Origin: Leucoraja ocellata
Lineage: Eukaryota
NCBI GenBank assembly: GCA_036785375.1
Contig: JAWMAR010000328.1
Location: 558,001-622,000 of the forward strand
Direction of reading: 5' to 3'
DNA: 64,000 bases
The notes beneath the pieces were generated by a model, which made no database searches, was not told where the DNA came from, and worked only from the letters and a program-made list of their open reading frames with translations. A program made the position numbers and the translations under genes. This document shows, one piece after another, positions 1 through 64,000 of the stretch (position 1 is the stretch's first letter; each line of letters starts with the position of its first letter).

Positions 1-16
1 TGGAGAAATATGATGG
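1..16 (+). CDS. CERK: Ceramide kinase, 3' end of a coding exon truncated by the window edge (about exon 5 by homology)
   Basis: Reads xEKYDG then GTAAGT donor at 17; phase 2 joins the next exon to give KYDG-IVSVGGDG, as in vertebrate CERK. Confidence 0.85.
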
Positions 17-351
17 GTAAGTATTTATCCTTATTCAACTTAATCAATTATTTAAGGATTTTAAGTTTTTTTTAATCAAGGTAAATACGAATTTAATTAT
101 ATTTCATGTACAAGAACTATTCTAAACTGTTGCAAAATCAAAAAGCTTCAGTTTTCCTCCCGCTAAATAATCCAGAATTTTCAAAAGCAATGATTTATTG
201 TAGACATCTACATATGCTGACATTACTATTTTTGTAGGTGCTGTTTTGATTTGTTCATTATACATGCCCACTAAATGTGTTAATTTTAATCTAAAATAAA
301 TATTGTTTTGTGACTGGCTAAATTCTTAGGCTGGTCAAATTTTAACATTTA

Positions 352-620
352 CTAGACCAAGTGCAGACCCGTTGGGTCTGTTCCCCCAACGTGCGGTTGC
401 GCGGGGGGGCGACTTCACACGCACACTAACCACCCCACACACACACAAGGGAGGGGGGTAGAGAGGGAGGGGGTAGGGAGGGAAGGGGGTGGATAGGGGA
501 GGGGGTAGAGAGGGGAGGGGTTGGGGAGAGAGAGGGGGGAGAGAAGGGGAAGAGTGGGGAGGGGTAGGTGTAGAGGGGAGGGGTGAAAGGGGGGGAGAGG
601 GGTAGGGGGGGTTACAACAT
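352..620 (-). mobile_element. Non-autonomous Helitron-like element, 3' terminus plus G-rich low-complexity interior
   Basis: Minus strand ends CAGACCC-AAC-GGGTCTG hairpin (364-380), then CACTTGGT-CTAG|T, the canonical Helitron 3' end. The 5' boundary was not resolved. Confidence 0.6.
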
Positions 621-1052
621 ATATTCAATTAGGTTATAACGTCTGTTGAGCCCATAAGTTAAATTAATAAGCTTCAATGACCAATTGAGTAAGGAAAAGG
701 ATGACAAAAAATAAAATGGGAAGATATTTATTTTTATTTGCTGTTGTATTGTGCATTACTCAGATCTGATGTAAATTATGTTTTTCAAATGTTTAGAAAA
801 TAATATCTTGTCTCTCTCATAATGTCTACTTTCACAATGTTGTTACCGGCCCACTATTCTATGATTAAAGTTGCCACTTGGGTGAGATTTAGTCAAGTTA
901 TCAAAGTATTTATGGTGGAAATGTAATTATTGTTTTTTTTCAAATTCATGAGCGTTGGAGAAAAATTAGATTTGGTATATTTTGTAAATTATGCTTGAAA
1001 TATTGATCAATGTTTGACGAAAGTATTCATGGATATTTTACCTTATTGTCAG

Positions 1053-1198
1053 GATTGTTTCTGTTGGTGGAGATGGGATGTTCAGTGAGGTAATGCACGG
1101 TGTGATAGGTCGGACACAAAATAATGCATGCATTAATCAAAATCATCCCGATGCTGAACTCGGTCCATGTGATTTAAGGATTGGAATTATCCCAGCAG
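1053..1198 (+). CDS. CERK: Ceramide kinase coding exon (about exon 6), DAGK-type ATP-binding GGDG motif
   Basis: AG at 1051-1052, GTGAGA donor at 1199; 146 bp; GIVSVGGDGMFSEVMHGVIGRTQ...LRIGIIPAG. Confidence 0.96.
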
Positions 1199-1511
1199 GT
1201 GAGAAATATATTTTATTAAAAAGGCAGCATAAAAGGTCAAAATATTATTTTAAAGTATATTGCAGAATACGTAATGTACATCAACAAATTAGTTGATTTA
1301 TTTCCGCAAAGTAACTGTTAAAACATTTTTGATAAAATTTATACACAAAAATTTTGCCTCCATACGTTTTCATTCAAATCATAAGCTAGAAAATAAGGGA
1401 CTATGTTTGTATTATATAATTCTTCCCATTCTGGACTAAATTCAATGTTTTCTGCTGTGGGTTTTCTTGGATTTTGCCCAAATGCTATTTTGAGCATTGT
1501 AATGTTTTGAT

Positions 1512-1683
1512 TAGTTTAGAGATACAGTGTGGAAACAAGGCCCTTTGACCCACCTAGTTCTTGCCAACCAGCAATCGCCCATACACAAGTTCTATCCTAC
1601 ACACTGGGGACAATTTAAACCTGCGCATCTTTTGGAATGTGAGAGGAAACCGGAGCACTTGGAGAAAACCCATGCAGTCTCAG
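1512..1683 (-). mobile_element. Partial HE1/V-SINE-type tRNA-derived SINE
   Basis: Similar to the copies at 33375-33733 and 50845-51160 (GGAAACCGGAGCAC...AGAAAACCCATGCAGTC; CAGTGTGGAAACA-GGCC tail). Confidence 0.65.
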
Positions 1684-3062
1684 GGTTTGTTGCTCCGGGT
1701 CTTTGTCAAATTTTACCTCGCCCTTCTTTGCTCCAATGGGACCATCCCATTTCCTTCAGTTGTACTGTATGGCCATCTTTCCAGTAAATACTTTCTATAC
1801 ATCTTTTGCCACAACCTTGTTTTCTGCCTTTAAGCCAATTTACTGTTCATGCTGCTACCAATCCTTTAATTCTACAGGCCTCAATTTTGCTAATAAACCT
1901 TTGAGTGGGAATTTATCAAAGTGTATCAGTCACTTCTGAAAATGAATGTAGACAGCAGTTACTATATTTCTCTCATCAACCTTAACTATAATGCTTTCAA
2001 AAATTCAGTCGGGTTAGTCAAACATAGATTTGTCATGGGCTTCGTCTATCTGTCTATTATTAGCTCAAACTTTGAATTGGGATTATACACGCTTGCAGGT
2101 GTATTCTCACACTTTTTTGAATATGGCTGCAATTTTCCATGCCCCTGGCAACTATTCTAGAAAAGATTATATAATTATGGCAAACACTCATTCACCTTCC
2201 ACTCCAGGCAGCTTAGATGAATACCATCTCAACTCCGTAACCTGTATAATTAAAACATAGCGGGCCGTTGCTGTTCTTCTTGCATATCAATTTTCAACCT
2301 ATGTTTTATTCCGTTTACCATCCTTCTACTAATCTTTTGACAGTATCTTCTGCCTTAAAGACATTTAAAATTCCTCCTATGAATAGATCACTTTTCCTAA
2401 TTCTCTAATTGGCCTTACCGCCCACTTGTATTTACGTGCCCATTGAAGATTTCTGTTTCTATAAAGTTTCAATTTCTTCTAATATTCTTTGTCTGCTTGT
2501 TCTGCTTTTCTTTAAATTTTTCCTCCAAGCTTACAATCTTGAGCCTTGATCTCATGGGAATTATTCACCTGATCATGCATCCACTTATCCATTATCCTCT
2601 CAATTTCCTGTTTTGTCATGGAGCACTGGCTTTGATTCTGTTATCCATTGCCCTTGTGGAAATATGCCAAGTCACTATTTGAAACATATATTTTTCTTTA
2701 AAAGTCATCCACTTCAATTTTACATCGCCCTTCAAACTACTGGTCTCTACTATTAATAAAAATATTTTGATCTAATGGCTGCTACTACCTAAGCGTTCTT
2801 CCACTGATTCTTGTTCCATTTGACCCACCCGTCAGCAATACTGATCAAAGAAGTTGTGCTGATCACATTTCAAAAATGTATATATCTTTTAACCTAAATT
2901 GTACTACTATTATCATGGTTTTTTCCTGACTTCACCTTCCTGGTTTAAGTTGGAGAATAGCATCTTCTCACTCTGACAGAAATCCTTAGTTAAGCACTGT
3001 TCGTGCTAACATAATCTTGACAGTAACATTTAAAAAAAAGCCTATAATATTGTCTGTTTCAG

Positions 3063-3137
3063 GTTCAACAGACTGCATATGCTATGCAACAGTTGGAGCG
3101 AATGATCCAGTGACTTCTGCCTTACACATCATTGTGG
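3063..3137 (+). CDS. CERK: Ceramide kinase coding exon (about exon 7)
   Basis: tttcAG acceptor, GTTGGT donor; 75 bp; GSTDCICYATVGANDPVTSALHIIVG. Too short for the ORF track; translated by hand. Confidence 0.95.
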
Positions 3138-4214
3138 GTTGGTGTCTAATTTATTTGATTTAATCTGAAAATGCAAATAGACAGAAAACATGGAACAGCT
3201 TTTGAAAAGCATTGTTAATGATTCATTTCCCTGAATATGACATTTGCTTCCAGGGCTTACTTGGGGCCATGAGTGTATTTGTTTTAATTGTCTCTACTCT
3301 CGAGTTTGAGGGCATCTCTCCTCTCTTCTCTAAAATATTATTAAGGGTGACAATAAACACATAAATCAAATATTGCCGCAATTATTAATTAATTAAAATA
3401 TATTAATTGGATGGAACAATATATCTATGCATTAATATTTAAGAATAATATAGTTTAACATTTTTTAAAGTTTCATTGGCCTAATAATCGTTGAAAATCT
3501 TGCATTTAGGAGCTGCATTGGTCAGTGAATGCTGTGTACATTGTCTAGATTATTTTAAATGCATTTAATATTACACTAATTTATAAAAATGGAATGGCAT
3601 AATTTTGTGAGTAGTCAAACCAATGATAATTGCCCCAGATAGCACTCCACCAGTAATTAAAACCAATAACAGTTGTCCAGCATATCTATCTTTTTGTGGA
3701 AATGGGATAGCTAGTAATTTATTTCTTCAAACCTGGAGGTCAAAATATACAAGCAGTTGTTAAACTTTGAAGTTCTGCCATCAGATTAAGCTGTATTTCA
3801 TTCTTATCAGGACACTGATGGAGACGCTTCAACCAATTGGGTCCAAACCAGCTCCCAACAGAGCAATCACATTGGCCCCTTTTCCTCATTACTTATTTAA
3901 CTGTATCCCCGCTACAGTACAATAAGTAGCGGGGGAATGGTACCATTGCCTATCAACTTGCCTTTTTAAATGTGTTTCTGTTTCTGAACACTAAGGAGTA
4001 GTTTACAATGGGCCCATTAAGTTGCTATCACATCTCTGGAAAGAAAGTAGAGCAGCTACCAGAAACTTGACGTCACAGCTGCACTTTAAAAACTCCTGTC
4101 TAAATATTAAGAATCATTCAGACAAGTACACGGACAGGAGAGGTTTAGAGGGATATGGACCAAACACAGGCAGGTGGGACGAGTGTAGATGGGGCAAGTT
4201 GCACTGAAAGGCCA

Positions 4215-5003
4215 CTGCTTTCCTGTTTTTGGTGGCAAAAACAGGAAAGCAGACTATTATCTAAATGGTGGCCGACTAGGAAAAGGGGAGATGCAGCGAG
4301 ACCTGGGTGTCATGGTACACCAGTCATTGAAAGTAGGCGTGCAGGTGCAGCAGGCAGTGAAGAAAGCGAATGGTATGTTAGCTTTCATAGCAAAAGGATT
4401 TGAGTATAGGAGCAGGGAGGTTCTACTGCAGTTGTACAGGGTCTTGGTGAGACCACACCTGGAGTATTGCGTACAGTTTTGGTCTCCAAATCCGAGGAAG
4501 GACATTTTTGCCATAAAGGGAGTGCAGAGAAGGTTCACCAGACTGATTCCTGGGATGTCAGGACTGTTTTATGAAGAAAGACTGGATAGACTTGGTTTAT
4601 ACTCTAGAATTTAGGAGACTGAGAGGGGACCTTATAGAAACTTACAAAATTCTTAAGGGGTTGGACAGGCTAGATGCAGGAAGATTGGGGAAGTCCAGGA
4701 CAAGGGGTCACAGCGTAAGGATAAGGGGGAAATCCTTTAAAACTGTGATGAGAATAACTTTTTTCACACAGAGAGTGGTGAATCTCTGGAACTCTCTGCC
4801 ACAGAGGGTAGTCGAGGCCAGTTCATTGGCTATATTTAAGAGGGAGTTAGATGTGGCCCTTGTGGCTAAAGGGATCAGAGGGTATGGAGAGAAGGCAGGT
4901 ACGGGATACTGAGTTGGATGATCAGCCATGATCATATTGAATGGCGGTGCAGGCTCGAAGGGCCGAATGGCCTACTCCTGCACCTAATTTCTATGTTTCT
5001 ATG
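4215..5003 (+). mobile_element. 5'-truncated CR1-clade LINE (RT C-terminus + 3' UTR), inserted in an older CR1 3' UTR
   Basis: QRDLGV...KKANGMLAFI...[15 protein letters not shown]...RRLRGDLIETYKIL...FFTQRVVNLWNSLP; (TTTCTATG)n tail; frameshifted. Confidence 0.9.
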
Positions 5004-5605
5004 TGTTCATGCTGTATGATTGATTCTAAGGCTCCACAGACCGCAATCGAGATCAGGATCAAACCCGATCTGCTGGAGCAGTGAAGCCTCACCACTAGGC
5101 GGGGTGGGGTCTACTTGAAATTTCCTGTCTCTAAGCAACCCTGTCACCCTATTCCTTGTCTCTTGTGTCTTCTTTCACTGCTCCTTACTTCAAGCCATGG
5201 CCTTATCACTATACTGAAATTCCCTCGTCTTTTATAACCACAATTATCTTTTCAACAATGGTATGTTTCCAGGTATACCATACTTTTTGAATATCCTATG
5301 AACTGGAAAATTTAGATTTCAATTTTGGCCTGTTTGCAGTGAAGTCTCTCCATCACATGTCCTTTAAGTTGATTTTGTAATTCTTGCTCTGTGGTGAAGA
5401 TCTCTAGTTTTATCCCTGCTTTAGCCTTTGTTTTAATTTTTCTAATTGATTATAAAATAATTAAATTTTTGGTACCAATTTTCTGGTTTATTATACATAT
5501 TACTAATAAATACATCAAAATTTAACAATAAATCTGTTCTACCTTACGTTGAGAGCATTTTTAACATTTGCAATGATTGGTACATTTTGTTTTTTTTTTC
5601 TGTAG

Positions 5606-5758
5606 GTGATTCACAACCCATTGATGTCAGTTCAGTTCACCATCAAAATATGTTTTTGAAATATTCAGTATCTTTATTAGGATATGGATTTTATGGCGAC
5701 ACACTATTGGATAGTGAAAAGAACCGTTGGATGGGTCCATCAAGATACGATTTCTCAG
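5606..5758 (+). CDS. CERK: Ceramide kinase coding exon (about exon 8)
   Basis: Polypyrimidine tract + tAG, GTAATC donor; 153 bp; GDSQPIDVSSVHH...YSVSLLGYGFYGD...RWMGPSRYDFSG. Confidence 0.96.
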
Positions 5759-6685
5759 GTAATCTTGATGTATCATTTACATTTTGGTATATAAGTATTA
5801 TTCTTGCTAAGTGGTCGTTTTTTTAAATTGTAACATTGAATAAGTATATGAATAAGAATCAAAATGAGTTCAAGCATCAATTTCATTAATTGACTGAAGG
5901 TAGTTTTTGTCTAGTTTTCTGTCTCCAGTCACATACACTCTGACTGCTAAATATTTTTATCGTTTGTTAATGTCCGGGTTGGATCATATCACTTTACTCC
6001 GCTTTTGCCTCAGTACACTTGCTGCTGAAACACCCTTTTTTTGTAATCTCTGGATTTAACTATCAGTAAGTCCTCCAGGGTGGTCACTTCTCTTTCACAT
6101 TCAATAATCACTAGTCCATCGAAGGCTTCTACACAAATGCTCTCCAGGAATCCTGGTCATCTACTCTTGCTGACGCATTAGTTCTAGTGTCTTCTTCTTA
6201 AGCCATTTGCTGCTCTAGGGACCATGGGCCATTAGTTCTAGTGTGTCAAATTATTATTTTCAAAATTATTACCCTTCTTTACACAGTGCTCCACGGTCTT
6301 GTTTATTCTTTATTTCTGTAACCTGTTTAATCCCTTAACTCTACATTCTCCATCTCTTGCCTTTTGCACATTACTGATTCTCTTAACTGTCTTTCAGCTA
6401 TTTTGGCTGTACGTTCAGTTATTATGGGGCGTTAGCTCTACACTGCGCTTTAAAAAAAAATTCAATTTGTTTATGTCTCCTACTTTTGATATTGAATCTA
6501 CCTACGTGATTCTCCAATTCTTATTTTGATCATTTTTCCATATCAATCATTCACTTCAACGAACTTGAATAATTCTGCTGTGTTTAGGACATTAAACAAA
6601 TATAGGTTACTGTTGATCCAAAAACCTAGTGCCAAGGGAGCAAGGTGGAATTTATTATCTGCATTTATATCGACCTCATTCAAAA

Positions 6686-8243
6686 TCTTCTATACTTAAC
6701 TAAAACTCTCATCTTGTCCTCTTTTGGTTTGCGTTGTTTTTAAATTTATGCAAAAACGGTATGCAATAGCTCTACGAATTTTCGCCACCTTTCTCGCCAT
6801 TCTCCTGCGCTGCAAGTTTGGTTCAGGTCGGTGGAATATTACAAACGTTTTGAAGGTTTAAATGTCGTAAAAATCTCCCCTTCTGGCACCCGCTGTCAAT
6901 CACCGGCTGTGAGGAGAATAAAGCTGAAGGAGCAGAGTGTGGAGAGTGAGCTGCGTCGGCTATCATGACGAGCCAGCAGCTAGTGAGTGAGTGCGACCGG
7001 CAGCCGTTTGTGAGTGCAGCCGGTGAGTGAGTGAGTGCGACCGGGAGTCGGGGAGTGAGTGTGGCCGGGAGTCGGGGAGTGCCGCTGGGGCCAAGAGCCG
7101 CTGAGCGAGGTCGTACCACCCCCGCCCATACATCCCCCACCCCCCACCCACACACACCCCCCTTCCCCTCCCACACACACCCCCTCTCCACCCCCTCCAC
7201 CCCACATGCCTCCTGCCCACACACCCCACACCACACCCCCCCCGCCCCTCCACCAACAAATCCACCCCCCATAACCCTCCCACCCCACACAGCCCCGCCA
7301 CACACCCACCCCGCCAGAGCGGTAGGCCACTCCAGGAGGCTTCCTCCCCCCCCCGCCTTCACCAGCCCCTGCCTGAAGCCATCCCCGTCCTCAGCTGCAG
7401 AATGCTCCCAACCGAACCCCATCTGAAGCCATCCCCCTCCCCAGACTGCAGGACGCTCCCCGCCCGAAACCATCACAGTCCCCCGGCTGCAGGACGCTCT
7501 CCACCGGCCCCCGACAGCCCCTATCTGAAGCTGTCCTCCTCCCCTGGCTGCAGGACGCTTCTCCCCACCAGCCCCACCTGAAGCCGTCACTGTCGTCAGC
7601 TGCAGGATGCTCCCCACCGTTCCCTACCTGAAGCCGGTGGGGAGCGGCAGCGTTTACCACAGCAGCGGTAGTCCACGGCAGCGGTAGTCCACGGCAGCAG
7701 TACTCGACGGCAGCACTCGCCCCTCTCTGCACTGGCCCCAAACAGACCCCGCCTGAAGCCGTCCCCCTACCCCGGCTGCAGGACGTTCCCCCACCGGCCC
7801 CCGCCTGAAGTCATCCCCTTTCCCCAGCTGTAGAACACAAGAGATGCAACATGAAAGAATGGATTGAATAAATCTCATCTTTAACGTTTAAATTGTTGTT
7901 ATATTTTAAGAGTTATTCGCATTTTAAGCTTTAATAAATCCCTTTTCCACTTGCAGTGCCTACGCAGTAATGCCTGCGTGTTCCACGTCACAATGGGAAC
8001 CCAATGGGCGGGAATGGCTGCGCCGCCGAAGAGCTGCTAAGAGTGGATTGGGGGGGGGGGGGGGGGGGTGTTGAGGGGGGGAATGAATTGAGTGCCTAGA
8101 GGGAGGGGGGAAATGGCAAGGGGCGGAATGGGGGGGGCTGAGGGGAGGAGGGGGGATCAGGAGCATTGCAACCGGAACCTGTCAGCCGCGCCTGCGTAGT
8201 TGGGGGCTATGGATGAGTGGTGGAATATTTCCACTTAGTCTAG
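6686..8243 (+). mobile_element. Non-autonomous Helitron-like element with internal GC-rich minisatellite (CERK intron)
   Basis: Starts A|TCTTCTATACTTAAC..., ends CACTTAGT-CTAG|T (cf. CACTTGGTCTAG at 352-363, minus strand); no TSD seen. Confidence 0.6.
7300..7832 (+). repeat. Degenerate GC-rich tandem repeat (about 55-60 bp units: CTGAAGCC-RTCCCC...GCTGCAGGACGCTC-CCACCGGCCCC)
   Basis: About 7 diverged units visible; explains the Gly/Pro-rich spurious ORFs. Confidence 0.75.
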
Positions 8244-8295
8244 TCTATTGACCTAAAATCTAAGCTAAAACTGTTTAACTTATTTTGCTACATAG

Positions 8296-8401
8296 GTTTT
8301 AAGGCCTTTCTAACTCACCAGTGCTATGAAGGAACAATTTCCTATTTACCAGCAACTGATACATTAAGTAGTCCAAGAGATCAGAGACCATGTACAGCTG
8401 G
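8296..8401 (+). CDS. CERK: Ceramide kinase coding exon (about exon 9)
   Basis: catAG acceptor, GTAAGC donor; 106 bp; GFKAFLTHQCYEGTISYLPATDTLSSPRDQRPCTAG. Confidence 0.95.
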
Positions 8402-9539
8402 GTAAGCAGTTTTGTATTGCATTTTCTGTTAATCTGTTTCTGATCTGTTCATGAATATTGCCCATTTTTATTTTTATTTTATTTACTCCAATTCGATTCA
8501 TGAATTGCTTTCAGTTAACTAACAAATCTGTCAGGTTTTTGGTTGAGAAAATAATAAAAATGGATTAAAAACAATTGATTTATTAATTCTTAAAAATACA
8601 ACATAATATTGGCTTTTCTGAAATAATCACTTTATCAAACAACAAAAAGATAAAATCTGCATCCCCACAACACGTGCTTTTCTAAAGTCAGTGATGGTAT
8701 AAAATGACCCAATCAAATGCAAACAAACAAAACTAGGCAGTTATTATATTTACATTTGATATGTGACTTAATTATTGGAACGTCAAAGCAGTAGATGCCC
8801 TCTACATGCGATATGGGATCTATGAAAGGAGCATACAACAAGGTGCTGGAAGGAACTCAATGGGTCAGACAGCATCAGTGGAGGTAGTGATATAGTCAAC
8901 GTTTCAGGTCACGACGCTGCAGCTGAACTGAATGTGAGAATAACTGTGTATTTCTTTATACACAGTTATTAAGCTAGGAATTTTAAAATCAATAATTCAA
9001 AATCTAAACCTGGTAAATTGGAATATTTCCAAACAGGTTCGTAAAAGAAAATGAAATAAAAAATTGAAATAGGATTGAGAAATAAATATGACAAATAAAA
9101 TATTAAAATTCAAATCAAAGCCAATAGTTGGAACCGGAACAATGATAACTGTTTGGTGCTGGAGGGGTTATTTGGCAATAACCAAGGCATAATATTGTTA
9201 AAGATGAACTTACGTGGAAAGTAATTTTGCTGTGTTCCAGGTGTAAATAACATATACCCATAAACATTTGAATGCGAAATCGCACATTGGGATACCAATC
9301 TAGTAAAACATAGTGAGAAACCAAGCCATTTGGACATTCATTTTCTGATTACCATGTTGGAATCTAGAAGTTACTGCCAGATTTGCACCGTAATGTCAGT
9401 GTACACTGATAGAAATACATAGTGAGATGCAAACTACAGTCCCAGCTTGCTCCTAGATACAGGCACAAGAGAGTGCAGGTGCTGGAATCTTGAGTAAAAA
9501 CAAACTGCTGGAGGAAATCTGTGGGCCAGGCAGCATCTG

Positions 9540-10115
9540 TGAAGAGTTTTGGATCGGACATTCTACTGACTGTCTGTGGATAATCTGTCCCCACAAATAG
9601 AGCCGAGGAGATTAAGAAAGAAGATGTCTGAGATGGTTCAAATGAATTTGGTTAGATGAAAGTAAGAAGGATCAAAAGAAAGGTTGCTGAGGGCAAGGAC
9701 ACATGATGCCAGGTGGAGGTGAATGTTAATTGATGGGAACTGGTTGGCTCTTTGTACCAGGAAAATAAGATCCAGGAAAGAAGATCTTCAGGCCTTCCTG
9801 ATGGGAAATGAAAGGGACTAGACATGCATGGGAAAAATGGTGGGAGGGTGTAAAAATAAGGTAAGTTCTTGAAGTGGTGGAGAATGGGAGGGCACCCTGG
9901 GTATAGGTGGGAGCGGACTGTCCAAATGAGGATAAGATAGAATCCAAGTAAGAAGCGATGAGTTCATTGCGTCGAGAGTGGACGGAAACATTGTACCCGC
10001 CAGGGCAGTCCTGTTATGAGTTTTAAGTAGGAGATAGAAATGGCCAGTGCGAGGTTGGAAAACTCCGGGTTTGAAAGATGATCCATTCTTTGAGTTGGGT
10101 CCCTTCTTCAGACTG
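9540..10115 (-). mobile_element. Decayed Penelope-like element, RT relic
   Basis: Frameshifted motifs HFYLLLKTH, ELIASYLDSILS.FGQS.PTY and SHQEGLK resemble PLE RT (FYLLPKIHK / YLDSILSPLVQSLPTY / IPHQEGL). Confidence 0.65.
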
Positions 10116-10245
10116 GCTATCCATTTACCTCCACAGATACTGCCCCTCCCGCTTAGTTCTTTCAACAGTTTTTTGCTCCAATGTGTTCTCCCATGCCAAG
10201 TATGTAAAAAAAACACTGAACTTAATATTGATGCTCTTATTTCAG

Positions 10246-10313
10246 ATGTGCTATTTGCCAGAACAGTGGAGAGCAATCACAAAAAGCAAGGGAATACAAG
10301 ATTCTTAAAAGTG
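10246..10313 (+). CDS. CERK: Ceramide kinase coding exon (about exon 10), completes the CxxxCxxC motif
   Basis: tttcAG acceptor, GTAAGA donor; 68 bp, phase-compatible on both sides; (G)CAICQNSGEQSQKAREYKILKS, giving C-TAG-C-AI-C across the junction. Confidence 0.88.
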
Positions 10314-11484
10314 GTAAGATTTAAAATGTTTTTGAGTGCAGTCATCAGCAATAATGGACACCAATTCCTCCACTATGGTCCATTTACAGTAAACCCTTGT
10401 TATAATGGACCATAGCGGAGGGAGTGGTTTCTGTTACTGCTGATTGTCCATTATCATCGAGTAGGATACTATCATCGGATGTATTTGAAACAAAAAACTA
10501 CAGATAGTGGTTAATAGACAAAAGGATACAAAGTGCTGGAGTAACTCAGCAGCTCAGGATCTCTGGAGAACATGGATCGGGACCCTTCCTCAGACTGATT
10601 CAGTCAGCGGAGTTACTCCAGCAGTTTGTGTCGTTTCACTTTAAAACTTGTGCAGATTCCACTGGACTGCACCAGCGAGCCCTTCTTCACCGATTCACAC
10701 ACCTCAGGTTGTTGTGGCTCATGTTGTAGACCCCGACAGGGCATGCTTTCTTCAGGCCGCTGCCAATGACAAGACGCGCTCAGTCACCGTGGGGGCTCCC
10801 TCCCCTCTCACCTGCTGTCACTTCCAAGGTGCAGTGTGTCGGCGACTGCGGGGGAGAAGGAGAAGGCGGTGGTGGTGGGGTGGGGTTGGAAGAGGCCAAC
10901 TGGATGACAGGTGAAGCAGGCCATAGCGGTCGAGCTTGAAGCGGACAAGGCCACTGCTGGCAGTGCTGTTCCCCTTGGTCTACAATGTGAGCCGCAACAA
11001 CAGCCGTGTGGTGAGTGCACCTTGCTAATCAGGAGTGGGGTCGGAAACCAGAGCGCTAAACGTCCAGGGAGACGGTGGGAGCCAGGGATAAGTTGGCAGG
11101 TTATTTCATTCACATTCAGTTTACATATTACAGTTTACATGTAACATTCAACTCTACTCTTGTGGAGATTCTGCAGATGATCTAAATGTGCTCCATTAGC
11201 ACCTACCTTACCTCATCTCACCCTAAGAATATATGTTAAACTGCTTGTAAAAGCTGACCCTTGCATTACATAAACTCCCAGAACAGACTTTGTGTACCAG
11301 CCACAGCACCTACTCAGAGTTTAGAAGCCTGTATTGTCGTTTCATTAATCACATGACCTCTGGTTCAGAAAATCAGATAATCCAGAAAGGCTCTGGAACA
11401 GATTGCGCCGATAAATTGGTATTCAACCTGTATAATAAAATACATTGATGGTATATTTCCATTCTAATGGCTGAACCTGCACAT

Positions 11485-11656
11485 AGCACTAAACAAAAAA
11501 TTACAATTTGTATAAAAATGGCCTTTATTAAAATCTGCCAATGTGCACTTTAACTACATGTGATTTTTTTTTTCCTATTACAAATCTCAAATTGTGGAGT
11601 ACAGAGGCAAATAAATAAATGATAGGTCTTTGTCCCAAACATTATGGAGGGCATTG
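11485..11656. mobile_element. Tc1/mariner-type terminal inverted repeat relic
   Basis: Ends ...CAAACATTATGGAGGGCATTG|TA, resembling a CAGTGCCCTCCATAAT Tc1 terminus with TA; no partner end found. Confidence 0.4.
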
Positions 11657-11867
11657 TAGGTCATAGAGAATTTTGCCCAATGCTATTATTTTATCAAACA
11701 ATTAAAAAAAAAATTGTTTCTGAGCATTCCAGACACATTATTGTTTTCAGACGAGAAGTTTTCCTTATCCTAGTCACTTGATTACTATCTGCAAAATATA
11801 AGCATCCTGATCAGATTGTAATCTGCATCTTTGTAATTTATGCAAATTCTGGTTTCTTTTCTTTTAG

Positions 11868-12073
11868 AGGAGCAAAAACAGTGGAAAGTGATTAAAGGAA
11901 AATTCCTGGCTATAAACCTAGCAAATATGAGTTGTGCATGTCCAAAATCTCCAAATGGCCTCTCACCCGCTGCACACCTAGCTGATGGGACGATGGACCT
12001 TATTTTAGTCCGCAAATGTTCAAGATTCAGTTTCTTGAGGCATCTCATCAGGCACACAAATGGCAATGATCAG
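11868..12073 (+). CDS. CERK: Ceramide kinase coding exon (about exon 11), includes the calmodulin-binding-like segment
   Basis: ttttAG acceptor, GTACAG donor; 206 bp; EEQKQWKVIKGKFLAIN...SPAAHLADGTMDLILVRKCSRFSFLRHLIRHTNGNDQ. Confidence 0.96.
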
Positions 12074-12529
12074 GTACAGATCTATTGAATTTTCCTTTTA
12101 ATATTATGTGCAAAACAGTATGAAATTGAAATAACTCTATAATTCAACAATAAGATGCAGTTAACATTGTACATTTTATGCTGTACTCTGCGTGAAAAAA
12201 AAAATGCTTTCATGTGGGAGTATTAGAAATATGTTAATGCTCTTCTGACAGAATTAACAGCTGAGAATAAATCATGACAAATGAACACTAAAATACAAAG
12301 ACATTTTAAAAATTGAAACCTGAATCACCAGTTAGTTTAATCAAGACAAAGGAAGGGTCTAGGGGTTTGCAAAATTACCTTTTACTCAAAGCACTTTTTT
12401 GCACTTGCTGAAAGACTACACTTGCAGGATTTCAATTCTCTTGTATGAAATTCTTGATCTACAGTTTACCAATGAGACAATTGGATCAGGTTATCAATTC
12501 TACAACATTTAACTGCATGGTATTAAGGT

Positions 12530-12885
12530 CATAAGTGATTGGAGCAGAATTAGGCCATTCGGCCCATCAAGTCTACTCTGCCATCCAATCAGGGCTGATC
12601 TCGCGCTCTTAACCCTATTCCCCTGCCTTCTCCCTATAACCCCTGACACCCGTACTAATCAAGAATTTATTTATCTCTTAAAAATGTATCTCTTAAAAAT
12701 ATCCATTGACTTGACCTCCACAGCCTTCTGTGGCAAAGAATTCCACAGTTTCACTCACCACTCTCTGACTACTGAAATTCCTCCTCATCTCCTTCCTAAA
12801 GGAACGTCCTTTAATTCTGAGGCTATGACCTCTAGTCCTAGAGGCTCCCACGAGTGGAACCATCCTCTCCACATCCACTCTCTAT
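12530..12885 (-). mobile_element. CR1-clade LINE 3' fragment
   Basis: DVERMVPLVGASRTRGHSLRIKGRSFRKEMRRNF; near-identical family to 59910-60660. Confidence 0.8.
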
Positions 12886-13179
12886 ATAAGCCTTTCACTT
12901 GGTATTCTCATATATGGTATTCTCATATATACCAAGCAATCGCATATCATTTATTGTGTGTTTTGTTTATTATTATATGTATGGCTGCAGGCAACGACAA
13001 ATAAAGGATCTAATCTAATCTAATAAAGGATCTAATCATAAGGAAATGCTGAAACACCACTTAATGAATGTTTTTAACCACCATTTTGCCTCAATATTTA
13101 TTTGTGCTATATAATGAGAAATGGGTCGCAATTACAAAGTCTTAATATGTTGAACAGAAGTTATTTTTGGTACTTTCAG

Positions 13180-13388
13180 TTTGACCTTGCATTTGTGGAG
13201 GTTTACCGAGTGAAGAGATTCAAATTTGTACCAAAATATTCTGATGAGGAGGATGGTGATATCCAGGAAGTTAGCAAAAATCTTTTTGGACAATTCTGTA
13301 GAGACCATCCCACCTGTAGCTCTGTGCAGCTCGCCAGCAGTTGGAATTGCGATGGAGAGATAATTGAGCATGCGGCCATTGAAGTGAG
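13180..13388 (+). CDS. CERK: Ceramide kinase coding exon (about exon 12)
   Basis: tttcAG acceptor, GTATGC donor; 209 bp; FDLAFVEVYRVKRF...SSWNCDGEIIEHAAIEVR. Confidence 0.96.
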
Positions 13389-13821
13389 GTATGCTGTTTT
13401 TTTTTTACCTATTACATTGTCCAAATCAACCAAACAATGGGTGGTTGTCTTCATTAGAAATTAATCTATTTGGCACTCTACACTAATGTGTCATGCTCTG
13501 ACTTAAATCAATGTGGTGAATATTTCTGGTCTTCATAAATGTCGGAAGAGGCGATTTAAACTTTTGGTGTTTAAAATTATTGTTTTATTTGTGTGCCTAA
13601 ATTATCAGTGTGAGCTGGAAATAAACTGAAATGAGTACATGACTTTTTGCGATGAGGTTTCACATCTAAGCATAAGGAGTGAATGCAATTTGCATACCAT
13701 ATGACGTCGATTGGAAAGAGCTATGTCTTTGTAAAAAAAAATAGGTGCAGGAGTAGGCCGTTCAGCCCTTCGAGCCAGCACCGCCATTCAATATGACCAT
13801 GGCTGATCATCTAAAATCAGT

Positions 13822-14070
13822 ATTTAAGAAGGAACTGCAGATGCTGGAAAATCGAAGGTACACAAAAATGCTGGAGAAACTCAGCGGGTGCAGCAGCATC
13901 TATGGAGCGAAGGAAATAGGCAACGTTTCGGGCCGAAACCCTTCTTCAGACTGATGGGGGGTGGCAGGGAGAAGAAAGGAAAAAGGAGGAGGAGGAGGAG
14001 CCCGAGGGCTGAGGAAGGGAAGGAGAGAGCAAGGGCTAACAAAAATTGGGAGAATTCAATGTTCATGCCC
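13822..14070 (-). mobile_element. Penelope-derived 3' end/pLTR fragment with hammerhead-like core (13922-13949)
   Basis: Minus strand GMNIEFSQF (PLE endonuclease C-terminus), then CTGAAGA-AGGGTTTCGGCCC-GAAACGTT and the ...CCAGCATCTGCAGTTCCTTCTT tail. Confidence 0.75.
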
Positions 14071-14533
14071 ATGTCATCCTAATAGGATGCTTTTCAAGCT
14101 GCATCTGTAGTAATTGGTAAGAGTTACTCTGACATTCTAATATCCTTCCTCATTGTTGCAAATGATGCAACGTAGGAAAAATGGGTGTTAACTGTAAGGG
14201 ATAAGGATACCCCCAGATGAACACTGCAATGGCAAGTAATATTGGAATTCAAAGCCAGTTTGTGAAATTAAAAGACATGCACTCAATTTATTTACCTTGC
14301 CCTATGCTGAACGTCATTGAATTGATCTTTAAATCCAAATCCTTCCCCAAGGCCACATTGGTCTCAAACAATGCACAGCAACCCCTACCAACAACAATTA
14401 CTATAAATCATTATTCATATCTAATATACATGTGTCCCATGATATTGTCACATATTTAATTTAGCTGTAGGCTCTAGTATTGCATCTGCCAGCTTGCACA
14501 CATTTGTGCAATATTTAGCCACTTGCATCATTA

Positions 14534-14973
14534 AGGGCCTGTCCCACGAGCATGCGACTCCATGCAGCAAGCGACCTAAAGGGCCTGTCCCACGAGCATG
14601 TGACTCCATGCGGCAAGCGCGACCTAACGTGGTCGCTTGAGCCGTACCGCCTCGTGGGGCCGGTCCCACTTCGATCGCCAGATCCGTATGGAGTTGTGCT
14701 GAGTTGGTCCCGACATCGCGCGGGGCTCCGAAAAAATGATCGTGTTCAAAAATTCCGCGCGGCAACGGCCTGCCGGCCCGCAGCCGCCTCGACGCCATAC
14801 GTCACGCGCGAACTTCCCGCGGACTTCACTCGAACTTCATGTCACACACTCGACCTCCGCACCGCCCCCACTTCTGGTTTGGTCGTGCTTGCTGCATGCA
14901 GTCGCATGCTCATGGGACAGGCCCTATAGGTCGCGCTTGCCGCATGGAGTCACATGCTCGTGGGACAGGCCCT
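14534..14973. mobile_element. PIF/Harbinger-like MITE with duplicated terminal inverted repeats
   Basis: TIR AGGGCCTGTCCCACGAGCATG...; TTA at 14531-14533 and 14974-14976; second TIR pair starting at 14580 and ending at 14925. Confidence 0.75.
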
Positions 14974-15809
14974 TTAAGCAATACTCGAGATCAAGCATCC
15001 CTCTCAAGGGAAAGAAGACACAGAATTGGAGAAGGCACATGGGCTCAGTTTGGCAACTCCAGCCACCTAGGCATCATTGTATGGGAGCTGTTCAACACTT
15101 GGAGACAGGGCTCCAAGGAAATGCACATGGACAATTAGTTTACTTTTTTATGTAATACGGCATGCATTGAAATATGGACCTAGTTCTGCCAGATCTGGCT
15201 CGTTGCTTCATTTCCTGCACTTTCTAGCAGACCTTCTGCACCCAGCAGTTGGGCAGCACCAGGTTGTCCAAAGGTGGCACATTGTTGAGGTTCATCCCCA
15301 GAAATCCTAACAAGATCAACACTTCTGATTTAGTAGTTCTGATATTCAGTGGTATTTTTTTTTTAAAGTTAAAATTGCTGTAAATAACATTATTTTAATT
15401 GTTAAAATTAACCTTCTTCGGGTAATTTTAGGATGAAATTAAAATCCCTACTGTCCAAGATCCACATGATCACAAGATTGTTTAGCATGCTACAGACCCC
15501 TACAAGTCCTGACACACAATTTATTCAATCCTTCAATGTATTGCAATAAGTGGACTGTTTCAGCAAAATAAACTCTGTCCTATTTTGTGAGGCCAGCCCC
15601 TTGGTGCATATATACAAACACCCACACATTGGATTCTCGAGTCATAAAACTACCTATTGTTCCCTAATTTTAGGCAATTTATTTTGTGGCTCAAATATAT
15701 TGCGATAAAATGAGGGATCATTAATAATGCTGAACTACTGTGCAAGATGTGTTGGGGAATCCTATTGTCTAGAACATCTAAGGATGTACAGGAAAGAACT
15801 GTAGATCAA

Positions 15810-16445
15810 GAAAGTCGAGAGTGTTTTATTGTCATATCCCGGATGAAATTCTTACTTGCTGCAGCACAACAGAATATGTGAATATGTAAACATAGTACAT
15901 AACGGGGGAAGAGAAAAAAAGAAAAAGTTCAATAAATAACAAATATTGTGCAATAATAATGGTCTTTGCAGTTCAGAGCTCAGAGCTTATTCGTTGTTGT
16001 GTTTAATAGCCTGATGGCTGTAGGGAAGAAGCTGTTCCTGAACCTGGACGTTACAGATTTCAGGCTTCTGTACCTTCTTTCTAATGGCAGTGGTGAAATG
16101 TGGCCAGGATGGTGTGGGTCTTTGATGATTTTGGCTGCCTTTTTGAGGCAGTGACTACGATAGATCCCTTCATTGGTGAGGACGTCAAAGCTGGTGATGG
16201 ACTGGGCAGTGGTCACAACTTTTTGTAGCCTTTTTCGTTCCTGGATGTTCAAGTTGCTGAACCAGGCCACAATGCAACCAGTCATAATGCTCTCTACCTG
16301 TAGAAGTTTAGGAGAATCATCTTTGACATGCCGAATCTCCATAATCTTCTCAGGAAGTAGTCGCTGATGTTCTTTATTATTGCATCGGTGTGCTGGGTTC
16401 AGGAAAGATCATCAGAAATATGCATGCCCAGGAATTTGAAGTTAT
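15810..16445 (-). mobile_element. Rex1/Babar-type LINE 3' fragment
   Basis: VESIMTGCIVAWF...KRLQKVV..AQSI...KIIKDPHHPGH...RFRNSFFPTAIRLLN. Confidence 0.8.
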
Positions 16446-17616
16446 TGACCCAGTTATTGATGCTGGTTTAAATGGAAGATAGACACAAAAACATGGAGTA
16501 ACTCAGCGGGTCAGACAGTATCTCCGGAGAAAAGGAATAGGTGACACTTTGGGTTGAGACCTTTCTTCAGAGATGCTGTCCGACCCGTTGAGTTAACTAG
16601 CTTTTTTGTGCCTATGTATTCAATAACACCTTGTACTATAATAAGGCCATGGTCCTTGCAAAACGGAGTGTTTGCTGCATCTGCTCACTCATAAGAAGAA
16701 ATTAAATGTGATCATTTATCTTGAAATAAAGAACAGCAACAATGTGCAGTCCAGCACAATGAAGATATACTGGTTTTTCCAGCTCCCCCTTGGAAACCAA
16801 TGTATTAATAGTTTCTTGGAACGTGACAGCCATTGACTATCACCCCACCCTCTGTGAAATTGTAGTTGTGTCTGGAGCAGTTGTACATTTCAGTGAGGAC
16901 ATGCTTGCTGTAGGAAATGTAGGAAACATACCTTGTTCTTTGTTGATCTACAGGTAGGAATGGTGCTCTGTGATCAGGCTGGCCGGAAGTGCCATTCTCA
17001 CCCTGTCCCCCTCTCTTTCCCATCTCTTTAATTTCTCACTCTCCAAAATCATGCTGTGCCTGAAGGGCAGCCACACACTGAAATGCCCATGCGTAGGGAT
17101 ATCTTAATAGGGCAAAAGCCATGAGGTCAGTACAGTATCTTTCAGTACCTGTCACATCTTATCTACAGATACCTGCAGCTTGAAACAAGCCTGGAAATCA
17201 CCAATATAGTAACAGATAACAGATAGTAGAAATCAAGCCACAACAACGACACAGATAGTTGACGACCCCTTCCTGTTGCTGAACATTTATTTAACTGAGT
17301 TTGACAGTGTTTATGCTGACATAGATCTGTTTTGCACACTGAAACTGCAATCTGCCTCCTCTGTCAACTTTGAACATTGCCTGCTGACAGTATGACACTC
17401 ATGTGTAATGAATGAGTTGGTGTTTGCATCAAATACCGTATTGGAACTAATTTGATATCCATGACACTTAAAACAAAAACATGCTTCAGTGCAATGTTTT
17501 GCAGTCAATGATCTTTATCTCACTGTCTTTTTTCCTTTTTGTCATTTTCCTATTCGCCCATTACTTTTGTTGAAAGATAAATAAACACAATCTTACTTAT
17601 TTTATTTTCTTTCTAG

Positions 17617-17701
17617 AGTTCATTGCCAGTTGTTAAGACTTTTTGCAAGAGGAATAGAAATGCTTTCTTCAGAAAACGGCATTGACAATTCAGTTGATTA
17701 A
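17617..17701 (+). CDS. CERK: Ceramide kinase last coding exon with stop codon
   Basis: Long pyrimidine tract + ctAG; (R)VHCQLLRLFARGIEMLSSENGIDNSVD then TAA at 17699-17701. Confidence 0.95.
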
Positions 17702-19130
17702 GCAGATTCCAAGATCTCAGGATTCCAGAAACCATTCCTTTTGAAGATTGAAATCATATGTCTAAGTTGTGAAATTTACTTTTATAACTTGTGATCTCAG
17801 TTTATTTCCAAAATGATTACAGTTATGAGTATTTATTTATTACACACAGTGTAAGTATAAAAAGCAACAAACAAAATTAATGTTATTGTTTCTGGATCTG
17901 CTTTGTGGATTAAATTTCAAATTTAATGTTTCTATTTATTCATGGTATTTGAGATTTAAAGTATTAAGCTCATTGGTGTGTTGCAAGAAGCTGTCCTTTA
18001 GAAATTGGCAGAATGTTTTTTTACAAAGTCCACTTAAACTGTGGAACAGAGTTTCGGAGAGACTCGTTTTTAAGTATCGGCCTCATTTTAAATTGAAGTA
18101 TGTGCAAGCTACTTCAGATGGGTGATAGATTCCACTTATTTTTAAGCATAGATTTCAAATTGCCTTTGTAATTACATTCTTAATTTTAAGATAAAAATCT
18201 AGGTTTTGTTCCAGTTTCTTTTCCTGCACCTTGCAACTTATCAATGCAATCTGATTTGTAATTTCTACGCAATGATAAAAGAAGCTATATTTTGAGAACA
18301 GTTCTTTATTTTAATAAATGTTAATAGAGGAAACTATATAAATAACATTGTTGAATATTTGAGTTTGTACATAACAAATTTAAATATATATTTATTGTAC
18401 ATGATTAAGCTAGATTTTGCTTAGCTTAGTATGTGTTCACTATGTGAATAGTTTGTAGTCAGTCATGTTAATGCACTAATGAACAGAAAGCAGCACTCAC
18501 CCCGTCTTTTGTATTTTACATTCCTCCTGTAAAACTTTTCAAAACTGATGAACACTGCACAGAAAAACCTACTGATGCTGTTGATCTTTGTTTCTTGAAA
18601 TGCTCTTAGATTATTCATTTCAAAATATTTGCCGAGCTATTAATATGTGTTGTGATTATTTAGTTATGTGTATACTTTTTTTTAAATGTGCATAACTAAT
18701 GTAAATAGACAGAATGAATATGATTTGCCATGTCCTTGAAGGATGTGAATTCATTTTTATTCCTTCCCCATCAATACATTTTCTGGTTTGTTGATATTTA
18801 ATATATTTCCTATTCAGGGAAGCTTTCTGTCAGCAGGTGATTTCTTGTTGACCTGCTTAAGATCTAGACCAAATAACTTTGTGAATGTAATCTCTTGTGA
18901 AAATGATCAAAATTAATTTGTTAGTTAGGAATTTGTGAGTGGACAAAATGCATTAATTAAAGTAGTTGAATTAACCAAACAGTGTAATTGATTTGCTTCC
19001 TCCTTTTCCCTCTTGCTTTAATTACATTTCTGGAAAATCTGCTTTCTTGTTTTACACATTGTAGGTGTAATTAGTAGAAATGAAGTGCTTTAATACATCC
19101 TGGTGAAAAAAAATAAATCTCATGCCTTGT
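17702..19130 (+). other. CERK: Probable CERK 3' UTR with candidate poly(A) signals AATAAA at 18313-18318 and 19112-19117
   Basis: AT-rich, repeat-poor sequence after the stop. The signal actually used cannot be determined from sequence. Confidence 0.5.
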
Positions 19131-19379
19131 ATTTTCACTACTCTAATTGTGCTAACCAGTACATGGAATCATTAAAATCTATTGTACAGAAAAGCTGTTT
19201 GGCCCACCATGTCTGTGCCAACTACAATTAGACTTTGGGTTAATCCCACTAACCAGCTCTGCAGATTTATGGAACTTTAAGGCTCTTTAGGAAAAGAAAT
19301 ACAATTGTGCCAGTTGTGACTCTCAAAACCCTGAAAATCTCAGCAAGACATTTTCATTTCTAACAAAAAATGACATGAC

Positions 19380-20260
19380 ATGTACATGACGTTGGTAAGG
19401 CTACATTTTTGGAGTACTGTGCACAGTATGGCCGCCATGCTACAGGTCATTGGGGGTGACCTTTTAGGGGTTTATAAAATCATGAGGGGCTTAAATGAGA
19501 TGAATGGCCACAGTCTTGTCGCCTAGATAGGCAAGTCTAAAACACAAGAGCCTAGGTTTAAAGTGATGGGGAAAGATTTAAAAGGGATCTGAGGGTCAAC
19601 TTTGCACACAGAGCATGATGCGTATATGGAACGAGCAGTCCATGGGAGTGGTTGATAACATAGAACAGTACAGAGCAGGAACTGCACGCAATATTATAAA
19701 TACGGCCTAACCCAAGTCCTATAGAGCAGCATTATGTTTTCCTGTCTCTTGCATTCAATGCACCTGTCAATGAAGGGAAACATACTATACACCTTCTCTA
19801 TCACTCTACATATGTCACCATCTTCAGTCAGCTATGAACTTAATTTCCATGATGCCTGGGTATATTATTGCTCTTAAGGGTCTTGCCATTAACTGTATAC
19901 TTTCCCCTTACACTCAACCTCCCAAAGTGCTAAACCTCACACCTGCTTGAGTTAAATTCCATCTGTCATTTTCTCTGCCCATTTCTGCAGCTGATCTATA
20001 TGGCACTGTCTCCAACTCTTCCAATTATGGTGTTGTCAGTAAACTTACTCACCAACCCATCCACATTTACGTCTAGGTCATTTATATTTCTCTCAAGCAG
20101 CAGAGGTCTCAGCACAGAGCCCTGGAGAACTACACTGGCCACAGATCTCCAGCCAGGATATCTACCTTCCACCACAACCCTTTTCTATGAATAAGCCAGT
20201 TCTGAATCCATACGACCAAGTCATCATGAATCCCATACATTTTAATTTTCTGGATTGGCC
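19380..20260. mobile_element. Two old CR1 fragments (19380-19650 +, 19660-20260 -)
   Basis: Degenerate LVRLHF/EYCAQ and HSL..GKSKT motifs; GVRQGSVLRPLL-like RT motif on the minus strand. Confidence 0.55.
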
Positions 20261-20263
20261 TAC

Positions 20264-21525
20264 CAAGTCAAGTCAAGTTTATTTGTCACATACACATATG
20301 AGATGTGCAGTGAAATGAAAGTGGCAATGCTCGCGGACTTTTGTGCAAAAGACAAACAACCAAACAAATTATAAACACAATCATAACACACATATTCTTT
20401 TACATAATAAATAATGGAAGGAAAAACGTTCAGTAGAGTTAGTCCCTGGTGAGATAGGCGTTTACAGTCCGAATGGCCTCTGGGAAGAAACTCCTTCTCA
20501 ACCTCTCCGTTCTCACCGCATGGCAATGGAGGCGTTTGCCTGACCGTAGCAGCTGGAACAGTCCGCTGCAGGGGTGGAAGGGGTCTCCCATGATTTTATT
20601 TGCTCTGGAGTTGCACCTCCTGTTGTATAGTTCCTGCAGGGGGGCGAGTGAAGTTCCCATAGTGCGTTCGGCCGAACGCAATACTCTCTGCAGAGTCTTT
20701 TTGTCCTTGGCAGAGCAATTCCCAAACCAGATGGTAATATTTCCGGACAAGATGCTTTCCACCGCCGCTGCGTAGAAGCACTGGAGGATCCTCGGAGACA
20801 CTCTGAATTTCCTCAATTGCCTGAGGTGTAAAGGCGCTGCCTTGCCTTACTCACGAGTGCTGAGGCGTGTGATGCCCATGTCATATCCTCGGAGATGTGG
20901 ACTCCCAGATATTTAAAACAGTTCACCCTATCCACAGGATCCCCATTTATCCTCAATGGAGTGTAGGTCCTCGTATGATGTGTCCTCCTAAAATCCATGA
21001 TCAGCTCCTTTGTTTTTTTGATGTTCAAGAGGAGGCTGTTATCCTGGCACCAGAGTGCTAGATCAGCCACCTCCTCCCGGTAGGCCTTCTTGTCATTGTC
21101 TGAGATCAGGCCCACCACCACAGTGTCATCAGCAAACTTAATTATTGAGTTGGAGCTGAACCTAGCCACACAGTCATGTGTGTACAGGGAGTACAATACG
21201 GGGCTGAGGACGCAACCCTGGGGCGATCCTGTGCTCAGGGTGAGGGACCTCCCATCTTGACTACCCGGGGCCTGGCGGTGAGAAAGTCCAGGACCCAGGC
21301 ACACAGGGAGGTGTTGAGCCCCAATTCCATTAGCTTCCCGGCCAGTCTGGTATGGACTATCGTGTTGAAGGCTGAACTGTAGTCTATGAACAGCATCCTC
21401 ACGTAGCCCCCCTTCTGGCTGTCCAGATGGGTGAGAGCGGTGTGCAAGACCTGGGAGACCGCATCGTCCGTGGATCTGTTCGGACAGTATGCGAACTGCA
21501 ACGGGTCCATGTTCCGAGGGAGGAA
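20264..21525 (-). mobile_element. Young 5'-truncated Rex1/Babar LINE
   Basis: [15 protein letters not shown]...[13 protein letters not shown]...TGSPQGCVLSP...KFADDT...FKYLGVHI...RRSFFPEAIR; (CTTGA)n tail; nearly identical to 37593-38967. Confidence 0.92.
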
Positions 21526-22819
21526 CATAAAGGATCTTATCAGAACTCTTACTTAGTGTGGCTGTATGGTAACTCAAATTTCACTGTGCCTTAACTGATA
21601 CATGTGACAATAAACTGACCTTGAACCCTTAAGGCAAATGGGCAAAGTGTGTGAAGGAAGGTTGGTCAAGTGGGAAAATGGGAGGAAGACGATGTTAGAG
21701 GTAATATCATGAAAACAATACTGTACCTTCACTCCATGATGAAAACCAGACTAAGTGTGACAGATAAAGAGAGAATGTGGAAGTGGAATCTAGAAATGGA
21801 ACAAAATTTCAGAATGTGAAATCTTCAATTTAAAATGAAGACGGAGAAGAATTTTGTATCTCCCATGAATCTTTGGAATATTTTTCACAAGGAATCTAGA
21901 GGCTGAGTCGTTGAAGACATTCAAAAATCTATCCAAGGCTAGATTTTTTGGATCATGGGTAAAATCAAGTGCGAAAAAGGGTCAGGCAGGGAAACTGAGT
22001 TGAAACCGAAGTTCGATCCACCATGAGAGTATTGAACAGGGAGAAAGCATTTGAAGGGCAATCTGCTCTGCTTTTGATCTTAATCCTTATCATAAATTCC
22101 CTTTCTGTGCTAATATGTTGCACAATACTCTCATGAGATTTCATTTCATGGAACAGCCTTTTAACTGGTATCTTATCAAATGCCTTTGAAAATTGGTATC
22201 TACAACATTCCCCTTATCAGCATTTTGCAGATAACTGGCCAGTAGTTTATTATTTTTCCAGTTCCTTTTACGGATAGCCTTGTTACATGTTTCAACTGCA
22301 TTTAAGCAACATTTATTGTGTTCTCTGTGGAGAAGATAGACACAAATATCTCCCTGTGTCTGAGCCATTTTATTTCCCATTGCCATTTCATCCTTCATTT
22401 TCTCTATTGAACCAGTATTAATTTTTTCTACTCACTTTGTACAATTTCTGCCTTGTTTTTGCAGATCGGACAGAAAGAGCCGACATTTCAGGTCGGGGAC
22501 CCTTCCTCAGAACTGGAAAAGTAAAAAGTCAAGTGTGTTTTCAGTTTCAGAGCAAGTGATGGGATGGCAAGAATAAAGGGAATGTCATGTTGCAGTCCAG
22601 TCCAAGTAACCAATTATTTCCAAAAAGCACCAATTGGAGACAGAAAAGAAAAATGGACGAATTGAAACAGAATTGATTAGCCATATTTGTGGAGTAACAG
22701 AGATTTAAAAAAGGACTAACCCTTGTATTCCAAACCCTTGTTTTCTATGTTCTCGCACCCCCCCCCCTTCCCTTCTGTGACTGAACTTGTTTATTGTGTC
22801 AGTCTTCCCGTTTTGATGC

Positions 22820-23095
22820 TGGTAGAGCAGCTGCCTCACAGCGCCAGAGACCCGGATTATATACTGACCTGGGTTGCTGTCTGTGTGGAGTTTACATGTT
22901 CTCCCTTTGGCCACATGGGTATCCTCCTGATGCTCCAGTTTCCTCCCACATCCCAATGATCTCATGGGTTGTAGTTTAATTGGCCTATTTACATTTGTCT
23001 GTAGTGTCTAAAGAGTGGATGCAAAAGTATGATAACAGGTTATTGATGTTAGGTGTGGACTTGGAGCATCAAATGGCCTGTTTCCATGCTGTCTC
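22820..23095 (+). mobile_element. HE1/V-SINE-type SINE (diverged)
   Basis: GGTAGAGCAGCTGCCTCACAGCGCCAGAGACCCGG tRNA-like head, GTCTGTGTGGAGTTT-ACATGTTCTCCC body, CR1-like tail. Confidence 0.75.
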
Positions 23096-23109
23096 AATCA
23101 ATCCAATCA

Positions 23110-24200
23110 AAAAGTCCATGCTGACCAAGATGCCCCATATACACTAATCCCACCTGCCCATGTTTGGGCCCCTATCCCTCTAAACCTTTCTTATCCACAT
23201 ACAAGACCAAATGTATTTTAAAAGTCATTATAGTACCTGCCACAACTACTTCTTCTGGCAGCTCATTCCATATATCTACTGCCCTCTGTGTGGAAAATGT
23301 TGCCACTCAGGTTCCTGTTGCCTTTATCATGTCCTCGGGTTCTTGATTCCCCTACTCTTGGTAAAAGACTCTGTGCATTCACCCTGTCTAATCCCCTCAA
23401 GATCTTATGTATCTCCATTACATCACTCCTCAGACTCCTGCACTTCAAGGAATAAAGTGCTAGCTTGCCCAGCCTCTTCCTATTGCTCAGGTCCTCGAGG
23501 CCTGGCAACATCGTCATAAATCTTATGTGCACTCCTTCCAGCTTAATAACATCCTATAGCAGGGTGACCAAAATTTAACGTGATACTTGTAATGTGACAT
23601 CACCAATGTGTTTGTACAACTGTAATGCTCAGTATCAGACTGATGAAGGCCAATGTATCAAAAGCCTTTTTGACCATGCTATCTACCCGCGATACCACTT
23701 TTAGGGAATGATGTACCTGTACACCTAGAACCTTCTGCTGTACTGCACTCCCCAGGCCCTAACATTAACTGTGTTGGTCCTGCCGTGAACTGACCTCACA
23801 AAATATGATATCTCACACTTATCTGCATTAAACTCCCATTCGCCATCCCTCAGTTCACCTGTCCAGCTGACCAAGATCCTGCTGTCATTTTTGATAACCA
23901 CCTCCACTATCTATGATACCACCCACTTTCCAAGCTTACTTATCATGCCTTGTACGTTCTCATCTAAAGTATAAACTGCAATCAGCAATGGGCCCAGCAC
24001 CAATGTGAGGGACCCTATTGATCACAGGCCAAGAAACAACATAGCTTTATAATATAGTTATAAAACTCCATCACTCTCTGTTTCCCTACATGATGCCAAT
24101 TCTCTATGCACATGGCTTGCTCTTCTTGGATCCAACCTTCCAGCACAGCCTACCTTATCAAAAGCTTTGCTGAAGACCATAGGGACAACATTTACAAATA
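23110..24200 (-). mobile_element. Old CR1 LINE fragment
   Basis: RFMTMLPGLEDLS..KRLGKLALYSL...GESRTRGH; WEFNADKCE motif. Confidence 0.75.
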
Positions 24201-26235
24201 AAAACGTTAGCCACCAGTTAAGGTTTCCTTAAACACATTCCCAGGCTTGCCAGTCATCCTGACCATTGTAAGCACCTTGTTTTAATCATAATACTGGCCT
24301 AGAGCATTTTGGTTATAAGGAGATTGAAGGTTTTATCCTCTCCTTTTACGGTTTGTTTTCCCTGGAGCAGAGAGGTTGAGGGGTGACTTGACAAAAGTCT
24401 ATAAAACTGAGAGGGATAAATAGAATAGATAATAAAAAGTTTTTCTCATGGCGGGAGTGTCTTTTCACAAAAGGACATAGATTTAAGTTGAGAGGTAGGG
24501 AATTTAGAGGCGATCTAACGAGAAGTTTTTGTTTTCTACAGTGTGGTTGGAGTCCAGATTGTGCTGCCTGAAGACGTGGTGGAGGCTGATACTCTCACAA
24601 CAGTTACGAAGCATGACGAGTATTTGAATTAACAAGTAATGGAATAGTATGGGCCCAATGTAGGTAAATGGGATTGGTGAAACAGCCAGCGTGGATGTGG
24701 TGGGCCTGTTTCTGTGTTGTACTATTATATGAATCTAACTACGCAGAGCACATTTTACAAGATTACACGCATGGAAATTGATTATTTCCAAAGTGAAATG
24801 TAATTGCATTGATTTTCAGATGGAATCTTGCCATTTAAAGTCCAGCTGGCACTCTGGTCATCATTTGCGCTGCACAGTGTGTGTACTTTAGTCGTAGCTG
24901 CACTCAGCCCAGAGCAAGTTCCGAGGCATCCATGTCACTGACAAGCTAACTTGGTCCCTGCGCACTAATGTACTGGTCAAGAAAATGTATCCAGATGTAA
25001 GAACAGCTTCTTCCCCACTATTATCTGACTTCTGAACAATCAACCCTCCCATACCCCTCTCCCTGAGGTATTACCCTGTACTCTTATTCTTAACTCCAAC
25101 TCATTCTGCAAATCCATGATTGGGCCAATATGTTTCATTCTACTTTTAGATTGCACTACTATCTTGCAGTATTTTATCGTTTTATACTTGGCATTGTATG
25201 GACTGTTGTATTTATCATTACTGTATGAATACTGTTTACTCAGTGAGCTTCATGTGAACAGTGGATGTCATTGCACCCCGGTGTATATGACATGCTACTC
25301 TGGATCTCCTGGTTCTGTTACAAATCATGCTGATGTTAAGGCAGAAACTCCTTTACACACATGCAGAGAGCACACACCAAGAATGCACAAAGCAGCCATA
25401 TCAGGATGAATGCTATGCGGTGTGACATAGGGGTTTGACCGTAGGACAACATAGCTGTACTATGATGGTCATCCCTTCATAGCTTGCCACCTTTGAGTAC
25501 TTGTTAACAGCAAAAAGGACTCATTAACACTACGGTATTTAGGGGTCACCAGCCACTTGCACGTTAATTGCCAATTGATTTCTTCTGCCCATTATCCTAC
25601 AGGTGTTCCATCGCAGAGCAGTTCCCAGTTACAGAAATGTCCACAGAGCATTTTGTCAGACGCTGCTAGCTTTTGTCCTCAAGTTGTGGTTTGTGCACAA
25701 ACTGGTTCTCGTCAGGCTTAGAGGCATTAGGTGGCATTGCCCTTGGGAGCATGACTGGGGCAATAAAAGACAACATTCAGTGTAAATTAAGCTGCTGAAG
25801 ATTGAGTGGAGGGAAGAAGACTTGTTAGCTCAGGGTGTTCAGGGACCAGTCCCTTAACCTGAGCAAGAAACATAGTGTTGAATGACTATACTTTAATGAG
25901 CACAACCTCACTAAAACGTGGCACCTGTATCCTTCAGCAGGGCAAGAGCCGATTTGGCAGTGGCTGTGGTTATCAAAATCCATGTGGCATTGAACATATA
26001 GCTCCCTCCCTCCAGAGACTGAAGATGTCTACAGCACCTCCCATTCTGAGTAAGGAATGTTCCTGAAGCTCTACTATCTCAAGACCATTATTTAGAGACA
26101 GAACTCAGTTATAGTTGTATACAATATATCATAGGACAGAACTATGCACATCACTTTGTGATGTCACATGGTAATATTGATATGTATTAGACTGAAAGTG
26201 ATCTCATCCCTTGAACACACACTAACTCTTTTCTC

Positions 26236-26365
26236 CAGTCTGAAGAAGGGTCTTGTCCCAAAACGTCACCTATCCCTTTCCTTCAAAGATGCTGCCTGTC
26301 CCGCTGAGTTGCTCCAGCGTTTTGTGTCTATCTTCAGTTTAAACCAGCATCTGCAGTTCCTCCAT
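26236..26365 (+). mobile_element. Penelope-derived short repeat with degenerate hammerhead-like core
   Basis: CAGTCTGAAGAAGGGTCTTGTCCCAAAACGTCACC...GATGCTGCCTG...CCAGCATCTGCAGTTCC. Confidence 0.65.
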
Positions 26366-28679
26366 ATACAACTGTTTTCTCAGTGTCAGCAGCTGGTGTC
26401 TGTAATTTGGCAATTGTGCTCAAGTTCAGCCTCTATCTGCATCACATATTTAAAATAGGAATCTGCAGCTTAACACTTCCTGCTGCTTCCCAATCTTTAC
26501 ACCTTCCAGGAAGACAGTTTTCCCTCCCTTAAGAACATTGTTGGGTTGTTATTTTATTACAATTGATCAATTTCAGGATCATTGGTATGGCTATCTACGA
26601 TTGCTTCTCAAATAGTTCCACATCTTTTGACAACCAAGCTGTTTTGATTAATTTTGATTTACGTTCTAATATAGAAGGTATGGACAATGGTGTATTGTTT
26701 CACCCAATTTCTATATATTTGTTAAAATATCAAATACCTCAAATTCTCCATGTACTGGGTAAAATAGAAATTTTGTACCAACAGAATTGTTATCAATTTG
26801 TTTATGCAGGTCCATAACTGTTGGTGAATAATCACTGTGCTGCATTTCAAAGCCGTGGATATTTGTCAGCTCGGAATTTGCCCTGCTCTTTGATTATCCT
26901 CCTGATTTCATGGAATAGGACATCAGGCTCTATTTGTGGTACCATCTGACAGCCTTAATCATCGCCATTCTTTAGCTGCATCAGCTGCATTAACTTCTCT
27001 GCAGTATAGCTGTGATAAATGAATACCATTAGTCATTGCAACATCAGAGGAGTCTCGTTGCTTTTTGAGAGAGATTGTATTATCGCCTGTTAGGCTTTAG
27101 TTAACTCAGTAAGTTGATTGATTGCATTTTTAAACCAACTCAAAGGAGCAGGAAATATTTCCCAAGTAAACTTCAGCTAAATGTTGCTAGCTTCAGAATA
27201 ACTGAAATTATACAGGATTGATTTAAAACCACATTGGGAAAAAATAGAACATTTAACAAAGAACATTGAAAAGATGAAAACTAGATGCTGATGAGGTAAA
27301 TGTGAGCTGTTATTTGCCTGGTTTACTATGCAAGTTTATAATGGTTAATTATCATGTACTGGTTAAGGACAAAAGGTGCAGGAGTTGTGTGTATGAATGG
27401 TGAAGTATGGAAGGACCAAACTCATGATTATACATTATGAATTAGATTACGGAATGTTTTTTATTATGACCACGTCTGCTTGCAATGTAGACAGATTTGG
27501 TGAATGGTTAAGAATGCAGAGAAATGTAAGGATATTCATTTTGGATTCTTTAAATTCAAACTGGAATATTCTTGCCAGGACATAGGAGAAGCCCCGTGCT
27601 CCTCTTAATATCATCTGATCAGATCTTTTAAATCCAATGCATACAATACATAGGTCTTAGACTATTTTCAACAGGGTAATATCTGATTTTCTTTGACAAG
27701 CAAGGTAATGATAGCATTTACAAGACATTTGGACAGGTTCATGGATAGGAAAGGTTGAGAGGGATATGGGTCAAAGACAGGCAAATGGGACTAGTTTAAA
27801 TGGGCATCTTGGGCAGCATTTTCAAGTTGGTGCTGTATGACTCCATGACTCTAAGGTGGGATTCTTGCATTCCAAGACATTCATGGAACGGTGAACAATA
27901 TTGGTAGATGTGAGCAAGGATTAACAATGTTTTATGTTCTACTTAAAATTCTGTTACTGGTCATTTATTCCAAGGACCCTGGTAATATAAGTACCATTTG
28001 TTTAGGGGAGTAATGAAAAATGATCTTATTCTGGCGGTCAGTGACTTTTACCAAAGTCATTATTAGTTAGCATCATTAATGGTTTCCTACAGATATGCAT
28101 CACTTTACAAAGAATGTAGAAAATGTCCAGACCACAAGAGAGATGAATAATTGCAATTGTCCCTTTGTTTATAGTGTTTAAAACAACCATGAAATGATAA
28201 TAAATCATTGTAGAATGAATACAGAATAGCAACATTTTTCAAAGGCTGAATATTTTCCTGAACAATTATGAATTTCATCATCTGTAGGAAGGAACTGTAG
28301 ATGCTGGTTTACACCAAAGATGGGCACAACATGTTGGAGTAACTCAACAGGACAGGCAGGATCTCTGGAGAGAAGGACTCTCACTGAGTTACTTCAGCAT
28401 TTTGTGTCTACCTTACATTCTGTATTTTTCTATAACTCTTCTTGATTATGTATTTCATTCAAGTCTCTACCAGATTCAGATTCAATTTTAATTGTCATTG
28501 TCAGTGTACAGTACAGAGACAACGAAATGCATTCGTTGAGCATACCAGCTGGTATGACTGCTGTCCCACAGTGCCAGATTATTATCAACCCAGTCTGAAG
28601 AAGGGTTTCGACCCAAAACATCACCCATTCCTTCTCCCCAGAGATGCTGCCTGACACAGCATTTTGTGTCTATTATAAA

Positions 28680-28938
28680 CCCAGGTTTGATTCTTGGGTG
28701 CTGTATATGTGGAGTTTGCATGTTCTCTATTAAATCACATGAGTTTCTTCCAGGTGCTCTGGTTTCCTCCCACATCCCAAAGTTGTGCAGATTTGTAGGT
28801 TAATTGGCCTCTACAAATTACCCATGGTGTGTAGGGAGTGGATGCAAAGCTGGGATAACATAGAACTAGTGTGGATCAATGGGGTGCATGGTGGGCTGAA
28901 GGGCCTGTTCCCGCTGTGTCCATCAATCAATCAATCAA
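28680..28938 (+). mobile_element. HE1/V-SINE-type SINE, 5'-truncated
   Basis: GGAGTTTGCATGTTCTC...GGTTTCCTCCCACATCCCAAAG body; (TCAA)n tail. Confidence 0.7.
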
Positions 28939-29309
28939 ACATTGTCTGAATACATTTTTGTTCCTGAGCATTGGTTTCAGTCTTCAATGGTAGCAACATA
29001 AACAGTTGCAGAATAGGAGTATTGTACTGAGAACCAACATTCACAAAGTAAAACTACAGATTGCAATATAATTGCATTGTCATATTTGACAATACCAATG
29101 AAGAAGGATGTGCGTTTGATTAAAGTTGCTATAACATTTACTTTAGGTTTTTATTCAAAATTACATCAGCAGGTGATTCCAGGAGCTCATTTGTATATTT
29201 TAGGACCTGAATCTTAATATTTTTCTAATTAAAATGGCACTCATTTCACACTTTGTCGAGTTATCAGTTTTTACTTTTGGAACAATCATTGTTAACCTGA
29301 TTCTGGTGC

Positions 29310-29762
29310 TATGGTAGGTGATCTGCAGTAGGAGCTCCCTTGCCTGGGAACAGTCCAACCACGGCCTGCGGACTTACCATCAAGAACTCGCAGTCTCGGG
29401 AGAGGCTAGTCGGGAGCTCCGACGAATGCATAGGCTCGACCAGCCCCGTGGCAGGGTCCGATCGCCCGGCGCAGGGGAGCTGACATCCCCCCGATGCAGG
29501 AACTGGATCGCCCCGACACGATGGGCCCAAAACGCCGCCGGCTACGGGAGTGAAGATCATCCCATCCACGGAGGGCTCGAGGCCCCCCGACTGCCTTCCA
29601 TCACAGTGAGGAATGTGAAGTCCCTGTGGTGGATGTTTATGTTAAAATGTGTTTTGTGTGTTCTGTTGCATTTTATTTGTATGACTGTCTTGGCAAATGA
29701 AATTCCTCGTATGTTGCAAAACATACTTGGCTAATAAAGTATTATTGTGATTGTGATTGTGA
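29310..29762 (+). mobile_element. Non-autonomous GC-rich retroelement with LINE-like tail (shares a core with 61550-62228)
   Basis: Shared TGCCTTCCATCACAGTGAGGAATGTG...GTGGATGTTTATGTTAA core; hairpin + AATAAA + (TTGTGA)n end. Confidence 0.55.
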
Positions 29763-30131
29763 TATGAAGAAAGTGACTGCCTGATTTAGTTTTCGTGGTT
29801 TTGGCATTGTTGGCTCAGCCAGCATTTATTGTCTGTCCATCTAGTCTTCAGAACAGAAGTGATACAGTGTGGAAACAGGCCCTTTGACCCAACTTGCACA
29901 CAGGCCAACATGTCCCAGCTACTGTACACTAGACCCACAAAGCTTTATGGCAATCTGATTGTTCAGCAGTTATCATCACCTAGACTTTTTTTTGTTGGAG
30001 TCATAGTCATTGAGTGATACAGTGTGAAATCAGACCCTTCGGCCCAACTTGTCCACACAAGCCAACAATGTCCCAGCTACACCAGTCCTGCCTGCCCTCG
30101 TTTGGTCCATATCCCTCCAAACCTGTTGTTG

Positions 30132-31240
30132 TAAACATAGAAAATAGGTGCAGGAGAAGGCCATTCGGCCCTGTGAGCCAACACCGCCAATCATTTTGAT
30201 CATGGCTGATCGTCCCCAATCAATAACCCGTGCCTGCCTTCTCCCCATATCCCTTGATTCCAATAGCCCCTAGAGCTCTATCTAACTCTCTTAAATCAAT
30301 CCAGTGACGGCCTCCACTGCCCTCTGTGGCAGGGAATTCCACAAATTCCCAACTCATTGGATGAAAATATTTTTTCTCACCTCAGTCTTAAATGGCTTCC
30401 CCTTTATTCTAAGACTGTGGCCCCTGGTTCTGGACTCGCCCAACATTGATAACATTTTTCCTGCATCTAGCTTGGCCAGTCCTTTTATAATTTTATATGT
30501 TTCTATAAGATAACCCCTCATCCTTCTAAACTCCAGTGAATACAAGCCTAGTCTTTTCAATCTTTCCTCATATGACAGTCCCGCCATCCCAGGGATCAAT
30601 CTTGTGAACTTACGCTGCACTGCCTCAATCACAAGGATGTCCTTCCTCAAATTCGGAGACCAAAACTGGACACAATACTCCAGATGGGGTCTCACCAGAG
30701 TCCTATACAACTGCAGAAGAACCTCTTTACTCCTATACTGAAATCCTCTTGTTATGAAGGCCAACATTCCATTAGCTTTCTTCACTGCCTGCTGAACCTG
30801 AATTTGTGTGGACAAATAAATTGAATCTTGAATTGAATCTTGAATCTTGAACCTGCACGCCAACTTTCAGTGACTGGTATACAAGGACACCCAGGTCTCG
30901 CTGCACCTCCCCCTTGCCTAACCTAACCCCATTGAGATAATAATCTTCCCCCTTATTTTTGTCGCGTAAGTGGATAACCTCACATCTATATTATACTGCA
31001 TCTGCCACGCACCTGCCCACTCACTCAACCTGTCCAGGTCACCCTGCAACCTCCGAACATCCTCTTCACAGTTCACACTGCCAGCCAGCTTTGAGTCATC
31101 CACAAACTTGCTGGTGTTGCTCCTAATTCCCTCTTCCAAATCATTAATATAGAAGGTAAACAGTTGCGGCCCCAACACCGAGCCTTGCGGCACTCCACTC
31201 GCCACTGCCTGCCATTCTGAAAAGGACCCGTTCACTCCTA
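30132..31240 (-). mobile_element. 5'-truncated CR1 LINE (RT domain to 3' UTR)
   Basis: SGVPQGSVLGPQLFTFYINDL...SKFVDDSKL...LQGDLDRL...[15 protein letters not shown]; interrupted near 30800-30850 by a short tail-like insert. Confidence 0.9.
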
Positions 31241-32977
31241 CTCCAGATTGAATTTAAATTCTGCTGCCTTCTGGATTTGGCAGTGGTGCACTGGGCAAAC
31301 TGCCTCACAGAATGTGAGCGAGCATTCTGAAACTGTGCCAACAGTGATCACCTGAAACAACACTTGTATTGTTTGGCCACTCTGGAGGAGTGCCAGTTAA
31401 AGTGTTTACTAGAGGTTTGTAGAAGTTTGCTGCATGATGTACTGTGCCCCCCGTTCTGAGGCAATAATTCTTACTACCATGATGGAGTTCTATGAAGAAT
31501 ACCATCAAATCCAAGCCAAATTTGTCAATGAAATTATGCTGCATTGCAAACAAAAATCAACACCTTATTCTCATGCAGTTTATTGGAACTTGCCCCCTGT
31601 GTACCATCGTCTGGTTCAGATGCCTGCATTGAGGCAATAAGCAATGAGGTCACAACACCACAATGTATGGGAGGGTGAAGTGAAGCAAATGAAGATTTGA
31701 TATGAGTTATTGTTGGCATGAGTATTTGTGTCTCATGGTAGGAATTGACATTGGGAGATGCCACACCTGACCTTGACCATATATGAGATCATTAGACCTT
31801 GCAACACTGAACTGGGACATCTGCTCCTATTGCTTGCTAGTGGGTATCTGGGTATTCTGCCTAATGGTGGATTTCTCTTCTGCTCTGCATCCTCTCTAAC
31901 AAGGGCATAAATGGTGTCTCAAAATGTCACCCACTCTCTCCCATGATCTCTGATTCTTCACAGTTTCCCTGGCCATCCATTTCCTACAGCATCTGCTCCA
32001 GACAGATAGCATCTTGCCTTTTGAGTGATGCAGGTTAAGTGTAAGCAGTGCAGACAAATGCCTCTTCCTGCTTTGAGAAGGACACATTTAGTAATTTCTG
32101 TAACAGGCTATGACAGACATTAAATTGTAAACCTTTTTCAATTCTTGGAAGCTGCTTTAAAATATTAAATCATGTCATTCATAAAACAACTATTGCAGCC
32201 AGTTCTCTAACAGTGATGATTTAGAATATGGCAAGGCTATCTGCCCCAACAGTTAACATTGACTGGCCTTCAATTCTTATTCTTCTCAGACACTCACTCA
32301 ATAATTTCTCACTATTTTCTATACCAAGGCAGTTGTACAAGACAGATAACCTCATGTCTACGATGACATTCCTTATTACCGTAGTGAAATGTTTTCTCAT
32401 CTGACTTGAGAGACAGTAAAAACCTAACAATCTGTCAAAATATGGTACATAATATTTAATAAGACCATTTGTTCATTTTCCACGCACCAAAGGAATGACA
32501 TATTCTTCTCTTCGTCTTGATTTTGATAGTTGTACAGGAAATATTTTCTCTCCTATTTAAAATTCTGAGTTAAAATTTACTAAGTACCAAATAGGAACAA
32601 TAGTCATTGATGGAAACCTACCCTAGCCTAATATGGAAAATAATAAAAAAATAATGTGGAACATTGGCAACTTATTAATTACCACTGCAAGACTGCACTG
32701 TTCATATTTAAAAATGCATTTGAAAGCAAGCATGTTGCTTATTTTTTGTGATCCATTCAATAAGACTCTATAGTTCACATGACAGCATATAGCTGTTTTT
32801 TACATGATTCCAGCAATCAATTTCTACATAATTGTCATAAAATGTGTGTCTATCTTTTGTATGGAGCAGAAATTCAGTCATAAGTTTGCTTTCGACTAGT
32901 TTCAACTTGCTCGTACCATCATCTCCCATTAACTTGGTTTAATATGAAGTTAATGTGAATTTCAAAACTACTGTGGT

Positions 32978-33303
32978 AAACATAGAAACATAGAAAATAG
33001 GTGCTGGAGTAGGCCATTCGGCCCTTCGAGCTTGCACCACCATTCAATATGATCATGGCTGATCATCCAACTCAGTATCCTGTACCTGCCTTCTCTCCAT
33101 ACCCCCTGATACCTTTAGCCACAAGGGCCACATCCAACTCCCTCTTAAATATAGCCAATGAACTGGCCTCAACTACCTTCTGTGGCAGAGAATTCCAGAG
33201 ATTCACCACTCTCTGTGTGAAAAATGTTATTCTCATCTCGGTCCTAAAAGATTTCCCCCTTATCCTTAAACTGTGATCCCTTGTTCTGGACTTCCCCAAC
33301 ATC
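32978..33303 (-). mobile_element. CR1 LINE 3' end
   Basis: LGKSRTRDHSLRIRGKSFRTEMRITFFTQRVVNLWNSLP; near-identical to 4690-5003. Confidence 0.9.
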
Positions 33304-33374
33304 TGGGCCTGACATAGAGGTGTTACTGTAGATCACCTGTCTGCTAAACCCATTCTTTAAAGATACTTGAGACT

Positions 33375-33733
33375 TAAGTTACACCGCGGAAACAGGCCCT
33401 TTGGCCCACCAAGTACATGCCGACCAGTGATCTCCCCATACACTAATACAATACTATACACTAGGGGCAATTTTACAATCTAAGCCAATTAACCTACAAC
33501 CCGATAAGTCAGCATATAACAAAAGCTTTTCACTGTACGTCGGTACAGGTGACAATGAACTAAACTGAACTGAACATCTTTGGAGCTTGGGAGGAAATCG
33601 GAGCACTCGGAGAAAACCCATGCAGTCACAGAAAGAAAATACAACTCCGTACAGACAGCACCTGTAGTCACGATTGAACCTGGGACTCCGGCACTGTAAG
33701 GCAACAACTCTACTGCTGCGCCAGCGTGCCGCC
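33375..33733 (-). mobile_element. HE1/V-SINE-type SINE with an internal short insertion
   Basis: Minus strand GGGGCGGCACGCTGGCGCAGCAGTAGAGTTG (A-box-like), CAGGTTCAATC (B-box-like), CR1-derived tail. Confidence 0.8.
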
Positions 33734-34194
33734 CCAAACCATTCATACCTGGACCAGATCGCAGGAATAAGTGTGGCATGTGAAAACTTCCACAAATAAG
33801 GGGTGACAAAGCCCTGTTTAGCATAGGGCTTTTAAGTTCCAACGCCAAGCACCATGAAAAATGCATTGACGCCTCTCTTCCAGGCTTACTGGCTGGCAAA
33901 ACCATCAAAGAAATTGCATGTTTGTAAATTTATTTGACATAGACAAATAATCAAAAAATTAAATCAAAAATAAAATGTAAATGTTAATTCTCCCTCATAG
34001 CTGATCTCTGTCCAAATGGAGCGCCTTGGTGCCACTAGTGCCATTGACTAGTGCCATGTTGGCAGTTGTATCATTCAATAGCAAAGCACAGCACAGCGGT
34101 ACCCCCAGCGGGATGCTGTGTGGAAACTCGTATTGCATGGGCTGAACATTCTTGTCATGACCCCCACCCTCTATCTACTACACATTATCTTAAA

Positions 34195-34445
34195 CATTTT
34201 CACGCAGAGAGTTGTGAATCTGTGGAATTCTCTGCCTCAGAAGGCAGTGGAGACCAATTCTCTGGATGCTTTCAAGAGAGAGTTAGATAGAGCTCTTAAA
34301 GATAGCGGAGTCAGGGGATATGGTGAGAAGGCAGGAACGGGATACTGATTGGGGATGATCAGCCATGATCACAGTGAATGGCGGTTCTGGCTCGAACGGC
34401 CGAATGGCCTACTCCTGCACCTATTGTCTATTATCTATTGTCTAT
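34195..34445 (+). mobile_element. CR1 LINE 3' end
   Basis: FTQRVVNLWNSLPQKAVE...GYGEKAGTGY*; (CTATTGT)n tail. Confidence 0.88.
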
Positions 34446-35904
34446 TCCAATTATGGAGATTGTCATCATTTAACTATTCAATCCCAATGCAAGTACTGTA
34501 AAAGATGCAAGTAAGACTGTGAATATTAAATTAAAAGTATCATCAAACTTATCCTGAGCAATTTGACTCTGTGAATAATTGCCCTATAATATTTAAGAAG
34601 CATAGTTATAGACAGTTATGCCTAACTGCACCAGTTAATAATAGCAATTTTTTGCATCTGCTGTACAATAAAATACTTTTATTAACTGCAGTACTTTAGT
34701 GATGGTTGGAATATTTCAAGCATTAGATGCAGCCCGCTAATAGATCTTCATTATTTTGTTCCTTTTGTTGTGAAATGTTCCTTGAATCAAAGCAATCAGC
34801 AATGGATGCTCTTGACATATAAAACGTGCTTTTGTTCTTCTGTTTATCTTCAAAATCACTATTTCTTAAGCAATGGAAGTTGATGGTTGTGCATGGTGAT
34901 TTATTGCAGCGGGGGTATGAAATCCAAGTAAAGCCTCCTCACACTGCAAGATGAATAAACATTCCAATTCCAGGAGACAATCCAATTAGGGCTCTAGATG
35001 AGCCTTTCATCTTCATTTTCCTTCTGGTTTTCATGCTTACAAAGTACATCTGACTGCCAGAGAAGGCAACCATCGCCAGACGTTTATCTGCATCTGAAAG
35101 TTTCACTTTCTGCAGATTGGACATCAAATCAATTTGTTTCGGAAAATAATTCACTATCTCCAATTAAATATAATCCTATCAATTAAGAAATCATTTGCTA
35201 TTTCTTATGGGCAAGTAATTTTCACCCACCGTGTAACAGTACATTGAAATATTTGCCAAAATCCACAGAGTATATGTAAATTGATAAAATCAGATTCTAG
35301 CTACATTGAAATTGTAGCTAAATTGAATTTTGTTCATTTGCGTGATAAATTTAATTGCAGACATATGCAGGTCTTGTCTGCCAGTGCTAACATACTGTCC
35401 ATAATAAGTTTCTACTGGTATCTTTGATGAGAATTGCATAAACATGACACATTCTCATTTACAGCAAGCAAAAGACCTACCATAGGAAATCTATTGTTAA
35501 AGCTATAAAAGCCTTTGTTTAAAGAGAAAATTACTCTTCTAGAAAAATCAATTTTTCAACGTAAGCACCAACAAGTAAAATGTTGAAAACATCAGGGTGG
35601 TGGTCAACTGGACATGATGTGGAACTACTGTACCTGTTTACACAGTGTTGTGAGCAATCTGCTACCAAAGAGAAAATGTAAACTCTTTTGATCTCACTGG
35701 CTATCATTAATGTTGCCACATTCTGTTTTATATTTTTATAGCTATTTGTTTTTATGTTTTCTTCCACCTGCTCTCTTCGAAGATGGGATTCTAAGAAAAA
35801 TATATATAAATTTGATTTATCTGATGTTATTGGTTTGACATTTGTTCCACTTAGCAGCATCTGGTTTCTCAATGGAAATGATTAGGCCAGGACTGCAATG
35901 ATTA

Positions 35905-36106
35905 GGAAGGAATTGCAGTTTAAACAGACGATAGGCACAAAATGCTGGAGTAACTCAGCGGGTCAGGCAGCATCTTTGGAGAAAAGTAATAGGTGACGTT
36001 TCGGACAGAGTCTGAAGAAGGATCTCAACCTGAAACGTCACCTATTTCCTTTCTCCAGAGATGCTGCCTGACTCGTTGAGTTCCTCCAGCTTTTTATGTC
36101 TATCTT
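35905..36106. mobile_element. Penelope-derived fold-back repeat with hammerhead-like core (36012-36039)
   Basis: Imperfect inverted arms at about 35931-36002 and 36032-36106 around CTGAAGAAGGATCTCAACCTGAAACGTC. Confidence 0.7.
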
Positions 36107-36159
36107 TTTCAAAGGGCTACAATCCTGCTTTACACTATAAGATATCAAAACTGGCTACA

Positions 36160-36725
36160 TCTTCCCATCTCGTCCCATTTCAGGTTTCCGCAGAGACCGC
36201 TCCCTCCATAACTCCCTGGCCAATTTGTCCCTTCCCACCCAAATCACCCCCTCCCCTGGTACTTTCCCTTGCAACCGCAGGAAATGCTACACTTGTCGCT
36301 TTACCTCCCCCCTTGACTCCATCCAAGGACCTAAGCAGTCTTTCCAGGTGACGCAGAGGTTCACCTGCACCTCCTCCAAACTCATCTATTGCATCCGCTG
36401 CTCTAGGTGTCAACTGCTCTACATCGGTGAGACCAAGAGCAGGCTTGGTGATCACTTCACCCAACACCTTCGCACAATTCGCATTAACCAACCTGATCTC
36501 CCGGTGGCTCAGCTCATCAACTCCACCTCCCACTCCGAATCCGACCTTTCTGTACTGGGCCTCCTCCATGACCAGAGTGAGTCCCACCGCAAATTGGAGG
36601 AGCAGCACCTCATATTTTGCTTGGGTCATTCACACCCCAGCTGTATGAACATTGACTTCTCCAATTTCAGGCACTTCTTGCTTTCTCCCTCCTTCCCCTC
36701 CCCTTCCCAGCTCTCCCACAGCCCA
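36160..36725 (+). mobile_element. Penelope-like element fragment encoding a GIY-YIG endonuclease
   Basis: PGTFPCNRRKCYTC...FTCTSSKLIYCIRCSRCQLLYIGETKSRL...H...RKLEEQHLIF...MNIDFSNF; Cys-rich linker plus IY..YIG motif typical of PLE endonuclease. Confidence 0.9.
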
Positions 36726-36984
36726 CTGTCTCCGCTGAAAAATGCTGGAAATAGTCAGCAGGTCATGCCACATCTGTGCGGAGAGACACAGATGTAACGT
36801 CTCATGTTGAAGACCCTTCATTAAAACTGTTCTGGTGAAGGTCTTTGACCTGAAATATTGAAATGTTAGCTCTATTTTTCTTCCCACAGATGCAGCCTAT
36901 TCTGCTGAAAGCTTCAAGCATTTTCTGTTTTTTTTTAAATCTCTGCTTACAAAAGACCAGCTAATCATTTATACAATTACTCCG

Positions 36985-37450
36985 AGGATAGACACAAAAT
37001 GCTGGAGTAACTCAATGGGTCAGGCAGCACCTTGGGAGAGAAGGAATGGGTGACGTTTCGAGTCGGGACCCTTCTTCAGACTTAAAGTAAGAGGAGAGGG
37101 AGACATAGAGATATGGAAGGGTACGGTGTGAAACTGAGAGATCAAAGGGGACGAAGGTAAAGAAAAATGTAGAATGGATTATTGTTAGCTGAGGGGAAGG
37201 TGACAACGAGGCTTACAATCAGAAACATTTAATCAGGAAGATAGTGAAATGAGTCGGAGAGCTAAGATGGGGGAGGGGATGGAGAGGGAGGGAAAGCAAG
37301 GGTTACTTGAAGTTAGAGGTCAATATTCATACCGCTGGGCAGTAAGATGTCCAAGCGAATTATGAGGTGCTGTTCCTCCAATTTGCGTTGGGCCTCACTC
37401 TGAAGGCCCAGGATAGAAAGGTCAGTATGGGAATGGGAGGGAGAGTTACA
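36985..37450 (-). mobile_element. Penelope-like 3' end (endonuclease C-terminus + pLTR with hammerhead-like core 37052-37079)
   Basis: Minus strand QSEAQRKLEEQHLIIRL...GMNIDL; CTGAAGAAGGGTCCCGACTCGAAACGTC. Confidence 0.8.
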
Positions 37451-37592
37451 TATGTATAGAAATTAAAATACACATTTTTTTTTTTTAAACCTTCGAACAG
37501 TGGAAATCTGAAATAAAACAGTAAATGCTGAAAAGACCCAACAAGCCAGGCTGCACCTGTGGAGGGAAAAACAGCTAATGTTTTCGGTCCAA

Positions 37593-38967
37593 GCCTCCCC
37601 AGCCTGCCTGAATGACTACCGTCCGGTGGCCCTTACCTCGGTAGTCATGAAATGCTTTGAGAGGCTGGTGAAGAATCACATCTGCGCCTTCCTCCCTCGG
37701 AACATGGACCCGTTGCAGTTTGCATACCGTCCGAACAGGTCCACGGACGATGCGGTCTCCCAGGTCTTGCACACCGCTCTCTCCCATCTGGACAGCCAGA
37801 AGGGGGGCTACGTGAGGATGCTGTTCATAGACTACAGTTCAGCCTTCAACACGATAGTCCCCACCAGACTGGCCAGGAAGCTACTGGAATTGGGGCTCAA
37901 CACCTCCCTGTGTGCCTGAGTCCTGGACTTTCTCACCGCCAGGCCCCAGGTAGTCAAGATGGGAGGGAATACATCGAAGTCCCTCACCCTGAGCACAGGA
38001 TCGCCCCAGGGTTGCGTCCTCAGCCCCCTGTTGTACTCCCTGTACACACATGACTGTGTGGCTAGGTTCAGCTCCAATTCAATAATTAAGTTTGCTGATG
38101 ACACTGTGGTGGTGGGCCTGATCTCAGACAATGATGAGAGGGCCTACCGGGAGGAGGTGGCTGATCTAGCACTCTGGTGCCAGGAGAACAGTCCCCTCTT
38201 GAACATCAAAAAAACGAAGGAGCTGATCATGGACTTTAGGAGGGCACATCATCCGAGGACGTACACTCCATTGAGTATAAATGGGGATCCTGTGGATAGG
38301 GTGAACTGTTTTAAATATCTGGGAGTCCACATCTCTGAGGATATGACATGGTCATCACACGCCTCAGCACTGGTGAGTAAGGCAAGGCAGCGCCTTTACC
38401 ACCTCAGGCAATTGAGGAAATTCAGAGTGTCTCCGAGGATCCTCCAGTGCTTCTACGCAGCGGCGGTGGAAAGCATCTTGTCCGGGAACATTACCATCTG
38501 GTTCGGGAATTGCTCTGCCAAGGACAAGAAGGCTCTGCAGAGAGTAGTGCGTTCGGCCGAACGCACTATGGGAACTTCACTCACCCCCCTGCAGGAACTA
38601 TACAACAGGAGGTGCAACTCCAGAGCAAACAAAATCATGAGAGACCTCTTCCACCCCTGCAACGGACTGTTCCAGCCGCTACGGTCAGGCAAACGCCTCC
38701 GTTGCCACGCAGTGAGAACGGAGAGGTTGAGAAGGAGTTTCTTCCCAGAGGCAATTCGGACTGTAAACGCCTTTCTCACCAGGGACTAACTGTACAGAAC
38801 GTTTTTCCTTCTATTATTTATTATGTAAAATAATATGTGTGTTATGATTGTGTTTATAATTTGTTTGGTTGTTTTGTTGTTCCGCGAGCATTGCCACTTT
38901 CATTTCACTGCACATCTCGTATGTGTATGTGACAAATAAACTTGACTTGACTTGACTTGACTTGACT
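37593..38967 (+). mobile_element. Young 5'-truncated Rex1/Babar LINE; RT frame open except for one TGA (37917-37919)
   Basis: [23 protein letters not shown]...[11 protein letters not shown]...PQGCVLSPLLYSLYT...KFADDT...; AATAAA + (CTTGA)5 tail. Confidence 0.95.
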
Positions 38968-39270
38968 TTTTACACAGTGTACTGTGTGTATTCATGATAT
39001 GCTTTCCAATCCAGATGACAATGCACTTGTCTCATCCGTGCTGCTCCTGAACATGTCTTTGCTCTAATACAGCACGTTTTTCTTTGATTTGCTGCTTTAA
39101 CCTGATGCCCATCACGTTGATTGTCTTTCTCTATGAAATGTACTTGGGAGAACAATGGGAGTTGACAGACATTCACTGATCTGTGTGATCTGCCACACCT
39201 TTACGCTTATGTTACAATGAATTGTACTTATTCAAGCTCTTAACAGACCAAACAGCCTGATTAATCCTTT

Positions 39271-39457
39271 GGTACACAAAAATGCTGGAGAAACTCAGCG
39301 GGTGCAGCAGAATCTATGGAGCGAAGGAAATGGGCGACGTTTTGGGCCGAAACGTCGCCCATTTCCTTCGCTCCATAGATGCTGCTGCACCCGCTGAGTT
39401 TCTCCAGCATTTTTGTGTACCTTTGATCTTCCAGCATCTGCAGTTCCTTCTTGAACA
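39271..39457. mobile_element. Penelope-derived fold-back element (72-bp inverted arms) flanked by a 14-bp TSD
   Basis: Arms 39271-39342 and 39350-39421 match 71/72; left TSD CTGATTAATCCTTT (39257-39270); the right copy starts at 39458 and is split by the DIRS element. Confidence 0.85.
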
Positions 39458-40019
39458 CTGATTAATAGTAAGATTAAACGAGTACTTACCAGTATGAAGT
39501 TTGATCTGTATTTTATGAGGAGTTACGGTGAGGTATTACGTGAAGATCCCAGCCCCAGTGCGCATGTGCGGCATACTTCGAAGCAGCGGTGTGAAATCAC
39601 AGGATAGACACAATATTTGAAGTAAGATAGTAAAGATCATGAGACATCAGTTTATTAGTTTGATCTATATATTGAGGGTGGGAGCGGAGGGCACGTAATA
39701 CCTCACCGTAACTCCTCATAAAATACAGATCAAACTTCATACTGGTAAGTACTCGTTTAATCTTACTATTTTACTTCGGAGTCACGTGAGTGATTCCGTG
39801 AAGACTTCAAAGGTCTGTGATTTCAAACCGTGTAACAGTTTTTATTTCACTCACTGCCGAAGTTTTTGAGGGGGGAAGTGTTATCGTAATCAACCAGTGG
39901 ATCTGCTTTCACAAGAAACAGAAAGGTATTTGTTAACAATAACAACATAAAGAGCTCCCCTGAGCTTAAATTAATATTGCAGTTTGTAATATTCTTTCTG
40001 CAATTAAATCAGGTTTATC

Positions 40020-40900
40020 AACGGTTTATAATAAAAAATGTTCTGAACGTCGTTCCCTTGGCCATTCTGCCGTATTGAGAATGTGGTCAACCGAGATGTC
40101 CATTCGTTCAGCCGCTGATATCAATGCTGCCCTAGTGGAATGGGATTAAAATGTATTATTATCTATTCCGGCAGCTTTCAGTACCTGTTTGAGCCACCTT
40201 GGAGTGGTTTGGCTCGTACCCCGTCTTGGGGTTTCTGTGGTTGACCCATAGGCTTTCCTCTCCCTCTAAGATTGTGGGTTGTGTCTATATATTGTAGTAG
40301 ATGGGTCACCACACTCAACCTGGACTCTGGTGGGTAGGCCCGGAATCCCACCAGTGAATTGGGCGTTCCTGGTCCATATAGCCATATAACGATTACAGCA
40401 CGGAAAACACAGGCGATCTCGACCCTACTAGTCCGTGCCGAACTCATAATCTCGCCTAGTCCCATATACCTGCGAGTTAGATTTTACCAGACCTAGAATA
40501 TGAACGTGATGCGTCTGGGGTAATCACCATGTTATCCAGTCTAGTTTTATGGAGTGACTGGACTCTGTGAGCGTGTACGAGAGCCATAAGCATGAGCGTT
40601 TTTAACATAGATTGAGCAAGCTGAGGGATCTGGCTGGTGCCATTCTCTGAGATATGGGATCCCATGCTCTGCTGTCATGCTGTTTTAGATAAGCAGATAA
40701 GGCGCTCCATGCTGTATTTACGGCACTGTAACTCACCTTTTAGTCATGGTGTAGATGTTCCAGGAAATCCAATACGTCAGTGGTTGAATAGTTTGTTGTC
40801 CCTGCGTCGTGGCAGTATTTTACCCATGTTAGCTTTTAGTGACTGTTCGCAGGGATGCCGACATGGTGGTAATGGTTCCTTTGGATAATCCTAGTCCCTG
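40020..40900 (-). pseudogene. DIRS tyrosine recombinase relic
   Basis: LKTLMLMALVHAHRVQSLH (catalytic R box); YPPESRLSVVTHLLQYIDTT; RWLKQVLKAAGID..F*SHSTRAA (HxxR); AEW...HFYYKP (W and catalytic Y region). Confidence 0.88.
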
Positions 40901-40959
40901 GTAAGGTCTATTCAAAACCTGCACCCAGGAGTTTGATGTTTTTTTTTGTTGTTTTTTTT

Positions 40960-41330
40960 TGTTTTTTCTGGCATGGGTGGCTTGTGCCTGATACTGGGTT
41001 GAGTCAGCAACCATGGTCCACTAGGGAAATCCATAGGTGACTCGCCCACCGTGTCGTGATGAACTGGGAACCATGGCTGTGTAGGCCGGTCGGGCACGTT
41101 CAATATCTCGGAGACAGATCCCATCTGTATTGCGAAGTGCCCGTCTGATGAGGCAGAAGGGAGGAAGGCAAAGCAGAAATTCCCCCTTCCAGCGTGTAGG
41201 CATCTATCGCTGCTGCCTCTAATCTGGTTCCTAAGTCACATACATAGGTTACTGGTGATTCCGTCTTGTGCAACCAAATTGATATCTGGCTTTCAAACTG
41301 CTTAATACCTTTAGCAGATATTTTGGGTTT
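40960..41330 (-). pseudogene. DIRS methyltransferase-like domain relic
   Basis: AAAIDAY...PPFCLIRRALR...ILNVPDRPTQPWFP matches the DIRS MT-like FPP / WPTQPWFP pattern. Confidence 0.7.
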
Positions 41331-41389
41331 GACATCTATTCAATGTAATCATAAATTTTACCCTGTGACATGGTGTCTCCCACTGTGTT

Positions 41390-42560
41390 CTAGCTTCCTA
41401 GGACATAGGCAGCTGATAGTTAAAATGTCTTTTGACACACCATTGCCAGATTTGTTTGACCAATTTGTCGCACAATAATGATTATTATGCTCCCCATATG
41501 GTTGATATAAGCCACCACCATAGTATTATCAATCCGTAACCACATATGTACGTGCTGCATTTGAAATGCATATGCTTTTTAGCCCAATAGGCGATCACCA
41601 ATCCCAAGTAGTTGATGCCCGGTATGTGTAGTAACGATGTTTGTGAATTGGTCCATCTGTTACCTGTGCTGGATATGGAGTTTAGTTGCTCCCCAGCCTA
41701 AAGTACTGGCATCGGTTTTTAATAACCAAGTTGGGATTGGTGATGATAATAGGGCTGAAAACTATGCCAAATATATGTCTGCCCACCACCGTAATTGTGA
41801 TATAGCTTCGGTGGGTACATTCATGATTTGATTATAGTGACCCAAGTACCTTGGCAAAGTAACAGTCATATGGACGGAATTATTATTGAAGCCCAGATAA
41901 TCCATGGTAGTTAACGCTTCAATTCTGGTTTATCTGGGCGTGGGATAAACCTCAGAGCTTTAGGGAGCTGTTTCGTAGCTAGAACTGCTGCCACAGCTAA
42001 TTCCTTTGTTTCCCCTAATATGAGGATATCATCCAATATATGCCATGATTATGCTTGTTTTCTTAATATTTTCATGGCCATTTTTTAAATATTTATAATA
42101 GTTTAGGGCTGAGGTTAGACCATAGGGAATGCTCTATGCTCCCATAGTTGCCCTAACCGGGATATCCATTATCCAGGTAAAAAAAAAATTATTTTTTATT
42201 TTTATTTATTTATTTATTTTTTTAGGTATCTATAATGATCCTAATGTATGGGTATAAGATAGTTAGCATCTTCCATATCAATGCTCCCCATAGGTATCCT
42301 TTGGAGATCAGATGTCTGGCAGTGACAAAAACCCGTCTCCATCTTAAAGTGTTTATACTCAACAGATTTATTTAGTGATATTAGATCAATGATGATGCTA
42401 CATTCACCATCTTTTGTAGTTTTGGTGAAATATTCGATACAAATTCCAATGGTTCATGTTTACTCCCATGATCCGTTTAGTAATGAGCCTTTCTAGTTCA
42501 GCTTGACCTTCTCACTTCTCTTTCTTAGAGGGAGAAAATGCCCTTTGGGCGCATTGCTGA
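41390..42560 (-). pseudogene. DIRS reverse transcriptase / RNase H relic
   Basis: KTTKDGECSIIIDLISLNKSVEYKHFKMET; SIDMEDANY; (Y)LDDILI near 42030; KTDASTLGWGA near 41710; LRIDNTMVVAYINHMG near 41510; many frameshifts and stops. Confidence 0.9.
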
Positions 42561-44246
42561 ACTGGCGGTAATATGCCCAATTTCAATTCGTTTTTATCCA
42601 CTAATACTGTTGAGTATATTTTAGTTATTTGTGACAGCATCCCATGCTTTATCAACAAGTGTAAATGCCCCCCCCCGCAGTTAGTAGAACACCCTTATTT
42701 AGTGTAAACTGGGAGGAACCAGACTACCTACCTCCATGTTTATTGTTTTTTCATGAAGGCCTAGTTTGCTGGTATGCTGGTGCTGTCGGTGGGGCGGCGC
42801 ATTTTCCCACGGCTCCGCTCTGGGCCCCTGTCTAAAAAGAACTTTGGGGTAATGTGAAGCGGTCGCCAGGCTTTCACCAGTCCTTGTTTGATATTGCTGG
42901 TGGATGCCGAGGGGTGCTGCCAGCTGGGTGTTGGATGCGATGTCCTGCTCGTTCCATGGCCTGCCCTCATGAGGCGCACAGGTTTAGCTGCCTCTCTTCC
43001 CGCAGCAGCGGTTTGCATAGCCCCGTATATTTGGGGTTGCGGGCAGGTCTTATATGCACCATTGTTCAGTCGAGTATCCCAAATTTGGGAACATCTTAGG
43101 CGTCAGCACCCTGGTAGTGCAACGGGATAGTCTCATCCTGGGAGAACCACCTTGGTGATCATGGCGTCTCGCCTGCCAGGTGAGTATGATCCGTGGAAAA
43201 ACGAGCAAAGGCGGTAACATCTTGACCCTTCTGTTAGGAGCTTCAGAATTCGCTGCTTGTCTGCGAGTCTGCTGACCCAGCTGCCTGCGGATTTGCCTCT
43301 GGAAAGGCCTGCTCCTGCAGGGCTTTGTTGGGAAGATGGTCGCGTGGAGGAACCACGACACCCAGTAGCTCTTCCTGATCCTGCTCCCCTGGCATACTGC
43401 TGTTCTCGTCCGCCTGCCCAGCGTTTAAGCCAGCCCAGCCCTGGCCTCCTTAGCTAGCCTCAAAAGAGGGAGCAAAAGGGTGTGCTATAAATTGGAGGAG
43501 GCATAGCTCAAACTCCGCTGTTGCATCAATCCCTCGTCAAGGGAGATGGCTAGTGCAATAGCACTGGGGTAGGAGTGTCAGCTCCCTTGGCATTCAGCCA
43601 GTGCCCCTTTTTTCCTGGAGGTGAACTCCATGACCTCCTCTGGCTTGGGGAGACAGACATACTTATTTTTGCTGTCTCCAACCTGTTCCAGTTTTGGAGG
43701 AAGTTGGCTCCTGTAGAACCTGTTAAATTGGTAAGATTTTTATCTTACCTGTATGTAGAGGCTGCCTGCCGTTTTTCAGGCGGCATTGTAGCGGTTCCCG
43801 GGCGGCGATTCTCCTTGTCAGGAGTCTGCAGGGCTGCCGGTCGGGTTTTTAAACTTCCCGCCGGTCCGCTGCTGTTCACCAAACAGCTGTTCAGCGGACC
43901 GGCATCAGCGCAGCTCCCTGCAGCGGTCCGCAGCCTGTGCGGTCCCGTTAGCGCCTTTCCCCCTCCACTGTCGGCTCCTTCGCTGGAGTCGAAACGGGGG
44001 CCGCTTCCTCTGCTGCTTTGCTCCCCCTGGAGCAAAAAACCACAAGGCCCGATTAAGGTAAGTACTTACCTCACGTCCTTGGTTTGCGGGAGCTGCCGAC
44101 TCCCGCTGGCCGCGTTGCACAGCTGTGCGATAATGCCGCACATGCGCACTGGGCTGGGATCTTCACGGAATCACTCACGTGACTCCGAAGTAAATTCCTT
44201 TCTCTGCTTTGTGTATGTACTGGTTCAAAATAGATGTAGTGTTTTG

Positions 44247-44280
44247 TTAGGCTGTGCACGCCATGCGCAAGAAGAAGAAG
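44247..44280 (+). mobile_element. Severely 5'-truncated copy of the ribozyme-headed short retroelement at 54240
   Basis: TTAGGCTGTGCACGCCATGCGCAAGAAGAAGAAG vs TTAGGCTATGCACGCCACACGAAAGAAGAAG at 54345-54375. Confidence 0.7.
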
Positions 44281-45823
44281 AAAAAGCTCAAAACTAATCA
44301 TACGTAATAGAACAATGGGATGGATGAGCTGTAATAATTCTGTGATTCTAATAATACAGCTGTGATAGTTCACCACAGAAGGCAACGAGACACCTCTTCC
44401 ATTGCTGTTCTACAGATACACCAGAGGGGCTGCAGCTTTAACTGGCCATTATAATAAACCTTCCCTTGCAGCTTTGTTTGATTGGTTTGTAAGTCCATGA
44501 ACTGCTCTGAAGGAACTTCCTTGAATGATGACAAAGTACTTGATTGAAGGGCAAATGGTCTGACCTCTGAAAATCCAGCAATCTGCCGTCCCTTTTGTAC
44601 ATTTAACCTATCATTTCAATTGACTTCTTACTGTATTAAAGGTTGTTTTTCAAGCCTAGTGGGAATTACTCCACGGTTTAGATTTTGCACAGATGCTACC
44701 ACCGCTTCTCTGAAGGCTGCAGTTCAAGGTCTAAACAAATGTCAAAAATATCTGGAGAATGAGCTTCCAGCTGTTCGTAATAATTTGAATCGTAGATACC
44801 CTACTGAGTGACTGCAGTGGATCTACCAGCTATACTGGTCTGCTCTTTCAGAAAAGCCCTGCTGGAAGAATAACCATTTAATTGAGCTTTACAAATCCAC
44901 CAGGGTATTTATTTTGCCTTGAGAGACCAAAGTGGCCGTAGGTGCCAAGATGGAAATTTATGACGAGCAAATGAATCAAGGATTTTATGAAACTGTTTCA
45001 GTCTCTGCACAGACTGTACACGACGCACCCGTACAATCCAACTATTAGTACATGAGCATAGTTTGGATTTGTTACTATTCCCCTTTTCTGGTCTCCTTTT
45101 TTATATGTTGGCTCATTCTATTGAATCCCTTCTCCCTTATTTCTGTATAGGGCACAAGGTATCTTCTTAACTGCACTTTTAATTTGTTTAATTAGTCTTT
45201 TAGAGACACGTTGATTTATTGAGTTTGTTGGTGCTGGCAAAATAATTCTCCTTCCAGTACATTTTTATACTTTTGATGGAGTTCCAATTCACTACTGCTA
45301 GAGAAGAGTCAAACAGATTCTGGGCCATTGTATTTAGCAGAAGAAATTGTGTCTGAACTTGAACCTGAACCAAAGGAACAGTCACTATGAATGCCATTCT
45401 TTGGGGAAAACTTCTACAAAGTCAAAAACAAAGATGTACAACAGCCAATACCTTTATATGAGCTAATACATGTACAGTGGCTTGCAAAAGTTTTCATACC
45501 CCTTGAACTTTTCCACATTTTGTCACGTTACAACCACAAACGTAAATGTATTTTATTGGGATTTTATGTGATAGACCAACACAAAGTGGCGCATAATTGT
45601 GAAGTGGAAGGAAAATGATACATGGTTTTCAAATATTTTTACAAATAAAAAACTGAAAAGTGTGGCGTGCAAAAGTATTCAGCCCCCTTTACTCTGATAC
45701 CCCTAAATAAAATCCAGTGCAACCAATTGCCTTCAGAAGTCACCTAATTAGTAAATAGAGTCCACGTGTGTGTAATCTAATCTCAGTATAAATACAGCTG
45801 TCCTCTGAAGGCCTCAGAGGTTT

Positions 45824-48048
45824 ATAGTGGCTAATTATCAGAGTGGCTTTAGAAAAGGGAGAGGTACCAATGATCCAGTTCTGTGCTTGGAAGATGATAT
45901 AAGGAAAGCACAAGTTAAAAAATAATCTGTAGTTACTGTATTTTTTGATGTAGAGAAGGCTTATGATATGTTGTGGAGAAAAGGTCTTCTAATAAAGCTG
46001 CATTTAATGGGAGTAGGAGGAAATATTTTTAACTGGATAATGGATTTTCTTAACGGTAGAAGTATCCAAGTTAAAATAGGGTCAGACATCTCTAGTAAAT
46101 GTGTAGTCGAGAATGGAACTCCCCAGGGAAGTGCGATAAGCCCGATCCTATTCTCAATCATGATCAATGATATATTTGCAAACATTCAACCAGAGATGGG
46201 GCGATCGCTCTTTGCAGATGATGGCAGCCTATGGAGAAGGGGGAGGAATATAGATTTTATCATGGAAAAGGTACAGCAAGGGATAGCCCAGGTGGAAGAG
46301 TGGGGAGTGAAATGGGGTTTTAAATTCTCGATAGAGAAGACAAAGACAATGGTTTTCACAAGGAAGAAAATTAAAGAGGATGTCCAGTTAAAACTATACG
46401 GCAACAATTTGGAAAGAGTAAAAGATTTCCGTTTCCTGGGAGTCCACTTTGACTCCAGATTAACATGGAGGGTCCACATTACAAAAATAATTGGAAAATG
46501 CAAAAAAGCCATCAATGTAATGAGATGCTTGGCAGGTTTAGAGTGGGGAGCAGATATATTATCGCTTAAACATATCTATGTATCACTGATCAGATCCAGA
46601 CTAGAGTATGGCAGTATAGCTTATGGATCAGCATCTAAGTCAGTGTTGTCCGAGTTGGACAAAGTCCAAGCGGAAGCTCTAAGAATCCGTATAGGAGGTG
46701 TGCGGACGTCACCTGTATGTGCACTACAGGTGGAAACTGGGGAGATGCCATTGAGACTGCGCCGCAGACAACTAATGGCTAATTACTGGCTAAGCCTTAA
46801 GGGTCATGGAGAGAACCACCCAACAAAACAGGTAGTACAGGAATGCTGGGAGAGAGGGGTGGCTCAGTCTGGAAGCTTCGGCTGGATTGGAGGAGTTGTG
46901 GCAAGGGACATGGGAGTAGAGGACAAAGAGTTCTGCCCTGCAGTATTGTGGCCATCTGTCCCAATATGGTTACTGAACATCCCAAAAGTTGATCTGGAGA
47001 TATGGGAGGCAAAAAGGAGGGAGAAAAATTCGGACCTAAAAACAGAATACCATAACCATATATATAATAGATACAGGGAACACCTCTTAATCTTCACAGA
47101 TGGATCAAAGGACCCAGTAGCTGAAACAACAGGGGCAGCTGTGGTAGTGCAAGGGATGAATGTTGAGATTTGCAAAAGAACAAATAACTATTTGACAGTA
47201 TATATACAGTGGAACTGTACGCTATTTTGATGGCAGTTGGGTGGATAGAACAGGTGCAACCATGCAAAATATTAATTTGTAGCAACTCATTATCTGCAAT
47301 CCAGAGTATTGGGTCTGGTGCATCCCATAGGCGACCTGACAGTGTATGAAATCCTGCTACTATTAAGCCAAGTGACAAGGAGGGGCAGTGACGTGACTTT
47401 GTTGTGGGTCCCAGCACACATTGGTGTTCTAGGGAATGAAAAAGTGGATAAATTAGCAAAAGAGGCCGTTAAAAAAGAGAACATAGAGGTAAACTTACAA
47501 CTATCCAAATCTGAAGGAAGACACATTGTGTGGAAGAAAATAAATCAGGAATGGCAACAATACTGGGAACAGGAGACAAAGGGGAGACACCTCTATTCGC
47601 TACAAAACAGAGTGGGCAAATACAGCAAGAAGAGGGGGGAACAGGAGAGAACAGGTAGTATTAGCAAGATTGAGGATAGGACACACCCACCTGAACAGCA
47701 CATTAAAAATGTTGGGAAAACACCCCTACTGGGATGTGTGAGGAATGCCATCAGCCGGAAACAGTTCAGCATGCTTTAGTTGCATGTAGAAGATATGCAA
47801 CAGAAAGAAGAGTTTTGATCAATGAAATTAAGAAAATTGGAATGACAGATATATCAGAAAAGAACATTCTAGAGTATGGAGGGGAAGGAAAAGGAGTACA
47901 TTTGTTGTTTAATTTCTTGAGGGCCTCTGGCCTTATAAAAAGGATATAAAGTAAAGACACGAGGACTGTGGAGTGAAGCCAGAAGGTGGCAGCAATGCAA
48001 CATTGTGGATGCCGGCTGCCGTAAAACTCCAAAGAAGAAGAAGAAGAA
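45824..48048 (+). mobile_element. 5'-truncated I-group (I/Nimb-like) LINE with RT, RNase H and C-terminal CCHC
   Basis: SGFRKGRGT.D...FFDVEKAYD...GTPQGSAISPILF...LFADD; RNase H IFTDGSK...WVPAHIGVLGNEKVDKLAK; CEEC...H...C; (GAA)n tail; 17-bp TSD GAAGGCCTCAGAGGTTT at 45807-45823 and 48049-48065. Confidence 0.92.
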
Positions 48049-48095
48049 GAAGGCCTCAGAGGTTTGTTAGAGAACATTAGTGAACAAACAGCATC

Positions 48096-49106
48096 ATGAA
48101 GCCCAAGGAACACTCCAGACAGGTCAGGGATGAAGTTGTGGAGAAGTTTAAAGTAGGGTTAGGTTATAAAAAAATATCCCAAGCTTGGAACATCTCATGT
48201 AGCACTGTTCAATCCATCATCTGAAAATGGAAAGAGTATGGCACAACTGCAAACCTACCAAGACATGGCCGTCCACCCAAAACTGACAGGCCGGGCAAGG
48301 AGAGCATTGATCAGAGAAGCAGCCAAGAGGCCCATGATAACTCTGGAGGAGCTGCAGAGATCCACAGTTCAGGTGGGAGAATCTGTCCACAGGACAACTA
48401 TTAGTCGTGCACTCCACAAATCGGGCCTTTATGGAAGAGTGGCAAGAAGAAAGCCATTGTTGAAAAAAAGCCATAAGAAGTCCCGTTTGCAGTTTGCCAC
48501 AAGCCATGTGGGGGACACAGCAAACATGTGGAGGAAGGTGCTCTGGTCAGGTGAGACCAAAATTGACGTTTTTGGCCTAAATGCAAAATGCTATGTGTGG
48601 TGGAAAACTAACACTGCACATCACCCTGAACACACCATCCCCACTGTGGGTGGTGGCAACATCATGCTGTGGGGATGCTTTTCTTCAGCAGGGACAGGGA
48701 AGCTGGTCAGAGTTGATGGGAAGATGGATGGAGCCAAATACAGGGCAACCTTGGAAGAAAACCTGTTAGAGTCTGCAAAAGACTTGAGACTGGGGCGGAG
48801 GTTCATCTTCCAGCAAGACAACGACCCTAAACATACAGCCAGAGCTACAATGGAATGGTTTAGATCAAAGCATATTCATGTGTTAGAATGGCCCAAAGTC
48901 CAGACCTAAATCCAATTGAGAATCTCTAGCAAGACTTGAAAATTGCTGTTCACAGACGCTCTCCATCCAATCTGACTGAGCTTGAGCTATTTTGCAAAGA
49001 AGAATAGGCAAACATTTCAGTCTCTAGATGTGCAAACCTGGTAGAGACATACCCCAAAAGACTTGCAGCTGTAATTGCAGCGAAAGGTGGTTCTACAAAG
49101 TATTGA
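48096..49106 (+). pseudogene. Tc1 DD34E transposase pseudogene
   Basis: MKPKEHSRQVRD...GLGYKKIS...GRP.KLT...ARRKPLL...LWS(G)ETK...[11 protein letters not shown]...FQQDNDPKH...PDLNPIE...GGSTKY*. Disabled by TGA at 48222, a frameshift near 48280, D-to-G at the first catalytic Asp, and a deletion near 48895. Confidence 0.93.
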
Positions 49107-50844
49107 CTCAGGGGGGCTGAATACTTTTGCACACCACACTTTTCAGTTTTTTATTTGTAAAAAAATTTGAAAACCATGTATCATTTTCCTTCCACTTCAC
49201 AATTATGCACCACTTTGTGTTGGTCTATCACATAAAATCCCAATAAAATACATTTACGTTTGTGGTTGTAACGTGACAAAATGTGGAAAAGTTCAAGGGG
49301 TATGAAAACTTTTGCAAGCCACTGTATATCAGCACCATTTTGTCCACTGCATGAATGTGTATTGGTCAAATGTGTATTTACCTTTCTAAAATTTTACTAT
49401 GTTCATCGTTGAACAGATTTGAACCGGTCTTTGTCTGGTAGTAGGTGCACAGGGAGAGAAACGCCATGTCCTTTTCAGTAAGTAGCTTGCATAATCAAGC
49501 TCTTTAATAGTTTCACTCATCTGGCTAGGCCTCCAGTATCTTACAGAGAAGCTGATACAGGTCACATCTGCTGTGTTTAATTAATCCTCTTCTTACAGAT
49601 GTTTGAGTGACCTGCTATGTATTTCACCTTGTTTTTGTTTTTGTGCGTTAGTAGTTTTATATTTGGAAGTGTGTTGACTTCAGTTTGTTAGGTGGAGTAT
49701 TTAACATAAAAGAGAAAAAATAACTTCTGTACAAATGATTGTGATTCTGGAATATTACTGTACAGTAAAACATTTGTGCAGATTGTGTTGCAACAGCTGT
49801 TTCTCACGCTGTGGTGACTTCATTAATAGTCTCAGCTATATACATCAACGTGGCAGCAAAGTGCAACATAAATATTCTTCGCAATGTCAGCTCAAAGGGA
49901 CACTTTAATAAAAAATCAAGGAAATGTAAAACTCCTTTAAAAAGCAACTCATTTGGTAACTCATTGTAAGACAGCATTCTATAAATGCAATGGCTTCTTG
50001 TCAACACAGTGCTTTATATTCGCCAGGCCTCGACTGATATATGAATGTTACAGGCAATGAATGTGGAGCCAACTTGCTGGTAGAGGTTAATTTAAATCTA
50101 TCTTTTGAAAGAGATGTTTGAAATTCCTATTGCTCCCCCCCCCCCCCCCCCCCCCCCCCCATTTGTGGAGAGTTCAGTGGCATGTCATGGTGATTTCAGT
50201 CTATGTCTATCTGTCACCCCCAGTTGAGAATACTGTTGAGGGAATCAAAGTGCATCGATGGTGTTCATGTTCTCTCCTCCTCTCATCAGCTACTGCCTTT
50301 TCTTTGCTCTGCAATGTCATCACAGCCTCATCCAAATGTTTTTAACAGTTATGCAGAAAAAAATATTGTAATACCTATCGTTAATCTAAAATAAAAGAGT
50401 AAAATCCATTAAAAAACATTCACAATGTATACACGTTAAGAGTGGAATTGTTGTATCTGGATTTAACAGTGCGAATTCTTCAACAGTACATGGGAAGTAT
50501 TATACTAGATGCAAAGTATATTTTACTTCTGAAAGCTTTAGACTTTCGTCTGTACGAGGCAACATAAGTGATGCCGTCCCCTGCATTCAATGATTCATCT
50601 CTGTAGTTCTGCCACGCTCACCAGGATATTTTTGAGCCACAGGATGCATGATTAATGTGAGGTAATTTGCATTTAAGGAATAAACACATTGATCACATTA
50701 ATCTAAAGAAACGTCTCCTTCCCTTCTAACTAGGACTATCAAGGGCTAGCGTACACTGGAACCTCCCAACCATTTCACAAATCTTCTCCGTGGAAAAAAA
50801 GATTTCAGTTAATTGACATTTGTTTTTACATTATTGTCTTTACA

Positions 50845-51160
50845 GGCGGCACGGTGGCACAGCGGTAGAGTTGCTGCCTACAGCTGTTACAGTGCCGGAG
50901 ACCCGGGTTCCGATCCCAACTACAGATGCTTGTCTGTACGGAGTTGTATGTTCTCCCTGTAACCGCATGGGTTATATCAGAGTTCTTTGGTTCTTCACAC
51001 ACTCCAAAGACGTACAGATTTGGGGGGTTAATTGGCTTAGTATAAGTGTAAATTGTCCGTGTGAGTGTGTTGAGGATAGTGTTAGTGTTCGGGGATCACT
51101 GATCGGTGCGGACTCGGTTGGGCTGATGGGCCTGTTCCCGCGCTGTATCTCTAAACTAAA
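50845..51160 (+). mobile_element. Full-length HE1/V-SINE-type tRNA-derived SINE
   Basis: GGCGGCACGGTGGCACAGCGGTAGAG A-box, GGGTTCCGATCCC B-box-like, central body, GGGCCTGTT-CCCGCGCTGTATCT(CTAAA)n CR1-type tail. Confidence 0.85.
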
Positions 51161-51249
51161 ACTTACATGTAAAAATAGAAACATACTGAACATCTCCGAT
51201 TTACTGCAATACTTAAATTGTGCAGAAGGAGCATTTCTCTGGTCAAGAC

Positions 51250-52170
51250 AAATCAAGAGGGTTATTGTCATGTGTCCCAGATAGGACAATGAAATTCTTG
51301 CTTTGCTGCAGCACCACAGGATATTGTAGTCATAACAACAGATCAGAACAGTGTGTCCATTTACCATAGAATATATATATACACACATCAGTAAACAGTT
51401 AAAGTGCAATAGGTTGTTATAGTTCATAGTTTGTTTCAGATTCAGATTCAACTTTAATTGTCATTGTCAGTGTACAGTACAGAGACAACGAAATGCAGTT
51501 AGCATCTCCCTGGAGAGCGACATAGAATATGATTTCAATAAATAAATCTATTTTACAGTTCATAGTGTTTTTCCTGTGGGAGGAGTGTCCGGGGGGGGGG
51601 GGGGGGGGGGGGGGGTGATTGGCAGTCACCGAGGTACAGTGTTGAGTAGTGTGACAGCGCAGGGAAGAAGCTGTTCCTGGACCTGCTGGTCCGGCAACGG
51701 AGAGACCTGTAGCGTCCAGGAGCAGTTGGAAGTTGTGTTTTATAGTCTGATGGCTGTGGGGAAGTAGCTATTCCTGAATCTGGATGTTGCAGATTTCAGG
51801 CTCATGTACCTTCTACCCAATGGCAGCGGAGAGATGAGTGTTTGGCCAGGATGGTGTGGGTCATTGATGATTGCTGGCAGCCTTTTTGAAGCAGCGACTG
51901 CGATAGATCCCCTCGATGCAGGAGGTCATAACCGATGATGGACTGGGCAGTGGTTACGACTTTTTGCAGCCTTTTCTGCTCCTGGACGCTCAAGTTGCCG
52001 AACCAAGCCATGATGCAAACGGTCAACATGCTCTATATTGTGCACCTGTAGATGTTCGGGAGAATCCTCCTTGACAAACCCACTCTCCGTAATCTTAGGA
52101 AGTAGAGGCGCTGATGTGCTTTCTTTATAAATTGCATCTTTGTTCTGAGACCAGGAGAGATGTCTCTGGT
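51250..52170 (-). mobile_element. Rex1/Babar-type LINE 3' fragments (nested)
   Basis: MLTVCIMAWFGNLSVQEQKRLQKVVTTAQSI; second tail with (TCTGAA)n at about 51435-51720. Confidence 0.7.
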
Positions 52171-53340
52171 GTGGCCCAGGTCAGGATCATCTGTATTTAA
52201 TTAGTGCAAACTTCATGAAAATATTTATTTTACAATGATTAATCTTCAATAGAAAAATTATGATATTCAAAGGCTATAAAACTGCATGAAAAATGACAAA
52301 TGAATTGGGCATAATATTTCTATAAGAACAGAGTTGTGAATAAAAAACACCTTAAATGATTCTCTAACATTTTAAAATCTCAGTTAGCCTTTGATCCTGA
52401 ACTTGTTCTGAATGAGGGAGATTACCATTCAGCTAACGTTAATGAATGGCAGATTTCTCATCTTAGCTTTCCTCTCTTCCTATCTGCACAAAACCAAGGT
52501 GCAGAGTAAAAGGAACATAAAAGAGAGAGGTTGTATCTATAGAGGTAACAAGAAATAAATGGATTCATACATACATTTATCAGGGCCCTCGGCTAGATAT
52601 TGGTGCTGTTGTAGACATCGCATTAAATAAAAAACGAAAGCTATAAAGATTGTGCAATATATGTTCACCAGAAGCAAACTGTACAGAATTTAGAGATTTA
52701 ACGGTGTACAAATTAGAATTATGTCTTTTGTCTTTTGATAATGTACATGTATCAACGGGCTATTTTAGTTTGGTAAGAGGCAAGATTTCCCAATCGCTTA
52801 ATCTGATTTACACAATTTCCCTGATACTTTTATCTGTTATCATGGTCGATTTATTACAAACATGAATCTTTTCTCCTATATAAAGGACATAGGGAATATC
52901 TGGTTGCTTTCTTTATAATCCTCTTTATTCATGTAATGTGTACATCGAGTAAACCATCCATGAATTTCTTCCACAGTATACAGGAAAGATTTTGAGGGAA
53001 ATGGGCCACACGTGGGCAAATGAGTCTTGGCTAGATGGAGCATCTTGGTCAGCATGGATGAGTTGAGCCAAAGGACCTGTTTCCATGCTGTATGGCTCAA
53101 TTAGTGTATAACATTAACATCCTTCCTTAGGTAAGGAAACCAATACTATGCACAATACTCCAGATATCCTCTCACAATATCCCATATAACCAAAGCACAA
53201 CATCCTACTCTGGTATTGCATTCCTCCTAGAAATCATTCATTTTGTTAACTTGCCTCATTATTGTTGAACATACTAAGGAGAATGTGGAGAGCTAAAGGA
53301 ACTGAATGGTAAAATGGTAATGGGATCACAAATAAAAAGA

Positions 53341-53507
53341 GGGCAGCACGAAGCGTAGTGGTAGAGCAACTGCCTTACAGCGCCAGAGACCCGGGTTCGA
53401 TTCCTGACTATGAGTGCTTGTCTGTATGGAGTTTGTACGTTCTCCCCGTGGCCTGTGTGGGTTTCTCCAAGACCTCAGATTCTCCCACACTCCAAAGATG
53501 CACAGGT
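53341..53507 (+). mobile_element. HE1/V-SINE-type SINE, 3'-truncated
   Basis: tRNA-like head GTAGTGGTAGAGCAACTGCCTTACAGCGCCAGAGACCCGGGTTCGATTC. Confidence 0.8.
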
Positions 53508-54239
53508 AGTATTCATCAAAAAGGAAATGTATAAACATAACACAACATCCTTCCCATGCTAAACTAAAATAACCACGCCTTGTCTTTATATCTCTGTTAA
53601 AAACCTCTCCGATATGAAAGAGATTATAATCACGTGATGGATAGCACCTTGTGATTTCTACATGAGGACATTGCCTGTTGCATCACCGACATCTTCATTT
53701 TATTTTCCAACACCACCAGTAACTTTCTTTACCTTGTTGCACTCCCTAATTGTGTACATCATACTTTCGGCATTTCGTACCTCCTGCACAGATGACCAGA
53801 TCATCCTTCTCTCCAGAACTCTGATCCTTTGATCTTTCCTGTCAAACTCATTTCTGCATGATTAGCAAACCATCTCATTTTGTCTCCTTCGGGTCAAAAT
53901 CATTAGTCCGTGCAACAAGGCCAAAGAGCTGAGCTCTGACCCTGTGGAATCCCACTGGTGCCAACTTTCTAGTTAATGAAATACTTACCCGCTAATGCTC
54001 TTTTCTTCCTGGTTCTGACTCTGTTGACACCAATTTGCCATTCTCTTGGAACCCTTAGGCTTTGTTTCAATCCATCTGTTACGTGTGGCCTTGTCAAAAG
54101 CCTTGCTAAAACTCATGTAAACTGTTTCAAAACACACTTCCCTCATCAACTCTCCACGTTACATCCTTAAAAGATAAATCAATTGTTAATGTAGCTCAAA
54201 CCAAGGCATTGGAGTTAACTGTTGTCAGCAGCCTCTAGT

Positions 54240-54293
54240 GGGGTGGAAGATTGCAACCTTCACGTGGTCCGCCCTGTTTCGACTAATGCAATC
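54240..54293 (+). ncRNA. HDV-like self-cleaving ribozyme (minimal, 54 nt)
   Basis: P1 GGGGUGG/CCGCCCU (G.U at position 1); P2 GAUUGCA/UGCAAUC; P3 ACC/GGU; L3 UUCACGU; G54276 for P1.1; vestigial P4 U-UUCG-A; J4/2 C-UAA with putative catalytic C54283. Folded by hand. Confidence 0.75.
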
Positions 54294-54373
54294 AACTCGA
54301 CGTGCACAAACGGACGTTCAAATAGAACAAGTTGTCCAACAACTTTAGGCTATGCACGCCACACGAAAGAAGA
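54240..54373 (+). mobile_element. Short non-autonomous retroelement (Ingi/Vingi-like derivative) with (GAA)n tail
   Basis: Flanked by direct repeat AGCAGCCTCTAGT(G) at 54227-54239/40 and 54374-54386/87; no tRNA boxes or ORF; 5' end is a ribozyme fold. The Vingi link is from recollection of family termini. Confidence 0.75.
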
Positions 54374-54399
54374 AGCAGCCTCTAGTGAAGTTACAGAAG

Positions 54400-55010
54400 A
54401 AGGCACACACACACACCTCTACTTCCTGAGGAGTTGAGGACATTTAGCAGATGCGCCATAGAACACATATGGTTGGGTTGCACCACAGCTTTGGTTTGGG
54501 AACCGTTCTGCCCAAGACTACATGAAAATACAGAGAGGTGTAGATTTAACTCAGTCCATCATACAATCCAGACTTCCCACCATTGACTCCACCTATACTT
54601 CACACTGCCTCGGAAAAGCAGCTAACATAATCAAAGACTTGTCCCGGTCCAGTCATTCCTTCTTCTCCCTGCTCCCATCTGGCAGATGGTACAGAAGTTT
54701 AAAAGCGTGCAACACCAGACTCGGTGACAGCTTCTTCCCCTCTGTTATCCCACATCTAACCAGTCCTCCCATAAGCTAGTGTACTGTTCGATTCACCTCT
54801 AGCCCATTGAGAACATTGGATTTTGTCGAAGGAATTGATGCGCTACAATGCTGAGAACTATATCCTGCACTCTGTACCTTCCCCTTTGTTCCATCTATGG
54901 TACTTGAGTTTGAACTGATTGCATCTATGCCTGATATATCTGATCTGGTTGGATAGAACACCAAACAAAGGTTTTCACTGTACATGGGACAACAATAAAC
55001 TTAAACCAAG
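54400..55010 (+). mobile_element. Old Rex1/Babar-type LINE 3' fragment
   Basis: HCLGKAANIIKDLS..HSFFSLLPSGRWYRSL...RLGDSFFPSVI; AATAAAC tail. Confidence 0.7.
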
Positions 55011-56531
55011 GAGCTTGGACCAGGGAGGGGTTGGTGGCTGCATCTCAGCACCAAGAGATGGCTTTGGCCGAGCTGGTTAACTGGGAGGAAGTTTGAAAGG
55101 ATGTCAGAACTCTCTTCATTCAGAACACTTCGACTCTGCTGTGATTGCGCCTCAATGTAATGACAATAACTTTGGAGAAGGACACACCTTTTTTTGGTTC
55201 TTTTTCCTTATCTTTTTTTCTTGAGTAAGACTAGTTCAAGTCGACTTCATTGTCAGATGCACAGATATGGTTCGGTACGGATACAATGGAACCCTGGTTT
55301 GCAGCAGCATCACTGGCACATAGACTCAGGCACACAAAAACTTAAAGTATGTATAAATTGGACATAAGTTCCACACGTCCTCCAAGACAGTGATAATAAA
55401 CAGGATGTACAAAAAAAACATTTTATAGGATGTTTTTGGACAATAAATATTCCTGAACTCGGTGGTGTGGGACTTTGGGCTTCTCTACCTCTTGCTCAAC
55501 AGTAGCATCGAGAAGAGGACATGACTCACATTGTGGGGGTTCTTGATAGATGTTAAGTAGATGTTTTTGATGCCGTTGAAGGATCTTCTCACTCAGAATG
55601 TGGTTTAGACTGGGGGACCTGCAGGAGTGCCTGGGAGTCCCCCTATGTTGGACAAGTGTTGTGGTACCTTCTAGGACAGATCTTCACCTTGTGTGGAGCA
55701 GTCCTTTTGTCACCAAACACCTGCAGATTTGCTACACGTCAAACCCATTGATGCATGAATGACCCCTTGCTGCATAAATGAATGAGGTTAGTGAACGCAC
55801 CAGCCAATATCAGAGCCATTAAACAGGAAGACGCTGGCATAACTCTGGCCAGGGGAACTGCAACATGCTCACACACTCAAACCAGATGCTGGGCTGTAAA
55901 GACCCAGCTTGGAACTGGTGAGCAGTTTTAAAACTCCACACCTGGCTGAAACGTTCTAACATGCAGAGGATGCTGGTATCGTGGAAATTGTAGTTTAAAG
56001 CTGTCTCCAAATAAAATTGGCGATAACAAATATTGTTACAAAAAAAAAATCTCACTGGATGACTGAGCTTTACGAGATCCTGCTCTCATGGACACACACT
56101 GCCACTCAGTGGCTGCGCTCCGCTATCCATATTCATCTACACGCTGCACACGTGTTGCGACGTGGATGTTTTGGGGATGAGCACCTCATGGGAAATGACG
56201 CGGATCTGAGAGACTGAACAAGTGACAAGCAATCAGTTCCTGCACCATTTCAATAGCTGGATCTACTATTACATACAGTCTATTTAAATGATCTCTTCCC
56301 AAACAATTAAATCATGATTAAATCTATTAAATAATTGCTGTAATCCTTCAAACAATTAAATATCCTCATTATGATTATGCAGTCACGAAATAATTAAAGT
56401 ATGCCTTTTGTTTATGCTGTCTAAGGACATATGTTAATGCTGCTTCTTTTTCGTTCTTCTAATGTTTAATGTTTACCTCCAACAATACGCGCAGAGCTGT
56501 GTTGGTGAGCCATTGCCTGGAGGATGGTAAT

Positions 56532-56823
56532 AGCCCTGTCCCACGATGCGAGTTCATTCCAAGAGCTCTCCCGAGTTTAAAAAAAATCAAACCCGTGGTA
56601 AGCACAGAGAATGAATGTCTCTTAGCGCTAACGGCAGGTACTCGGGAAGACTCACTAACGGCAGGTAAGCACGGGAAGACTCGTGAAGATTTTTCAACAT
56701 GATGAAAAATGTCCACGAGATCCCGGGTACCGACGAGCGGCGAGCACCGTAAATCTCGTAAATCTCGAATCAGGGCAAACTCGGGAGAACTCTTGGAATG
56801 AGCTCGTCCAGTGGGACAGGGGT
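56532..56823. mobile_element. PIF/Harbinger-like MITE
   Basis: About 47-bp imperfect TIRs AGCCCTGTCCCAC...GAGTTCATTCCAAGAGCTCTCCCGAGTTT; terminal motif related to 14534-14973; no clean TSD. Confidence 0.65.
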
Positions 56824-57299
56824 CTGTTAAAGAACCACAGTTAAAGAAATAAAAATAAAGGCAAAAGGGGTTACCCTAACCCTTAAGCAAAGAGCAATAA
56901 ACCAGACGGTATTTTCCGAAGGGCACCAATTTTAAATATGGCAATGTTAAAAAGTCATAGAATCACTGACTTGTTACAATGTAGAAGGAAGCCTTTCAGC
57001 CAAGTCTTTGCTGAATTGGGGAGAGCATTGAGTGGAATGGGAGAAACAAAATGTTGTGTGACTTGGCCCAGATTAGCCAAATAAAGTCATTCACTGCTAG
57101 AATCAGCTACAGTTCTGTGAAGCTGAGCCTGGAGGGCAGGGCAAGGTATATTGATGAATGCTGGTGGGAATGTTTTGTGTGGAAAGGTGAAAGGCAAAGC
57201 TGATTTCCAAGTAGTTGCATAGTGACGGTAATTCAGCAAAGGCATTCTCTGCATACTTGCCTTCGGTAATACAAACACTCAAGAATCAGGGAGGCTAGG

Positions 57300-57760
57300 G
57301 TAGACGTTGCCCGGTTCATCATGAGTATTGGCCACCCCACCATCGAAGAGTTCCACAGGACGCATTGCCACAAGAAGGCCACAGCTAATATCATCAAAGA
57401 CCCGCACCATTCTGGCTTCGCTGCCATCTCGCTGCCACCATTGGGAAGAAGGTACAGGAGCCTGAGCCATTAACTCCAGGTTCATGAACACCATCTTCCC
57501 ATCGGCTATCAGAATCTTGAACCATTCTGCACAACCCTAACCATAATCCCACCTCTGCACCAAACCATAACAGACTTTACACTACGGCGCTTGCACAGCA
57601 TCTGTCATGATCTGGTTTACCCAGAATAACTGATGATTTATTATATATTTATTTGTTGTGTTGTTGCATTTAACGTGCCTGTAATGCTGCAGCATGTAAG
57701 AATTTCATGGTTCAGGTCCCGATGCAAATGACAATTAAACACTCTTGACTCCAGACTCTT
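57300..57760 (+). mobile_element. Old Rex1/Babar-type LINE 3' fragment
   Basis: NIIKDPHHSGF...LPPLGRRYRSL...RFMNTIFPSAIRILN; ATTAAAC-(CTCTTGA)n tail. Confidence 0.7.
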
Positions 57761-57918
57761 GACCCCTCTTCTACCTGCTCCTTCTGTTCTCACCTGAAGG
57801 ACCGTTCACTGTGTTGTGGAGTTCACAGTAGACCACCACCAGTGCCGACACCTCGGCAGGTCCATGGTGACTAATGTCCCCAGACCAGTCAAGGCACAGT
57901 TTCACCATTCCCTTCTCT

Positions 57919-58695
57919 TTCAGGAAAGTAGACTATTATCTGAATGGTGGCCGATTAGGAAAGGGGGAGATGCAACGAGACCTGGGTGTCATGATACACC
58001 AGTCATTGAAAGTAGGCATGCAGGTGCAGCAGGCAGTGAAGAAAGCGAATGGTATGTTAGCATTCATAGCAAAAGGATTTGAGTATAAGAGCAGGGAGGT
58101 TCTACTGCAGGGTCTTGGTGAGACCACACCTGGAGTATTGCGTACAGTTTTGGTCTCCTAATCTGAGGAAAGACATTCTTGCCATAGAGTACAGAGAAAG
58201 TTCACTAGACTGATTCCTGGGATGGCAGGACTTTCATATGAAGAAAGACTGGACAGACTCGGCTTGTACTCGCTAGAATTTAGAAGATTGAGGGGGGATC
58301 TGATAGAAACTTACACAATTCTTAAGGGGTTGGACAGGCTAGACGCAGGAAGATTGTTCCCGATATTGGGGAAGTCCAGAACAAGGGGTCACAGTTTAAG
58401 GATAAGGGGGAAGTCTTTTAGGACCGAGATGAGAAAAACATTTTTCACACAGAGTGTGGTGAATCTGTGGAATTCTCTGCCACAGAAGATAGTTGAGGCC
58501 AGTTCATTGGCTATATTTAAGAGGGAGTTAGATGTGGCCCTTGTGGCTAAAGGGATCAGGGGGTATGGAGAGAAGGCAGGTACGGGATTCTGAGTTGGAT
58601 GATCAGCCATGATCATATTGAATGGCGGTGGAGGCTCGAAGGGCCAAATGGCCTACTCCTGCACCTATTTTCTATGTTTCTATGTTTCTATGTTT
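57919..58695 (+). mobile_element. 5'-truncated CR1 LINE (same subfamily as 4215-5003)
   Basis: YYLNGGRLGKGEMQRDLGV...YEERLDRLGLYSLEFRRLRGDLIE...; (TTTCTATG)3 tail. Confidence 0.9.
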
Positions 58696-59909
58696 CAGCA
58701 TTGCAGGTTTTGGTTGCAACTTCACTAGAGTCAGGCACTCACTGGGTTGTTGCTGTCCCCTGGCCACCTGGCCTTGATTGTTGACTGGAGAGATGAGTGG
58801 GCATAAATAAAACAGGACTGCAGACCCTGTGCCTCCTGCAGTTGACCAGCCCACTCCTCATTTGTGCTTTACTGTATGCAGCGCTTTGTGGAGAAGAGCT
58901 ACCCACAGTGATGTGCAGAAGTGAGGATACAGAGCTAGGTTACCAACCTGCCTTTCGAACCATCATCCAAAGTTTGCAAAGTTTGTAATTCCTGTGGAGA
59001 AAAGGGTTCACGAGAGAAAAGGAAGCTCTCGGGAGAACGATTGAAGCTGCAGTATTTACTGTGAGCTGGAGGCGACAGCTGGTCAGAATCCACACAATGC
59101 CCTTCTGTTCTCAAAGGCATTTCACTGGAGGCTTTCAAAGAGCTCGGGAAACCAATGGTGCTCTGGGTTAAATCCAGTTGTACATTGTGGGTGATTAATG
59201 TAATTAAATCACCAGCCATGATTTCCTGCAGGAAATTCCAGATCGCAGCAAAATGTGAAACGTGCTGGAATTAAATCGGGAGGTCAATTAATTTCCGTCA
59301 GTCTTTTGATTTCTGATGTTTTTGCCGCTGGTTTATTCCCCCTCACCTGCTGTGAAATGAATCCACTCTCGGGGACGACCAGCCCTCTGAGAGACGGCTT
59401 CACCTGTGGAGAGATGTGGGACTGGGAGCGACTAAGAGCGAGTGGGAAGGGTCCCACCAGCAGGGGAGAGCGGAGGGCAGCTGCGGACGGCAGTCAAGTG
59501 GGAAATTCAGAAGCAGCTTCTGCAGCTGGAGTGTGTAAGGCTGTCACCACGGGGAATGGCTGGGCAAATGGTGAGAATACAGTGAAGCGGAGGGTGCAAT
59601 GATAGAATGAGAGAGAAGGTAATTCAGGAAGAGAAAATGAGGAGACTCAGATGGGCACGGGGTCTGGTTGGATTGAAAGGATGAATTCTCTGCTATAATT
59701 ACTTCAGTCCCCACATTTCAGATGAGCGTTCATCTGCTCTTTTAGTCCAGGGGAATGGTCCTGACTTGAAACGCCAACTGTTCATTTCCCTCCACAGATC
59801 CTCTGACCCAATGAGTGCGTCCAACAGTTTTTCTTGCTGTTCGCCTGGTGAATCGTCATTGTACTCCCTCCATTGTTAATCTTTTTTTTGGACCCAAACT
59901 GCATATAGT

Positions 59910-60660
59910 ATTGGCGTAGACTATTTTCTAAATGGGGAGAGAATCCAGAAATCGGAGGTGCAAAGGGACTTGGGCGTGCCGGTGCAGGATTCCCAAAAAG
60001 TTCATCTGCAAGTCGAATCTGTATTAAAGAAAGCAAACTCAATGCTAGCATTTATTTCAAGAGGGCTTGTACACAAAAGGAGGGATGTAATCCCGAGGCT
60101 CTATAAGGCACTGGTAAATCTGCATTTGGAATATTGAGAGCAATATTGGGCACCGTAATCTGAGGGAGGATGAGGGTCCAGAGGAAGTTTACAAGAGTGA
60201 TCCCGGGAATGAGTAGGTTAACCTATGATGAGCATTTGTCGACACTGGGCCTGTACTTGCTGGAGTTTAAAAGAATGAGGGGGGACCTCATTGAAATGTA
60301 TAGAATAGTAAAAGGCTTGGATAGAGTGGATGTGGAGAGGATGATTCCACTAGTGAGAGAGTCTAGGACTAGAGGTCATAGCCTCAGAATTAAAGGACGT
60401 TCTTTTAGGAAGGAGATGAGGAGCAATTTCTTTAGTCAGAGGGTGGTGAATCAGAGGAATTCTTTGCCACAGAAGGCTGTGGAGGTCAAGTCAGTGGATA
60501 TTTGTAAGGCAGAGATGGATAGATTTTTGATTTGTACAGATGTCAGAGGTTATGCGAAGAAGGCAGAAGAATGTGTTTGGGAGGGAGAGATGGATCAGCC
60601 ATGAGTGAATGGTGGAGTAGACGTGATGGGTCGAATGGCCTAATTCTACTATCACTTATG
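59910..60660 (+). mobile_element. CR1 LINE 3' fragment
   Basis: VQRKFTRVIPGM...RMRGDLIEMYRIVKGLDRVDVERM...FFSQRVVN. Confidence 0.88.
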
Positions 60661-61549
60661 ACATGAGTATTGCAGCTGTGGCCTCACCAACATCCTGTAC
60701 AATTGCAACAAAAGCTAGTTATAAGCAAAGACCTTAGAGCAGAGCTCTTTGGTTATAAGCTCCAACCTCTTTGCTATGAAGGGCTTAAGGCCGTTTGACT
60801 TCTTCAGTATTGTTTTACCTGCCTGCTAGTTTATTTGTGATTGTTGCGAGAGAACATGGCGATCCCTCTGTACTCCCTGCTTCTGCATCCAGATAAGAAT
60901 CAGCCTTTTGAATCCGCAAACGTGATTTCTCAAACACGGTTTGTCAAATATGATTTGCCATTTATAAAAACATGTTGAAGATGTTTAATTATATTCCGCT
61001 TTCCTAAATGATTAGTTATTTCCTGTTTGACTATTGACTCCAGCGCTTTGTCAATGATCACTGTTAAACTAACTGGCCTGCAGTTCCCTGCCTTCTGGTT
61101 TCTCGTTTTCTGAACAATGCAAAATCAGAAAAACTGCAGGCGTTGGAAAAATAAAATAGATATAGAACCTACATTTTTAGAAGACTATTTCACATCTTCA
61201 GGATGTCTCAGAAGACGTTGTAGCCCTAGAAATGCTTTCAACATATAGCTACTGGTTGATTAGGAGGAACATTCTGCAGCTCATTTGGTAGAAGTATATA
61301 GAATGATGAGAAGCATAGATAGGGTAGATACTCAGGGTCTTTGTCCAAGTGTGTAAATGTCAAGTAACACAGTACATAGCTTGAAGGTGAGAGGGGGAAA
61401 GTTGAAAGGAGATTTGTGAGGCAAAGTTTTTTACACAAAGGAATATACATGGAATATGCTGTCACGGAGGTGGTGGCAGGGATCACAACAATTAAGAGGC
61501 ACTTGGACGAGCACAGGAATAGGCAGGGAATGGCGGGATTCATAACACC

Positions 61550-62228
61550 GGGTGGCACTCCCAGCTGTGGCTGCCTCGCCAACAGTCTGTCTGTCCTTTC
61601 TTTTTTTTGTTCTTTTTAGTATGTGTTAAAAAAATATGTTTTAGTGTTCCTTGGTTTGTTTTATGTGGGGGGTGGGAGAGGGGGGAGTTGGGGGAAACTT
61701 TTTTTTTTCCAATCTCTTACCTCGACGGAGGTGCAATTTGTTTCTGTATCGTATATGTCCGTGCTCACTGCGGCCTAACATCGTGGAGTTGGCGGACTTT
61801 CCTGAAGACTGACGGGTGCTCCAAGCGGCAGGAGCCTGCAGATCTTTAACATTGCGGAGCTTGCGATCCCTTTGCCGGGGGTCGAAGCTCCAACCGCGGG
61901 GACTTTAACATCGTGAAGCCCGCGGTCTCTGGTAAGAAGAGGCCGATTCGGGAGCTCCATGCCACGGAGAGAGTTTCAACCGCTGCAGGGGCTTTGATCG
62001 CCCCGACTGCGGATGGTTTGACTGCCCCAACCGCGGGAGACCAAGAGGAAGGAGACTGAACTTTATTGCCTTCCATCACAGTGAGGAATGTGGAATCCAC
62101 TGGGGTGGATGTTTATGTTAACTTTTATGTGGTTGTGTGTCTTGTTGCTTTTCATTTAGCATGGCTGCATGGTAACTCAAATATCACTGGGCCTTAATTG
62201 GTACATGTGACAATAAACTTGAAATCTT
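61550..62228 (+). mobile_element. Non-autonomous GC-rich retroelement with Rex1-like tail
   Basis: Internal short GC repeats; core shared with 29592-29645; tail ...CATGTGACAATAAACTTGA like the Rex1 tail at 38925-38947. Confidence 0.55.
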
Positions 62229-62429
62229 GCTTTGTTCCATGTGCAGGCAGAAGGGATTATTTAATTCTGCATCAATATCAGCACAGACGTTCTATGTTCT
62301 AAGTTGAGGACATACTGTGCAGCTCGGGCTGGACAAGTATTTTGCTTCTTTTGCAAATAAGAAAAAAATGGAGAAAAAAAAGACAATCAGGCTGAGTTCC
62401 ACTCTGCATTTCAATACATCTACATGTTT

Positions 62430-62535
62430 TTGGCTCTGAAGAAGGGTCCCGACCCGAAACATCGCCTGCCCACCCATTCCCTTCACAATTGCTCTCTGAC
62501 CCACTGAATTCCTCATGCAACTATGTGTTTTATAT
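62430..62535 (+). mobile_element. Penelope-derived short repeat with hammerhead-like core (62436-62463)
   Basis: CTGAAGAAGGGTCCCGACCCGAAACATC followed by a degenerate pLTR tail. Confidence 0.6.
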
Positions 62536-64000
62536 AACCATATAACAAGTACAGCACGGAAACAGGCCATCTCAGCCCTACAAGTCCGTGCCGAACAACT
62601 TTTTTCCTTTAGTCCCACCTGCCTGCCCTCATACCATAACCCTCCAAGATTCCAGCATCTGCATATCCTGGTGTCTCTGGTTCTTTGTCTCTGCTCTTTA
62701 TTCAATGCTTTCCCCCACTAACCCGGTTATAGCATGGATTACAACTTATCCCCATGGTTACCCTTTTACGCTGTTAGAGACATCCCCCTCCTCCGTCCTC
62801 TCTGCAGCTTTACAAACTGCTTTTGTCTCCTTCCCAGTCCTGACAAAGGCTCTTCGACCAGAAACATTAGCTCAGCCTCTCATCCCACAGATGTAGCCTG
62901 GCCTGCTGAGTATCCCCACCCGTTTCTATTCTTATATTAATTTGTGGAATCATCGCCAGTTGCATTATTGATTATCACCATTCACTTTAATGTCTTTCAA
63001 TGTTTGGCTTTGATCTAGATAATGCCAGCAAAATCTGTAATCAATTTGATTACTGAAGCATGAACCACATTCCTCACAAGGCACTAATGGGGAAAGAACA
63101 TTTGTCCCTTGTTATTCCAACCACCCGGAACAATTCTAAATCACCTCTACTGTTGCAAATAATTGAATCTTAAGTAAAGATAATACTTTTGCTTCCACTC
63201 TATCTGCCTTGATAAGCCTTTGAAGTAAAAGTTGGACATGGACCAGTCCCACCTGCCCGTGTTTGGTCCATATCCTTCCAAACCATACCCCCCAGAAGAT
63301 CATTCTGAGGTACAGCGGAGGAGCTGATTAAACTTCTTTCCTCACAACTGCTCGCCCTGATACCAGGAATGAGACTCACTGCCTTGCTCGGCAAAACCTC
63401 CACTCAACAGGACCTCTGGTGTTTCTCACTGACTAAAAATGGACAAAGAGCACAAATTAAACTGAGTGCTGCATAATTGGATTCGGATTTTCCACTGTTG
63501 TTCCTATTCTGCGTCAACATTTCGGTTCACTATGTTTTTCTGCTGCATTGTATTCGGAGTCTGTGTGCAATATTAGCTCAAATGAGATTCTGGGATCTGT
63601 TTCCACTTGATCCTGAGCAATTCCAGCATAGAGACAAATTGTGGTGGGTGAATGTAGTCTCCTACCTCACTCACAACTGGCACCAGGTCATCACCATGAA
63701 GCTTTCATTTTATTTCTCTCTGCATATGTTGTGTTTTTGCAGCACTTTCTGCCTTTGCACCACAGCCAGCTGGAGGTCTTGCTTTTATTTGAGATATGTA
63801 TTAGTTAGATATTGCACTATTGCTCAAGATGAGCATTATTGTTAGGTACCAGTTATACTCACCTCTGACATTGAATGGTGATGATATTTAATGGTGAGTA
63901 TTTCCCCCCAAAACAGGGTGCAGTAACTGTGATTCACAACCAAAATCAAAGCCCACTCATGGTGAAGTTTGGAATGCTGATATACTACAGAGCTTTTTCC

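Follow-up and report, generated by a model that had tools for sequence, protein, structure and literature searches.

Retroelements that consist of the two ends of a LINE alone and begin with an HDV-like fold at nucleotide 1 have been described for L1Tc/ingi (NARTc, RIME and SIDER; PMC4035085) and for R2 (the R2 SIDEs; PMC3414825), and in the available portions of these papers the predicted cut falls at the first base of the element. In vitro activity is documented for the heads of NARTc and SIDER, and in L1Tc the corresponding head doubles as promoter and ribozyme (PMC4035085, available text). LINE derivatives formed by internal deletion are a described class (PMC5786205). They are also reported for Vingi LINEs such as Vingi-1_EE and Vingi-1_Acar, which are ~3.1 kb long and encode APE and RT in a single ORF without RNase H (PMC5786205, PMC13708176), this last trait being the one that separates Vingi from Ingi; the same review ties HDV to R2 only in the portion available (PMC13708176). 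HDV-like ribozymes without P4 are represented by the minimal drz-Mtgn and theta ribozymes, one theta ribozyme measuring 56 nt. According to the accessible part of that study, minimal drzs are ~99% phage-borne and often tRNA-linked, and its eukaryote set comprises human, mouse and protists (PMC10879173).

The element analysed here lies in a 64,000-nt stretch of Leucoraja ocellata DNA, hereafter called the window. It resembles NARTc/RIME/SIDER and the R2 SIDEs in its two LINE ends, in the HDV-like fold at nucleotide 1 and in the position of the predicted cut, whereas it differs from NARTc/RIME and R2 SIDEs in having an animal, Vingi-type partner without RNase H, a length of 134 bp, a P4-less head of 54 nt and thousands of dispersed copies. 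The head is similar in size to the drz-Mtgn and theta ribozymes and likewise has no P4 and a C first in J4/2. Unlike the minimal drzs, it stands at the front of an animal retroelement; in the related heads, P1 and the catalytic C are separated by 19–40 nt, compared with 7 nt in the window's family.

The first-pass annotation had described the locus as a TSD-flanked insert, and the sequence agrees: the insert proper occupies 54240–54373 between two copies of a 13-bp duplication (14 bp if G54240/G54387 is counted), the initial two bases of the 3′ copy belonging also to the GAA tail. As judged from sequence, the element is a real feature and a bipartite non-autonomous LINE derivative. That is, it carries both ends of one LINE, has no coding middle and is found as TSD-flanked insertions. 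The tail comprises the last ORF codons, the stop codon (54346–54348), a short 3′ UTR and the GAA repeats, and the junction region that precedes it varies between subfamilies, the window copy having private changes at 54315 and 54317. We regard the anatomy given in Table 1 as very likely correct. A 20-codon ORF running from 54286 to the partner's stop was discarded as evidence, since the ORF of the partner begins further downstream; an open frame of 20 codons has, by estimate, a chance expectation of ~40%.

Table 1. Features of the element and of a related fragment in the window
Feature	Position in window	Strand	Basis or remark
5′ TSD copy, 13 bp	54227..54239	+	sequence
Minimal HDV-like ribozyme fold, 54 nt	54240..54293	+	descriptor and comparison; putative activity
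P1	54240-46/54269-75	+	G1.U pair
J1/2		+	2 nt; sequence
P2	54249-55/54287-93	+	sequence
P3	54256-58/54266-68	+	sequence
L3	54259-65	+	7 nt; U54259 and G54264 at core positions
P1.1	G54276-C54261	+	predicted; plus probable U.U
J4/2	54283-86	+	predicted catalytic C54283 first
Rest of stretch common to partner LINE 5′ UTR	54294..54311	+	alignment
5′ arm of predicted end-to-end helix	54301-54308	+	duplex prediction
Junction region, rearranged LINE 5′ UTR remnant	54312..54331	+	alignment
Tail from partner LINE 3′ end	54332..54375	+	38/44 identical to L112
3′ arm of predicted end-to-end helix	54351-54358	+	duplex prediction
3′ TSD copy	54374..54386	+	sequence
5′-truncated copy from a shorter sister subfamily, likewise derived from the partner LINE	44228..44280	+	51 nt at 98%

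All helices that had been proposed for the head were recovered at the same places and in the HDV order, i.e. as a nested double pseudoknot with the catalytic C, the G1.U pair, the L3 U/G and P1.1. The L3 U/G pair has a core role in HDV-like ribozymes. A strict descriptor matched the window only once, at exactly these 54 nt, and never in 100 dinucleotide shuffles, a loose descriptor giving 0.01 matches per shuffle. The single G-C pair of P1.1 held up as well, but P4, which had been described as reduced to a loop, would be absent rather than reduced if U54277 forms a U.U second P1.1 pair, leaving 5 nt before the catalytic C. Such a U.U pair is compatible with fast cleavage according to the available text of the study from which the structural criteria were taken (PMC13635239). 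The curated models did not recognise the head as HDV-like: the sole ribozyme-family match in Rfam was HDV-F-prausnitzii, at 16 bits (E 5.5) for a cut-off of 44, and RF00622 (CPEB3) gave no match at E up to 10. The Rfam HDV-type models shown include P4. Nested folding of the whole element was no better than that of shuffles (z 0.10). With chance-level Rfam scores and this z value, support for the fold comes from the pseudoknot pattern and from comparison. In a nested-only model the probability of P1 was 0.85–1.0 for the head alone or with 30 nt of upstream sequence and dropped to 0.01 with the tail of the window copy present. As the tail is able to displace P1 in nested folding, a cut would need to be co-transcriptional.

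In the assembly of 3.44 Gb, exact matches numbered 4,260 for a 26-nt head motif, 3,636 for a 31-nt tail motif and 931 for a motif of the young subfamily to which the window copy belongs, with 0 for the reversed controls; the copy number is at least 4,260. From 100 listed tail-motif matches, 90 were sampled by tail alone, and dropping 11 duplicates left 79 copies. The head was present in 72 of these, 60 of which had the complete 5′ strand of P1. TSDs of 8–19 bp (median 12) flanked 43 of the 60 complete copies and directly adjoined G1 in 29, so that the common 5′ end at G1 that the head had been predicted to define was indeed found. One extra base was present at 10 of the 43 junctions (6 T, 2 A, 1 C and 1 G) and more at 4. 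The catalytic C (C54283) was kept in 69 of the 72 heads, and of the 60 complete copies 26 satisfied the strict descriptor and 36 the loose descriptor. The common subfamily variants, three in number (positions 8, 32 and 45), all preserve the fold; frequent variation was seen in J1/2, at the second position of J4/2 and in a P1 pair that is either U.G or U-A, other variants lying mainly at CpG sites. Differences among copies reflect mostly decay after insertion and were not counted as covariation.

At least three subfamilies with differing junctions can be distinguished, and the family was also present in contigs of samples X1, X6, X18 and X19; viral contigs contained no relative of the element. 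The earlier reading of a SINE-like family stands as far as the family, its HDV-like head and its LINE tail are concerned, but not as a composite SINE, the element being an internal-deletion derivative of one LINE. Nor need the family be promoter-less, as that reading had it, given the double role of the L1Tc head. Likewise, the second 3′ end that had been placed at 44247–44280 does belong to the family, but it begins at 44228 and is part of the shorter sister subfamily of Table 1; no TSD was seen around this fragment. A repeat at 43900–44195 was rejected as a part of it, as it is of a separate family and stops before the fragment. The window carries at ~43200–44195 a young, GC-rich, high-copy repeat, the best 40 copies of which are 96–100% identical over ~295 nt. 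Elsewhere, in several copies of the short element (L078, L080, L090, L095 and L099–L101), other repeats, possibly with Harbinger-like ends, have inserted at an identical TTTAG site and separate the body from the tail. At G000:C1:19261560-19274607 and 19413142-19428672 (L052–L060) heads recur every ~2 kb with identical flanks, and the element sits there within a tandemly amplified unit. TSD-flanked copies of ~80–85 nt (L032 1491–1570, + strand, and L221) contain little beyond the ribozyme and the tail.

A partner of the autonomous type, a single-ORF APE-RT LINE with both ends in common with the element, was found in the same genome, and its domain layout supports the Vingi derivation that the first-pass annotation had offered as a possibility. 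A tail pattern excluding the upstream bases of the short element had 32 matches, including one duplicated locus with coding sequence before the tail, and a search with that locus returned 969 candidates, 40 of which were scored; LINE ends with the young-type tail had 8 matches. The ORF of the partner ends at a TAG that corresponds to the element's stop codon. A natural copy (L196 plus L422) consists of the head, a ~110-nt 5′ UTR, a broken APE-RT ORF, an inserted repeat and the same tail, flanked by an 8-bp TSD. Its ORF aligns over residues 29–1008 of a 1,019-aa APE-RT relative, and nucleotides 1–72 of the element are 90% identical to the L196 5′ end; the identity of the last 44 nt to the LINE 3′ end is given in Table 1. 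Every partner copy seen is broken, and the partner 5′ body had no reads in the poly(A) run X24. In a Pfam search of five ORF pieces, the C-terminal one included, RT was detected and RNase H was not, and no RNase H domain is on record among 120 listed relatives (119 of 119 single-element ones plus one fused). The name Vingi-type is used here for this layout (single ORF with APE and RT, without RNase H), which is the one given for Vingi in PMC13708176. Its C-terminal part and 3′ end presumably resemble those of Vingi as well.

Two other reverse transcriptases in the window, the RT plus RNase H element at 45926–47779 and the RT at 37920, were rejected as partners, both lying far outside in the RT tree. 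A BLAST search of the window with the partner copy returned only the present element and an unrelated repeat that had inserted into the partner copy. The element at 45926–47779 (+ strand), an RT followed by an RNase H fragment, is an unrelated I-group-like LINE. A Tc1-type transposase is found at 48163–48909 (+ strand), and two ceramide kinase exons at 1018–1296 and 13078–13464 (+ strand) lie on the element's strand more than 40 kb upstream; all 11 named matches among 12 to a ceramide kinase exon are from sharks, rays or a chimaera, in line with a cartilaginous fish as host.

The expected conservation of the fold was also observed, in that related LINE families bear HDV heads with different but paired stems. 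In the same genome, families B and C (~39% and ~48% identical to the 1,019-aa relative, respectively) have HDV folds of their own at their start. Among 77 metagenome loci, 25 reach the ORF start and 22 have enough upstream sequence; an HDV match just before the ORF was found on the sense strand in 6 of these 22 distant loci (4 independent) and on the antisense strand in none, with 0.04 expected, the other 16 being without a descriptor match. A core-only search added two heads (L347 and L383). Over nine heads, 59 of 62 P1 cells, 54 of 54 P2 cells and 27 of 27 P3 cells were paired, with several pair types per position, counts that are partly circular since the heads were picked by pairing; it is thus position and strand that constitute independent evidence. 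When strands were swapped between families, the paired fraction was 0.71 for P1, 0.53 for P2 and 0.74 for P3. P1.1 covaries: GG follows P1 in both heads with C at L3 position 2, and GU in 6 of the 7 others, the two-pair form of P1.1 occurring in L339 and L347. The catalytic C is present in all nine families, and by sequence comparison P4 is missing solely in the window's family. Related LINE 5′ ends with strong stems missed by the descriptor were seen at L329 (~1–130), L317 (~420–470) and L326 (~285–360), all on the + strand; L326 resembles an HDV variant whose L3 is short, and L329 possibly belongs to a different class of ribozyme.

Besides the ribozyme, the two ends of these LINEs appear to be connected by base pairing. 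The bases after the ribozyme complement those before the terminal repeats, a relationship first seen by eye in families A and B. With windows of 30 and 35 nt, fixed after the ends of the other families had been looked at, duplex energies were better than those of shuffles in 5 of 6 families (p 0.002–0.018; p 0.71 for family C), and the true matching of ends ranked 7th of 720. Two later families gave p 0.004 and 0.056, so that the pairing was significant in 6 of 8 families overall. Internal windows did as well in 1/79, 7/85, 22/83 (family C), 0/88, 2/85, 0/85 and 1/86 cases. The end-to-end helix of the window copy itself, which has a private A at 54352, was not significant (p 0.18). A further peculiarity was that, in 7 of 22 distinct truncated LINE ends (30 loci, 8 duplicates left out), an inverted head was joined to the 3′ piece (L106, L109, L123, L126, L127, L128 and L135), inside one TSD in L106 and L128. 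The inverted pieces start mostly around nt 70–125 of the 5′ end, and 4 of the 7 run to within ~1 nt of G1, which suggests that the LINE RNA ends at G1. We take these structures to resemble the products of twin priming.

Taken together, the element is quite probably a non-coding derivative of a Vingi-type LINE, made of its first ~72–90 and last ~44 bases, which the LINE protein likely copies in trans after the HDV-like head has likely cut a read-through transcript at G1. The shared ends, the TSDs, the copy number, the ends at G1 and the conserved fold are observations, from which we infer the following steps. A host transcript would read through a sense copy, and the double pseudoknot would fold co-transcriptionally, C54283 with Mg2+ cleaving 5′ of G54240. 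The two RNA ends would then be drawn together by pairing between the stretch downstream of the ribozyme and the one that precedes the GAA repeats, and the LINE APE-RT protein would prime on the tail at a nick and copy to G1, leaving a duplication of 8–14 bp. That self-cleavage is the source of the 5′ end we consider probable.

Initiation of transcription at +1 would explain 5′ ends at G1 equally well, and the head could be mainly an internal Pol II promoter starting there, or promoter and ribozyme at once like the Pr77 of L1Tc, which is both (PMC4035085; PMC8256844, available portions). In the poly(A) run X24 (~6% read, perhaps from another species, and with antisense and decayed copies mixed in), 610 reads fell on the family, 95% of which continue into unlike flanks; at 54239 and 54240, respectively, 115 and 108 reads (223) continue upstream. 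Neither at G1 nor elsewhere was an accumulation of read starts listed for this ~6% of the run. Much of the family RNA is uncut, and a cut is not visible in these reads, as a promoter would allow, although the reads are compatible with cleavage as well. A strand imbalance over the head (278 versus 182) was discarded as evidence because library strandedness is unspecified. Copying of the cap is expected to add a G often, as in L1. A lone extra G was present at only 1 of the 43 junctions, however (2 if TG is counted), and what the related heads conserve is the pairing and not the sequence of the stems, as expected of an RNA fold. We consider a promoter origin of the 5′ ends improbable, though the head may have a double role.

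Alternatively, the short element might carry the fold as a passenger that is active in the LINE but slow or misfolded here and kept for a 5′ structure or for the end-to-end helix. The protein would then need this structure or helix for binding, second-strand priming or protection from exonucleases; the R2 ribozyme fold does protect 5′ ends (PMC13708176, available text). In favour of this reading, read-through RNA is abundant, mispairing of tail and head is possible in the window copy, and the inverted heads suggest contact between the protein and the 5′ region. Without a cut or a promoter, however, upstream host sequence would be expected often in the copies, whereas most TSDs adjoin G1, and the retention of the catalytic C in nearly all sampled heads and in every family argues against a passenger, a reading we judge somewhat less probable still than that of a promoter. 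A Pol III SINE with a small-RNA-derived head, which the size, the GAA tail, the absence of a T4 run and a B-box-like 9-mer (one mismatch) at 54316 might suggest, is very unlikely, since no tRNA gene was found, no A-box-like site precedes 54323 at up to 2 mismatches, the head with A and B boxes typical of tRNA, 5S or 7SL SINEs was not found, and the head is instead nearly that of the LINE's own 5′ end. Self-cleavage at G1 is the preferred source of the 5′ end.

The comparison of heads also bears on the CPEB3 ribozyme (RF00622), a single-copy intronic ribozyme whose ancestry was left open for want of non-mammalian relatives, in the part of PMC8233481 available. Sequences related to CPEB3 are reported from genomes outside the mammals, with retrotransposition as a possible means by which such ribozymes spread (PMC8256844, available text); the accessible text of PMC10919898 offers no origin for CPEB3. 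The window head and the CPEB3 ribozyme have the same 7-nt L3 and G-U after P1, but the former does not match RF00622 and its LINE lies on another branch. The RF00622 cut-off of 35 bits was passed at 55.6–64.2 bits by heads of family B (L290, L291, L301 and L308) and by those of a metagenome LINE with a 14-bp TSD (L339–341). The other heads scored at most 24.7 bits, so the HDV fold alone does not give a CPEB3 score. Of the first 37 positions of the ribozyme, L339 has 35 in common with the printed Rfam consensus, and in a quick RT tree (31 rows, unnamed relatives) family B and L339 group together (SH-aLRT 98), the partner of the window element lying elsewhere. Family B heads have 21 exact matches; they were seen at L290–L294, L301 and L308 (e.g. 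L291 1379–1452, + strand), and the L339 head is at 3617–3689 (+ strand). On these sequence comparisons, descent of the mammalian CPEB3 ribozyme from a LINE head has about an even chance, convergence being a possible alternative source of the likeness. The wider proposition, to which we give slightly less than even chances, is that Vingi-type LINEs as a group would start with HDV-like ribozymes and clasp their RNA ends, the present element would be the smallest working form, P4-less and animal, and CPEB3 would be the domesticated head of such a LINE or of a short derivative, family B and L339 representing the missing non-mammalian outgroups.

In the literature searched (Repbase/Dfam and supplements lying outside it), we found no HDV ribozyme on Vingi-type LINEs, no P4-less animal form, nothing on this element family or on pairing of the RNA ends, no Vingi origin of CPEB3 and no LINE clade passing the CPEB3 cut-off; the available portions of papers that name both Vingi and HDV draw no link between them. 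The family, or ribozymes on Vingi, may already have been described in Repbase/Dfam or in earlier papers on Vingi or HDV ribozymes.

For a Vingi-type retrotransposon, the element represents a minimal template of natural origin. Gene-writing platforms make use of Vingi-1 with donor RNAs that retain the native UTRs (PMC13708176, available text), and a ribozyme and an end-to-end helix in Vingi UTRs would be directly testable design rules. The range of P4-less HDV ribozymes would also be widened from phages to an animal genome, where natural variants number in the thousands, and the result on the sister families offers, for the CPEB3 ribozyme, outgroups and a specific origin that can be tested.
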